Part shown: positions 1-64,000 of the stretch, one piece after another | Layout: every line of letters begins with the position of its first letter | Position numbering within the stretch: position 1 is the stretch's first letter | Assembly: GCA_964247055.1 (NCBI GenBank) | Contig: OZ176055.1 | Coordinates: forward strand, 5,270,001 to 5,334,000 | DNA: 64,000 bases | Direction of reading: 5' to 3' | DNA from: Paragordius varius | Lineage: Eukaryota; Animalia; Nematomorpha | Translations under genes and position numbers: made by a program | The notes under the pieces: model-generated | What the model was told of the DNA's origin: nothing | What the model saw: the letters and a program-made list of their open reading frames with translations, nothing else | Database searches by the model: none

Positions 1-54
1 GTTAATCTGCCTACATAAATTTTTGAGAGTTATATAACATTATTTTCAATATAG

Positions 55-863
55 ATGGGAAAGATAACAGTGTATATCATGAAATCGAGTTACCACATTC
101 ATCACTGCTAAAAACTGTGCACAAGAGTGGAAACAAACAATTGAAAAATATAATTATTGAAAACCAATTCATCGATTTAACTGAATCAAATTCAAAATTA
201 TTAGCGGATATTTCAAACAAAGATCTAAAAGATACCGATCCCTGTGTAAACAATGCAATTACAGTCGATACTCAAAATCCATTAAATTATATTGTCAAAC
301 ATAATGAAAGCTTTATTACAACAACCACAAACACTCAAACTGTCAATACCATTGAAACCACCGCGACAAATACCAAATTTGTTTCGCCTGTGAAATTAAC
401 ATTAGTTAAAAGTATAATCAATCACTTGTGGAGTTGTGTTACAACTGGGGCACAACATAACATGAATAAGGATTTTCAAACATTTTCCCTTGGTCCCTCG
501 AAAATCAGTAATAACGATACGATTAATGTTAAAAACGATTACAATACTCTACATATAATACCGCCGGTTGCAGAACATACGAAAGAATTTGATGTAACCG
601 ATGAAGCTAATTATAATTTAGAATCCGATAAGTCATTTTTTTCTGATTGTCAATCTGACGATATTGTTCATGCCAAAACAAGTTCCCAACACAAAACGAG
701 CGTTAACCCAAAGAAAAATTTGAAATCTATTAACAAAAAAGGTAAAAAATCTAAATCGTCCAAAAAATCCAATGTTAAAAAGTATCGGAAGACTTTGTAT
801 TCACTTAATGAAAATTATTACACTAGATCCAAATTATACCGACACAAAACAAAGGCTCATTAA
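55..863 (+). CDS. Terminal coding exon of an unidentified gene starting upstream of the window; low-complexity N/T/S-rich protein with Lys-rich C-terminus
   Basis: AT-rich tract ending in TAG at 52-54 is followed by an open frame (DGKDNSVYHEIELPH...) continuing into the 117-863 ORF to TAA; no recognisable domain. Confidence 0.55.
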
Positions 864-1573
864 TTTACGGGTTAAATTCACGAACATAGATCAATAAATA
901 TTTGTTTTAATTTAGGATATACTTAATAGATTTAGGTTTATTTAGATTAAATTGCACTATTTTTAGGCCCAGAAGACTTAATTCTTGGTTTTAATTAGGG
1001 CTGCACTAAGATACAAATCAAACATATGATTTCAAAAATTATCAACTCAAAAATTTAATCAAAAGCATTTTTAATAAATATATTTTTACTTGAAAAGTTA
1101 TTTTTGGAATTTTACGAAATATCAAAAAAATATCTTGCGGCTAACAATTTTAAATAATAAATTTTTACGGTGGAACATAATTAATTTTTTTGATAGGAAG
1201 GCAAAAGGTTAGTGAAAGCATATTTTTAATTATTAATATCCTAAATAGTTTTGAAGTTGATTATTGTAAAATTATTATTGAGTTGAAAACCCCAACAGGC
1301 AATGCAATTTTAATTATGTCAGAAATATAATCGTTTTAAAAGGAAAAAATCCCATTCAACCGATTTGAGGAATCAATATATATAGGATTTTATTATATTT
1401 TATCTTACTGGGTTTTAGAATTATTCAAATGTCTCATCGAATACAAAATAAAGATAAAATAACAAGGAATTCATTATAAATGTTTATCAAATGTTAATTG
1501 CTTGGAGTCAGAAAACATTTTTTATCAGTTCATTGACATGCCAATTTTTTCAAACGTAACCTGTCCTAATTAA

Positions 1574-1995
1574 CACTCCATGATCTTTTCACTTTTTTGT
1601 CCTAGTTGACATATTAGGGTATTTACCAAAGCTCAATTTCGTAAATAAACTACTGTTGTGAAAGCTATTTTAGTTAAAATAATTAACAAGCATTGTTCTC
1701 ATGCATCTAAAACAAAGCTTAAATTTTTTACAGTTTTGTGACTTGAGTCTAAAATTGGGATAGCTCCAAAACACGATTGAAACAAACAGCTGGTATTAAA
1801 ATCAATTATAGAAAAAATGGCGGCGAAAGAGTTTGAGCTGAGGATTTTTTTTAACAAGTTTACATTTTTTTAAAAAAAATTTTACATAATGCGAGACTAA
1901 ACAAAGCATATTTTTGAATTCGACTTAATACATTAAATACGTTTAAGATATTTAAATTCGAAATCGCGCTGGGATTCAAAACTACGCCAAAAGAT
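1574..1995. mobile_element. Degenerate copy of TTAA-flanked (piggyBac-like) MITE family
   Basis: Starts TTAA-CACTCCATGATCTTTTCACTTTTTTGTCC; internal similarity to 52121-52450; related ends at 19775 and 40640/41167. Confidence 0.55.
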
Positions 1996-2008
1996 AATGG
2001 TATTTTAA

Positions 2009-2841
2009 CAGGGCTTAGAACCGGAACCCGTTTCCTGGGATTTTAATAAGAACCGGTTCCACTTCTGCGGGAACCACCCCGGTACCGATTCCAAAATTTC
2101 AGGAACCAGCCCGGTTCCGGTTCCAACCGTTTAGGAACCAACCCGGTTCCACCCCCTTAATTACTGGTTCCCATATGATTTATTATGAAAATTTGATTTG
2201 ATTTTTTAAATTTGATTGTACCACTACACATTATAACATACTTCAAACCTAAACGGCTAATATTAGCGCTCTGAATTATGGACGATTTGGCTCTTCTAAA
2301 AAAACTAAGTCATAACTCAAGTTTATAATGTTCGTATATATAGGTATCCGTTGAAAAGAATTTTTCATCCTTATTTTTCTATTTTCAGACTTGAGAAGCA
2401 GTTAGACCAGTGAATTGCTTGGTGCATTTAAATTAATTAAAATTGCCATAATTAATTTAACTCTCATTTTATACTTTGTACTTACACATTTTCCTATTAA
2501 TTTTTTAATTTGTTTCATTTATTATGCTACACTATATTTCTTTCACTATACATTTGGCAATTCATAATAAATTGTTGGATTTAATTTTGGTTGTATTATT
2601 ATAATAATAATTTTGTAAATCATTTAATTAAAAGTCAGGAACCGAAAATGGAACCGTCTAAATGTAAAAAACCGGTTCCGGAACCGTTAAATTTTTAAGG
2701 AACCAAGGCGCTTCCGGTTTCAAATTTTCAGGAACCGTCAGTTTCTATTTTTAAATTCTTAAGAACCACGGTTCCGATTCCCTTTGTTCAGGAACCGACC
2801 CGGTCTCGGTTCCACTTTTTTTGAACCGATTCCAAGCCCTG
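2009..2841. mobile_element. Intact non-autonomous hAT-superfamily element (833 bp)
   Basis: TIRs CAGGGCTTAGAACCGG / CCGATTCCAAGCCCTG (14/16 match); perfect 8-bp TSD TATTTTAA at 2001-2008 and 2842-2849; dense GAACC/GGTTC subterminal repeats at both ends. Confidence 0.92.
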
Positions 2842-5006
2842 TATTTTAATGATTCAGCAATAAAAATTATACAATGATTATGTTTGTATTTATTTATCTG
2901 ATCTAAAATGTAATTTCCCGAGACTAATAGTGATAATTGGGAGGCTAAAATATATAATAAAAAATAGGAAATATATTAAAATATAATACCATGTTTGGAG
3001 TTTTGGTTACTTTTCCTTTTAGCGCAGAGGATATTTTTGCCAACTCATCCATTTTTTTAAAAACAACTAAAAATTTGAATGCGAAATATATAATTTTTGT
3101 TTAATTGGATATTAAAAATTAATTGATTTAAATTGTATACCAGTTGTTACATCTAAAGGTGAAAAAAATATTATGTAAAAAGAGATTTTTATATAAATTG
3201 GTTTCATCGATATTTCCATTTTAAATATTTTAATTTTACTATATTTTTATGATTAGATATGTACTACGGTTAATTACAATATGAGTAAGTATGAATAGTT
3301 AGAAAGTTATTATTAATTGCCAAATAGCATAAACAACAAAGGGCAGTATTATTGACTTATAGTTATTTTTCACTTTTTACTATTCTTAATTATTCTCTTT
3401 GCTGCATATGCTATTGGCAATAATTATTAATTTTCTAGCAAGTATTCTTAATCACACTGTATATGTTTTTTATAAGCCAGTATTATTAATATCAACGACA
3501 GTATTTACTGAAGATATTATAAATTTAATTAATAAGCTCATTTTAGGACGCAACCGTCAGAGGGCCGAAACAGTGATAGGTAATCAAATATAAATTAGAT
3601 TAGAAAATAAAACTATTTAAGAATATATTTTAAAATCAATTTGAGCTTGTGAGCTTTACGACCACAGGATTATACGGAAAAATGTATTGAATAATAACTA
3701 TATGTTTATAAAATATAATTTAAATAGCAAATCCAATAATTTAATTTGAGGTTTTATTAAAATAATTTAGAACTTATAAAATTTGATTAAAGCAGTTATT
3801 TTTAATATTTACCAGCATTTACTTAGCTATGTTTTAAGAAAATAATAAAATGTTTTCACAAACCAATTTCCAGTTAAAATTAATTAGACTTTTTCCGATT
3901 TCCTACCAAAAGTATTTGTAAAATATAACCAAATCTCTATTAATAACGGTCACTATTTCATTACGTAAACACTATTTAAATTCAAATAAATTAATAAAAT
4001 TGCCTATATTAATAATTGATCATACCCCATAAATCAGTCTCCGGATCTAATCGGATTTTTTCTTTGATTACTAATAAAAAAAATTTATAGTCAGATAAAA
4101 TTTAGAGAGATGCGATTATTTAGGTTTATTTAAATGAAATAGGACAGTGATAATTTTTATCAACTTTTAAGGCACATCTTATAAAATAGTAATTAAACTC
4201 GGAATTTAGCAAAATAACTTTTAAAGCTTAACAATTAAATACGGAACGACTAAAAATAGACTGGCTAAAAGAATTAATTTTAAGTTTGCATAGATATTTT
4301 AGCTAAAAATAGCCCTAATCATATATTTTTTAATGTAATTCTTGGTTCTAGTGGTTTATGAGTAGGAAACGTAAATACTTACAATTGTTTACACAATCTA
4401 TGGTACTTAGTTTACAATCTGAATTTTTTTTAATAATAATTTATGACGGTTAATATATAGCACACATGTGATTGATATGCTAACTATAATAGCAAGTCGT
4501 TAAAACAAAAGAAAAATGGATACGCTTAAATTCTCGCATGTCAAAATTATTTTCTACCAGTTTTTTTTAAATATGCCCAAATTAATTTTTTATTTAATTT
4601 TTTATATAAGCTATAAATAAATACCATCTTTCAGGCCATGTATAGTCACACCTATAAAAACAAAAATATGTTTTAGTATGTATTGTAACCACAAATACAA
4701 ATTAATTTTTTATTTATGCAATCCTATAATTTCCCTTTTAATAATGATAACCCCATTTTTTAAGAGATTATTGGAAAAATAGATTTTAATGAATAAATTG
4801 CGCATTTGATTTTGCCGTTATCAAGTATGCGCTCCAGCTCTCTTCAATAGTCAAATTTGTGGAATAACAATTTAAGATTAGCTTTTAAAATTTTAGAAAA
4901 ATACATGGCAAATAATCCTTTATCGTCTAAATCAAGTAATAAATCATTAATATTTTAGCGAGATCAAAAAATATTTTACTCCAGTTAACTATCAACTTGC
5001 AAGAAC

Positions 5007-5182
5007 ATATCGAATGGCACGTGAATGAGCAAAGAGTTAGTTATTTGGGCGAGATTAAAAAACTTAAATGGCTCACTGGCTTAAAAGTTAAAATAATAAA
5101 TTTTGTCCAATTTTTTAGCTCAAAAAATGCTACTTGAGTCGGCACATAAGCAAATTAAATTTGGCTAAGCTCATTCACATGA
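5007..5182. mobile_element. Small MITE, GTGAATGAGC-end family (other copies ~37236-37383, ~56845-57060)
   Basis: Inverted ends GGCACGTGAATGAGC / GCTCATTCACATGAC; similar ends and interior at the other two sites. Confidence 0.5.
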
Positions 5183-7133
5183 CACTAAATATCATCTAAT
5201 AATACATTTGTCCTAATAAGCCGCACAAAAGTTACATAGTAATTTTGACGCGAAACAAAAGAAATCATATAATTAATAATACCTTTGTGTGACGGTGCCA
5301 TTATAACTAATCATAAAATAATAAGTAAATAAAATAATATAACAAAAAAATAAAAATACTTACAAACTGGGAGTTTCTTTGTAGAATCTTTTATGCGAAT
5401 TTCTATAATTTAATTAAATACATGATATATAATTTTAACAAAAATTATATCAACTAATGCATTTCATGCAATATACAATTTATACACCTTGTATTACCGC
5501 CTAACAAGCTTTAGGTCGGATCAAGAATTATTCTTACTGAATTTAATAATTATCGTACACGGTGGTGTTGATATATTATTCGATAGCGAACAATATAAGA
5601 GATACAAAATGATCGATTCATTTAAAACGCTGGAAAAGAGTTTTTATTATTCGATTATTGCCCAAAATCAAACAATATCTTTTTCTCACTCATTGAGTTG
5701 AATAAAAAGAAATGTAATGGGAAGTTTCAGCTAATTTTTATTTGTTACTAAATTTTTCAGGTAATGCATCTTACAGTGTTTATTACTTAAAAATCCTCAA
5801 TATACATTTTAAAAATTGATGTTAAATATTTTCTACTTATGATTTCGGTTTTCAGGGATAAAAACTTGTCAAATTATATTATCGATAGTTGCTTAATCAA
5901 AATAGATATGAAAATATTTCATATGTATATTTTGTAGAAATAAACAACATTTCCGCTAAGATTAAATTAGTTAAATATGCTTAATTTAAATTTGATTGAT
6001 TTGCAAACCGTAGTCGGACCAAAGTGTCACCCCTTATTTGTGAGAAAATACAATTTTCACAATCATAACTTTAAATTAAAATTTTTTCCAGCAAAGTGGT
6101 GTTTTAATAAACCAGGTTTTTTCACACCTAGTCACAAATTCAATGACTGTAATTAATATAAGACTTACGTTTATAAAAAATTAAGAAAAAAACCTCGAAA
6201 CACATCTTTAAAAATCGTAAATTGTACATACCGATCGAGACTAAATCATAATGATCTATAACGATAAAATAAACGGTAATAATTTGTATAAAATAATATG
6301 CATCATAATTATATCTACAATAATGAATAATATGGCCGCTTTGCGCATCTATTTAGCACCCTAGTATATGATTGAGAAAAGCGATATTCCAGCTGACTGA
6401 TAGATTAATTAAAGATATCCATATATTTTAAGACATGAAATTAGATTATAATACTAAAATGCTTTAATCAGAAACTTTCAAAATTTAAATGTGATCTGGT
6501 AAAAAAATCAACGCCCAATTTTTATTTCTTATTCATAACGTATTATTTATACAACTTAATTAGCAAACACACAGAATAATATTAATGTCAAAATACGTCA
6601 AAAATCTTCTGTAAAAAAATTATTCATATAACATGGTATGCCTAAAAATAATTTAGAAGAAACAACAAAAATCGTCTTTAGGGGCAAAAGTATTTATGCG
6701 GAAACAATGATAAGCGCGATTGAGCACATGATGGACATTTAAAATATAATTATATCAGATAAATTAATTACCTCCGAATTTTTCTTTGTGTTCTAATGAA
6801 AAATTTATTTTATAAAATTTAAATGATATTGTTGTATTTATAAGTTAAAATTTCTCAAAATATATATTGGAACATTATTAAGTATATTAGAAAAGGGGCC
6901 AATAGGATTATACTAAATGCAATATAATTTTAAGCAAGTAATACGCATAGTTTACATTTAATATCGCCTAAAAGATGGAAAAAAATAATACAATTATATC
7001 CTTAATTTAATGGCCTTAAGGTTTGGTGAATACGGAAAAACATCCTCAATTCCTTATTTCACACCAATTTAACAACCATGATAAATGAAAATTTGAAAAT
7101 ATGGGTTGACCTTAAGAAATAATTAGCCATTTA

Positions 7134-7412
7134 CAGTAAAAATTTAAATTATACGGACAAAACGTAAAAATATAAAGACAAATATTTTTATTTAAATAAC
7201 CATACTTTTTTAACCTTTATTCCTATATAAGCTATTTAGTTATGTAAGTAAAATTGATTGTGCTATTAATATTTCTCTATTCCCAACTTTACCATTTTAA
7301 ACAATGAGTTATTTTTTAAAAAATAAAACATTAAAAAGTGTGATTGTCTTTAAGAAAAATATGTTTGTCTTTATATTTTTACGTTTTGTCAGTATAATTT
7401 CAGTTTTTAATG
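7134..7412. mobile_element. Tc1/mariner-like foldback MITE
   Basis: ~80-bp inverted arms beginning TA-CAGTAAAAATTTAAATTATACGGACAAAACG; same family at 8387, 24336, 32042, 37675. Confidence 0.75.
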
Positions 7413-7750
7413 TACTTATAGAATTGCGTCTTAAAATTTTGATTTTATCTTGCATATTTTGCCATTATCATTTAATTCCGTAAATATATTTAATATACCG
7501 TGTAGGGTCCCATTCAGTGCTAAAAATAAAAGTATGTGCCATAGAATTTTTTTATATTAATGATAATAAAACAATTAAACAAATTTTACCACTTATGAAT
7601 TCTTGAAATATAGGATTTCTTTCAACATCTATATTATTTCAAACATAATATGTTAATAATATTTGGGCAATATTTAATGATCAAACATTCAAAAGAAATG
7701 TAAACTTTTAATCAAATATTTAATTTGCAAACCTAAAATCAAGTATAAAC

Positions 7751-7966
7751 CTATTTTTTCAGTACAAGAGAGATAACATTCAACGGGATCTCTAAAATTA
7801 TTAGCGTTTCCGTCACAACCGCTAAAACTGAATGGTTGGCAATAACCAGCCGATGCATTGTAATGAAAGCGGGTGTATTCATCGTTGCAGTTTCCTTTTT
7901 CTGGAGTCATATAACAATCTTCTGTTGTTCGTGGGACATTAATAACATTGCGAGATGCCAGTTTAT
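7751..7966 (-). CDS. Kunitz/BPTI protease-inhibitor domain exon (phase 1-1)
   Basis: CYMTPEKGNCNDEYTRFHYNASAGYCQPFSFSGCDGNANNFRDPVECYLSC has all six Cys, GC and GN.NNF motifs; AG at 7968-7967, GT at 7750-7749; 216 nt. Confidence 0.9.
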
Positions 7967-8386
7967 CTTGAATAAAAAGGCATTTTTATTTTTTATGATA
8001 AATCGTCCCTTTTTTTTAATGTGCTTATCGATTATTTTGGCCAACAAAAACGTTGTTATATTCTTTTGTTAATACATGCTTTATCAAATGCTCTTATCGT
8101 AAGAAATGAGATACCTTCCAAAGGAAATTAGGAGATTATAAGAAATTAACGTATTTAAACGGAAAACCACCCCTAATAAATAATTCAATTATTTCAATCA
8201 AAATTTTAGAATTTTATTCTATCGAAATATTATAATTGCACCTCAAGTTTTTCCTTAAACACTTAATGTTGCTCTTTCGACATTTAAACTTTGCCCTTTT
8301 AATGCCTTTTTTTGTTCTTCGGATTTTTTATATCGAATTTCAGCGTTAATAAAAGTTAGGAAAATCATATTTAATTCATTTAATAT

Positions 8387-8660
8387 ACGGAAAAAGTTGA
8401 AATTATACGGACAAAACGTAAAAATATAAAAACAAATGTTTTTTTTTCAAAAAACAACCATACTTTTTACCTTGATTTTTATTATAAAATATTTAACCAG
8501 TGTAAAATATAAAATTGATTGTGTTCCCAATATATATCTCTGTTTCATACTTTGCAATTTTAATATAATTAAACCAAATAAGATTTGAGAAGTATGGTTG
8601 TCTTTTAAATTTGTCCTTATATTTTTACTTTTTGTCCGCATAATTTTAAATTTTATTGTA
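8387..8660. mobile_element. Tc1/mariner-like foldback MITE (same family as 7134-7412)
   Basis: Inverted arms with AAATTATACGGACAAAACGTAAAAATATAAA and CAACCATACTT motifs. Confidence 0.7.
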
Positions 8661-9547
8661 TCTTGCAATGTCTTTCAAAATTCTATTGTTTAATAAAAAA
8701 ATATTCCTTTAGAGACCCTTTTTTATTTAAGTGTAGGAAGTTAAATTGTAAGGACCTACCAAAGCTTTAACACTCGTCAGCCCAAGGCTGACAGGGATGA
8801 TAGAAAATTGCGTAATTTCAGAATTCCAACGATGGTACACTATAAACACAATGCAAGTATCCGGCGCCCTATTCATTATACCACTAAATAGTTTTTCAAA
8901 TTTTTAATTTACAAGAGGCATCCTTGGAATTATTGAATCAATCTAATAATAATTTCTATTTTAAGGTTTTACGTTTTTAATATAAAAATAGGGGATTGAA
9001 AAACATGTTTAGCATATGCAAACATGTTGCATCTCTTAAAAATACCTAAAAGTTAATGGATAAAATAATGAGATGTCTAATGACCCCGAAATTTTATAAG
9101 GATTAACCTAAAAAATGACCAATATAAATTTTAAAACCAATTTGACGCGAAATATGTTAATTATTTATAATAGGCATGGCTTCATATATTACACATTAAT
9201 GCCATATTTTATCAAATTTTAGCGATTTAATTTTTTTAACTGCTTATACGAATGAGATCCATTAAGCTATCAAATCAATATGTTAAAAATTACATATTAT
9301 TTTTGCGGTATATTTTAGCTTTTGTTTGGTATGTGTCTAACCCAGAACTTATTAAAAATTTTCTTTAAAAGGAGGGCATCCTGAAAATATCTGATTAATC
9401 GCACCTTTTTGCATTATCCTAAAATTCCAAAAACTGCGCGAGAGCACTAAAAAAACATATTTAAATGAATAATGCTAGTAATTTAAATTCCTTTAAAATA
9501 CTAAAAAAAGCTATTTTAAGACTGGTTATTTAGTTTATATTAAATAC

Positions 9548-9637
9548 CTTCGGGTCTTTTTGTTTTGAAATCTTTGTACAAAATATCTATAAGCGAAACA
9601 TTCTTCAAATCATTGGACGTATTTATGGGATTACCGC
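9548..9637 (-). CDS. Probable upstream exon of the Kunitz gene (GNPINTSNDLKNVSLIDILYKDFKTKRPE)
   Basis: TTTCAG acceptor, GTATTT donor, 90 nt open, phase 1-1 compatible with the Kunitz exon. Confidence 0.5.
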
Positions 9638-9643
9638 CTGAAA

Positions 9644-9647
<4 letters not shown>

Positions 9648-9675
<28 letters not shown>
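9648..9675. repeat. (TA)n microsatellite; others at ~11731-11761, 20709-20731, 48037-48068, 49365-49391
   Basis: Direct reading of TA dinucleotide runs. Confidence 0.95.
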
Positions 9676-9679
<4 letters not shown>

Positions 9680-11729
9680 AACAAAAATTCTAATTCAAAT
9701 AAGTATTTAGCCCATTTTAGAAAAATATGGCTTGTGACACCAATTATGTTGATTCGCAACCCTTATTATAACAAACAAACTTGTTAATTAAGAAGTAATC
9801 ATAAAGTGACCGAAAAAAATTATATATATATTTACCAGCATTTCCAGCATCTATAAATTATTAAAATATAAACCATGTGTCCACAATCCGGATATCATCC
9901 ATACCTGAATTTTTCAATACAATCCATGATTTTACAGTGGTAATTTAAATATTAAAAAATTTAATAAAAAATTTTTCAAATTTGGATATATAAAATCTTA
10001 AAATTTAATTACCAAAATGTAGAATGCTAAGAGTTTCATGAAAGAAAATTTGTAAAACATAAAAATATTTCTTGCAATTATTATTAACATATAAATGCCC
10101 ATGGCCAAATACGTTTCTCGAAAAAAGTTTCAAAATATTATTACTTATTTATAAAGAACTTTCTGTAAAAGAATATTATTTTAGGCACTGTTATGTCATA
10201 CGCTGTCAAGTCATGTTAATATATACAGTAGCGAACGGCATAAAAAATTTGTTTATAATTACATAAAGTTAAAACATAGGAAGTAGTTTATTTTAATCAT
10301 TTCTTGTCTGTTAACATATACGATTCTGTAATTACAAAAATATGTTTATAATAATTTTTATCAATAAAATGGGGTTAAAAATTTACTCTTAAAATTGAGA
10401 GTTGAAATTTAAAACAGGATTTTTTGTACGGTCTCAAACTTATGCCGGCAACCTAATTACTGCGACTAGGTAGATGATTTGACTTACAAGAATAATAAAC
10501 AAATTTAATTAATATTTGAGCTTTAATCAAACTTTGATTTTATTAATACATAATCGTAACGTATATTAATGCTGTCGTTATTAATATGATAAGTCTCTAA
10601 CGAGTGTCATATCCTTATATTATTTTGAGTAGAGCCCTCTTTACATTTTAAGTTTAATTTTGCTATATGACATTTTTAATAGTAACTATCCACCACGTTT
10701 TGGAGCGACATCTATCCCTCTTTCTTTTGATGATAGTTTATGTAAATGCTATTTTTAGGTCATTAAACAATGTAATTTTACAAAAATCAAATGCTCAAAT
10801 GGTAGTCGCAACACAACAATTTCAACATATTTTAACATCAAATCAAATTACATCATTAATCTTTTGGCCAACATTCAACTTCATTGTGATAATATGTTCT
10901 CCGCACTTCAAACATTTTTATTTTTCTCAATTTTATAAAAAGAAACCAGTAGCGGAACTATAAGTCAGTTAAGCACATCTACAGCAATGTTACCTTGTTT
11001 GGACAACGATTTTGGACTGTAAATTTACAGGATATTTCAAAAAAACTCCAGAATATAATCTTCGTATACCTGGGCCAACGAAAAAATATAAAAGTCTTTA
11101 AAGTTTATAATTGCTTTAAAACAATTCATACCTGTATAAGTGACTTTTTTGAAGTAGAAATTTTTTGGAATGGGTATAATGTGAGTATTTAATTATTATT
11201 ATTACATTTGTATAAATGTATCGCTATATAGGTTGTAATATAAGGCCCACGAGAAAAAAAATTGGTTTGCAAATATTTTCTACTATCTGTTTTATACATT
11301 AATAAAAAAGTACCCAATAATTGTAAATATAGGCACTTTGAAATTAACAAGCAGTTAAAAATGGGCCCAGGGATACAGCGATTTCCCTAAGTGAAATAAT
11401 AAATATTTTTTGAGATCATCGCTTGTTAGCAAAGTCTATTTCCATTATGCATAAAAATATATAAAAAGTGATGGCAACTATTTTTTGAATGGCATTATTA
11501 ATTAAATGCAGAGATAATTATTAAGCGCTTATTTAAGGTTTAAAAATTGCAAGCGACAATGGTTGCGAACCAATTTATAAAGGACGACTTTGTATTTTGG
11601 GCGAATTACAGTTAAAGACTTTAAAGTTAGTTTTGAATTATGCTCAAGAATAAACGGCCAATTTTACAATTTTTGGGACGTATTCATATTAATAAAAATT
11701 TTGGCTACTAAATAATGAATCGATAAATG

Positions 11730-11765
<36 letters not shown>

Positions 11766-12064
11766 CCAATTTGTACCCTTTATTATGATTTATGTTTACC
11801 GGCCTCGTTTTCGTCTTTTTGCGTGAAGGGGCGGTAAAATTAAATTTATAGCTTCTTACATCTCTTTTTAATGAGTAAATTGATATTTTCTGGTTATACG
11901 CTTAAATCAATTTTTAAATGACTCTTATCGACTTATATAATGGTAAATGTTTAAAACCTTCAATTAATAAATTATGTGACTAGGTATAGTATTTTTGACA
12001 ATTACAATAATAACAACCGATTATTTTTTCAAGCAGACGATTTTAAAATTCCGAAAACACAATC

Positions 12065-13418
12065 ATGAATGAGTTAATGTGTAATAATAAAAAGTGCCGG
12101 AAAAGATTACTAAACCATGCCTGGGTATTAATATTTTATAATGTTATTAGATAACTTCTTGCTCACGTAAATTTTAATGCGTAAATGAAAGATATTTTTT
12201 GTGATGAAGATGGATCTAGGGAATTTAATAGAACACCGTCCATATGTATGGCGTGCAATTCAAACCTGTCCGGGAAATATGATGTTATACATACCGATTT
12301 AGCGCCTTCCGAACAATATAAAAGCGTATGTATTTTATGGATCTCAATAATTATTTATTTCTGATTAAAAAATTGAAAATTGCATTATAATGTTATATAT
12401 ATTTAAATTGGTAGATGGTTTTATCCGGTCTAAAACCCGAAATAATTTTGGAAATAACAAGCCAAGCAATGTCTTTCTGGTGCTATCAAGTTATAGCATC
12501 AATATTAAAATTAGGCATCGCAAGAAATTGCGCTTCAGGAGCATATGGTTAATAAATCAAAAGAAAAATTGTCTAAGGTTGAAGAATATTATGAAGAGGT
12601 TATAACCAAAATTACTGCTGAAATTAATGGTACATTATCGAATATACGAGATAGCTTTGAAAATAAATATAAATAATTTAAAAAAAGAAAATGAAAATTC
12701 AAGGTTAAAATATAGCGATATGACGGCAAAATATAATGAAATGTTCGAAAAATATACAGAGAAAGCAAGGCAACATCAAAAACTACAGGCAGCTATATTT
12801 ATTTATAGATTAGATGATGTATGAACAGCTAAGGAGAAATACATTAACAAAAACACCTATGCCCAATATAATGATGGCTCTAAAAGAAAAATCAAATATG
12901 GATTTTCCTTTAATCACAAGGGGTTTTTAATTATATTTTATTAACAACTATGTTATAACTTTGTATCTTATAACCATATAATTTAATTAAAAAATTTTAC
13001 CGACTACTTTACATATACGTTAATTATTTAATGCTTTCATCACTTGTGTCGTTTTTAGAATCATTACACATTTAGTAATAAGGATAAACAAACACATTCA
13101 AACCTTAGACTATTAATAATATATTATTTTTAGCAGATATTTTAAATAATGAATATATTGAAGTTTTATTTCGATATATTAATTTAATTTATAGATTTAA
13201 TGAAATCTGCTGTATATAGACCAAAATTGCCCTCACCCGAAACGATGAACAAACAATCGAGTAATAATATTGACTAATATTATCTTTATATTATATTTTA
13301 TATAGAGGAAGATATGGATGGATTCAATTTTCGCCCCGTTATTAACAATGTTCAGCATCATTCACTTATGTTTAGAAACAGTAATTCAAACCTTCTAGAT
13401 CTCGAAAATCGAAACTAA
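12065..13418 (+). CDS. CCNB1IP1: HEI10 meiotic RING E3 ligase, 9 exons, 273 aa: 12065-12124, 12151-12166, 12192-12325, 12415-12489, 12515-12629, 12655-12788, 12814-12922, 13195-13260, 13306-13418
   Basis: Spliced product MNELMCNNKKCRKRLLNHAWITSCSHIFCDEDGSREFNRTPSICMACNSNLSGKYDVIHTDLAPSEQYKSMVLSGLKPEIILEITSQAMSFWCYQASQE...QKLQMMYEQLRRN...DGFNFRP aligns colinearly with human CCNB1IP1 as I recall it (HIFCDQHGSGEFSRSPAICPACNSTLSGK...MVLAGLRPEIVLDISSRALAFWTYQ); total 822 nt is divisible by 3. Confidence 0.93.
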
Positions 13419-13570
13419 ATATATTATCTTTAATATTTATTGTTTAAACAAAAAACGAAAAAGATGTATGCATACAATTAATATCACAAAAATGTAACAT
13501 ATTTACTAAGCTATAAAGTTTACAAAAAATATGCAACAAAAAATGCCATAATTGTTTCGCTTAATGTTTC

Positions 13571-16500
13571 CTAATAATCATCATAGTCTCCATGTCCACC
13601 ATAACTTTTATCAGGCTTATCAGGATTAAGCGTTATCAAATCATCAATCCGCAAAATGGTTATAGCAGCCTCAGTTGCAAATTTGATAGCCTTGATTTTA
13701 CTCACAGCAGGTTCTAAAATACCGGCAGTTTTATTATCTTTAATTGTTCCCTCCAACAAATCTAATCCAGACCTAGGAAAAATATGAATTTTATAAAAGA
13801 TTAAGCAGATAGCTTTTAACTCTATGCAAGAAAAAAATTGGGTTTGGAAATATATTACAACATAAAATATTAGCAGGTATTATGAAAAGAAAAATTGGAT
13901 GTGTAATTAATCTAACAATGTTAAATCTAGTTTTTCGTATAATAAAAATAATGGAAGTTTTTGTGAATTGTGAGGCAAAAAATACCATTTCCAACTCTCT
14001 TTATTGACATTTTGGCCAGCGCTCGTGTTTATTTTATCATTCTTTACCCCATGCCCCAAAGATGATGAGTGACCGTCATTACAAGTGTTGGGGTTATTGG
14101 TTTCATTAGTTGGCAACGATGATACAACATTGTTGGCAGTCGTTTTGAACGTTTGAGCCACATTGTGAAGAGCCCGGAGTCTAGAAACCAACTCGGTCGT
14201 ATCAAGTGCAGCATTAGTCGCCAAAGTTTTAGGGATAACTAATAGGGCATTCGCAAATTCAGCAATAGCAAGTTGTTCCCGACTGCTCTGTAAGATAGAT
14301 AGGGAATAATTTTATAAAAACATGTAAAAGTTATAAAGATTCCCTATGCTATTTTTGTTACATGGTTCAAATGTTAAAATATTAAAAAGTAAGATATATC
14401 TTACCAAATTAAATTATTTTATTTTATAGCTTTTATTTATGTTTCCAAATATCTTCAAATCCCTTCCAAAAATAGTCCTTACAATTTATCTCATCCAAAT
14501 AACAATTTTTTAAATTTAAAACAAATGAAAAACGCCGTTAAAGTTTAGCAAGCATGATAATCTTTTCAATGATTTTGAATAAAATTAATAAGGTATTATT
14601 CAATAAAGAAGAGTATAAATGATTTAAAGTAAAAAATGTATACTATGGATGTCGCAAAATGTTCCAAGTAAACGCTACAGGCCGTTTCTACACTCCCGCC
14701 ACCCGCAACCAGAGTTTTGCTTTCAAGGACTCTTTTGCAAACGCATAGGGCGTCATGTAATGAACGCTCGCATTCATCCAAAGCCGTGTCATTCGGTCCG
14801 CGCAGGATAATGCTAGCTGCCGTCCTGGCTTTTGGTCTAAATGAGATTTAAATAAAATATGTAAACTTGAATGTAAAAATAAGTTAATATTATATTAATC
14901 TATAATATAGCAATTACGGTTAATATTATTTGATTATATCTCTGTAGCATTTATTAATGGAAATAAATAATATTACCTTAAAATAACGGAATTAAAGATT
15001 TAAAGATGGTATACTATTTTTCAAAATTTTTAAGATATTATATTGATTATATAACAAGTGTCAAAAATATAGGTATTTCATATACTAAAAGAAAAAATCT
15101 TTACGGTAATTAAATATCATTATCGGCTTGAAATAATGATGAAAAAAATTCAAAAGCAAATCATTTTTTAAAAATAATAAAAACTTAACTTTTTGATGAT
15201 ATATTTACCCGTTTATCAAAATGAGTTCATCGTCGCACACACGTTTTTGAATAACTTCCTCGGCTTGACCCAAAAAGCTGTTTTCAAACGTTTCATCACC
15301 TTCCAAATTCGATAGACTGACAAGAAGCGTTGCTACATTAAAACAAAAACAATGATATATTTTTCGAACAATAACAATTGGTGATCTTCTTTTGTTTATA
15401 TAAACAAAATCTATCAAAAATTATATAAAAAAACGTATAAACCTATTTTTTTAAATCGATATGATACTTAATTAAATCCATTATAGAAAATAAACTTTAA
15501 GAAATACATTAGAATAATAATGATTGAATAAAATTTAAATGAAAATCATATACTACAAAAAATATACAATCTAAAAGTTCCAAATAAATTGAAATTTATT
15601 TTAAAGGAAAAAAAAACTAATATATAATTTTAGATAAAAAATATCTACATTAATTACCCCCCGTGGCCTTTGCGATACGTTTAAGATCTGCCTTTTTACA
15701 TCTGCGCACGGCCATACAACCGGCTTCGACGAACGGTTTGAGGCACAAATCATCGATTCCGCCAGTGGTTAGAACAACATTCGCACCTGCTGCAATGATC
15801 TTGTTTATCTTTTCACGAACCAAATCTATTTCTCTGCAGAAATTTTATAAGAATATATTTAAGAGTACATGAATAATTCAAATACATTAACAAAGTTTTG
15901 TATTTTGTATGGAGATTTAATAATAATTAAAAATATGTTATAGAAGTAGGACTTATAAATTAAAAAATTTACAAATTCGGTTAACCTAATTAAGTGTCGG
16001 ATATTATCAACATAAAGTTTTGCGATGTTATACATAAACAGCTAAGTTTTATTAAAAGATATCTTGCAATTAAACCTTTGACGAATATCTGACAATTTTT
16101 CTGGATCAGTAACTAAAACATGAACACCCATCGCCATTTTAGCCTTTTGTAAGCTAAAATCTAAACAAGCGATCCGAGCGTTAGTGACTTGCTTAGGCAT
16201 GGCTAAAATAAAAAAATGTTAAAATATTTTAGTAAAATTTAAAAAAAATATGGTTTAAAACTAAAATCCGAAGTGAAAGAATTATTAATTTGTATCACAA
16301 CAAAATATCCTTACCCTGTGAAGCGACAGTACAATTCAAGGCATAACCATGAATTAACATACTCTCCTTAAAGCTTTTCCCGTGACTCTTGAGAACATTA
16401 ATGCTCTTTATTGGGTATTTGTATTGACCAACCAATAAGGAATTGGCATCTTTGTTAGCTAATATGTTAAAAGAGGGATTTAAACCGGAACCAGTTTTTT

Positions 16501-17962
16501 TCAAAACCGTTATTACCAAAAAATACCAAAAACGATTCATCTTTTTATTTTTTAATACGATAGTAACCTTAAAAAATTTTAGTGTTTTTATCATTCGAAT
16601 TGTATATTTTCTTAAATTCTAATATATTTTATATTTTTGCGGCATTATTCAAATTATATCAAAAATGATATTAGTAAATAGAATAATTAGAAGCATTCAA
16701 AAAATAATGGAGGAAACAATTTTTTTTGCAGCCTGAACCGTTCCGTTCGAATAAGTGTGAATTAGAGACTAAAATTTAGTTAAAACCAAAACCAACGGTT
16801 CCGATCACTTTAAAAAATTATTGAATAGTTAGGCACACTATATGTTCTGAAAAAATCAACTCACTTGAAGCGTTAGTGATTGATGAAGTTAGACCGCTTC
16901 CCACATGAGCGTTAGAAATGCCGGATATTGCTCCAGAATTGGCGTGATCGGGAAATCTCACGGCAAAACACGCATCAACAACAATCGTGGCAAAATAATT
17001 AACGATTTCGGGACCGCCTAAAACATATAATAAAATTATAAATATAATTTTTTTAAGCGTCTTTGTAAGTACCGATTTATTTATTTGGTTATAACAATAT
17101 TCAAAAAATTGATGATGAATAATTCAAATAAATTTTATTTAGATGTTAATTTATTAAACAAGCTATGAAACAAATACATCGGTATTCAAAAAAGATATTT
17201 AAATAAAAATAAAGCACGATATCCCCAAAATAATTCGGCATTATTGTTAACTTATATTAGCACGGTTTAATAGATGGTAGAGTTAAAAAATTTAATTGAT
17301 TAACCTAATAATTTGCTAGCTAAACTAGTTCGAGCACAAGCAAGTATCGCTTCCATTCCCAATGATTCAACGGGTATTATCAATTGTTCTTTGATATATT
17401 TACAGGCTTCCTTAGCTGCTAAACGGTAGCCACTGATGATAGAAGTCGGATGAATTTTCCATTGTATTAAAGTTTCTGCTCGTTTGAGGAGTTCGGCAGC
17501 TATGATAACCTACATGAAACAAATTTTAAACAATCAAACATGTATAACGCTTTATAAATGAATAATATATATGAATACTTACAACTGAGGTAGTTCCGTC
17601 GCCAACTTCTTGATCCTGCAGGTCGGCTAATTCAACCAAAATTTTGGCCGCCGGATGTTCAACCTCCAAGAGTTTCAAAATAGTGGCTCCATCATTTGTA
17701 ATTGTTACATCCTATTAAAAAAATAAAATAGTTAGCGTAATAAAATAAAGGGGTAAAAAGTCATAAGAAAAGACATGATTACTCCAATGTCATCAACTAG
17801 CATTTTGTCCAATCCCACAGGTCCTAAACTACTTTTAACTATATTGGCTATGGTCTTGCACGCAGTCACTATAATTTAACAAATTTTTATACCATTTTGA
17901 CTTCTAATATCCCGACCAGAAGTCCTGTTACCATCGAGCATGAGTGAAGTGAGAGACGCCAT
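13571..17962 (-). CDS. TCP1: T-complex protein 1 subunit alpha (CCT1), 12 exons, 636 aa: 17962-17893, 17868-17783, 17711-17583, 17509-17305, 17017-16865, 16458-16315, 16202-16076, 15833-15658, 15332-15209, 14836-14644, 14287-13986, 13772-13571
   Basis: [75 protein letters not shown]; all junctions GT-AG and in frame. Confidence 0.97.
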
Positions 17963-18006
17963 TATAAAGTTAAACAAATGTTTTAATAAAAAATTCAAAA
18001 TTTGAC
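17963..18006. promoter_or_regulatory. 44-bp divergent spacer between TCP1 and DDX23 start codons; TATAAA at 17963-17968 on +
   Basis: TCP1 ATG (minus) at 17962-17960 and DDX23 ATG at 18007; in-frame TAA at 17971 upstream of DDX23 ATG. Confidence 0.7.
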
Positions 18007-21000
18007 ATGCCCGAAGTTATTGATTTGGATGATAAACCTGATACTGTAGACGAAATTGATTTAACAACTGTTGATGACAAAGAAATTAAAGAATCAAGTT
18101 ATGATAAGTCCAAACGGTATATTAAATTTTTTTACCGAAAATGATTTTCTGCTTCATATTCAATATTTTTTAATTTTTAGTTCTCCTCACAAACAAAAAA
18201 AGGAGAAAAAACATAGGGATCATAATAATGACAGGAAGCGTCATAAACCAGATAGAGAGGAAAGATACTCATCCCATTCAGGGAATAATCGTTCCAGTGA
18301 TTCTATAAGTCATCATAGAAAGGAGCGTTTTCATGAGCCTTCTTACCATAGACATGTTGCAAATGATATTCGTCACCAAGAATACATTGATAGAAATAAT
18401 TCTTACCAACAAACACGTGATAAAAGTTCCCACTCCACCCGTTATGAAGAAAAGCATAACAGAGATAACAAAAGTCCAATTAATCAAAAATCTAGCACAA
18501 AGTCACAAACTACTCACGAAAACCGGTGTGAAGATCAAAAAAGTAAGGATAATACCCAAAAAACTGACAAACCAGATATACATAAATCTGCTACCGTTCA
18601 CTCCCATTCTACTGACGATAATAATAATAATACAAAAACCAAGAAAAAATCTTCTAAAGATAAAAAGAAACCCAAAATAAAGGATCCACCTAAAGATGTA
18701 TCAGAACCAACCGATTTTACGAACAACGATATTGTAAGAACCAAAAGAGTTCCATTGTCGCTTGATGAATTATTAGCTAAGAAGAAAGCTGAAGAAGAAA
18801 CACTAAGCAAAGTATTACGATTAATATATAACTGGTAAATTAATATATTGCAAGATATGAAATGGTACTCATGATTTTATTATAAATGTAAGATAAAAGT
18901 ATTCTTTCTTTTCTATATACTTTTAACATTATACTTGTTAATGCAAGGAATCACATCTTAATCGTTTATTAAATCGCGTAACTATTAAAACGCTTTAAAT
19001 ATTACTTTGTTAAAAAACTTGTAAATATTTTACATAATATTATTTACCAATGGTTATAAATAATTTGTTTTTTAATAGATTGCAATAAATGGTTTTATTG
19101 GCAATGCTCAGTTTTATCTTGATTAATAAAAGCTATTTGTATGTTTCAGCCCAAATTTTTGACAAAAGAAGAACGAGTAGCATTGGCTCTTAAGCGAAGA
19201 GAAGAGGTAGTCGCTCTTAAACGCCAGGAACAAGAAGAAACTCGCAAAAAACAGCAAGAGTTCCTAAAACAGGCTACTTTATCTACTGGTACGTTCTATA
19301 ATTAAATTGTAATCTAAAATGTTGTCAGATTTATAGTATGCAGTAGTTATATTTTACAAAATTTATGTAAATTTCGCGTAAAATGTATAGTTGTATTTTA
19401 TCGCTGCAAACTTACAAAAATAATGTTTTGAATATATTTGGTTATTTTAGGCATATTTAACACGCAATAATTATTTTGTATTTAAAACTATTGCAAGAAT
19501 TAATATTTTAAGGTTTTGACACATAACCACTTTCTCCAATAAGTGTATTGAGTTACAGTCTTATAAACAATTAATACAGGGATAAACATACGGAACCAAT
19601 TATTGCTTATATAATTTAATTTACAATCCAGACATTTTTAATATGAAACATATGTTAAACCGTCACAGTAATAATATTAATATGATCAAAATAATACGTT
19701 TAAATTTTTAGAGCTCTGGGTAAAACTGCCCCAATATGTCATTGTGGACAAAAAAAGTGAAAAGGTCACGAAGTGTTAAAGTCAGTTTAAAAAAGAAACC
19801 ATATTTTTAAAATTTGATTCATAAGTAACCTATCTTTTTTTGGATACAAAGTAAGAAAAAGATGTGTATGGTAACGCATCTAATTTTAGTTTTCACAATT
19901 GTAATAATATAGAGTGCGTGAAATAGTGAAGAAATATGGTTTTTTATTAATATAAAAATAAAACATTAGTTTTATTTTGTAGAGGAATTTTATTTTAGAT
20001 GTAAAATGTATAATTATATTGGATCTATGATTCTTTATTTAAATAATTAAAAATAAAAATGTAAAGAGCTATGCTATAAGTTTTTATTTTAAATTATTTA
20101 ATCGATAAAGGATCATGATTATTTAGATGCGAAATATTTTATTTTTGTTAATCTAATTAACTACTTTGGTTCCTTATATACGAGTTATTTTATATATTTA
20201 ATGTATTAGAAACACCTTATGAGCGCGAACGCAGAGAAAGGCGAGAGCGCAGAGAACGCGAACAAGCCGAAGAAGAAATGGAAAGGAACAAAATTAAGGA
20301 GGAAAAGGACAAAGACAAGGAACTAAATGCCATCAAGGTTATATTAGTTTTGCAAAAATGCTTGTAATTAAATATATAAAATATTTTTTTTAAGAAATAT
20401 ATACCTTTAAATCTATTCAATATACAAGTTAAAAATAATCTATGTAACCTCAATGGGAGTCTTTGGTTACCAGTTTCACGTATTTCTCAAAAAAACGGTA
20501 CCGGACCAATTGTTTCCGTTCTATTTGCGAATAATATAAGTTTTGATTTAAACATCTAATATTTTGGATATTGTTTCAATTTCTTAAATTTACAGATACC
20601 TTATTTTTAATACAACCAAAAAAATGTTTTTTGAAAAGTTAAATATATATTTTATATAAAATAGTAAACATACAAAACAATATAAATTTTAGTATTAAAA
20701 TGATATAAATATATATATATATATATATATAGTTTTGAACCCCGGTCTCGGTTTTAAAACGATTATGGAAGCATTTTATACAAACCATGGTTATAAAACA
20801 ATTTTTTAATTTATAAACGGTCTAAAAGAGCTATAGAATATATTATATTATTTGTTTTTTAGGAGAAATATTTGGGCATGTTAAAAAAGAAGAAAAGGGC
20901 TCGTCGATTAAATGAACGCAAATTTGTTTTTGATTGGGATGCGACAGAAGACACTTCTACAGATTATAATCCCATTTATAAAGAAAGACACGATCTACTC

Positions 21001-24000
21001 TTTTTTGGACGTGGAAATTTGGCTGGAATTGATATTAAGGTTATTTGAAAATATTGTTAAGTAAACAACTTATTTCTATATTTCGTATACCTTTTTTATA
21101 CATATTCAAATATTTGGTTTTTTTTTCATAGGCACAACGCAAAATGCAATTGGAGTTTTATTCCAAATTTATTGAAAAACGCCGAACTCAAGGAGAAAAA
21201 GACCAAGAAAAGTATAACTTATATAAGTTATTTTATTTACCAAAATCACAAGATAATATTATATACGAAAAAATATCGTGGTGTGTATCTCGAGTCTTAT
21301 AGTTTCACCAAATTCCTAACAATATATAATATAATTTTAAATTGATAATTCCAATACAAAATACAAAGAATCGAATATATATAATTTTTAACTTTGATTT
21401 TATAAGTTAATTGACTCTATACTTTACAGAAAATTTATGAGTTAATTGACGTCTATACTTTACAGAAAATTGTTTTATCTTTGGGTGATATATATATATA
21501 TTACAATTCAATTTCACCCTTAAACAATTCAAATTTACCCTTAAACAAAAAAAATAAAAATTTGGTTTTAAATTAAAATAATACTAAAAAAAATAATAAA
21601 CTATACCATAAACATATATTTCTTATTAATAACACTGGACAACAAATTTTTCTGCCACTCGAGTTTTTTGCATTTTTTGATATTTAGTATCATTCTAACA
21701 GTAAATCCGAAATAAAAATTATAACCCGATGGAAGAATTTTGTATAAATTGATTTTTTTTGATTATGCGCCCTCTTTATCAAAATTTTGCTAAAAAATGT
21801 TTTTCTTTGAAAATATACAAGTAATGCCCTTTTGTAATATATCATTCGAAAGAGTAATAAAAACTCTTTAAAATGCATACTATTATGTATTACATCGACA
21901 GTTAATATTGGACACAAAGAGCGACAAACGCGCGAAGCGAGAGCACTTTTTTTAATTATTATATTTTTGAAACTAATGGATGAAAATAGCTCAAACTTTG
22001 TGTAGATGGTGATGAATGTCCAAAAAAAATAACACAAGAAAGTTTTTTTGATTACATCATTTTTTTTGCTTTTATGTCACTCAAAACAGCCATTTTTAAG
22101 TTTTTTGTTTTTTAAAAATTACCATCTCATCCATATTAAATTATTTTCTTTAAGAGGCTGATAATTTCAAAATTTTAAAGATAATAACAAAGTTTAAGGT
22201 ATTGATCTTTTATAGCCATAATGTAATAAATTTACAGTTATAACTATGCATTTTAGTATCCACTAGGCAAAATATTTATGATAATACTAATTTTTATTAA
22301 AAAAGCAAACCAAAAGCTTTTTCAAACATTTTTTTTAAATTAAATACTAATATAACCCTAATAATTATATTAAAATAATTTATATGATCAAATTAGTTTG
22401 TCTGTGAAAATTCTTGACTTATTTAATACTTGAAAATTTCGACCATTTAAATCCAAATAACTTTTACATCCAATTGATTTATATGACTTACTTCCATTTA
22501 AAAGATGCAGTTTTTTGAGCTCTTTCGAATGATATAAAATACATGTCTAAATATTTAAAGCTTTTAATTTTCGAAATTTCGAGTTTAATGTTAAATTGGG
22601 GCCAAAAATTATCGATAAACTCTAATATAAAAAAATTCTTTCATGCTAGATTAATTTTCTTTTCAAATATACTCATTATGTACTTTAATGAAATAAATTT
22701 TAAATATACAAGAATGGCAGTTAAAAAAAGTTAAAATTTGTTGTCTAGTGTAATGAGTTATATTAGTTCGAAAACACAATTTATTTTTAGGGTGAATTTG
22801 AATTGTTAAAAGATGAATTTGAATTGTTCAAGGGTGAATTTGAATGGTTCAAGGGTGAATTTGAACTGTAAATGGTATATATTCATCAATAAATATGGAA
22901 TATACCCTATTTCTTTTTATTACTATTTAATCAAAATTTTATGCACTGTTTATAGTACAAGACTTACCAATGTGGCAAAAAAAGAAGCGAAACAGCGCTG
23001 GGATGATCGTCATTGGACGCAAAAAGAACTCGATGAAATGACTGACAGAGATTGGAGAATATTCAAAGAAGATTATAACATTAGCATAAAGGGTTAGCTT
23101 TTTAAATTTAAAACGCATATTGAACCTTTAAGGAACGAATAAATTATATATTGATTTGAATCTTTGTAAAATTTAGTTAAAATTATACCAGATCCAAAAA
23201 TTTTGTACCTGATATCTTTTTTAAAAGATAAAATGAAAATAATTATTTAGCATTTACAGTATACATTTTAAGGGTGCTTATTTCACACTATATTATGGCA
23301 ATTTGCAACACAGTAGTGTATGGAAAAAACGACAAAATGTTGAATTAACAATTATTTCCTTTTTTAATACACTCCTATGTTGCAAATTTCCCTACTATAT
23401 TGTGAAATAAGCAACCTTTAAAATGCACACTGTATTAACATTCTGTTAAACTTACCCTTAATGTCCAATAAAATAATTATTCAAATATTTTTGTCTCATA
23501 ATATGATAGGTGGGAACATTCCTAATCCGCTACGATCGTGGGACGAAGCAGGCTTTCCCAAAGAAATTAATGCGTTGATTCATAAAGCTGGTTATAACGT
23601 AAGTTTTATTATATACGTTGGAAGAAACTTGAATAACCCATGTTAAATTTATGGCTAAATTTTATATAAATACCATTTTAAAATTATTTATTAAAAATTA
23701 ACAGCTTAATTTTCTTCCAAATATTTAAATGCCCTAAAATGGTATTGAATGAGTAACTGATTAGTTCCTATTTAAAATTAATATATCCAAATTTTAGTTT
23801 TGTTGTTAAATAAAATAACATTTTAGGTTTTTGATATAATTTTTCAGTGGTTTTATAGTAATATTTTTTTTAGTATATAAAAATTATTTGAAGTTTTGCT
23901 AAATTCCTTTTTAAATTTTAGGAACCAACACCTATTCAAAGACAAGCCATACCTATAGGCTTAAAAAATCGCGATATAATTGGTGTTGCCGAAACTGGAT

Positions 24001-27000
24001 CCGGTAAAACATTAGCATTCTTACTTCCTCTTTTAGTATGGATCACCAGTCTGCCCAAAATGGAAAGGTTAGCTACTGTTAATTTGATTAGATGTTCCTT
24101 TAATTATGTATTGATATTTTTGTTTTTTAAATTTAATTGTTTTTTATGCTAAGCTAAATATTGATGCCTGTGAGTCATTTAAACATTATGACTCCATAAT
24201 AAATAAATAACTAACCGCATCATGACTATTTTATTGGTTCAAAATCATTATGTGACCCCAAAAACACCCACCGGGAAAGTGCAATTAACTTTTAGAACAA
24301 ACTTTTAAAATACGACTTTTTCAAAAAAAAATTATATAGGAAAAATTGAAATTATACAGACACGCGTAAATATATAAAGATTAGACATCCATATTTTTAA
24401 AACCTTAATTTTTCCTATTTAAATCATTAATTATAAGTTGCACAATTGATTGTTTTACCAATATTCACCCCCATATCTTACCAATTTTTTAACAAGTACA
24501 GCGGTAAAACAATAATTCTTTATATTTTTATGTTTTGTCTGTATAATTTCAATTTTTATTGTATAATAATCATTATTAGCTCAATAGTTTATGTAGGCAC
24601 TGTTCTTTTTTAAAAAGCTCCATATTAAGCAATATTACTAAGTAGATTTAAATGTTTTTTTAATGATACCATTTATACATTATATAATAGAGATAGCGAT
24701 AATGATCAAGGACCATATGCCATAATAATGGCACCCACGAGAGAATTGGCCCAACAGATTGAGGAGGAAACAGCCAAATTCGGGGCTCCTTTGGATGTTA
24801 GGACAGTTTCTTTGATTGGTGGTCTTTCACGCGAAGAACAGGGATTTCGTCTTAGACGTGGTTGTGAGGTATACTTTTATTTTTTTATGAGAAGCATTAA
24901 AAAAAACAATTAATGCTTTCTCATTCTCGATGGAATGTGTGAATTAAAATCACTATTCATGGGCGATTATTAGGCATACTTATATATTGATTTAAAATCT
25001 GAAGGCGCATTTTTTACTAAAAATGATCCATAGTTTATTACGAATTAACGCCCATTTATCTCGATTGAATGTTTATATTAATTTGCGGTTGCGGGCTTTA
25101 CTTATACTTCATGGTGCGCATAGTTATTTGAAAAAATTATTGATGTTTAGTTTTTGCCAATCTACGCTTTCTCTCTCAATTGAAATGCATGAAAATTTAT
25201 TATTACTTTTATATTTTTTGATACAATTTACTTTCCACCCTTAATTTATGCGTAAAAATCGTAAAAATAAAAGATATTTTTTTTAAAAACAACCATTCTT
25301 TGTAAATCCTTAATATAACCTACATTAACTATACATTTATGATTTTAAATATATATATATATATAATTGAGTGTGCCACATCTCGACACTTTATTTACTA
25401 CACATACGATCAATTATATAAATAAATGAATAGTTAAATATTCTATTATTGATTATAATATTCGTCCTTTAGTTTTAGTGTTTTGTTCATTTACTTAACA
25501 TTCGAGAACAGAACGCAGCATCGTTTTTAGGGTTAAAATTATTGAAATATTATTTCAGATTAAATTTTATACAATTTAATCCGTTCAAAGGAGATAGTTT
25601 TGAATAGAGGATTGGATTATTTATATGCATAATTACCCCACATAAATATAAATTTTTGGCACAATTTAGGATTCAACCAATTTTACATATCAGCCCCCAC
25701 CATAACTAATTTCTGCGCAATAATTTGCTTAATATGTTAAATATTTTTGTGAAGTTATTCATAACAATGTTTTATAATAAAAAGCGTATTCTTTGTTTTC
25801 AAAAAAAATTGTTGTGCCAATTAAAAAGTTGCTGTTGTTAAAAATAATTTAAAATTTATTATTATTAAATTAATTAATTTTTATTTAATAACATATTCTG
25901 AATTTTCAATTTTTTAGTTCTATAGAACATATCATTGGTTAAAAAGTAAATTATTATTATAAATCAATTGAGTATAATGTCAAGCTAAAAAAATTATACT
26001 ACTAGCAATATTTATTTGTGTAATATTATTTAACATATATTCAATAGATCGTTATTGCGACCCCTGGACGATTGTTAGATTGTTTGGAAAATCATTATTT
26101 GGTTCTCAACCAATGCACTTACATTGTTCTGGATGAGGTATTTTTAATAAAAAAAATTTATTTAATGAGTTGAAATGCGGTTTTTGTTTTTATGGCTTTT
26201 AAAAATATTTTATTTTGTTTAGGCTGACAGAATGATTGATATGGGTTTCGAAACAGATGTGCAAAAAATACTTGATTATTTGCCAGTTACGAATAAAAAA
26301 CCGGACACCGAAGAGGCCGAAGACTTGTCTGTACTCATGAAAAATTTTGCGAGCAAAGAAAAATATCGACAGGTGATACATTTATTTCTAATAAATATAT
26401 CATTTGTGTTTATTTTTGTTAAATTTATGTGCATATTTTTTAATTGATTGATGTTTTATTAAACAACAAAAAATCTTCAATTGTTTAACCTGGTAAAAGC
26501 TTGCGCCTTTTTACAAAAAGGTGTAGTCCGTAGTATATTCAATAATTATAGTTTATTGATTTTTTAATTTAGAGTTATTGATAATACCACAAGTTTGGTG
26601 GCCGGACAAGGCATTTCTAATTTCAAATGTTAACTTTTTTAAATATAAAATCTATTACCATTAAATTAATCAAATATTAAAAAAGACTTTTATTAGTAAC
26701 ATGATTTTCGACTTTATATTTAATTTCCACAAAAATGTTTTTTGTAATATATTTTTGCGTAAAAACAAACCACACTTAAATACTATGTAAACAAAAAAAA
26801 TTAAACATCAAAATCTTACGCACCCACAAAACTATTGGCTTAATTGGACGAACTACATATTTTAATTAATTGATATATTGTTATGATGAATAACTACCAA
26901 TCGCTTAATAAATTTTATGCAAATAATTATTTCATAAAATTATATCTCATATATCATATTTTACAACTACAATGAATGTTTTTTTATTGTATTCATTCAT

Positions 27001-29264
27001 TTTGATTTTTTAAAAAATATAGTTCTATGTGTATATTAGACGGTTATGTTTACCGCGACTATGCCTCCTAGTGTTGAGCGCTTAGCTCGGAGTTATTTAA
27101 GACGACCGGCCGTCGTTTACATTGGAGCCATTGGTCGACCTGTGGACCGCGTCGAGCAAATCGTTTATATGATCTCCGAAAATGAAAAGCGGTCTGCTTT
27201 TGTGCTTTTGACAAACTAATTAACTTTGATATTTTTTGCATAAGATATGCAGCTTCAACTTAAATATATACCTTTTACAATTCTAATTCACCCTTGAACA
27301 ATTCAAATTCACCATCGAACATATTAAATTATCCCTTTAACAATTCAAATTCACCCTAAAAATAAAAATGTTTTTTCGGGCTAATATAACTCATCATAAA
27401 TAAGAAATATATTTACTTATGGCATAGTTTATTATTTTTACAGTATTATATTAATTTTAAACGAAATTTTATTTTTTAAAGGTATAAAAAAATGGGTAAT
27501 TTTTAATCCTAAAAAACATATAAAAGGGTAAATTTGAATTGTTCAAGGGTAAATTCCAACTCTAAATGATATGTATAATTGGATGGTGCGTTACTAAATT
27601 ATCTCTATCACTAATTTTACAACGCAAAACGATGCGTTATATTAATCACAATATTTCGCAATTATTTCTATTTTTACCTTATTATATTTAGTAAGAAATT
27701 ATTGGAGATTTTGGATAAAGGTGTGGACCCACCTATCATAATTTTCGTTAATCAAAAGAAGGGTGCTGATATTTTAGCTAAATCGCTTGAAAAGATGGGG
27801 GTAAATTTTTTACATTTTTTCCATTGTGGCTGTGTATCATAATTTGTGTATAACATTTTTTATTTAATATTAACTTTGATTAACGCGTTATATATATTAT
27901 ATACTTAGTATCTTGCAACAACATTGCATGGAGGCAAAGGTCAAGAAGCCAGAGATTTTGCATTGGCCTCGCTCAAAAATGGTTTGAAAATTTTTACTAA
28001 AATTAGTTTTTTGGTTAAGCATTTTAAGATATTGATTATGATTGAACAATTAGATTATATAATATTGCCTAATCTTTTTTAACGACAATTTAATAAATAA
28101 ATATTTTAGTATACAGCTATCATTATAAATTTATTGGTTTATAACTAAAACACCTTCACATTAAAATGTAATATTAACTTTTTGTATTAGTTATTTCATT
28201 GTTTTATTAACTTTGAGGCATTGCTTTATAATCATTTGCATTTATTAATATCTATTCTTTTAGCCTATGTATTTTATGGCAGATTCTGTAAAACCATATA
28301 ACTATCCCTAAATTTATAATGTTTTAATTTTAATTTTTGTTGGTTGTCAAAACATTATTTTTTATCTTTATATAGTTTGTAGTGAATCTGTTTTGGCTTA
28401 AAAATAAACATTTATAATTAGTTTTCCAAATGGTAATGCAGCGCGGATTAGTTTATAATTTATATTTATAAATAAATAAGTACAATTTTTTAAAAGCATA
28501 CTTATATATATATATATAATATTTACATATATTTTTGAATTTAGTTATTCTATATATGGTTGATTATGTAACCATGAATTTCATTTTGTTAAGTTTGAAT
28601 TCTTTAATTTAGGTACAAAGCATATTTTGGTGGCCACAGATGTCGCGTCCCGTGGTATTGATATTCCAGATGTCAGCATAGTCCTTAACTATGATATGGC
28701 CAAATCAATTGAAGGTAGTTTCCCGATAATTTAATTAAAAATTTATTTTAAGAAAAAATGTTAAAAATATGACGAAATTCTCATGAATTTATTTTATCAA
28801 ATGTGATAAACATCCCCTACTTTGCATACGATGATAATATTTTTGAAAAAATCAATGGCGTTAATGATTATATTACATTAATAATTTCAATCATGTATGT
28901 TTCAAGTTAAAGTATAAGTGGGACACTACTATTTATACAATTTATTTCATACATGAGTTACATTCTAAATTTATTTTATAATCAAATTTTTTTTTAAATT
29001 TTCCATGCATAACTAAATGTTGATTTTGTTTTATTAGATTATACGCATAGGATTGGTCGAACAGGTCGCGCAGGTAAAAGTGGTATCGCTATAACTTTCT
29101 TGACCCGGGAAGACACAGCCGTTTTCTATGACCTAAAACAGTGTTTAATGTCCTCACCAGCCAGCTTTTGTCCTACTGAATTAATGAACCATCCTGACGC
29201 CCAAATTAAACCAGGAACATTTGTTCAAAAAAAGAGAAAAGACGAAGTTGTTTATGTTAATTAA
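18007..29264 (+). CDS. DDX23: DEAD-box helicase DDX23/Prp28 (U5-100K), 17 exons, 905 aa: 18007-18116, 18181-18811, 19150-19288, 20210-20337, 20863-21039, 21132-21211, 22956-23092, 23510-23598, 23922-24067, 24691-24868, 26048-26137, 26223-26372, 27040-27191, 27692-27800, 27909-27981, 28613-28714, 29038-29264
   Basis: [85 protein letters not shown] match Prp28 family; total 2718 nt in frame. Confidence 0.97.
19400..19775. mobile_element. Partial TTAA-flanked MITE in DDX23 intron 3
   Basis: Ends GGACAAAAAAAGTGAAAAGGTCACGAAGTG-TTAA, the reverse complement of the family TIR; left boundary approximate. Confidence 0.55.
21500..22869. mobile_element. 21-bp-repeat foldback MITE interrupted by a CACTA insertion (DDX23 intron 6)
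   Basis: 21500-21632 plus 22751-22869 reconstitute the element seen intact at 41608-42007. Confidence 0.8.
21633..22750. mobile_element. Non-autonomous CACTA/EnSpm-type element (1118 bp)
   Basis: TIRs CACTGGACAACAAATTT / AAATTTGTTGTCTAGTG (16/17); 3-bp TSD TAA at 21630-21632 and 22751-22753; empty site TATTAATAATGAGTT present in the 41608 copy. Confidence 0.88.
23272..23416. mobile_element. Short foldback MITE (possibly PIF/Harbinger-like); copies at 42917-43034 and ~46940-47100
   Basis: ~40-bp inverted arms GGGTGCTTATTTCACACTATA...TATATTGTGAAATAAGCAACC, TAA/TTA flanks. Confidence 0.65.
24336..24566. mobile_element. Tc1/mariner-like MITE copy (DDX23 intron 9)
   Basis: Arms AAATTGAAATTATACAGAC / GTCTGTATAATTTCAATTT. 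Confidence 0.6.
27267..27577. mobile_element. 21-bp-repeat foldback MITE, degenerate copy (DDX23 intron 13)
   Basis: ACAATTCAAATTCACCC repeats on left, GGGTAAATTTGAATTGTT on right. Confidence 0.7.
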
Positions 29265-31259
29265 ATGTGTGAAAATTTACCATTTATTTATTTTATGTTT
29301 ATAGCTAATAAATAATTAGAATTTTGTTTTTGTTCTGGTTTATCTAAATATGACTTTTTATCAAAGATATTTGCGCATGTAGTTTTGTCTATTTTTTATG
29401 TCTCTACCAAAATATGTTTAAATTTATTTGGGATCCCGAAACATACATCTTCCGATTAGGTATCTTCAAATTTTACCCTTATAAACATTATTCTGAAAGT
29501 TTTTAAATTGTTTATATACTCGGTTCTTAACTCTTCCAATTTGGTTATGTTCGGGTAATAGATTCCCTTGGCAATTATTAGATAATTTTGCTCAAAAATT
29601 AAATGTATAATGCAAAATAATTAATTGTGCATAGTATTTATAATGGTTGATTCGCAAATATTAACATAAAAGGAAAGATGTCTAATTAAATGGAGCGATT
29701 AAATGGATTGAAATAAATAGAATTAACAGCGGCAAAACGATCGAGTTTTTGCAGATAAATGTCAATTTAAACAGAGATTAAAGGAAAACAAATCAAGATT
29801 GCAACATTGTTTTCAATCTTTTAGAAAGATTACTTTCTTTCTTGCAAATTATATCCAACACTAAATTTTTCCAAATAATTTGATTGATGCTCAGAATATA
29901 GTTAGGTTTCAAAGGCTATGAATTCATTATTACCGTGATAATCAATTTTTATGATGACCACTTTAAGCTTTAACACATGTTACCCAATTATGATATCTAT
30001 TGACCATATTAATCAATATATTATTGTTATCAAAATTATACGCTATAAATTGACCAAATACTTTTAAAAATGTCATTAATTTTCTGTTTAAATTCGTATA
30101 AAGTTTGGATTGAACCTATTCAATATGTTACTTTCAATGACAGTTTTAAATCTATTATAAAAACACAGTAATTTTATATGAGAACTTTATGGTTTTTAGT
30201 TATAATTAGGCAATTATTTTGAATTTAAAAGCACCATGTAATCCTTTAATACAATTATAAATATTATTTCCAAATATTATTATATCATACTTTTAACTTG
30301 TATTTATCAAATTTTGTGAATGTACTACAGTTTTGTGAGGTATTTTAGTATTAATTTTGTAAAAATTAACAAATATTAAAGTTAATTTACTAAATTGTAT
30401 TAAAATAAAACATTATAAATCGTTTAACAGTTATGGAAAATTTGAGTTTAGGAATCGAACCGTTGCGCATCCACGCAAAGTTAACAAATTTACCTTTCTA
30501 AATTTATTTACATTGTAAACATTAAGAACAACGAAATATACTCGTTTTTTTCATATTAGTTTAGTTTAAATTTGAAATATTTGATTCTCTTACCCTTTCC
30601 CCTTTCGCATAATTTATTATCGAGACAGGGCTAGTTGTTTGATGTAAAGCTATTTTTTCTCACGTGCAATATATTCAAATATTAAAAATAAAATAATTTA
30701 AATTACTTTGACAAACCGCCACATTCGTTTGAATTGGTTTACCAGTGTACAAAATTAAAACTTATTATTTTTTTGTGTAAAAGATTTGAGTCATTTATAA
30801 TGTTGGGAAATTCCAAAGAGCTGCGTGTTGCAACTTTTATCATAAACCAAACCAAAAAATCAATATTACACAATTTATGTGAACAAAAAAATCCCGTGCC
30901 AGTTAATACAATACAATTTTATTAACATTAACCAATAATAATAAAACTAGTCCACCTTTACGAATGCAATGTGTATGTATATATCATTGCTAGAGTTTAG
31001 CCAAATTGTGGTTAACTTACAGTTTTAGGAAGGACTGTTTTTCATTGATTTTTCTTAATTATAAATATGACACAGTAAAAATTGTGCAAATTAGCGCTGT
31101 AGAGATGTTAAAAATTGTTTATTTACATTTGTCACATAATTAATTTTGAAATTCGATTTCTAAATCATGATATGTTGTTATTTAATCCATAATGGTAATA
31201 TGTGTATTACCGTTCGTCCTCCTGCTAAATAATTTAAACCTTTTTTCAAAACCTTAGAA

Positions 31260-31965
31260 ATGAATTTTCACAATGGCTCATCATCAATCAAACGACCAAA
31301 TAGACAACAAGGTATTGATTCTATTTACATAAATAATTTTGTTAGGTGCTGATGAACGCCAAAATACAAATTCTTTTTCTTGGAAGTATATGACTGTTGT
31401 CACAATCGGTTTATTCCTTTTTCTCGTTGGCGCACTAATGGCAATTTTTGGATTTTATGGGATTCAGTATAGCACATCATCCAACCCTATTGACACGGAT
31501 GACCCGAGTATTGCGATTACCAATTTTACTATCCCAATAAATAATTCTCTATTGGGGGACGAAATGGTAATAAAGTCACCCAAAACCCATCATAAATCTT
31601 TTCTAGTGCTATCGTTTGTGGGACCGTTATGTATGGGATTTGGTTGTATAATAATTGTTGTGGTGTATGTGGTGGCATTCGAATCCCGGGACAAAGCTGC
31701 AAAAATATTTCCGACCTACCAATACTATAATTGGCCAACAACCATTAACGGTCATCGCAGAATAATAAAACAGAACTTGGCTCAATATGCTCCGCTCCCA
31801 TTCGTACCAAACCTTCCGTCGACACAAAATATTGAATTGGCACATCACAAGTATAATGGCATGAGAGAAGAAGGAGATACTACTCTGAATATGACACATT
31901 ACTTGATTGCAAGTTTGGCAAATTTAAGTTTTGATTCATCCGACAAATCAATCATCAAATATTAA
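31260..31965 (+). CDS. TMEM200-family (DUF2371-like) two-TM protein, 2 exons (31260-31311, 31346-31965), 223 aa
   Basis: TM1 IGLFLFLVGALMAIFGFY and TM2 FVGPLCMGFGCIIIVVVYVVAFESRDK match the family pattern G..MA..GYW / GPL.MG.G...E.RD; 34-nt GT-AG phase-1 intron restores an ATG. Confidence 0.72.
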
Positions 31966-32041
31966 AAGTTAAAACAAACAGGCACACATTAAGATCTCAA
32001 AAACGACGTGGCGTCAACTTTTTTGTTTTTTTGCGAAATTA

Positions 32042-32324
32042 CAGTAAAAAATTTAATTATCCAAACAATATCTAAAATATGAAAAACAAACATTTATTTT
32101 AAAAAGACAACCATACTTTTTTAAACATGTATTTCCCATATTAACTATTAAATTTCTAAATTACATAATTGCGTGTTTTAACAACTTACATATTTATTCC
32201 TTTATTTCCAACCTAAAACAATGAGTTACATGTAAACACGATTTAAAAATATGGTTGTATTTTTTTAATAAAATATTTGTTTTTTAGTTTTTACATTTTG
32301 TCTGGATAATTTTAATTTTTACTG
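32042..32324. mobile_element. Tc1/mariner-like foldback MITE, best-preserved copy
   Basis: TA-CAGTAAAAA...TTTTTACTG-TA; TA TSD; long inverted arms. Confidence 0.82.
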
Positions 32325-32391
32325 TAAAGTTATTTACAAATTTATTTTGGGTGGTAAATATAATTGTTTGAATAAAAGTTTGAAATAGAGA

Positions 32392-34726
32392 TTATGTTAT
32401 CGATTTTAATATATATGGAGGGAGCATATTTCTTTTAACTTGCTTTATTAATTTTGTCAATGCTCGTTCGTGTAATTGCAAGCGTGTATTTTGCTTAACC
32501 AATTTTATTAGGTCTTGCAAATTTATATTTTGTTGAGAAAAATCGTTTAATTCAATTGGAGGTGCCACATTCAACATTGGTTTCTTCTCAGCAAGGTTTG
32601 AATAATTGAATGTGTTCTTATGAAGTCTCACTAAATATTCCAAAAATGTATTGACATTAATTTCGGGATTCCGTTTAGGTACATTGGAAAATAGTCTCTT
32701 AATCATTTTTTCATGGCGCAGATTTTTACGAAGCTTCTGTTGTAGATCCATTATCATATTATCTATAAGGTATTTTCGTTGCTTTAAATATTTCTTTTTA
32801 TCATTATTGTTAAATGGTGAAGTGGATTGATTTAAAAGTGTAGTTTGATGAGGAGTTGCCCTTCCCAAATCATCCATGGATGTGTTTTGTATTATTAAAT
32901 CTTGCGGCAAATTGATTTTTTTCTCTGTATTAAATTAATTATTATTATATATCATTATATTTCAATAATAATTCTAACATAGCAAAGGAAAAAAATGTAT
33001 ATCTTAATCAGGTTTGTCCCACACGCGGCCCTCTGAGATATTTTGAAAGCCCACATAAAATTTATAAAATTACCGAAAAATATGAAATTCCATAATTTGC
33101 AAAATATTTCCATTTATTAATATAGCCATTTCTGAATAAGTCTTTGCAATTTTCGGCAATGAAATAACGAAAATTGGTTAACTAAATAGTTTTTTAATTG
33201 TATTAGTAGTATTTGTTTTATTGTTTTACGTTTGTACTTATTATTGCCCATATATTTTTTGAATGCAGTCCACCTAGTTTTTTGGTTGAAATCCCGTCTG
33301 CTAAAGCATTTGTGGGACATTTCTAATGTAAACTAATTGAAAAACATTCAAAGGTGACCTATAGTGATGATAATTAAACCAACTTTGTCAGTAATTAATA
33401 AATATTTAAGTAAAAAATTTATTAATAAAAAAGATTATTTTCTCTAACATTGATCGACAAAATAAAATTGAATTTTTTTATAATATAATTTAGTTTTTTT
33501 AATATACTTTTAATGTCTGTGCTCCAAAATATATCATAACCCAAATTTTTCACTCTATCATCCAGGGGGATGGACCAATTTGATTTGATGGTGGGATTCG
33601 TATTTTGCGATATTAATGTTTCATTTTCACTACGACTAATATAATAATTTTTGGTATTATGAAGTTTATATGCTTTTAATAGAGTGGTCAATTGAGCTAA
33701 TAAAACTCTTATTCGGTCATTTCGAAAGTTATAACTATTTTTACTGTTTGTGAGAACAGCTAATTTTGGCCACAAGCTGTTTGTTCCCCCTTCCTCCCCG
33801 TAATAACCCATTGCAAAGAGTGCAGCTTTTAGGTTGTTTCGTCCCCATTTATTCATTAATTTAGTGTGGATATGTTTAGATTTAATCATGCGGAATGCTT
33901 CATTTATACTTGGGTGAGTGCATTCCAGAGAGCAAAACATTGTTGACTCAACAATGTTAAGATTTCTATTTTTCGCAGCGGATGTTAAAGTATGAATCTG
34001 GCAACACATCCATTCACGTAAACCTTTCACGAATTTCGTCACGATAACATCTTTTCTTAGCTTTTTGATCGGTGCGTTTCGAATTCTTATTAGATGTTGA
34101 TAATCTTTTTCGATTTGATAGGCAAGATTTTTCAATAACTTACTTTCATAATTTGACTTTTTTAACTTTTTTGAGTTTTTATGAAAATTTTGCTTAATTG
34201 TGGTGGAAGACATGGACTTACTCGTGCTTAAGGATTCGGTAAAATATTTAACGCTGACCTTACTTAAATTCTTCCAGTGGCTTATGTTATCAATACTTGT
34301 AATATTTTTTTGAGCCATTATATTTGTAATTTTCATGGTTGAAATAGTTATTGATGACACATTTAACAAATTTGGTTGTTTTGTAATAAGTTTTTCATTG
34401 GTAGATTTATTTTTATCTAAACTTTCAGTGGGTGACATTAATTTGTTGGAATAAGTTTTGTTTTCATGTTGATTTTTGTAAAATAATGAATGTATATAAT
34501 TGAAAAAAGTATGATTTGAATTGTTTTGGGGGATAAATTGTTTATTCCATAAATATGAAATGTTAAAGGTATTGGCCTTATTGCTATAATTCAATAAAAT
34601 ATATAAGCTAATTAATATTCTGCTGAAAATTATTTTAATGCTGCAATTAATGATTCGCTTTGTTGAGAAACATTTAAATAATAAATCATCCATAGTCACA
34701 ATACATTTTTGAAGGATAGAACCCAA
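32392..34726 (-). CDS. Orphan 583-aa protein, 2 exons (34726-33508, 32924-32392); hydrophobic N-terminal segment, many N-glycosylation sequons, CC...C...C cluster
   Basis: 434-aa and 172-aa ORFs are far longer than chance at this AT content; GT at 33507 and AG at 32926-32925 join them in phase 1 (1752 nt total). Confidence 0.65.
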
Positions 34727-35302
34727 TTATAATTATCTCACAATTTATATAATGCGTTTTTATAGAACATTATATAATTTTAGCGATTACATTTACCTAT
34801 CTATATATAATATATATGTTACACAATGAGTCAATTCAGATATAAAATTAAAAAATTTTCTCCCGCTAAATTAACTAACAAATTTATTGAGATTAACTTA
34901 TATTTTCAAATATTACTAAGTAAAAGTGAATAATGCGTTTGTAAATTACACTATTTTTAAAAGAATTGCATAACAAAATTCAATAGTAACGAGAGTCTTC
35001 ATTGGGCATTTTGGTATTTAAATTGGCCTAAATGGAATTAAATTTACTCTGTTGTTGCCATGTATGAGATAGATTTTTTGTTTTAATTAATATTTTAAAA
35101 TTAGTAAATAATACAGTGTTAAATTGTAAAATTTCACACATGGCACATGTATATTAAACCCCTTTTACCCATTAAATTACCGGAATGACCAATAACAGCT
35201 CCCGTTCTATATTTTAGTTCTCTAATCTAAAGCATACAGTATTTAAGCTAAAATTATGGCATAACAAAAGCTGTATAAGAATAACTATGCTAATGTCAAT
35301 TT

Positions 35303-38300
35303 CTAAAATATAATATCTGCTCCAAGGCGTTCGATTTCCTCAACTACAAAATTTAAATCATCTTTGGTTACAGCTGGATTTGATATGATGAGTCGGAAAA
35401 AATTGACTTTGTCTAAAAGGGGCTGATATCCTATCATTAGAGTGCCCTGTTCCATCATTTTGCGTTTGATTATTGGCGCTACCTTTATGTAATAAATGAA
35501 TATTAAACCAAAACAACATTAAAAAGAATTATAAAACCAATTCTAAAAGTTTGAAGCAGTTATGGGTCATTATTTTCCCAAAAATATATTAAGGTGATGC
35601 GCCCGTGACGAGTGTTGTCGAATTAATATCAAATTATAAATTTTAATAAAGCAATACAGTGTTATCACAGTCGTTATTTGGAGTTCAAACAAACATATAT
35701 TAAGACAAACAAAAGACAAAATCCCTTCAAAAACTACATTTTTAGTTGTGATTTTGATCAGATAGAATTTGAAATTTACACATAAAAACCAGTTAAAATT
35801 CAAGCATCAATGGTGTTTATCTCAGTTATTTTTATTGACAATCTAAACAACTGTTGTCAAAGTATTGTTACGCCATCAATGGAAAATCGGTTTTGTAGAT
35901 AATTGATAAATAAAAATAGTCCAATAACAATTTATAAAAGTAATATACCCTTTCAAGTAAAATATTGCGTTCTTGATTATCGGCCATATTTCTTATGCTG
36001 GGAGGTAAATACCAAAAGCAAACATTGGTACATTCAGGCTAAAAAATAATTAAATCATATAAATTAATTTTAAATGGTAAACTTTTATAATTTTATGATC
36101 TTAACCATCAATGTTAACTATAAAATTATTCAAACTTCTATGAAATCACTTAATTGCCTTATGAAAAAAAAAGATATTTATAACCCAGTTCATCCTCATA
36201 TTTTTATTTTATAATATTGGGCTGTAAGATTTAATTTATAGAGGGAGCCTTTAATTGCGAAAATTCTTGAAATTTAGAACCGTTGATGCTATATCCATTG
36301 TAACCTCTGATTATTTGGTTTATACTCATAATTCAAAATTATATCTCAACATTCTTGATTTTTACAATTTTATTATATATTTTAAAACGAATAATGTAAA
36401 AAATTCGATTTCGATGTACTTCCTTAAAGCAAATTCTGCGGAAAAGTTTCTTTTCATAAAACAAAACAAGGATTTAGTTTTCTTCAGAGCACCGAGTTTG
36501 TTTTTAGCAATAATTTTTTGTAAAAGTCATCGAATTAAATTACATTGCCAGACTAATTTTTATCTTTACGATTTAAGAATGATGTCTACCCTAACATATT
36601 CGAATTTCAATTGAGACTGCCTACATATGGGAAACAGTTAAACAATAATTAAATTTTTTTCCAATACACATAAAGAGTAAATAAGTAATTAAGTTTTACT
36701 TCGACTAATAATATGTATCCCTCACGATTGCGAATAACATCGGTAAAATATCTAAAAATATGAATGATATATTATAATATGTAATTTTAAATTCAAATGA
36801 GGAGATATAAATTTGTCAATATTCAAATTGTGCCATTAAAAAGATTTTAAGATCTTATGATTTTACGATCCGTTATATATTCAATCGAACTAAATACTCT
36901 GGGAATTGCGATTGGTTAGCTTAAAAATCTAGTTTGCATTTTTCATTTTATGGTAAATTGACTTATTCTCAAAAAATATTATTGTGTTTTTATTCAAATA
37001 CTTTTAATTTTAATTTGTCCAATCGATGAGACATATAATATATGTGCATCATGATATTACATTAATGAATTGATAACTAATATTGGTATATACTTGGTCA
37101 TATCCCACAAATAATCCATTTGAAGTTCAAAGCCGATCATACCCTTAAATAAAATAAAAATTTAATTATATATATAATTTGACGAATAATAGTTTATAGG
37201 TGACCTAGTCATTATGTTTTTAAGCAGATTAACTAATGTGAAGGAGCCGGTTCAAAATACACTTTTTAAATTTTTAAAGTAAAAGCATATAAAATACAAA
37301 AATGGCTCAAAATTTTTCATATCAACTTTTGAGATATAGGATAATTGAGCCCATATAGTAGTCACTTAAGCCGGCTCATTTACCAAAATGCCATCAAGGC
37401 TCATTCATTTGGTTCATAATTTATAGATAATATGCACAATTTTTATACATATGAAAAATAAATTTATAAGCAAACTTTGGCTTTCCACATTAACCAAAGT
37501 TTAAAAACGTCCACATGCCTTCCACATTGAATCGATTTATCTCCCGTGTCGTAATTTACATCATATGGTTTATCACGTTGAAACAAGTAATCGGCCGACA
37601 TCTGATTGCATTCATAGAGTAAGCCCTTTATAATATCAACAAAAAAAATTACCACAATTTTATCGATGTGTTATGGTAAATATACAGACAAAACTTAAAA
37701 CTAAAAGGCAAATATTTTTTGAAAAGACAACCACACTTTTTTAAATCTCGATTTTTTCATAATCTAATTAATTGCGATTTTGGAAAACATAGTTGATCGC
37801 AAGATTAAAATATGTAGTTGTCCTTTTTAAAAAATATTTTGTCTTTTAGTTTTTTTTTTCGTTTTGTTCTTAAATTTAATTTACTGTTATTATATGTAGA
37901 ATTTACTTTATGCCTGATAAGGAAAACAGAACATTGTAGTAAGACGCCCATTAGTTTGTGTGGATTCCAAGTTATAGAATCTGCCCTAATATCAAGTACA
38001 TCTTTTTTTACACAGGTTTCAACTAAATAAACCGTTCCTCTCATCATCATTCTTATCAAATCAACATAGGATTTGAATATTTTTCGTACTTTTAACGAGT
38101 TAAAAAAATTTAAATTTTGAACATTCTAATGATTTAACTGAGCTGCTACCTAAAATACAAACAGCATGCCGATTTTAAAGTTTCTAACATTCATTTTATC
38201 CAGTTAAAAATAATATTTCCCTTTCTTATTTTATCTGATTTTAAGGTAAACAACATACATCGGCCTGAAGGTTTGCGCACAAAAATAAGTCATATGGCTG

Positions 38301-41300
38301 ATTAATTCTAAGAAATAAAAAATTTCGATGATGCCTTTATTTCCAAAAAATCAATAATTATTTTCGAAAATTAATTAGATGTTTGAAACTGTTGCAAAAA
38401 TCTATATAAATTACTGATCTATCCCCTGCAATAAATGTTTGTGTTTATTGGATAACAGGGCTCCTCCTCCCCATGATGCCTAAAATAAATTGTTTTAATA
38501 AAAACGATTCTCTATAATTAAAAATATAAAATAAATTAAACCGAACAAAACTCATTATAAGGAAAAATTACGTCAACATGAAACCATATGCCATATTTTC
38601 GGCAAACCGTGCCTATCGGTTCAAGAGAATCAAAAGCCCCATACACAGTTGTCCCAGAAGTTGCATTTACCAGAAATGGTCGATTACCACTCTTGAGTTG
38701 ATGTATTATGTGGTATTCCAAATCACTTACCAACATGCGCCCGCTAAATATTTAGAGTTAAAATCAAATGAGTTTAGTTCTATAACTTTTTCTTTTTGGT
38801 TAGTTATTGAACATTAAATGTTTTTGGCGAATTCAACAAATTTATAAAAAAATTTAACGCTATGATATATGAAAATACGATGCGATAATCTATAAATATA
38901 GATTTTTGGGGAATTATATATCAAAAATTAGATTAGATGTTACAAATGAATGAAATGTAACATGAAATTACATTTTATCCGTGAGGTAAATATTTTTACC
39001 AATTAGTGCATTATTTAATTACAGAATATATAATTTATGAAAATGCTATTACAAATATATAATCTTGAAAAATACTTACTTTGAATCGCATTTAACCGTA
39101 ACTACATTATCGGTCCCGATTCCAGACACCGCAGCCGCTCCTTTGATTGAATAATGGCTCTGACAGTATATATGTTTCATAATTTTATATTGGTAAAAAC
39201 AATTGAAATCAAACATGACTCTTAATGGTAATTTAAATCAAGAATCGTATAATATAAAGTTTTAAGAATATAAGTCAATCTAAAAATCTTGAATATAATA
39301 ATTTACAAATGAATTTGGGCACAATTTTTTAGGTAATTTTTATATATTCCCTTCAAGTACAGTATGGGTAAAAATAGGCAAGTATTTCATTAAATATTGC
39401 CATATAAAATTTACAGTGAAAAGCAACATTATTGGCTTATTGGTGTACAGAAAATTTTTTCACATAATTACTAAATTTGATTTCGTATTTATTAAAGGAA
39501 CAGGGAAGTCATTTATCAAAAAAGAATGGGATCTAAACATCTACAAAGTGGTGTGGGATATCACAAAAAACTTACAGACCCCTTTAAATTCAGACCGAAC
39601 AGTTCTACATTTCCTTCGTTCCTTTTAAGTTATGCTTTGAAAAAATGTATTATAAATTTAAAATATTAAAAGAAACGAAATACATGTTCCGAAGTAAAAA
39701 CGATTAATCTTCTGTCAAATGCGTAATTTCCTTTTTGTTTTGAATTCGGTTGAGTCCAATATCGTGCGCACAGTATTGCATACAAATTTGAAATGGTCCC
39801 ACCTTATAAAACATAACAATGTATATAGCAAAGCTGTAAAATTCGATTAATTTGGCAAAGCATTCTCAATATTGATTTATTAATTATGCAAAATATTTTA
39901 ATTCAGTTTAAAATTTAAACCATTTTAAATATCTCTGCATTTTAAAAAATTCCAATAATTATATTCGTGTAAATTGAACGCGCAATTTTTTCACACCGTC
40001 ATTTACAAGTTTGATACAATTTAAGTTCTTACTAAATGGGAAAAAAGACACTATAAACTGATTATTATTAAATATACAGATTTTTTATGCTTCGGTTCTA
40101 ATATTTTTTTATAATTTATCTGAAAAATAAATCAGATATGATTCCTGTTCAGTCCCAAGGTTATATAATTCTGCCTTTAATCACGTTTAATTATTTTCTT
40201 TTTGGGTATTGAATTTCGCTACGCAATACAATAATTTTGGTAAGATCGAAAGCAAGCAATTCCTAATAAGAATTTTTAAAATGCATACCTGGACAAAAAA
40301 TACCATCAGCGTGCAAGAATCCCACAATATCACACATTTTATAGATCAAAAATTGTTCCATTAAAACATACACTGGCGATATTTCGTAGGTAAACCTTTA
40401 AAAAGAAAGTTTATGAAAGTTAATTAATCTTTAAGTTACAGTAAATTTGACTGAATGCGATTGTTAAACTATTTTTTAAAATTCAATTCTGCAAAAAAGC
40501 TGTGTTGAAAGTATTTATTCGCACGAGGAGCAGATTCTATAATAAAGATGTGTTATTTTTCCTATTATCGTATTTAACATTGTTTGACTTTTTAAAATTT
40601 AGTTTTTTTATGGTAGGTGTTAAAATTTTTAGTACTTAACCTTCATGACCTTTTGGGGTAGTTATCCCAGAGTGAGAAATTTAAATATCTTATTTAAGAT
40701 ATCAGACCGAATGTTAAAATAAGCTTTCCATAGCCTTTTAGGCGCATAATATAATTTTTTTTAAAAAAAAATATAAAATTGTGAAAAATCATCTCAAATT
40801 TTTTCGCCATTTTTTTATTAAATTTTTTTAAAATCGCTAATACAATAAGCAAATAAATGTATATTATGGTTAAAAGGCCTAAATAATTAACTTTAGTAAG
40901 CTAAGTTGCATTTTACCAACAAAAACTGGATATTTATTGATTTAAAATCAGCTGTTAAATCAATCGTGTTTTGAGGCTGTCCCGATTTTAGATTCTAAAA
41001 GTTACAAAACTAAAAAATATACAAGCTTTTTTAAAAACAGGAGAATGATGTTTGACAATTAAATTTTAATAAAATATTTTCAAAACATTATTTTATTTAC
41101 GAGATTGAGCTCTGGGATATTAAACTTCCCCAATATGTCCAACAAAAAATGAAAAGGTCATGAAGTGTCAATATTACTTTAAAAAAAAGTAGTGGGGTTT
41201 TTGTAGCCATATTTTTAACAATAAAACATTTTGTTTACAATTTAGTAAGTATATAAATTAGTTTACATGTTAGAGTTTGTAACTGCTGTAAGAATTTCTC

Positions 41301-44300
41301 CGGCCAAACTTATAATATCCAACCCAGTTGAAAGCTGATTAAAAAATCTTGGATGTCCTGTAAAAAATTATTTTAGCATGATTTATATTCATATTAAATA
41401 AAATAAATAAGTCGATTAAAATTGCTAATTTTATATTAATTTTTTTCATAATGTAAACAAATCAATAGGGTTCTACCAAATATCTGAAAATATAAAATTT
41501 ATCCTGTAAAGTTCTCTGGAATATAATGTTGTTTCCTTTAATAAATCAAAATATAACCCTATCAATAACTGGACTTATATTTTGTTTCATCGTTTAATAC
41601 GTCTTAATATACCATTTACAGTTCAAATTCACCCTTAAACAATTCAAATTCACCCTTAAACAATTCAAATTCACCCTTGAACAATTCAAATTCACCCTCG
41701 AACAATTCAAATTCACCCTCAAATAAATAATATGTATTTTAAAATTAAAAATTACCTATATTATAATATATTTTTAAAAAATAAAATTTTGTTTTAAATT
41801 AAAATAATACTGAAAAAAATAATTAATTATGCCATAAAGATATATTTTATATTAATAATGAGTTATATTAGTTCGAAAACACATAATTTATTTTTAGGGT
41901 GAATTTGAATTGTTCGAGGGTGAATTTGAATTGTTCAAGGGTGAATTTGAATTGTTTGAGGGTGAATTTGAATTGTTCAAAGGTGAATTTGAATTGTAAA
42001 TGGTATATCAACATTGCAGTATTATTAGTTATCTAAGTATATGAATTGGCTAAAAGGGGATTTAATCTACATTTGTATTGCCATGCAGGAGATTTTACAT
42101 TTTTATTTGTTACATTTGAAAATTACAGTAGGCCAAATACAAGGATTTTAATAATTTATATATGTCAACACAGACATGTAAATTGTCTCCTCTTTTAACC
42201 AATTAAATACCGCTATTGCCAATAATAGCCCCCGTTACTGTATTCGATCGACTCCTTTTATGTTCATGATTCATCTTACCATTAGTCGTTTCCCTTACCA
42301 TACTACTTATTCGTTAGATAAAAATACACATTTATTAACTAAACTTTGTGAAAATGGATATTTTATATTCATAGTTTACTCAACTAATTAACTCAAAGAA
42401 ATTAACATTAATTTAGACAGTATCATCCATCATATTTATTCAAATTCTCTTAAAGTATAATATTTATCCTGTTCTCAAATTTCCCTAAAGAATTTATATT
42501 TTCAAACATTTACCCAGACATCATAAACAATTAATAAACATTGAAGCCTTTATAAACCTTTTTAACCGTATTTTGTAAAAGATTTAAATTTTTTGACTTA
42601 GCGATAACGTATCGGAAAGTTTATTGATTTTTAAAAGGAATCCGCGATAGATAAAATTTACCTGATTCTTTAGTAGCGGGATGATACTATTATAAAAATC
42701 TATATTGTCCAGGAGTTTAACGAAACCATCTTTAAAACTGAAAATATTTTTAAAGAATAGATTTTGAAAAAAGTCAAGGAGTTGTTATAGCTAACCAAAA
42801 TTATTATAGGCCATTTATTTCAGATCTATTTTATAATGTAAGTTGTGATAGAATTTATATCTGAAAAACTATTCGCAAATTGTCGATGGATTCTAATTAA
42901 ACAGTATGCATTTTAATGGTTGCTTTACTATAGTCGGGCAATTCGTAACATAGTTAAATGTTTAATCAACATTATGTTGTTTTTTCCATACCTCTGTTGC
43001 ACATTGTCCTACTATAATGTGAAATAAGCAACCATTAAAATGCGTTAAACAAGTACAAAAACAAGCTATTGATACTTAATAATAATATATTGATTTTAAA
43101 ATAAAGGGAGCCTAGTATAAATGCCATATAATGCTCTAAAAAATTGATATAAACCTGTTTTAACTTGGTATCGCAAAACTTGTCTTGCTAAAAATAATAT
43201 TTCATTAAGATCTTTGTAATACATATTGGGATCATCCATATTGTCTTTATCAATCTTTGAATCTTTGGGATCATTGTCAATATTATTGTTTGTGTTGCAT
43301 TGATCGCATTTTTCTTGTTTTTTTAAGGAATCACGTTTCAAGTCATCTGTCGTCATGTTGTTTAAAGCCCATTCCACCTCGTCTAGCAACGGGTCCGAAA
43401 TATTAAAATCTATGAGGCGTAACATTTCCTCGGGTTTTTTAAATTCAATAATCAAGGATGTCCTATCATTTTCAAACCAAACGTAATCCAGAACCATGTC
43501 AAATATATGCCGTAAAAAGGATTCAGTTATTCTCGTGTTATGAGGGTTTAAAAAGTTCCGAAATGATTCGAAATTGTTATTACCCCTTTGAACATTAGTC
43601 CCCAATAAATCGGTTCTAGTTGAATATGGAAGCAGATCTGTACATTAATTAAATATAAGAATAAATGTATAAATATCCTTAAAAAAATCACAGCTTATTC
43701 CAAAAAATATATGAAGAGATTCATTTAGATAGGCATAAATGAGGATAAAATACCAAAGATCAATTAAAATTATATTTTAAATACCGATCTTGATTATGAA
43801 ACATTCCATATTGGCTTGCGGTATTCAGTTTTCCAGTTTTATATAATTTTAACAAAAATTAAATAATTTTTTTCCATTAAAATCCAGTGTAGTTTTATTA
43901 TTCAAATACGAATAATTGCCAATTCTATGTGCATTCTCTAGCTCTTACTCGTGTTATAATAAAAATATTAAGAAATTTGAAACTATAAAAATCCCCATTC
44001 ATACTTTTTGGGATTTTATCTTAAATATCAAAAACTGGATAAAAATATATTATTGATAAATGTCCAAAATTTTAATTCAAACGTAAGTTTCTTTCAAATT
44101 TATATTTATAAAAAACACAATTTATGTTTAACATGAATTTGAAGATAAATGAATAATTAATCAAAATTTAGAGGTGATAGAAATGTTCAGCATTTTTAGA
44201 GTGTTTATAATATCTTAAAGCGTTTTTATATGGTTTTCATCATGCCTCAAAATAGAATACGCATCAAAAAATATTTGCTGAAAATTAAATTTCTTAAAAG

Positions 44301-47300
44301 AAGTATGCATTAATGATATCAAATTCAAATATTTAAACTTTCTATCTACAATCTCGGCATTTTTCGTTTATTTTATAAAAACTAGCCCATTTGAGAAGAG
44401 CAAAATAATTTGGGACCTTCGGAGCTTACATCTGAAAATTATTTTTGAAATATTGTTGTTGTATGTAGTTTATGATAATTTTAGTGATATTTGTGGAATG
44501 AAGCATCTATTCACCAAAAAATTTTATTTAAAAAATATAAGCAAATTTCGCCATTTTCTGATATAAAAAGTTTAAATTTATTTAAATTACTCGTAAGGGT
44601 TAAAAGGAAAAGCACCTTGATCCCGATACATTTTCCTATGAGTATAAATATTTCATCGGGATATTTTTTTGTGGTTTGCAATTTATTTAAGATAAATTAA
44701 TATTTAAAATTGTCCAAAATGGTAATCAAAAGTTGGAATGTTTCCTTATTTTGCTATAAACCAACAATAGTTATATATAGCCATATGTGATATATTTTAC
44801 ATCAATAACAGTTATTTCTATTTCTTATAAATTAAATAATTTTATTAATATATTTTCTATATTGTGCAATATTAAAATTATTGGTTAAGGCTATTATTGA
44901 TTGAATTTATATACGGTCGGTTTCCACCACTTGTGAATGGATATATTTATTTATGGAATTAACTATAATTGGAATTGTCATATGAATTTTTTAAACCTAG
45001 GTCATTACCTTTATTAAACTAATATGTGGTTCTATATAGAGGAAAAATTTACAACTAATGGCATAATTAACGCAGCCATTAAAAACTCAGTTACTAATGA
45101 ATGATTTAAAAAGTAATTTTATTTTAAGTAAATATGATTTTTTACTTTTTTAAATTATAAATAAGTCACGATATTGTTGTTTGTAAAAGTTGGTGGTTCA
45201 CTACTGTTAGATAAATAATCTTAAAAAGATTCTGTTAAAATTGTTCGATTGTGGAAAAATAACAGACTAACTCGAAAATCACGCGATGAATAAAATCTGC
45301 CACCAATAACTGTCATAATTTAGATATTGTTGCAAAATTAAATGTTTTACAGTAATAGTATCTAAATCAAAAGTTAAATTCAGTTGTATCATGCGTATCC
45401 GCGTATTTTATAGAGTATATATCACGTCATCTTCAAAATCTATTTGGATTTTGAAGTTTTAAAGCACTATCAAAATTCAATGTATTTATTTTAGTTGCAA
45501 AGGTCAAAAAATATAATAAAATATTTTATTATAAGATTAAAAAAGTTTTTTAAATGCTAAAGGTCCACTGTTTACATTTAATCCCGATCATAATAAAATG
45601 GGAAAGTAATTTTTAATGCGATTTAAACGTCATATGAGCGAAGTGAATGCAAATAATAAAGGGCTAACATCTGAATTAATAAATTAATAATTATATTATA
45701 TTTTTTTTAAAAACTATAACATAATGATTGAATTTTTTAAGTTTTACAAAAATGTGACTCAATATGGTCATACCCTTTACTACATATGTAAAAAGCGAGA
45801 TATAACAAAAATCTCCGAAGCCCAGAAGGTGCATAACTGAAATCTGTGTAGTGAAGAATGAGATAATGAACAGACACAATTAAGGTCAGTGACTATTTAT
45901 TTTTTGACCATGGTCATTTAAAAAAACAGCTGCTTTTTGAAAAATTGGTATTTTTTTTTGGGAGAAAATAGTAAGTTATTTTTTAATATATTTTAAAAAA
46001 AATATATACTATTTAAATTTGCTTATTCAACAATTTAAAATTGTTAAACATGCATCCTTAAAACATTAGCATTTAAGCCTATCCAGTTATTTCGAAAAAG
46101 AAAACAATCCAACTTTTTATAAAATATTCAATTATCCATATATGTGAACTAATAAAATGAAAAAACATCTTATAAATGGATATTTCAATGATCAAAGAAA
46201 GTGTAAAACAAACAGGAAAAATTTTATTTGAAATATCCAGTATTAAAAGCGAGGTATAAGATTCAGAAGGCGACAAACATTGGCAAAATTTATTTGAAAT
46301 AAAATTCTTGACTAAATTTGTATGATATTTGTAAATAAATATCAAAAACATGTATAATACAAACTTTTTAAAAAACATGACATTATTAGTGACACGCAAA
46401 TGTCGTTCGAACCTTAATTTCACAATCCAATATCGCAAGGTATTTACTTAGTTAAAGTGATCATGACCGTGGTCAAGACCATGACCATGGTCTGACCGGG
46501 TCTGACCGGACTTTTTTGAAAAAGCAGTCAAATGCACAACCCTAGACACAATAGACAATTTTTAACCAAAGACAATTATAAATATAATCAATTGTCAGCA
46601 GAAATATGAGAAAAAAGTAAAAGGGAGAAAATTTAATTACAAGTAACACAGTTAACAATAATATTGATAAACAAAGACACATGGAAAATTTAGAAGTTTA
46701 TTTCCTAGAAGTCTTTTATGATATAAGGACAATGGGTAAACCAATTATATTTTATTATCAAAAACGGCGTTGGATGCTTAGTAATAAAAAGTGTGTTAAG
46801 ATTTGGTTGCAACTTAAGTTATAATAAATAATAATGATCAATTACCATATTTAACATAAAAAGGTAATATTATTTGGAAGCACATCCTAAGCCAAAAGAT
46901 GTAATAAAATGGTATCTGTCTAATCAAAAAATGAGTTATATTATCACATTTATGGTTGGTCAATTGGCCGAACAGTAGTGTATGGAAAAAAGCAACTGAA
47001 TTTTTAAATACAATTTTTTATTAATTATGGACGAAATTTGTTTTATAACACACGCTACTGTATTGCAAATCGACCAACAAATGGGAATAAGCCAGCATAA
47101 ATGTGTCTGAAATACAGCAAAATTATATTTTACAAAAAATATAATCATCGCTTTAGGAGTGTATGTATATTTTGTTTGTGATTGCTTCCATGATATAATT
47201 TTTAAATTATCAATGAAAAAACAGTATTAAATAAATTACCTATAAAACAAATTAGCAACTATGGAATTATTAAATATTGGATATATTTTGGATTGTGAAT

Positions 47301-47779
47301 GAAAGGTTAGGAAATTTATTCGATTTTTATGTTTATTTATCAAATAAACTATTACCCGTGAAATATGCATTTTTGAGTTCCGAGTTTATGCAAGATATCT
47401 CAGTTTGTTGCCTATTCAATATGGATGTAATAGTAACTCGCCTTTGAAGTTGTCTAAATGTTGTTTTATTCGGGAAAGAGGGTCTAGGGTTCGACTTCAT
47501 ATTTTTCTCGGAAATTTCAGAGGGGGGTGCTGATTCCCTAGGTTTAACATCACACTCGGGTATTAAAGAGTTTGTCGATATAATTTTTTGTGGTTTGATC
47601 AAAGAAGATGGTTTGTCCAACTCCTTCAATGGCTTTTGTATATCCTTTTCACAATCTTTAGAATGATCCACTTTAAGGGCAAGGCTCTGAGAGTCGGTAG
47701 ACATCAATTTTAAAGACTCATTGCTATCCAGCAATTTTTTAGATTTATTTAATGTATTAATATTACTTTGGCCTGACAT
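35303..47779 (-). CDS. GAD: Glutamate decarboxylase (PLP-dependent group II), 14 exons, 713 aa: 47779-47356, 43637-43155, 41357-41267, 40395-40289, 39802-39684, 39159-39080, 38743-38572, 38479-38415, 37985-37907, 37625-37476, 37143-37094, 36751-36700, 36038-35949, 35482-35303
   Basis: [71 protein letters not shown] (PLP Lys), [27 protein letters not shown]; NQLS and GRHVD favour GAD over CSAD/GADL1; 2142 nt in frame. Attachment of exon 1 is less certain than the rest. Confidence 0.93.
37675..37888. mobile_element. Tc1/mariner-like MITE copy (GAD intron 9)
   Basis: Arms TATACAGACAAAAC...GACAACCACAC / GTAGTTGTC...GTTTTGTTC. Confidence 0.6.
40640..41167. mobile_element. TTAA-flanked (piggyBac-like) MITE, ~530 bp (GAD intron 3)
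   Basis: TTAA-CCTTCATGACCTTTT ... AAAAGGTCATGAAGTG-TCAA. Confidence 0.65.
41608..42007. mobile_element. Foldback MITE with arms built of tandem 21-bp units (ACAATTCAAATTCACCCTTAA), ~5 units per arm
   Basis: TATACCATTTACAGTTCAAATTCACC / GGTGAATTTGAATTGTAAATGGTATA; units directly adjacent, no spacers. Confidence 0.88.
45880..46544. mobile_element. hAT-like non-autonomous element with TGACC subterminal repeats, right end retained
   Basis: Ends GCACAACCCTA, the reverse complement of TAGGGTTGTGC at 60676; ~350 bp colinear with 60715-61090. Confidence 0.72.
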
Positions 47780-48031
47780 AAAATCAAAAATATATTGATG
47801 AAATTAAAAAAAAATTGGAAATGAAAGACACTTAAAAACTAGTAATATAATTTAGAAGAAATGGCAATATAACGTTCGCTTTTAAATGACAAAAATTAAT
47901 TTGCACTTACAGATCACAAATTAATTTGGTAATTTATTAATTGAATGCCACTTCAAAATAACTGTAATTGTAGTTTTGGCAAAGTAATATTTTTAAGCAT
48001 TAAATGACTTTCTATCTATTATATTAATTAA

Positions 48032-48072
<41 letters not shown>

Positions 48073-49356
48073 TAGATAATTCCAATTTCATAATATTTAA
48101 AAAAAACTTTTGCTCTAAAGTGTCCTGTGAAATCATATATTATTTTGAAATATTCGTTAAATTTTGTTTTATTTATCAAATTTTATAAATAAATTATGGT
48201 CGGAATGTTTAACTGCTTTTGGCCTTTTTTCAAATCACCGTTATACAAACAAAATTACAAAATTTATGACAAACTTTTACAATAAAAAAATTCATTACTT
48301 TTAGTGTTTTAGTTTTATATAAATGACCTATCAAAGTGTAGCAATTTATTTCCACAACATAAATAAAACAAGATATTAAATATATAAAAACTTGTATTGA
48401 AGTAATTAAATAAAGAGGTTATGGTTAACTAGTTTTTACCTCATATTGTTTCAAAATAAAAATATGTTCAATTTTTGAATAAAATTAGATGTCCATCTAC
48501 CAGTGCTGACAATTCTTCTTATGCTTATAGTCATGTCAGGGGGTTATTAAGTCGATGTTGATTTAAAATATTTTTAGATATTTTCTTGTTGCGCTATTAC
48601 ATACAATTCTAATAAACATTTGGGAGCAACACGATATGATTTGGATTTCGTCTTCGTAAAAGCCCACATTTTTTCTGTTTTTAACTCCATACGTTTGATA
48701 GATTTTTAATATTTTTATATAATCGTAACGTTCTAAGATATATTTTTTTACAAAAAATGAGAAACTGTTATTTTATTTTAATAAAATAACGACATATATT
48801 TTATCTATTGGAATAACGTCTAACGATTATTAGACATTAATATACCATTTAATTATTACAACAAGTGTATTCCACCTGAGTGTAACTCAAATGTTTCAAA
48901 ATAGAATCCGTCTATTTTCGCCTTTAGATGTTCCAGGAAGAAAAATGTGAGTATAGTCGTCTGTTGTGTTAAAACATCTATTTGTAAGTGGCAACTCGTT
49001 TCCTTGATCAAAAATCAAAAATTGTGTCCCGCTCTGGTTTCGCTCATCCATATCTTCTGTGAACACTGTTCAATCCCGTCATAAAAAATATCTCTTGTTT
49101 GTTTCATACCAATCTATAAAGCTTTGCTTAAAACTTTGCAAATTATATGATGAAGGGGTTAAGAGCATAAGTAAATTGGATTGTTTGGATGTAAAAGCTG
49201 TAAGTACTTATTTATTCTTACTTTCTTTTTTAGACATGTTTCTGTTCTCAACCAATATTTTGAGTTTTTGAGATGTTTTACCCAAGAAATGTGGTTTCAA
49301 TCTTGCTATTTCTTTTTAATAAGACAGTGTCCACATAAATATATGTTGATAATATA

Positions 49357-49393
<37 letters not shown>

Positions 49394-49885
49394 TAATATG
49401 AAAACCTATCGGGACTAATAAAGTGCTTACGAGTGACAAAAGAAAGTGCTCCATATCAGAAAATGACAAAATTTGAGCACAAAAAATATAAATTTAAATG
49501 AGAAAAATTGATTTAATTATCAGATAATAAATGCCAACTGGAATACATTCTCTAGAAATAACGTATACATATACTGAGGAACTGAAATTGAAACCATATC
49601 ACTAACAAAACACAGCCTAATCAAAGTTAAAAATGCTTTAAAAAATCGTATTTAACAAAATAAATCTCTAATAATATGATAATATGCATGCATCTTGGAT
49701 AAATAATTTATATTGGTTATACTTTATAGAGTGTTAATTACTATATTACCATTAATATAAATATAGCACATAGCATGACTTTCTTCTCCCTTTAAAAAAC
49801 AATATTAACCAAATATTTTTTATTTAACATACATGTCGTATGTGTATAACATATCATTAAATCATCCTTAGAAGTCACCCATTTT

Positions 49886-49976
49886 CGACGCAACTAAGTC
49901 GCTGTTACTAACACATCATTGACTGATGTATGGAACGACGTGGGTCTGCTTAACTCTTTTCTTGATACACCTTGAT
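49886..49976 (+). repeat. Degenerate second copy of the SINE/LINE-3'-end-like element at 52939-53070
   Basis: Shares GACGCAACTAA, TGTATGGAA, GTGGGTCTGCT and TTTTCTTGATACACCTTGAT. Confidence 0.7.
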
Positions 49977-50009
49977 TTGTTTAATAAAATTTGTGTAGTA
50001 AATAAATGC

Positions 50010-50700
50010 CTTATTCCAAAAAATATCACTAATACATCATAAACTAATAAATATAATTTTTATAAGATATTAGAATTTAGTGGGCTCAAAAAGTTTTAAA
50101 TTAAAAATAAAGGCGTAAGAAGATTGTGCTATGCAAATAAAATATGTTAAAGTTTGACATCAAAAAAAGTTTTTCCGAAAAAATAGACATTTTGCATAAA
50201 ATTTAATTTTTAGCAAAATTCTAAAGCGAATCGTATTTTGATGCATGGTAGAAACAGTGTAAAAACTATATATAATATTATAGAAACATTCTCCTAAACA
50301 ATTCGTTGATGCTAAACAGTTCTATCCCAGCGGTTTTCATACCTTTCCACTACGCTTCAACATAATTCTGCTATTAATTAAAAGTGTGAACAAAGTATGC
50401 ATTTTTTCAAAAATATGTTTTTTTTAACGCCACAACCTAACATATATTACACATTATCGCGAAACGGGATTTTGTGTTTATTGTAAGAAAACTAGCCTAT
50501 TTTTGAATGGCAAACAAATTTGGGACTTTCAGAACCTACCTTTATAAATACAAATTTTATAAAAATATTGTTTTGTTATATGTATTAAATGATATATTTA
50601 AATGATATTTTTAGTAATGAAGAATTTATTTTCACCAAAAAATTTTTATAAAAATGTGCGCAAATTTTGGCATTTTATGATATGAAGCAACACAAAAGTG
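50010..50700. mobile_element. Old abundant inverted-repeat element family; related fragments at ~44280-44560, 49400-49500, 50730-50830, 52620-52860, 58140-58480, 60260-60400
   Basis: Recurrent motifs GC(C/T)TTATTCCAAAAAATATCA, CTTACGAGTGA, GCTCCATATCA, AACTAGCCCATTT; boundaries approximate. Confidence 0.5.
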
Positions 50701-52120
50701 TAAATTTCTTCACTCAATTTTGTGGACACTGTGTGCAGCTAATTTTGCGATTTTTTGATATAGAGCATTTACCACAAAAATCCAAATAACTTCACTCGTA
50801 AGCCCCACAACCAAAGCACCACGAGGTTATGATACATTTATCTATCATAATATATAAAATTAAAAGAATTTTATACCGCCGATATTCAGTAATGTGCTGT
50901 GGATAACCCAACAATTTAGTATCAAGTACGATCCGCATTGCAAAACAATCTTTGGCCTTCAAAAAATAACTCAGTTTAAATTTAGGGGCATCTAAATATC
51001 CCGATAAAATTTATAAATTCGAATGGTAACCTTAAGATTCTCATGGTGCATATCTTTTTGCCTTACGAGTGATTTAATATATACGAATCGCAAAACTAAC
51101 ACCCTTTATGCTAATTTTTTGGCCAAACTAAATGCTTCATTCAAAAAAAAATATTATGAAAATATCTGATTTCATTCAAAAGGCAAAGCTTTTTATATAT
51201 TTGATTTTAATGTGCGCTCCAAAAGGTCATGGAGCACGTTTAACACTTGGATACAACACATTCATTTTAGAGCTTCGATTCATTGGGGTAGTTAGATACC
51301 CCATGCCGGTTTAAAATTAAATACATTATAAAATATGGAAAAAATTAAAGTCATGACGAAATTGTGCACTTATATAACATTAATAAACCGAAATATATAA
51401 AAATTATTATTCAAAAATATTTGATATTATTTAATTTAATGACCCAAATGTATAAATTTAGTCAACGTAACATGAATGCATCGGCTAAATTGAAAAATCA
51501 AAATACACCATTTTTTATTATTATCACTGTTTGATGTAATATAAAAATTAGATTTAATTTTACCTTTAAAAATGAACAGGATATTTTGCAAAAATTTTGT
51601 AAAATAAAAATTGCATCGAAGTTTGACATGGAACTTTTTTTTCAAAACGAAATTTTATTTAGATGTTTTGGCTAATATAATTATTATCAGGATATAAGCA
51701 TAAATTTATATTGCGACCATTTCCTTCAGTAGTTTTTAAAAAATATTAATTTAAATTTAGTCTGGGGTATTTAGATATTCCAATTTGAATCGAAGTGTCA
51801 AATGGCTAGTTTTATTAAAATTAAAACATAACTGCAGAGATTATGCCATGAATACGATAGTTTTTTTACATCAAAAGCATACTTTGTTAAAAATTTTGGC
51901 AAAACTTTGATAAATATTATTTTTATAATATAGCTGAAAAAAATAAATTACTCTAAGAATAAAAAAGGACTTTTTTTAATATAATTCAATGATGTCAAAC
52001 CTTTACCTCAGAATTTTATAAAATTTGTTCGCCTCAAAATTTAAGTGAAATATTATGTTTCACAAAAATATACACAAATTGGATCGAACAAAGGTTTAAA
52101 TCATATATCTAAGGTGTTAA

Positions 52121-52450
52121 CACTTCATTACCCTTACACTTTTTGTCCTAGTTTACACATTGAGGTAGTTTTATATCCCACTTCTCAATTTCGTAAATAA
52201 ACTACAGTTTTAATTTAAAAGTTGTTCTCATATATGAGATAAAGCTTGTTATGGAGTCTAAAATTGGGACACCTCCAAAAATTTCGAACAATTAATATTA
52301 AAATCAAAATAATTTTGCTGGTAAAAGCATTAAAGCTTTTTAAAGTTATTTATTTATAATTAACCATTAAATTTTGTTTAAACAAATTTATAAAAAATGG
52401 GGTCAAAAGGTTGAGATGAGGATTGTATTACAATTTTTTTTAAAAAAATA
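52121..52450. mobile_element. Partial TTAA-flanked MITE
   Basis: TTAA-CACTTCATTACCCTT; colinear with 1574-1860. Confidence 0.55.
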
Positions 52451-52938
52451 TTTTGTTTACCTCAAAATGTCATGATATGTTAAAATGATTTGCATCATCG
52501 AAATTAGAAAATATTTAAATGTTATGTGTTATCATACTCTTCCATTCTGCCTCAAAATAATATAAAATACACTACGACAAGCTAAAATTATACTTTGCGT
52601 GCATTTTTAAAAAATATTTTTTGTGATGTTATAATCTATAAATTAATTATTTAGCCCATTTTAAAGAGGCCGAAAATCCGAGATTTTTGTAGATTACATC
52701 AAAATATTTAGGTTTAAAAAATATATTTTTGCTTTTTAAATATCATTTTAGGGATATTTGGAATGAAGCATTTAGCTTTCGCCAAAACATTTTAATTTGC
52801 CTTATACTAAAATTTTACCATTTGTCTCGAACAATTACCATGAAAGTGTAAATAATTCTTTTAAATGACACAAGGGCCCAAAATTAGCATCATGAATATC
52901 CTAATGCATTTATCTATTATAGAAGTTATACAAGCATA

Positions 52939-53070
52939 TACCCGACGCCCGACGCAACTAAATGGCTGTCACTGAGCCACCATTGATTGGTGTATGGAAG
53001 GGCAGAAAGGGACGTCTTTTGTAGACAGTTGCGATGTGGGTCTGCTACACCCTTTTCTTGATACACCTTG
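52939..53070 (+). mobile_element. Short retroposon insertion (SINE or 5'-truncated LINE end)
   Basis: 11-bp direct repeat ATACAAGCATA at 52928-52938 and 53071-53081; GC-rich body; CTTGATACAC tandem tail. Confidence 0.72.
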
Positions 53071-53117
53071 ATACAAGCATAACATATGAAATATGATATT
53101 GTGAAGAAAACGGGTGG

Positions 53118-56100
53118 ATGTCTCCTTTACTGAAAGGAATTTTAATTATTTTATTAATCAATATATTATGGGTTTTAGCATCAGAATTAACAGAATATTT
53201 ATTTATGTATTCACATTTTCAGAAGCCATTTCTTATCACTTATGTGAATTCCATAGTTTTATCCCTATCATTCCTAAATTTTTACGTTTATAAAATATTT
53301 ATTGGTATTTTTACCTACTTTAAACGCCGCCTTAATTCATATGAAAGACTTATTGAAAATCATAATACTCAGAATGAATACTCAACTTTCTATATATTTG
53401 GGGATGGAGTAATTAAATTAGCACCAATATTCGGTATACTATATTTTGTACAAAATTATTCATATGCATTAGCATTGTATTATTCAACGCCTTCATTAGT
53501 TAATGTTATATCTTCCACTTCATGTATTTTTGTTATATTTGTTAACCTCGGGGCACAATTTTTTTGGCCTCAACATGAGTATCTTGTTAGAGAAAAAAAG
53601 ATTTGTTTAAAACTCTTTTTTGCCTGTTTAAACATTGTTGGTGTTGTACTTATAACTAAATCTACCACGGAATCAACCAAACCCAACTATAATAATAACA
53701 CTTTTGTCCAATCTCAAAATATAACTCCAATCTATGATCTTATAACGCGATCAAATATTGTTCCGGGTTGGCCACCACAATGTATATTTGATTTGGGGAA
53801 ACCTGTGTTAACACCGGAAACCTCGCGATTTTACTCACTCTTAGGGACCGCTTTAGCCCTAATTGGTGCATTTTCTTACTCTTTTTATTCTACGCTAATT
53901 CAATTCCACAAGGGCCATACTCGAAATGCTGCATATTTGCTCACACTTGCCGGCCTTTGGGCCTGTGTGTTGACATGGCCCTTTTTTATCGCCCTTCATA
54001 GTTGGTGCATTGAACGATTTTCCTTAACTGAAATACGGGTAAACGAATGGCTGTTAGCTATTGGATTAGCCTTTTTAGGTATCAAAATTGTTCTTAATTA
54101 AATAATTATATTAAAATGAATGGTAATAAAATAAAAATATTTTGTTTAAAAATATAATATAAGAAAAGACAATGTTGAAACCAAAACCCCAAAATTTGAT
54201 ATGGGTTCAAATTTTTAAAGTATCAGTTTTAAAACCGATTATACGAAGTATTAGAATCGTTTTTAATCATAAAACTTACTCTGTTGGTAATCCCCTTTTT
54301 ATCAGTTCATTCTTCCCTTGTTATAAAAAGGAACTGACATATAAACCAGGGGTGGCCTAACGGTCGACCGCGGTCGATTTTGTGACCCGGGATTTAAAAT
54401 GTGACCGCCTGAAAATTTTTCGAAAAATAAAATAATTTTACATAGATTTTTTCCACAAAATAATTCTTAATTTATTTTAATTTTGTGTTTAAAAAAAATT
54501 GTTGACAATAATTTATATTTAGTTAATTTAAATTATTTTTATCATATCTGTTTTAGTTAAATTTTAAATCATTGCGATTTCCTTAGAAAATAGTTTAAGT
54601 TTAGCAAAAAAACGGAAGCAGGTATCCATTAAACTTATATTTTAAAATAATTAAAAATATAAGTCAGTAAATTTCTTAAATATATGGTTATAGAAATGAA
54701 TAGGAAGATTATTTTTTATACTGAACAATAATAAATGTTCTTGTTTGATATGCAATTTTACCGTCGATTTACATAAAAAAGCAGATATCCAATGAATTTA
54801 CTATGCTTCACACGAATTATCAAAATACAATTCAGATATTCTCAAATCAAAAATTAAACTATTGAAAGAGCAATTAAATGCCCAGAAACAGTGGATTGTG
54901 AAATACAGCAAAAATCAAAAAAAAACATAATTGCAATATACAAAATGTCAGAAATCCAATAAAAAACAACAAATCTATCTAAGACGGAAATCAGAAAAAA
55001 GTAGACCAAAAGAATATTATGAAATCAATTTAAAAGTTTATTCCTATCTAGAAACACATTTAGCGGAAAGGTATGATCTTAATCAGAATCTTACCGTAAT
55101 TTTACATGATATTGGATCTTGTAAATTTTTTCTTTTCTAATTGACGAATCCAGCGATTGCGTTGAAATTCCGCAATTATGCGTTTTTATTCGCATGGTCT
55201 TCCATGACATGTCCACCACAGAAGAGTTATACCTCTGCCAGAACACACCAGAGTTTAGGATATATTATATTCATTTAATAATTATAGAACAGTTATAAAT
55301 GTATTGATTTGAAAGCTTGTATCCATAACAATCGGCGAAACTCCAGCGATGATTGCAGTAAATAATGGGTTTCATGGCTTGCAAATCTCGAGATTTTCCA
55401 GATTTATGAAAATTTACGAGATTAGGCGGTTGGACTAAGAAATAATAAATATTTGTTTAATTTTTCTGAGATATCGCATCAAAAGGCAAGTCCAAGAAGC
55501 GATTCTATATAATTTAATTGTGGATATGAATAATTTTTTTCTATAAATAGATATATTAGTAGAAATTGACCTAAAATTCCTTTTAATTATACCTAAAACT
55601 GCGCGCGACACTCTTTGCGATTTGATGAAAAATGTCCATTCTTAAAATCTGGTATGCATTATTCCATAAAATCAGGTGAATCACAAAGATCTTTGCCAAG
55701 AGCCACAAATCCATTTTTTTAGATCATCTAAAATCCGTCGCAAAATGTGTACTAAATTATCCATTGTAAATTTGATAAATTGAATAATGTTAATGTTTTA
55801 GTATTTGTATTGATTATAAAGGTCCTCAGAATCATTTATTTATTTGATAAAATTAATATGTTTTATAAAAATAACTACTCATAAATTATTTTTGGTGATA
55901 TTTATTTCAAAATGGGTAGTGCTAACCCAATCCGTAAATAGATATTTATATATATATATATATATATTTGCATCCTGTATTGAACTGATATATGAATCTT
56001 TTGATACTTTATTTATACGTGCCGGGTGAAATTTTCTCTCAAAATTTAGTTATTAATATAAGGATATCGGCTCATGTTTTTTGAAACGATTAATTGATAT

Positions 56101-57359
56101 AGGTCACACAAAAATATTAAACGCAAAACATTATTCGTTAATATAAAAAAATACGATTATGCAGTAAATTTAATATAGAAATTTTCATTGCATCATAGCG
56201 GAAGTAGCTTATATTATAGATAACGCATGATATATAAAATATAAATGGTTTTTCCATGCAATTTCGAAAAAATTTTTTACTTTAGTTTTATAATTTAGTA
56301 AGTTTTTATACCAGAGAATCAAATATACTGGCGAGAAAATCGTTAATCACAATTTTATCGAATTGCATTAAAAACTAATTATATTTTATATATTAAGGGT
56401 TATATACTTTACCGCTAAATCAAATTTAAAAATTCCTTTTTATGAAGCTCAAATTATTTTTCAACGGGATTAAACATTAATTATATTATATTTAAAATAC
56501 AAATAAATTTTTTACCGCATTGCAATTTTTTGTTTAAATGGCACGAGTGGTCATTGAAAGGCTCCTCTGTAACAATTTGAAACCTTAGGTTTATTATTTT
56601 TGTGACCAACATTGACAAATATCATTTGCGCAATCAAAAATAGTTGATAAGAGGACCATAGACAAAAAAGGCTGGAAACAATTAATAATTTTTAACCGTT
56701 TAATATTTCTGAGTCGATGGTATTATAATATATTTAAAAAAGTCGAAAAAAAAGAATTGCAAATAATATTATTGGGGATATATCGTAAGGATTTAACGAA
56801 AAACGAATTAATATTTTTCCTTCAAAGTTCTATAAAAATCAAGGGCCATGTGAATGAGCCTTGGACAGGTATTTCAGTGAATAGAACCGGCTAAGCGTCC
56901 AAAATAGCCAAAATAAATGTTTGTAATAATTTATATATCTCAAAATTTAATATAGGGAAATTTTTAGCCATTATTTTTGTGGCTCAAACTCAAAATTTTA
57001 TAACCTTTAATGTAAGAGAAAAATTCATTCCATAAATTTAATTTTGAACCGGCTTATATAACTGGTTGATTCAAATGGTGGAGAATTAATTTTTTTACAA
57101 AAAGCTTGAAATATCCGTCGCTTTAAAGTATTTATCTACTAATTTAGGCACTGCCATTCCCAATACTCTATACGCTCAAGCTACAATACTTACATCTCCT
57201 TTGATCGTTTCATTAGGCGTGAGCTTAAGTATACCCATGACCCTGGCTTACGATTTAATCATTAATCATTTCCGCTTTTCTTGGCTCTTTTACATTGGTG
57301 GCGCAAACATAATCATATCATTTTTAGCTATTACATATCTGTCCTCAATCCCACAATAA
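53118..57359 (+). CDS. SLC35F5: SLC35F5-like (THI74/YML018C-type) DMT-superfamily transporter, 2 exons (53118-54078, 57148-57359), 390 aa
   Basis: GILIILLINILWVLASELTEYLF...FQKPF and GTAIPNTLYAQATILTSPLIVSLGVSLSIPMTLAYD..FSWLFYIG match family N- and C-termini; phase-1 GT-AG join; divergent, so orthology is tentative. Confidence 0.75.
54347..55500 (+). mobile_element. Decayed hAT (Charlie/GTF2IRD2/ZBED5-like) transposon with transposase pseudogene, inside SLC35F5 intron
   Basis: Left end CAGGGGTGGCCTAACGGTCGACCGCGGTCGA; peptides KCSCLICN (Zn finger), LIDESSDCVEIPQLCVFIRMVFHDMSTTEEL and KLVSITIGETPAM across stops and frameshifts; right end not found. Confidence 0.82.
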
Positions 57360-58497
57360 AGGTTGCATAATAATGTTACTTATCAATTTGTATGATGCTT
57401 TATGAAATCATATTTTGCCTGTTTATATTTATTTTTCCTAATAATGTATTTATACCAAACCTTGCCCGAGTGATTTGTAATTAGTTTTTAAGTTATTTAT
57501 AATTTTAAATTATTTTATATATAGAAATTTATATGCACCAAAAAATAAATTATAACAATGTTTTTATACGATTGCGTAAAGAGACAGAGAGATAGGGGGT
57601 AGCATTCTTTAAATCCTTATCTTTTTTAAGAAATCAATATTTTCTGGATGGTAATTACAACTTTTTTAATTTATTATCAACAGCTTAACAAACTAGATCC
57701 GAATATTAGACGATGCGACCAAATTGTAAAGCCTCGATATAATAAATTTCGAAATGAATCATTGAGTTAACATTGGAAAATAATTGTTTTAGCTTTTTAT
57801 CGGCCAAAATCAAAACATTGCATTTATTTTGCATATGTGGTTGAATAATACTCAGAATAAGAAAACGAGTCAGCTAAATTTTTATTTGTTAACATGTTTC
57901 ACAAAAAAATCCTAGAAAATATTATTTTTTATATTTTTCATTATTTAAAACATCGTCAAAAACTCACAAAAAAAGCCAAGTTCCATTTTGGAAACTCAAA
58001 CGAATTCAGATATTTATATAGTGGGATTTTAACAGAGGGTGGGGGACCTACCTGGATACAGTGTCTATAAAAAAAAATTTCATATTATATATAGATATAT
58101 TCTGATAGAAAATGTAGGATTATGTTAGTGTTTAGATTTTGGACCTTACGAGTGATAAGTTATTAACACTGTAGGTAACTGCTCCATATCAAAAAATGAA
58201 AAAATTTACGCATATTTTGTTAAATAAATTTTTTTGATTAAAGTTAAAGGCTTCATTCCAAAAAATATCATTTGAATATATTTTAATTAACAATAAAAAT
58301 TTATATGTTAAATTTTAACATCAAAATAAGTTTTATTGAAAAAATGGGTATTTTGATCAAATAGCAAAATTTTGGTAAAGCGAGTTTTATAGTATCTAAA
58401 GCATGGTGGTAACGGTATAAAATCCAAGATATTGTTTAAACACTTTTTCTTAGTAATTCGATGTTCATTTCTTTCACCTCATAATTTTGAATTAAGG

Positions 58498-58740
58498 CAG
58501 CGGTGGCCAACACGCGCTCTAAAATAATTCTGCAGCCCGAGAAAAATTTTAAATACAAACGAAATTCAAGTAAAATCATTTTTTAAAACAATCTGAATAA
58601 ATCTTTTTAAACTTGGCAATGAACTAGCAAAAAATATTAAAATAAATAGTAGTTTTTACAAAATGTTTGAATAAAAAGTTTTGATGCAGCCCGTATTTTT
58701 TATCATACGGCTCGGGAAGGCATTTTGTTGGAAACCCCTG
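58498..58740. mobile_element. Small hAT-type MITE
   Basis: Ends CAGCGGTGGCCAAC / GTTGGAAACCCCTG; GCAGCCCG subterminal motif twice; TSD degenerate (5/8). Confidence 0.62.
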
Positions 58741-59159
58741 ATTTTATGGTTCGTTTGCTTTAGATTCTGGGTGAAATTTAATAAAACAATTCATATAAGA
58801 CGAACGATTTTTTTCATCAAAATTCTCAGATAATAGAAATGTTCTGTATCATCCAATTATATTAAAAAAGTGTTTTTTAAATATCATAAAGCGTTTTACC
58901 ATTTGCATTGTCCTAAAAAAGTATGAGTACGCTTCAATAAAATTTTTCTCAAAATTGAATTTTTGAACAAAGTCTGAATTTTTTCATTAATCGTTTTTAA
59001 TGTCATGTTATCATATGCTAAAAAATTTGGCCGCGAAATCTAGGCATTTCTGCGTTCATTATAAGAAGGGCGAAATAAATTAAAATAAAACCGGTTCTAA
59101 AATTGTATAAAAATATTGTTTTGCTTTTTAAATATAATCTATCACAATTATACTCATAC

Positions 59160-59950
59160 TTTTTTCATCTCTCTCTCAGGTAATAAATGAATGCCGTTCC
59201 AGAAAAATTGATTATCTTATGCAGAAAGCCATTCGTCAAGTCATTTTCCAAGGTATTATTATTGAAGTGCTGCTCTACGAAGGTGTTCCCCATCGATGCA
59301 AAGTTGTATCAGTCAGATGGCACCAGGTCAGGAGAGTACCGCGCATGCGGAAAATTTTCCTATCGAGGCGAATTTAAGGTGACTTTACTCGTTTTTCTGT
59401 GTGGGTCGAAGCATTTTCGTATAGCAAAATTCTTCTGCCATGTTTTTTGGCTCATTCCGGACGTTTTTCGATTAATGCGTGGTTTACATTAGGTGTTTGT
59501 TAACGATAGCAGTGTGTATAAACGGTTTCACTGGGCTTTTGAATATACAATACCATTCTGATCTGGCCAATCACAAAACATGGGCTGCCTAATGTGGCCT
59601 ACGTCTGATTTTTACAACTGAAGGAGGTATCCTATATTTTTCCGTTTTTATATTCAAATAAAGCCACTTCTCATCACCCGACACAATTCGATGCAAAAAT
59701 GATTTCCTTTCGTGACGTTAAAACGAAATTTGATTGTTATATACCGAGTTTGTTCGTCTTTGTCATTGCTTGTAGACGTCTACTGATTGTAGCTGCGATA
59801 TGCAATGATTCTGCCAATTACCGCTGATGAGTTATCATCTGATGAACCTCGCGCATTATCATTTCTTACTGTGAAATCTAACAAAGTGCCTTCTCTCTTT
59901 AACATAGAAATCAGAACTTCTAAATTAAAACTCTGTTTCACATTTTAACC
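59160..59950 (-). pseudogene. Mariner (DD34D) transposase fossil
   Basis: Minus-strand peptides LHRIVSGDEKWLY, MFCDWPDQNGIVY, ENFPHARYSPDLVPSD*YNFASMGN..EQHF, in mariner order with stops and frameshifts. Confidence 0.85.
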
Positions 59951-60675
59951 TAGCTTTTTACTAGCAAACAATAAGTTTTAACAACTTTTTTCTTCTAATA
60001 GAAAGAAAAACAATGCAAGCCGTAAATGTTTTTCAGGCTAAAACATGATTATTAAATGATACTAATTGTATTCTAGATTTTGGCCAATCACCTGGGGTTT
60101 CCTTGCCGTTTAATGACGGATGAAAAAAAAAGCGTCCGTGTTAAACGACTGCATAAACGCTTACTCTTAGCTTAAACGGCAATGACTTAGTACTACACAT
60201 TACAAAAACAAAATCGGTAAAAATATGTCCTGATGAAATACTTCCAGAGATAGCATATTTTTGGTCTTACGAATCATAAAAAAATCTATTATAGGCAAAA
60301 TGCTTATCAAGAAATCGCATACTTTTTGCTGAAAGCTGATTGCTTTATTCCAAAATATCACAATATTTTATTTATATTAAATTTTAGATAAATTTTTAAA
60401 CAATAACAAGGGTTTTATATAATGAACGCAAAAACTGAAATTTCGCGCTAAGAATTTTTAATATGGTCTTAAAGCTCGTTTTATCATAGTTTGATGTGGA
60501 AACGGTTTAAAAATGCTTTGATATTATAAATTTTTATCAGAGAAATTTAATAAAAAAATTCGTTATTTGGATATTTTATAGGGTGATAGGTCTAAATTTG
60601 GCCCCTAAAAACTTTTTGCCGAGTATTTAATTTGCCTGCATAAAAATGCTTAAAAGAGTCTTTTTGTGCTAGAGC

Positions 60676-61090
60676 TAGGGTTGTGCTGACCAAGTCATGA
60701 CCCGGTCAATTGACCGGGTCATGACCAGGTCAGTGACTATTTTTTGACCATAGTCAATTAAAAAACAGCTGTTTTTAAAAATTGTTAGTAAATTTTCTCG
60801 GAAGAGAGATAGTAACATTTTATAGTTTTTTAATAAATTTTTTTTAAAAAAATAAATATTTAAATATGCTCATTTAACAATATATAAAAAATTGTTAAAC
60901 ATGCATCCTTATAACATTATCATTTAAGCATATCCAGGTATTTCGTAAAACAAAACAATCAAGCACCTTGCAGGCAATTATTCCATATATGTGTTCCAAT
61001 AGAATTATAACATCCTATAATTGGATATTTAAAGATGAAAGAAAGTGTAAAACAAAGGTAAATACTGGACATTTGAAATGTCCAAAAAAT
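60676..61090. mobile_element. hAT-like non-autonomous element, left end retained (same family as 45880-46544)
   Basis: Starts TAGGGTTGTGC then TGACC/GGTCA array including a perfect 32-bp palindrome. Confidence 0.72.
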
Positions 61091-62167
61091 ATTCTAGATG
61101 GAATTAGGATAGGCGAAAAACGGTTGTAATATTAAGTGTGCACCTTCGAGGCACAAACCTCTTATTAAAAAATTAACATAAAAATTATTTTTATACAATA
61201 TGTATCTACAAAAAACTTTATAATTACGAAACTATTTTATATACAGTAAATCATTTGGGTTATTGAAAACTTTTATACATTCTGAAGTTACCCCATTTAA
61301 AACTAAAATAAAATGATACATAATACGTGGACTCAATTAAAATCATTTACATCCCTGGCACTCAATGAAATAGAATTTATTTTAAATCAGTGGGGTAATT
61401 TATAAATTTAAATGTACAAATGAACACATTTATTGATATGTGGAAATTAAACAATTTGTGATAATGTTAGATATAAAATTTATTTTAAAATCTATTATTT
61501 ACAATGTTTTTAATAACAAAAATAAAAAAAATAATGTCAGCACAATAATATAATCCATGCAAATATATAATATGGCAATAAGTCAAATTAATAAAAAACA
61601 AGCAAATTCTAATATTAAATACAAATTTGATTTAATGCTTTATGTATACTCCTTCTAAATTGTACCTGATTTTATCTCAAAAATAATATGGTTTTACTTG
61701 GTAAACAGTACTTGGTTGTTGTTTTGATTATTCCAGGTCGTTAAGTTATTATAGGTAGTAAAAATATATTCAATATTCATCAATGAGAATATATGATAGA
61801 TATATATCAAATTTTGTAATGTATAGATAGGAAAGAGTAAGATAAGCATTCAATCAATTGTATGTATCAATCAATATATGTATGATATATCATCTATAAT
61901 GGTAAATAAAAGAAAAAATGGTAAAATTACACCGGAACCCTGGAGTTGAGTAGCAGTTGGCAGAAATGTTATGTGCATTATATTAATTTACTTTGGTGAG
62001 AGATGAAAGTAGATTGTTATGGCGCATTAATCTATCTAAACTTTTAACATCTTATCGAAAATGGACATCCATAAAAATTATGACCCGTATATAAAAAAAA
62101 CTTAACTCAATCAGAAAAATAGTCAAAAATATATACATAAAAATTTAAAAATAAATACTTGAACCAG

Positions 62168-63957
62168 CTAAGCTTTTGGTTGCTGCATGGCCATTTGTTG
62201 ATAATAGGCAGCCCAAGCTGCTGTAAAATCTGGGAAAATTTAAATTAATCAATCAAAATCAAACATTTGTGACAAAATGAATATATGAATCAGATCAACG
62301 AGTTGAAATCATGTGTATATCAAATGAAACACGGAAATGTATCATCATTTTAATGAATGAGACATATAAATACCTTGATTGTAAGCAGGAGCAGCTCCGC
62401 CACTAACAACGGAGGAGTTGTGGTGTTGGTTTTGCTGCTGAGAGGCGCCTTGGTGGTGTTGTTGTTGTTGCTGCGCTTGTTGTTGGGGATGATGGCCGCC
62501 GCCGCCGCCTTGTTGAGGAGCTGTGTTAGCATTCGCTCCTTGCCCATAAGCTCCGCCCGCTTGCCCGCCATGCTGGCCAGCTGACGCGCCCCCAGCTGAT
62601 CCGGCGGCCGCAGCAGCTGCAGCCTGGGCATAGTACTGCTGATAGTAAGCGGTCCAAGCAGCTGCAACATCGGTGGCTGAAGAGCCTGCGCTCCCGGCCG
62701 TTGACGACGTTTGTTTGCCTAAGAAAAGAAAGATAATGAAAATCGTTTTTTATAAAAAAGATTACCAAAACTAATCAATTTTGATTTTAAATAATTCCAT
62801 TCAATACAATAATATTTTAGCATTAACAGCAAAATCGTTATAATTTTATGATGGTAAAATAAAAATAAATTGGTGCATATCAATATTTAAGGCTGAATTA
62901 GTATTTAGAATTATTCGTTGCAACATTAGTAAAATAATAATAAAAATTTATAAATTATTGTTAATTATAAATAAAATTTGATGAACATGCGAGCATTAAT
63001 TCCATATCTAATATGTTGAATTAGCCGTGTCTAACTGAATTTGATTAATAAATTTTATTATCAAAATTATGATATAAATAAACTTGGGTCATTGGATCCC
63101 CATTGATTGTAGGAAGAACCCCATGTTTGGCCATAAGGATTAGCAGTTCCCATGCCTGGATAACCGTAAGCGGCAAGAGCAGCCGCAGCATTTCCGGCTA
63201 ATGCGTTTTGTGGAGGAGGAACTGGGATGCTCGGAACGGGCTAGGAGAAAAAAATTAAAGACAAAACTCATAGAGAAATGGTGAATCAGAATAGGAAAGT
63301 AATTGTCTTACAATATCAGCCTTTTCACAAACAAGTTGTGCAGCGTGAGTAACTTGGCTATGCGTCCCCTTAATAACAAAAGCTTTTTCGGGACTATTTG
63401 GATCGGTATTAACTCTTCTATCCAATTCAACGTGTGCTCCAGTGAGAACACTTATGTTTTTGACGTTTTCGCCACCTTTACCAATAACTAAACCGCATTT
63501 ATTGGTCGGTATCATAATATGAACTTCCTGCTGTTGTGTGTACGAACTTGAAGGATCTGGTGTGCCTCCCAATGTGTTGACTATGCCTCGAGAGCCAAAT
63601 GTTCTCTAAAAAGGTTATAAAATTATTAAGTCAATAGTCATATAGAACCCTTTAAAAAAATAAATATATTTGTAAAGAATATATACTTCATAATTCATTT
63701 GTGCTGTTTGGACATAACTATTGATAGACACAAATGCTGTTTCTATTTGATTTTGTCCACCTGCTACAATAAGGATTCTATCTCCTTGTGGATTTATATC
63801 TATGAAAATAACATATTAGAATATAATTTACATAAAAATTTTTATCGTTACCTCCTTCTTTGAATCGTATACGGGCTCCTGAATCCATCATGATGCGTTT
63901 TATAGTTTCACCATTTTTACCAATAATCAGTCCAATAGCACATTTTGGAATTATTTG
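62168..63957 (-). CDS. 3' part of a FUBP1/KHSRP/PSI-family KH protein (5' end beyond window): exons 63957-63852, 63799-63687, 63605-63312, 63240-63084, 62718-62374, 62229-62168
   Basis: Two KH domains (IPKCAIGLIIGKNGETIK; IPTNKCGLVIGKGGENVK) and two AWxxYY motifs (DVAAAWTAYYQQ, DFTAAWAAYYQQ) diagnostic of the family; exons sum to 1077 nt in frame. Confidence 0.9.
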
Positions 63958-64000
63958 CTATAATAAATTAATAAATGTCAAAAAAAGATTAAGAATAACT

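Follow-up and report, generated by a model that had tools for sequence, protein, structure and literature searches.

Very Short Introns in Animals and Other Eukaryotes

To our knowledge, introns of less than 30 nt were long considered absent from animals. A survey published in September 2026, which covered 51 genomes, reports them only in Dicyema and in the myxobolid Myxozoa, expects further cases, and associates them with a parasitic life, a small body, and a compact genome (PMC13644364). In both groups, introns of 22–27 nt carry signals reduced to GTa...AG and have A residues before the AG (PMC13644364), and these documented cases indicate that such splicing is feasible in animals. Here, we compare with these and other systems a locus of the hairworm Paragordius varius (Nematomorpha). 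It lies in a window of 64,000 nt, which is the whole stretch of DNA that was analyzed (GenBank assembly GCA_964247055.1, contig OZ176055.1, positions 5,270,001–5,334,000 of the forward strand); coordinates below count from the first letter of this window. Comparison with other animals suggests that five segments of 25–26 nt in the HEI10 gene, hereafter mini-introns, are very probably U2-type spliceosomal introns (four GT-AG and one GC-AG), that is, ancient HEI10 introns that have shrunk to near the minimum of the spliceosome. The exact 25-nt extent of one of them, intron 6, is assigned somewhat less firmly.

Dicyema japonicum (Dicyemida), which is a parasite too, shares with the hairworm the possession of introns below 30 nt, the reduced GTa/AG signals, and the lack of a polypyrimidine tract (PMC13644364). 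In this species, however, the short class dominates: introns average 38 bp, and the genome measures 67.5 Mb and contains 5,012 genes (PMC6736024), whereas in the hairworm, a large-bodied ecdysozoan, the tiny introns are a minority that stands beside introns of 45 nt to at least several hundred nucleotides. In the myxobolids Henneguya, Thelohanellus, and Myxobolus, the median length is 22–27 nt, the introns occupy conserved positions between conserved exons, and they were likewise validated through positional conservation (PMC13644364). These parasites differ from the hairworm in being cnidarians with fast-evolving genomes of 20–200 Mb, and their introns are confirmed by Iso-Seq whereas those of the hairworm are known from DNA comparison. 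With 24–26 nt at conserved junctions, the hairworm introns lie below the 30-nt bound of this animal ultra-short class; a median of 22–27 nt, which would make such introns the bulk of the total, is not what the single window sampled displays.

Outside animals, the retention pattern of Paramecium introns is linked to nonsense-mediated decay. Introns of Paramecium and other ciliates have a modal length of ~25 nt, and their retention leads to a frameshift or an in-frame stop (PMC5014332). Unlike the hairworm, these organisms are unicellular, essentially all of their introns are tiny, and kilobase-sized introns do not occur in the same genes. The ultra-short introns of human (43–65 nt) and the short introns whose splicing depends on SPF45/RBM17 resemble the mini-introns in their truncated or absent polypyrimidine tract and are roughly twice as long; the major spliceosome acting there with an alternative 3′-site factor may be a plausible mechanistic analogue (PMC4463651, bioRxiv 10.1101/784868). 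Nematomorpha are not mentioned in the main text of the survey (PMC13644364), no paper linking hairworms and intron length was found in the literature searched (Cunha et al. 2023 lay outside this search), and the word "intron" is absent from the Gordionus genome preprint.

Structure of the HEI10 Gene

HEI10/CCNB1IP1, an E3 ligase of meiosis, is encoded on the plus strand, with its ATG at 12065 and its stop codon at 13418–13420, in DNA whose G+C content is 25–31% throughout the window (73% A+T). Excision of eight introns gives a protein of 273 aa. A search of 5.8 billion proteins with this product returned 24 matches at E ≤ 1e-5, of which all those bearing a name are CCNB1IP1/HEI10-like. The top match is from Gordionus sp. 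m RMFG-2023 (Nematomorpha; 63% identity, E-value 3e-96), and further ones are from amphioxus, starfish/echinoderms, a mollusc, an annelid, and a cnidarian (44–53% identity, E-values 1e-60 to 1e-50). The Pfam domain zf-RING_5 matches residues 6–48 with an E-value of 7.6e-5, weaker than the curated cut-off; in an alignment of HEI10 from five species (P. varius, Gordionus, amphioxus, a starfish, and a nemertean), all Cys/His columns of the RING are conserved, and a one-residue insertion in this domain is common to P. varius and Gordionus. Similarity runs the full length of the protein, through the central coiled coil to the C-terminal F-x-x-R-P motif, and the nine exons are all open and colinear with orthologs from five phyla. 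The gene is organized as follows (all features on the plus strand):

12065–12124, plus: exon 1, 60 nt, first RING cysteines; aligns to Gordionus residues 1–20
12125–12150, plus: predicted mini-intron 1, 26 nt, GT-AG, phase 0, after CDS nt 60; sole frame-keeping GT-AG solution
12151–12166, plus: micro-exon, 16 nt, I-T-S-C-S-(H), two RING zinc ligands; Gordionus equivalent at 3125–3140 of locus L001
12167–12191, plus: predicted mini-intron 2, 25 nt, GT-AG, phase 1, after CDS nt 76; sole frame-keeping GT-AG solution
12192–12325, plus: exon 3, 134 nt; lacks the intron at CDS nt 139 of Gordionus and amphioxus
12326–12414, plus: intron 3, ordinary short intron, 89 nt, GT-AG, phase 0, after CDS nt 210
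12415–12489, plus: exon 4, 75 nt, from the alignment
12490–12514, plus: predicted mini-intron 4, 25 nt, GT-AG, phase 0, after CDS nt 285; sole frame-keeping GT-AG solution
12515–12629, plus: exon 5, 115 nt, from the alignment; SNP 12532 G>C
12630–12654, plus: predicted mini-intron 5, 25 nt, GT-AG, phase 1, after CDS nt 400; sole frame-keeping GT-AG solution
12655–12788, plus: exon 6, 134 nt; lacks the intron at CDS nt 421 of Gordionus and amphioxus
12789–12813, plus: predicted mini-intron 6, 25 nt, GC-AG, phase 0, after CDS nt 534; gapless against orthologs
12814–12922, plus: exon 7, 109 nt, from the gene model; SNP 12880 C>T
12923–13194, plus: intron 7, 272 nt, GT-AG, phase 1, after CDS nt 643
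13195–13260, plus: exon 8, 66 nt, from the gene model
13261–13305, plus: intron 8, 45 nt, GT-AG, phase 1, after CDS nt 709; multiple of three, in-frame stop
13306–13420, plus: last exon, conserved F-x-F-R-P motif and stop codon, from the gene model and alignment

The boundaries of the mini-introns were examined by seeking, within ±15 nt of each junction, all GT-AG pairs that keep the frame and leave it free of stops. Exactly one pair was obtained for each of introns 1, 2, 4, and 5; for intron 6, which has no GT donor, no GT-AG solution exists within this distance. The donors of introns 1, 2, 4, 5, and 6 read GTATTA, GTAAAT, GTTATA, GTACAT, and GCAGCT, and the corresponding acceptors TTAG, AAAG, TTAG, ATAG, and TTAG. 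By eye, GCAGCT fits poorly the usual extended context of GC-AG introns. Minor introns of the U12 type have a TCCTTAAC-type branch site and a 5′ site of the form (A/G)TATCCTT, a consensus to which the five donors bear no resemblance.

None of the five lengths is a multiple of three, and retention of any single mini-intron brings in a premature stop 11–63 nt past its donor (11 nt for intron 2). A sequence-only reading of this DNA had proposed these five segments, and its coordinates, lengths, and sequences prove exact, in that a colinear HEI10 results once they are excised together with the introns of 89, 272, and 45 nt. Its expectation that retention would shift the frame is borne out by the stops found within 63 nt in each case, and its statement that the segments lack a polypyrimidine tract is a fair description (T and A each make up 39% and C 6%, and no pyrimidine tract stands out). 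GT-AG ends hold for four of the five; that the segment at 12789–12813 opens with GC had gone unremarked.

Conservation of Intron Positions

Intron positions were compared with those of HEI10 isoform X1 from Gordionus (protein P0025, locus L001), for which only one exon chain translates back into the deposited protein, and of HEI10 from the amphioxus Branchiostoma lanceolatum (P0002, L002), for which the exon chain was derived likewise. The HEI10 of Owenia, considered as another comparator, was dropped, as its single intron has an unrelated position. Introns interrupt the Gordionus gene after CDS nt 60, 76, 139, 210, 285, 400, 421, 534, 640, and 694, and the P. varius gene after nt 60, 76, 210, 285, 400, 534, 643, and 709. 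All five mini-introns thus coincide with Gordionus intron sites, at the same nucleotide and in the same phase. At these sites (60, 76, 285, 400, and 534), the Gordionus introns measure 64, 2,685, 47, 586, and 2,549 nt. Amphioxus shares four of the five (60, 285, 400, and 534), with introns of 516, 565, 19,217, and 2,609 nt; it has no intron at nt 76, which is common to P. varius and Gordionus.

The longer introns of the gene also have counterparts. The site of intron 3 (nt 210) holds 116 nt in Gordionus and 285 nt in amphioxus, intron 7 aligns with a 51-nt intron of Gordionus, and intron 8 occupies the alignment position of a Gordionus intron of 1,234 nt. In the five-species alignment, there is no gap at any of the five mini-intron junctions. 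That the excised pieces fall, to the exact nucleotide, on the introns of two other animals is far beyond chance. Conversely, the introns at nt 139 and 421, found in both Gordionus and amphioxus, are absent from P. varius, which suggests that precise intron loss accompanied the shrinkage.

Gordionus montsenyensis offers a close comparison: the five positions and phases are identical in its HEI10, the 16-nt micro-exon is present, and it resembles P. varius both in its weak consensus at splice sites and in the AT-richness of its genome (26.93% GC). It differs in that the counterparts of the mini-introns span 47–2,685 nt, that its shortest HEI10 intron has 41 nt, and that it retains the two ancient introns lost in P. 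varius.

A Probable Short Intron in TCP1 and Intron Lengths in the Window

The TCP1 gene, 5 kb downstream of HEI10 on the opposite strand, contains one more segment of this kind:

17869–17892, minus: predicted first intron of TCP1 (CCT-alpha), 24 nt, GT-AG; alignment gapless after excision

Once these 24 nt are removed, the N-terminus of the protein aligns without gaps to human CCT1 (6nr8_A, residues 6–136; E-value 1e-61). In tblastn searches with three TCP1 homologs, they appear as an exact insertion of eight codons that holds a stop, an in-frame TAA. The introns that follow in TCP1 measure 71 and 73 nt (counted manually), and later ones are of about a few hundred nucleotides; the first intron of DDX23 has ~64 nt. 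In total, six introns below 30 nt were identified in the window (five in HEI10 and one in TCP1), all of 24–26 nt, and no length between 27 and 44 nt occurs in this small sample from a single window. A candidate intron of 30 nt in a GAD-like gene (38512–38541, minus strand) was rejected by eye, the true intron being ~90 nt. No Rfam match was obtained within the window.

We also scanned the window without a reference for GT-AG segments of 18–70 nt that join open frames, using CT-AC, TG-GA, and other dinucleotide pairs as controls. Within the window, GT-AG segments, including those of 22–28 nt, were in no excess over the controls, so that the class is not demonstrable statistically from this window alone. 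The scan also missed the HEI10 set, because its flanking exons are short, and was set aside as uninformative.

The sequence-only reading had recognized in these segments a class of minimal spliceosomal introns (25–26 nt) in an animal gene, and the comparison of positions, matching five of five sites in Gordionus and four of five in amphioxus, strongly supports this view. It had also placed the tiny class alongside longer introns; the two do coexist in the same genes, the short class being a minority beside the longer introns of HEI10 (45, 89, and 272 nt) and of TCP1. The further suggestion of a spliceosome operating in two size regimes over-reads the data, because every spliceosome copes with a wide range of lengths; it is the low floor that is unusual.

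Sequences from Other Individuals and Alternative Explanations

Contigs from four public runs (X1, X3, X4, and X5, representing three samples) were aligned to positions 12040–18030 (5,991 letters). Over the HEI10 region, the contigs of X1 (12040–12394 and 12406–12967), X3 (12040–12330), and X4 (12351–12656) show zero differences, and that of X5 (12406–12925) shows eight substitutions and no gaps. Mini-intron 1 occurs unaltered in contigs of X1, X3, and X5, those of X1, X4, and X5 run gaplessly through mini-intron 4, and mini-intron 5 is likewise spanned with no gap. The lengths of the mini-introns are thus unchanged in the contigs of a visibly divergent individual, which displays indels in the longer TCP1 introns and differs structurally within intron 7 of HEI10 (sample S2). 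The 89-nt intron 3 also carries SNPs and indels between individuals. Both of the exon SNPs listed between individuals are synonymous (12532 G>C, GCG>GCC; 12880 C>T, CTA>TTA). The four aligned runs consist of contiguous, unspliced, DNA-like contigs, with no flank-to-flank joint at any mini-intron; the only other runs of the organism that bear an "RNA?" label are very small, and the sampled words of the locus do not occur in them. Searches for a protein from the same species, with the whole of HEI10, the first 145 aa of HEI10, and the first 138 aa of TCP1 as queries, found none, with best identities of 63%, 76%, and 83%, respectively.

Such data bear on whether the segments are errors of assembly or sequencing, or are eliminated at the DNA level by programmed elimination. 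Nothing specific points in this direction, except that a uniform length of 25 nt superficially recalls the eliminated DNA of ciliates. Contigs of all four runs, which represent three samples, contain the segments either with identical sequence or at unchanged length, so that they are not assembly errors; no DNA contig joins their flanks, and the GT-AG ends and conserved intron positions favor splicing of RNA, so that we regard this explanation as extremely improbable. HEI10 could alternatively be a decaying pseudogene, in which the 25-nt pieces would be insertions that shift the frame, or remnants of introns, and would always stay in the transcript. The failure to find a same-species protein in the databases and the DNA-like, joint-free nature of the aligned runs would be compatible with this, and parthenogenetic gordiids, in which decay of a gene for meiosis is conceivable, are known (PMC3329510). 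A pseudogene would nevertheless hardly be expected to retain nine open, colinear exons with intact RING ligands, "insertions" that have GT or GC...AG ends and sit exactly on ancestral intron positions, and exon SNPs that are synonymous in both listed cases. Moreover, the neighboring and essential TCP1 carries a similar stop-holding segment of 24 nt. Decay of the gene thus appears very unlikely.

A less radical alternative accepts the introns as real and supposes that their boundaries differ or that they are inefficiently spliced; in particular, intron 6 might have 22 nt (12792–12813), or be partly retained and yield a truncated protein. This 22-nt GC-AG solution keeps the frame and adds one Ala, leaving the 5′ boundary ambiguous by 3 nt, and the lack of a GT donor and the weak GC-AG context of GCAGCT point the same way, as does the median efficiency of ~25% given for very short introns of microsporidia (cited in PMC13644364). 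The 25-nt solution, however, is gapless and falls on a phase-0 site, after K-L-Q, that Gordionus and amphioxus have in common, and the exons past intron 6 are still conserved, including the F-x-F-R-P motif, which argues against habitual retention. We consider alternative boundaries or inefficient splicing unlikely, if less so than the two preceding explanations, and retain the reading of the five segments as shrunken ancient introns.

Possible Mechanism of Splicing

If the mini-introns are spliced as proposed, they would be excised from the pre-mRNA by intron definition, with a 5′ site pared down to GT(A/T). In all six, an A is located 8–11 nt before the AG, as read from the sequence, and the branch point would probably be an A ~8–10 nt upstream of the 3′ AG; this pattern, and the rule for the 3′ site given next, come from six sequences in DNA of 73% A+T and could be effects of composition. 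With no polypyrimidine tract, the distance from the branch point would select the 3′ AG. Introns 5 and 6 have an extra AG 4–5 nt upstream of the acceptor used, which may be skipped as lying too near the branch. An AG too close to the branch point is not used, according to the standard rule of 3′-site choice, and as this rule suffices, no special "length ruler" would be needed.

Removal of the two introns of 26 and 25 nt that flank the 16-nt micro-exon would probably have to be sequential rather than simultaneous, because two spliceosomes hardly fit around an exon of this size, making an ordered removal likely. Unspliced RNA would be nonproductive, because each mini-intron either has a length that three does not divide or carries a stop. 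The 24-nt intron of TCP1 and the 45-nt intron of HEI10, whose lengths are multiples of three, both hold an in-frame stop, a pattern familiar from Paramecium, although six cases prove nothing.

Implications for Hairworm Biology

Introns of this kind are already known. What would be new here, judging from the genomic comparison, is a large-bodied ecdysozoan as their host, and introns of 25 nt whose orthologs reach 2.5–2.7 kb. If our reading is true, this hairworm would represent a third animal lineage with introns below 30 nt, which would extend the phenomenon to Ecdysozoa. A macroscopic ecdysozoan that retains long introns would also weaken the link between tiny introns and genome compaction. 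Because an intron of 25 nt in P. varius corresponds to one of 2.5–2.7 kb in Gordionus, the pair may provide a natural system for approaching the lower length limit of splicing.

A broader scenario, which we put forward tentatively and consider possible rather than likely, is that a lineage of hairworms, which are large-bodied parasitoids within Ecdysozoa and whose repeat-rich genomes measure a few hundred Mb, independently drove many ancient introns to a hard floor of ~22–28 nt, keeping kilobase-sized introns in the same genes. Were it true, this would be the third animal origin of introns below 30 nt, and the first untied to a miniaturized body or a compact genome. It is also plausible, as the sequence-only reading had suggested, that gene finders with a minimum intron length of ~30–40 nt would break or miss genes of this type. 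That the 5.8 billion proteins searched include no HEI10 of this species is consistent with this view and no proof of it. Missed genes bear on the claims of gene loss made for Nematomorpha: if the scenario holds, their "rampant loss of universal metazoan genes" and low BUSCO scores would in part be an artifact of annotation, produced by gene finders whose minimum intron exceeds 25 nt.

Length of introns and variation between individuals

One mini-intron lies outside HEI10, in the neighbouring TCP1 gene:

Window 17869-17892, minus strand: intron 1 of TCP1 (CCT-alpha), 24 nt, GT-AG; gapless protein alignment after its removal

The length of this intron is a multiple of three and an in-frame TAA lies inside it; the alignment without gaps is that of human CCT1 with the TCP1 product from which the 24 nt have been removed. 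The start codons of TCP1 (minus strand) and DDX23/PRP28 (plus strand), the latter encoding a spliceosomal helicase, are divergent and about 44 nt apart (window 17962-18007).

Individuals differ in the longer introns of HEI10 and TCP1. In sample S2 (public DNA-like runs X3 and X5), HEI10 intron 7 (window 12923-13194) has a different structure: a joint connects 12998 directly to 13113, leaving out 114 nt, and there are loose ends at both 12976 and 13133. Between individuals, the longer TCP1 introns carry indels of 1-10 nt clustered at window 14384-14436, 15350-15445, and 17039-17200. Given the structural difference in intron 7, the longer introns bear indel polymorphism, while the mini-introns appear to be constant in length; no indel between individuals was seen in the six mini-introns, a lack that is not significant because together they offer a target of just 150 nt. 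Upstream of HEI10, a perfect (AT)15 microsatellite (window 11732-11761) lies 300 nt from the start codon. An open segment at window 7692-7985 (minus strand) has, by eye only, a Kunitz/BPTI-like cysteine pattern.

HEI10 gene structure in other species

The 25-nt HEI10 intron 5 is orthologous to a 19-kb intron of Branchiostoma lanceolatum (amphioxus; locus L002) that holds a repeat:

L002 2351-4134: tandem array, 90-bp unit, 19.7 copies, 95% match, beginning within HEI10 exon 5

Each unit contains the final 39 nt of exon 5 (YEQVLTTTQAELS) together with the donor, GTATCCTT, whose sequence resembles the 5' site of a U12-type intron. The annelid Owenia fusiformis (L003) has a single HEI10 intron, of 3,843 nt, at a position common to none of the other species. 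In Gordionus (L001), RefSeq isoform X2 (P0001) has a different first exon (MQKTLNIICMD...) in place of exons 1-2, so that the micro-exon and the rest of the RING's first half are missing from it.

Comparison with Gordionus and amphioxus also identifies exons that span lost ancient introns:

Window 12192-12325 and 12655-12788, plus strand: HEI10 exons spanning lost ancient introns

The introns after CDS nt 139 and 421, both kept in Gordionus and amphioxus, are precisely missing here. In HEI10 of this species, shrinkage of introns thus went along with loss of introns.

Follow-up and report, generated by a model that had tools for sequence, protein, structure and literature searches.

A segment of 24 nt close to the 5' end of the essential chaperonin gene TCP1 (CCT-alpha) in the horsehair worm Paragordius varius (minus strand, 17892-17869) is very probably a genuine GT-AG spliceosomal intron, which is ancient, has shrunk and is the first of eleven introns in an intact, single TCP1 gene. 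Six observations made directly on the DNA bear on this reading, namely the sequence of the segment, the collinearity of the exons on both its sides with CCT-alpha, the integrity of the gene, the ancestral position of the intron, the occurrence of the same class of introns in CCT paralogues and the finding of U1 and U2 snRNA genes. All positions refer to the window, i.e. the whole stretch of DNA that was analysed, with a length of 64,000 nt.

Background

Introns under about 30 bp had been thought to be absent from animals (Hadjez et al. 2026, PMC13644364). In 51 animal genomes, introns shorter than 30 nt were found only in myxobolid Myxozoa, which are cnidarians, and in the dicyemid Dicyema japonicum. 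The 5' signal of these tiny introns has dwindled to GTa, and their AG is preceded by a few A residues (PMC13644364). Nematomorpha are not mentioned in the main text of that study (PMC13644364). Our literature searches on short introns in hairworms did not find a paper.

Structure and identity of the TCP1 gene

The exons of TCP1 were placed by means of the NCBIfam model TIGR02340 and of a CCT-alpha HMM, which we built from 41 full-length ORFs out of environmental CCT-alpha loci. One environmental contig with a vertebrate-like CCT-alpha ORF (L031), which we do not regard as human, was left out of all comparisons, including the alignments and the HMM. The gene lies on the minus strand and consists of the following parts.

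17893-17962, minus strand: exon 1, 70 nt (ATG, 22 codons and the first base of a Val codon), 46% GC
17869-17892, minus strand: intron 1, 24 nt, GT..AG, phase 1, with an in-frame TAA, 12% GC
17783-17868, minus strand: exon 2, 86 nt, matching PDB TCP1-alpha chains (E=2.8e-9), TIGR02340 positions 19-46 and HMM positions 24-54
17712-17782, minus strand: intron 2, 71 nt, GTAATC..AATAG, with CTAAC inside
17583-17711, minus strand: exon 3, 129 nt, matching TIGR02340 positions 47-89 (E=5.6e-23) and HMM positions 53-98
13571-17582, minus strand: remainder of the gene, with intron 3 (73 nt), exons 4-12 and introns 4-11
13571-13573, minus strand: stop codon TAG

In this model none of the 12 exons contains an in-frame stop and all 11 introns are GT..AG, with lengths, from 5' to 3', of 24, 71, 73, 287, 406, 112, 242, 325, 372, 356 and 213 nt. 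The coding sequence, counted exon by exon from the coordinates, measures 1911 nt and comprises 636 codons and the TAG stop. The GC content amounts to 36-51% in the exons and 12-26% in the introns. Behind the split Val codon, the coding letters of exon 2 begin at 17866 and specify 28 residues, and the exon pieces that follow exon 3 cover HMM positions 96-542 in order.

The gene had been named TCP1 from the letters alone, with introns of 71 to about 400 nt next to the tiny one, and both statements hold: exon 2 matches the TCP1-alpha chains in PDB, TIGR02340 is the best-scoring NCBIfam subunit model for exons 2 and 3 (the sole exons with subunit scores), there is a single locus of this kind, and the other ten introns measure 71-406 nt. 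A genome-wide profile search of the 110.6-Mb assembly returned one alpha locus, the pieces of which span positions 2-535 of the 536 of TIGR02340 in order, while all further matches of this model in the genome lie in the seven paralogous subunits, except for one to a distant CCT-like ORF. The same search returned no intron-less TCP1 retrocopies. The 301-nt region around intron 1 is unique in the assembly, and a word search with exon 4 gave no match above 68% identity, thus no fragments from the same species or a close relative. Summed over the exons, TCP1 scored about 855-873 bits, compared to 960-1095 bits for many other CCT-alphas in local trials.

The predicted protein is longer than the references (636 residues compared to 540-560) and carries two lineage-specific insertions, one of about 25 aa in exon 5 (16865-17017) and one in exon 11 (13986-14287) that has many N, S and T residues and a length of about 45 aa. 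Only 44 nt (17963-18006) separate the ATG of TCP1 (17962, minus strand) from the ATG of a divergent plus-strand gene at 18007, and therefore the 5' UTRs of both genes must be tiny or overlap. The N-terminus encoded by this neighbour is rich in K, R and S, and it was called DDX23 in the sequence-only reading.

The 24-nt segment interrupts the TCP1 reading frame

Read on the minus strand, positions 17892-17869 are GTATAAAAATTTGTTAAATTATAG, 24 nt with the termini GTATAA..TTATAG, and they stand in the context AGA AGT CAA AAT G | GTATAAAAATTTGTTAAATTATAG | TG ACT GCG TGC AAG, i.e. between codons 23 and 24 of TCP1. When exon 1, the 24 nt and exon 2 are translated in one go, an in-frame TAA is met, and when the 24 nt are taken out, the split codon G|TG restores Val. 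The predicted spliced junction (17893/17868) reads ..CAAAATG|TGACTGCG... Coordinates, sequence and stop codon all agree with what the sequence-only reading had reported. That the segment has to be removed to obtain collinearity with CCT1 was likewise confirmed, since the HMM is matched at positions 4-24 and then 24-54, and since a single TIGR02340 piece crosses the segment, covering profile positions 2-48 with one TAA inside. The in-frame TAA and the collinearity with the profiles together make TCP1 legible only without the 24-nt segment. As an alternative we considered a 12-nt intron that starts at the internal GT, which was ruled out by the 4-residue insertion that would remain.

Exon 1 is genuine coding sequence

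Taken alone, exon 1 is too short a query and had no match in PDB or NCBIfam. Against the CCT-alpha HMM it scored 10.0 bits over positions 4-24, and the step from exon 1 to exon 2 neither skips nor adds a profile position. Ranked among the 2871 stop-free pieces of the window, exon 1 comes 11th behind ten other TCP1 exons, and the best unrelated piece attains 2.9 bits, compared to 10.0 for exon 1. None of the other pieces matches the N-terminal positions of the HMM, and not one of 5000 composition-preserving shuffles of exon 1 attained 10.0 bits. The match of exon 1 to CCT-alpha is far beyond chance. Given its significant similarity to CCT-alpha and its initial ATG, exon 1 is coding.

This bears on whether the segment could simply be kept in the mRNA, with translation starting further downstream, at the ATG for the M of LDKM, or with readthrough or recoding of the TAA, which would yield an 8-residue insertion. 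A length divisible by three and the finding of that ATG 17 codons into exon 2 would be in keeping with such retention, but it is hard to reconcile with a coding exon 1, with the count of 0 out of 41 full-length references that have an insertion between QN and V (neither profile has one either) and with the tiny introns of 23, 25, 26, 28 and 29 nt in the CCT paralogues, which would break the frame if they were retained. We consider retention very unlikely.

The intron position is old

The position of the intron was compared with six environmental loci, these being the ones in which pieces of both exon 1 and exon 2 were detectable. All six carry a GT..AG intron in phase 1, after ..QN/EN + G, inside the same Val codon, with the following lengths.

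Locus L077: orthologous intron of 293 nt
Locus L072: orthologous intron of 179 nt
Locus L057: orthologous intron of 93 nt
Locus L015: orthologous intron of 251 nt
Locus L014: orthologous intron of 386 nt
Locus L062: orthologous intron of 95 nt

The GC content of their contigs spans 38% to 68%, which indicates that the six loci come from unrelated organisms. An exon start at the same profile position was also found in L070, L074, L075, L080, L081, L063, L065 and L036. Moreover, most of the downstream TCP1 introns (at profile positions of about 53, 96, 165, 226, 268 and 327) coincide with introns of environmental loci. Whether the position is ancestral had been put forward as a check on the short intron, and it is ancestral, judged from the shared codon and phase in the six unrelated eukaryote loci. 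As these loci have introns of 93-386 nt at this site, the comparison points to an old phase-1 intron that shrank to 24 nt rather than to a newly inserted one. The segment thus resembles the ordinary intron 1 of TCP1/CCT-alpha in other eukaryotes in its place within the Val codon after QN/EN, its phase 1 and its GT..AG ends, and differs from it in length (24 nt in P. varius compared to 93-386 nt).

Homology of the site to these ordinary introns also speaks against removal by any other route than cis-splicing, be it somatic DNA elimination, comparable to that of ciliate IESs, or use of the AG at 17869 as a trans-splice acceptor. The size of the segment does resemble that of the smallest ciliate IESs, and the 44 nt between the divergent ATGs of TCP1 and its neighbour at 18007 would suit an unusual 5'-end formation. 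Its ends, however, are GT..AG and not TA..TA, and trans-splicing to the AG at 17869 would cause the conserved exon 1 to be lost, so that we attach only a very small probability to these routes.

Splice signals and the proposed mechanism of excision

In line with removal of the 24 nt by splicing, the genome encodes U1 snRNA (best match 124 bits, 5' end ACTTACCTG) and U2 snRNA (best match 178 bits, branch-binding sequence GTGTAGTA). Both are canonical, and the spliceosomal machinery looks ordinary. U2 gave 46 matches (38-178 bits) and U1 gave 17, mostly located in arrays (G000:C3:257000-528000; C2:11950000-11990000; C5:12727000-12788000; C6:565000-633000) and with many divergent copies.

Three features of intron 1 speak against its excision. 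The 5' splice site pairs with U1 at four positions only, namely G-1, G+1, U+2 and A+3. A strict yTnAy branch motif is absent from the 24 nt, where the strongest candidate for a branch point is TTAAA, the A residues of which lie 6-8 nt from the 3' end. The spacing of about 16 nt between the 5' splice site and this candidate branch point is far below the tolerance of most spliceosomes. No RNA structure that pairs the splice sites was found: the folding energy of the isolated intron is 0 kcal/mol, and with its flanks it reaches z=-1.18, 26 out of 200 shuffles folding as well.

Judged from the sequence, the 24 nt would be excised, presumably by the ordinary U2-type spliceosome, using a 5' splice signal that is cut down to GTA and the short run of A residues 6-8 nt before the AG as a putative branch point. 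If intron 1 were retained, the in-frame TAA would end translation after 30 codons. Shrinkage would have hit intron 1 alone, leaving the ten downstream introns at 71-406 nt, and intron 1 of TCP1 would be a member of a discrete class of 23-29 nt that is limited to the first 70 or so codons of genes in this genome.

Tiny introns across the CCT family

The occurrence of such introns was examined in TCP1 and its seven CCT paralogues in the same genome, which gave the following result for the paralogues.

CCT-zeta: tiny introns of 23 and 23 nt; TIGR02347 pieces 2-43, 45-65 and 66-125, the missing position 44 being the split codon
CCT-gamma: introns of 27, 28 and 36 nt; TIGR02344 pieces 1-26, a 17-aa exon filling 27-43, then 44-64 and 65-96
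CCT-delta: introns of 25 and 26 nt, read by eye and from HMM gaps; neither tiny junction has profile adjacency, as the one piece placed by the family scan lies downstream of the 26-nt intron (TIGR02342 38-67)
CCT-theta: intron of 29 nt, read by eye and from HMM gaps; only the downstream piece is placed (TIGR02346 43-69)
CCT-beta, CCT-eta and CCT-epsilon: no tiny introns; 5' introns of 56-84 nt

With tiny introns defined as those of 30 nt or shorter, the first 70 profile positions contained 17 junctions, 8 of which were tiny, compared to 0 of the 62 further down (Fisher p=9e-7; eight genes), junction gaps with an undetected exon being places where further tiny introns could be concealed. Tiny is not the predominant size, since it accounts for 8 of 79 CCT junctions and the median intron of TCP1 measures 242 nt, and in the CCT genes the tiny introns adjoin introns that reach about 3 kb. 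They begin with GTA or GTT, end in TAG in seven out of nine cases and have a GC content of 11-21%, and the yTnAy motif is present in some of them only.

Two of the paralogue introns, CCT-gamma intron 3 (36 nt, L086:3721-3756) and CCT-zeta intron 2 (23 nt, L085, minus strand, 4277-4299), occupy a homologous phase-0 site directly before the HPAAK/HPTA motif, and the intron at this site may predate the duplications that gave rise to the subunits. An uninterrupted ORF (L089:2819-3157, i.e. G000:C2:9750818-9751156) weakly matches the CCT profile over positions 8-116 (about 37-41 bits) and represents a divergent CCT-like gene outside the set of eight subunits.

The same pattern in four other CCT genes is difficult to explain if the 24 nt had been inserted into a pseudogene undergoing decay or were an artefact of the assembly, with the functional TCP1 located elsewhere or absent. 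The in-frame stop inside the segment would be in keeping with such decay, but no second alpha locus was found in 110.6 Mb, every one of the 12 exons is open and conserved, all 11 introns have GT..AG ends, and the segment, with its exact GT..AG ends, lies at an ancestral intron site. The argument, made earlier from the letters, that the tiny intron of TCP1 is not a sign of pseudogene decay is upheld, because the gene is intact and represents the only alpha copy, and decay or artefact is highly improbable.

The host genome

The nuclear genome has a GC content of 27%, which matches the 26.93% of an assembly of the hairworm Gordionus. The mitochondrial contig (C44, 15,693 nt, L096:1-10000 and L097:1-5693) encodes a COX1 with six TGA codons, contains an array of units of about 72 nt at 6752-7451 and is dense with perfect palindromes and inverted repeats, the arms of which reach 208 nt, with spacers of 0 nt. 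Palindromes of this kind have been published as a trait of Nematomorpha mtDNA (PMC6649704). The palindromes of the contig match this trait, and the host very probably is what it looks like, a hairworm.

Comparison with known ultra-short introns and implications

The closest known counterparts are the introns of myxobolids and Dicyema, which likewise are animal nuclear GT-AG introns (22-27 nt) at a conserved position between conserved exons, with a 5' signal of about GTA, 2-3 A residues before the AG, hardly any polypyrimidine tract and a canonical U2, and which also occur in parasitic hosts. In these animals, however, tiny introns are the norm (genome median 22-27 nt) and have short neighbours, whereas in P. 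varius, an ecdysozoan, 1 of the 11 TCP1 introns is tiny, the median is 242 nt and the tiny introns of the CCT genes lie within the first 70 or so codons. Outside animals, tiny introns are found in Paramecium (about 25 nt), in Stentor (15-16 nt; cited in PMC13644364) and in the Bigelowiella nucleomorph. The length class, the GT-AG ends and the premature stop or frameshift upon retention are shared with the ciliates and the nucleomorph; these, in contrast, are non-animal genomes that have almost only tiny introns, while P. varius mixes tiny and kilobase introns within genes.

We tentatively propose, as a possibility that we rate somewhat below even, that spliceosomal introns shorter than 30 nt evolved independently in a third animal lineage, the horsehair worms, and there form a discrete class restricted to the 5' ends of genes that otherwise keep kilobase introns. 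An ecdysozoan with such introns would be the third origin among animals and the most informative one. Tiny and ordinary introns occur in the same transcripts, so that one spliceosome would have to handle both a spacing of about 16 nt between 5' splice site and branch point and introns of kilobase length. If true, this would imply a cap-proximal or first-exon-dependent recognition of introns that are too short for the usual U1/U2 spacing.

Where gene finders impose a minimum intron length of about 30-40 nt, genes of this kind will come out truncated or frameshifted at their 5' ends. In this way tiny introns could lower the completeness scores of hairworm assemblies, e.g. the BUSCO score of 71.6% for a Gordionus assembly, and the low gene completeness reported for hairworm genomes would, if the proposal is true, partly be an annotation artefact. 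With a 24-nt intron and ten introns of 71-406 nt side by side in TCP1, the question of how small an intron can be becomes testable inside one gene.
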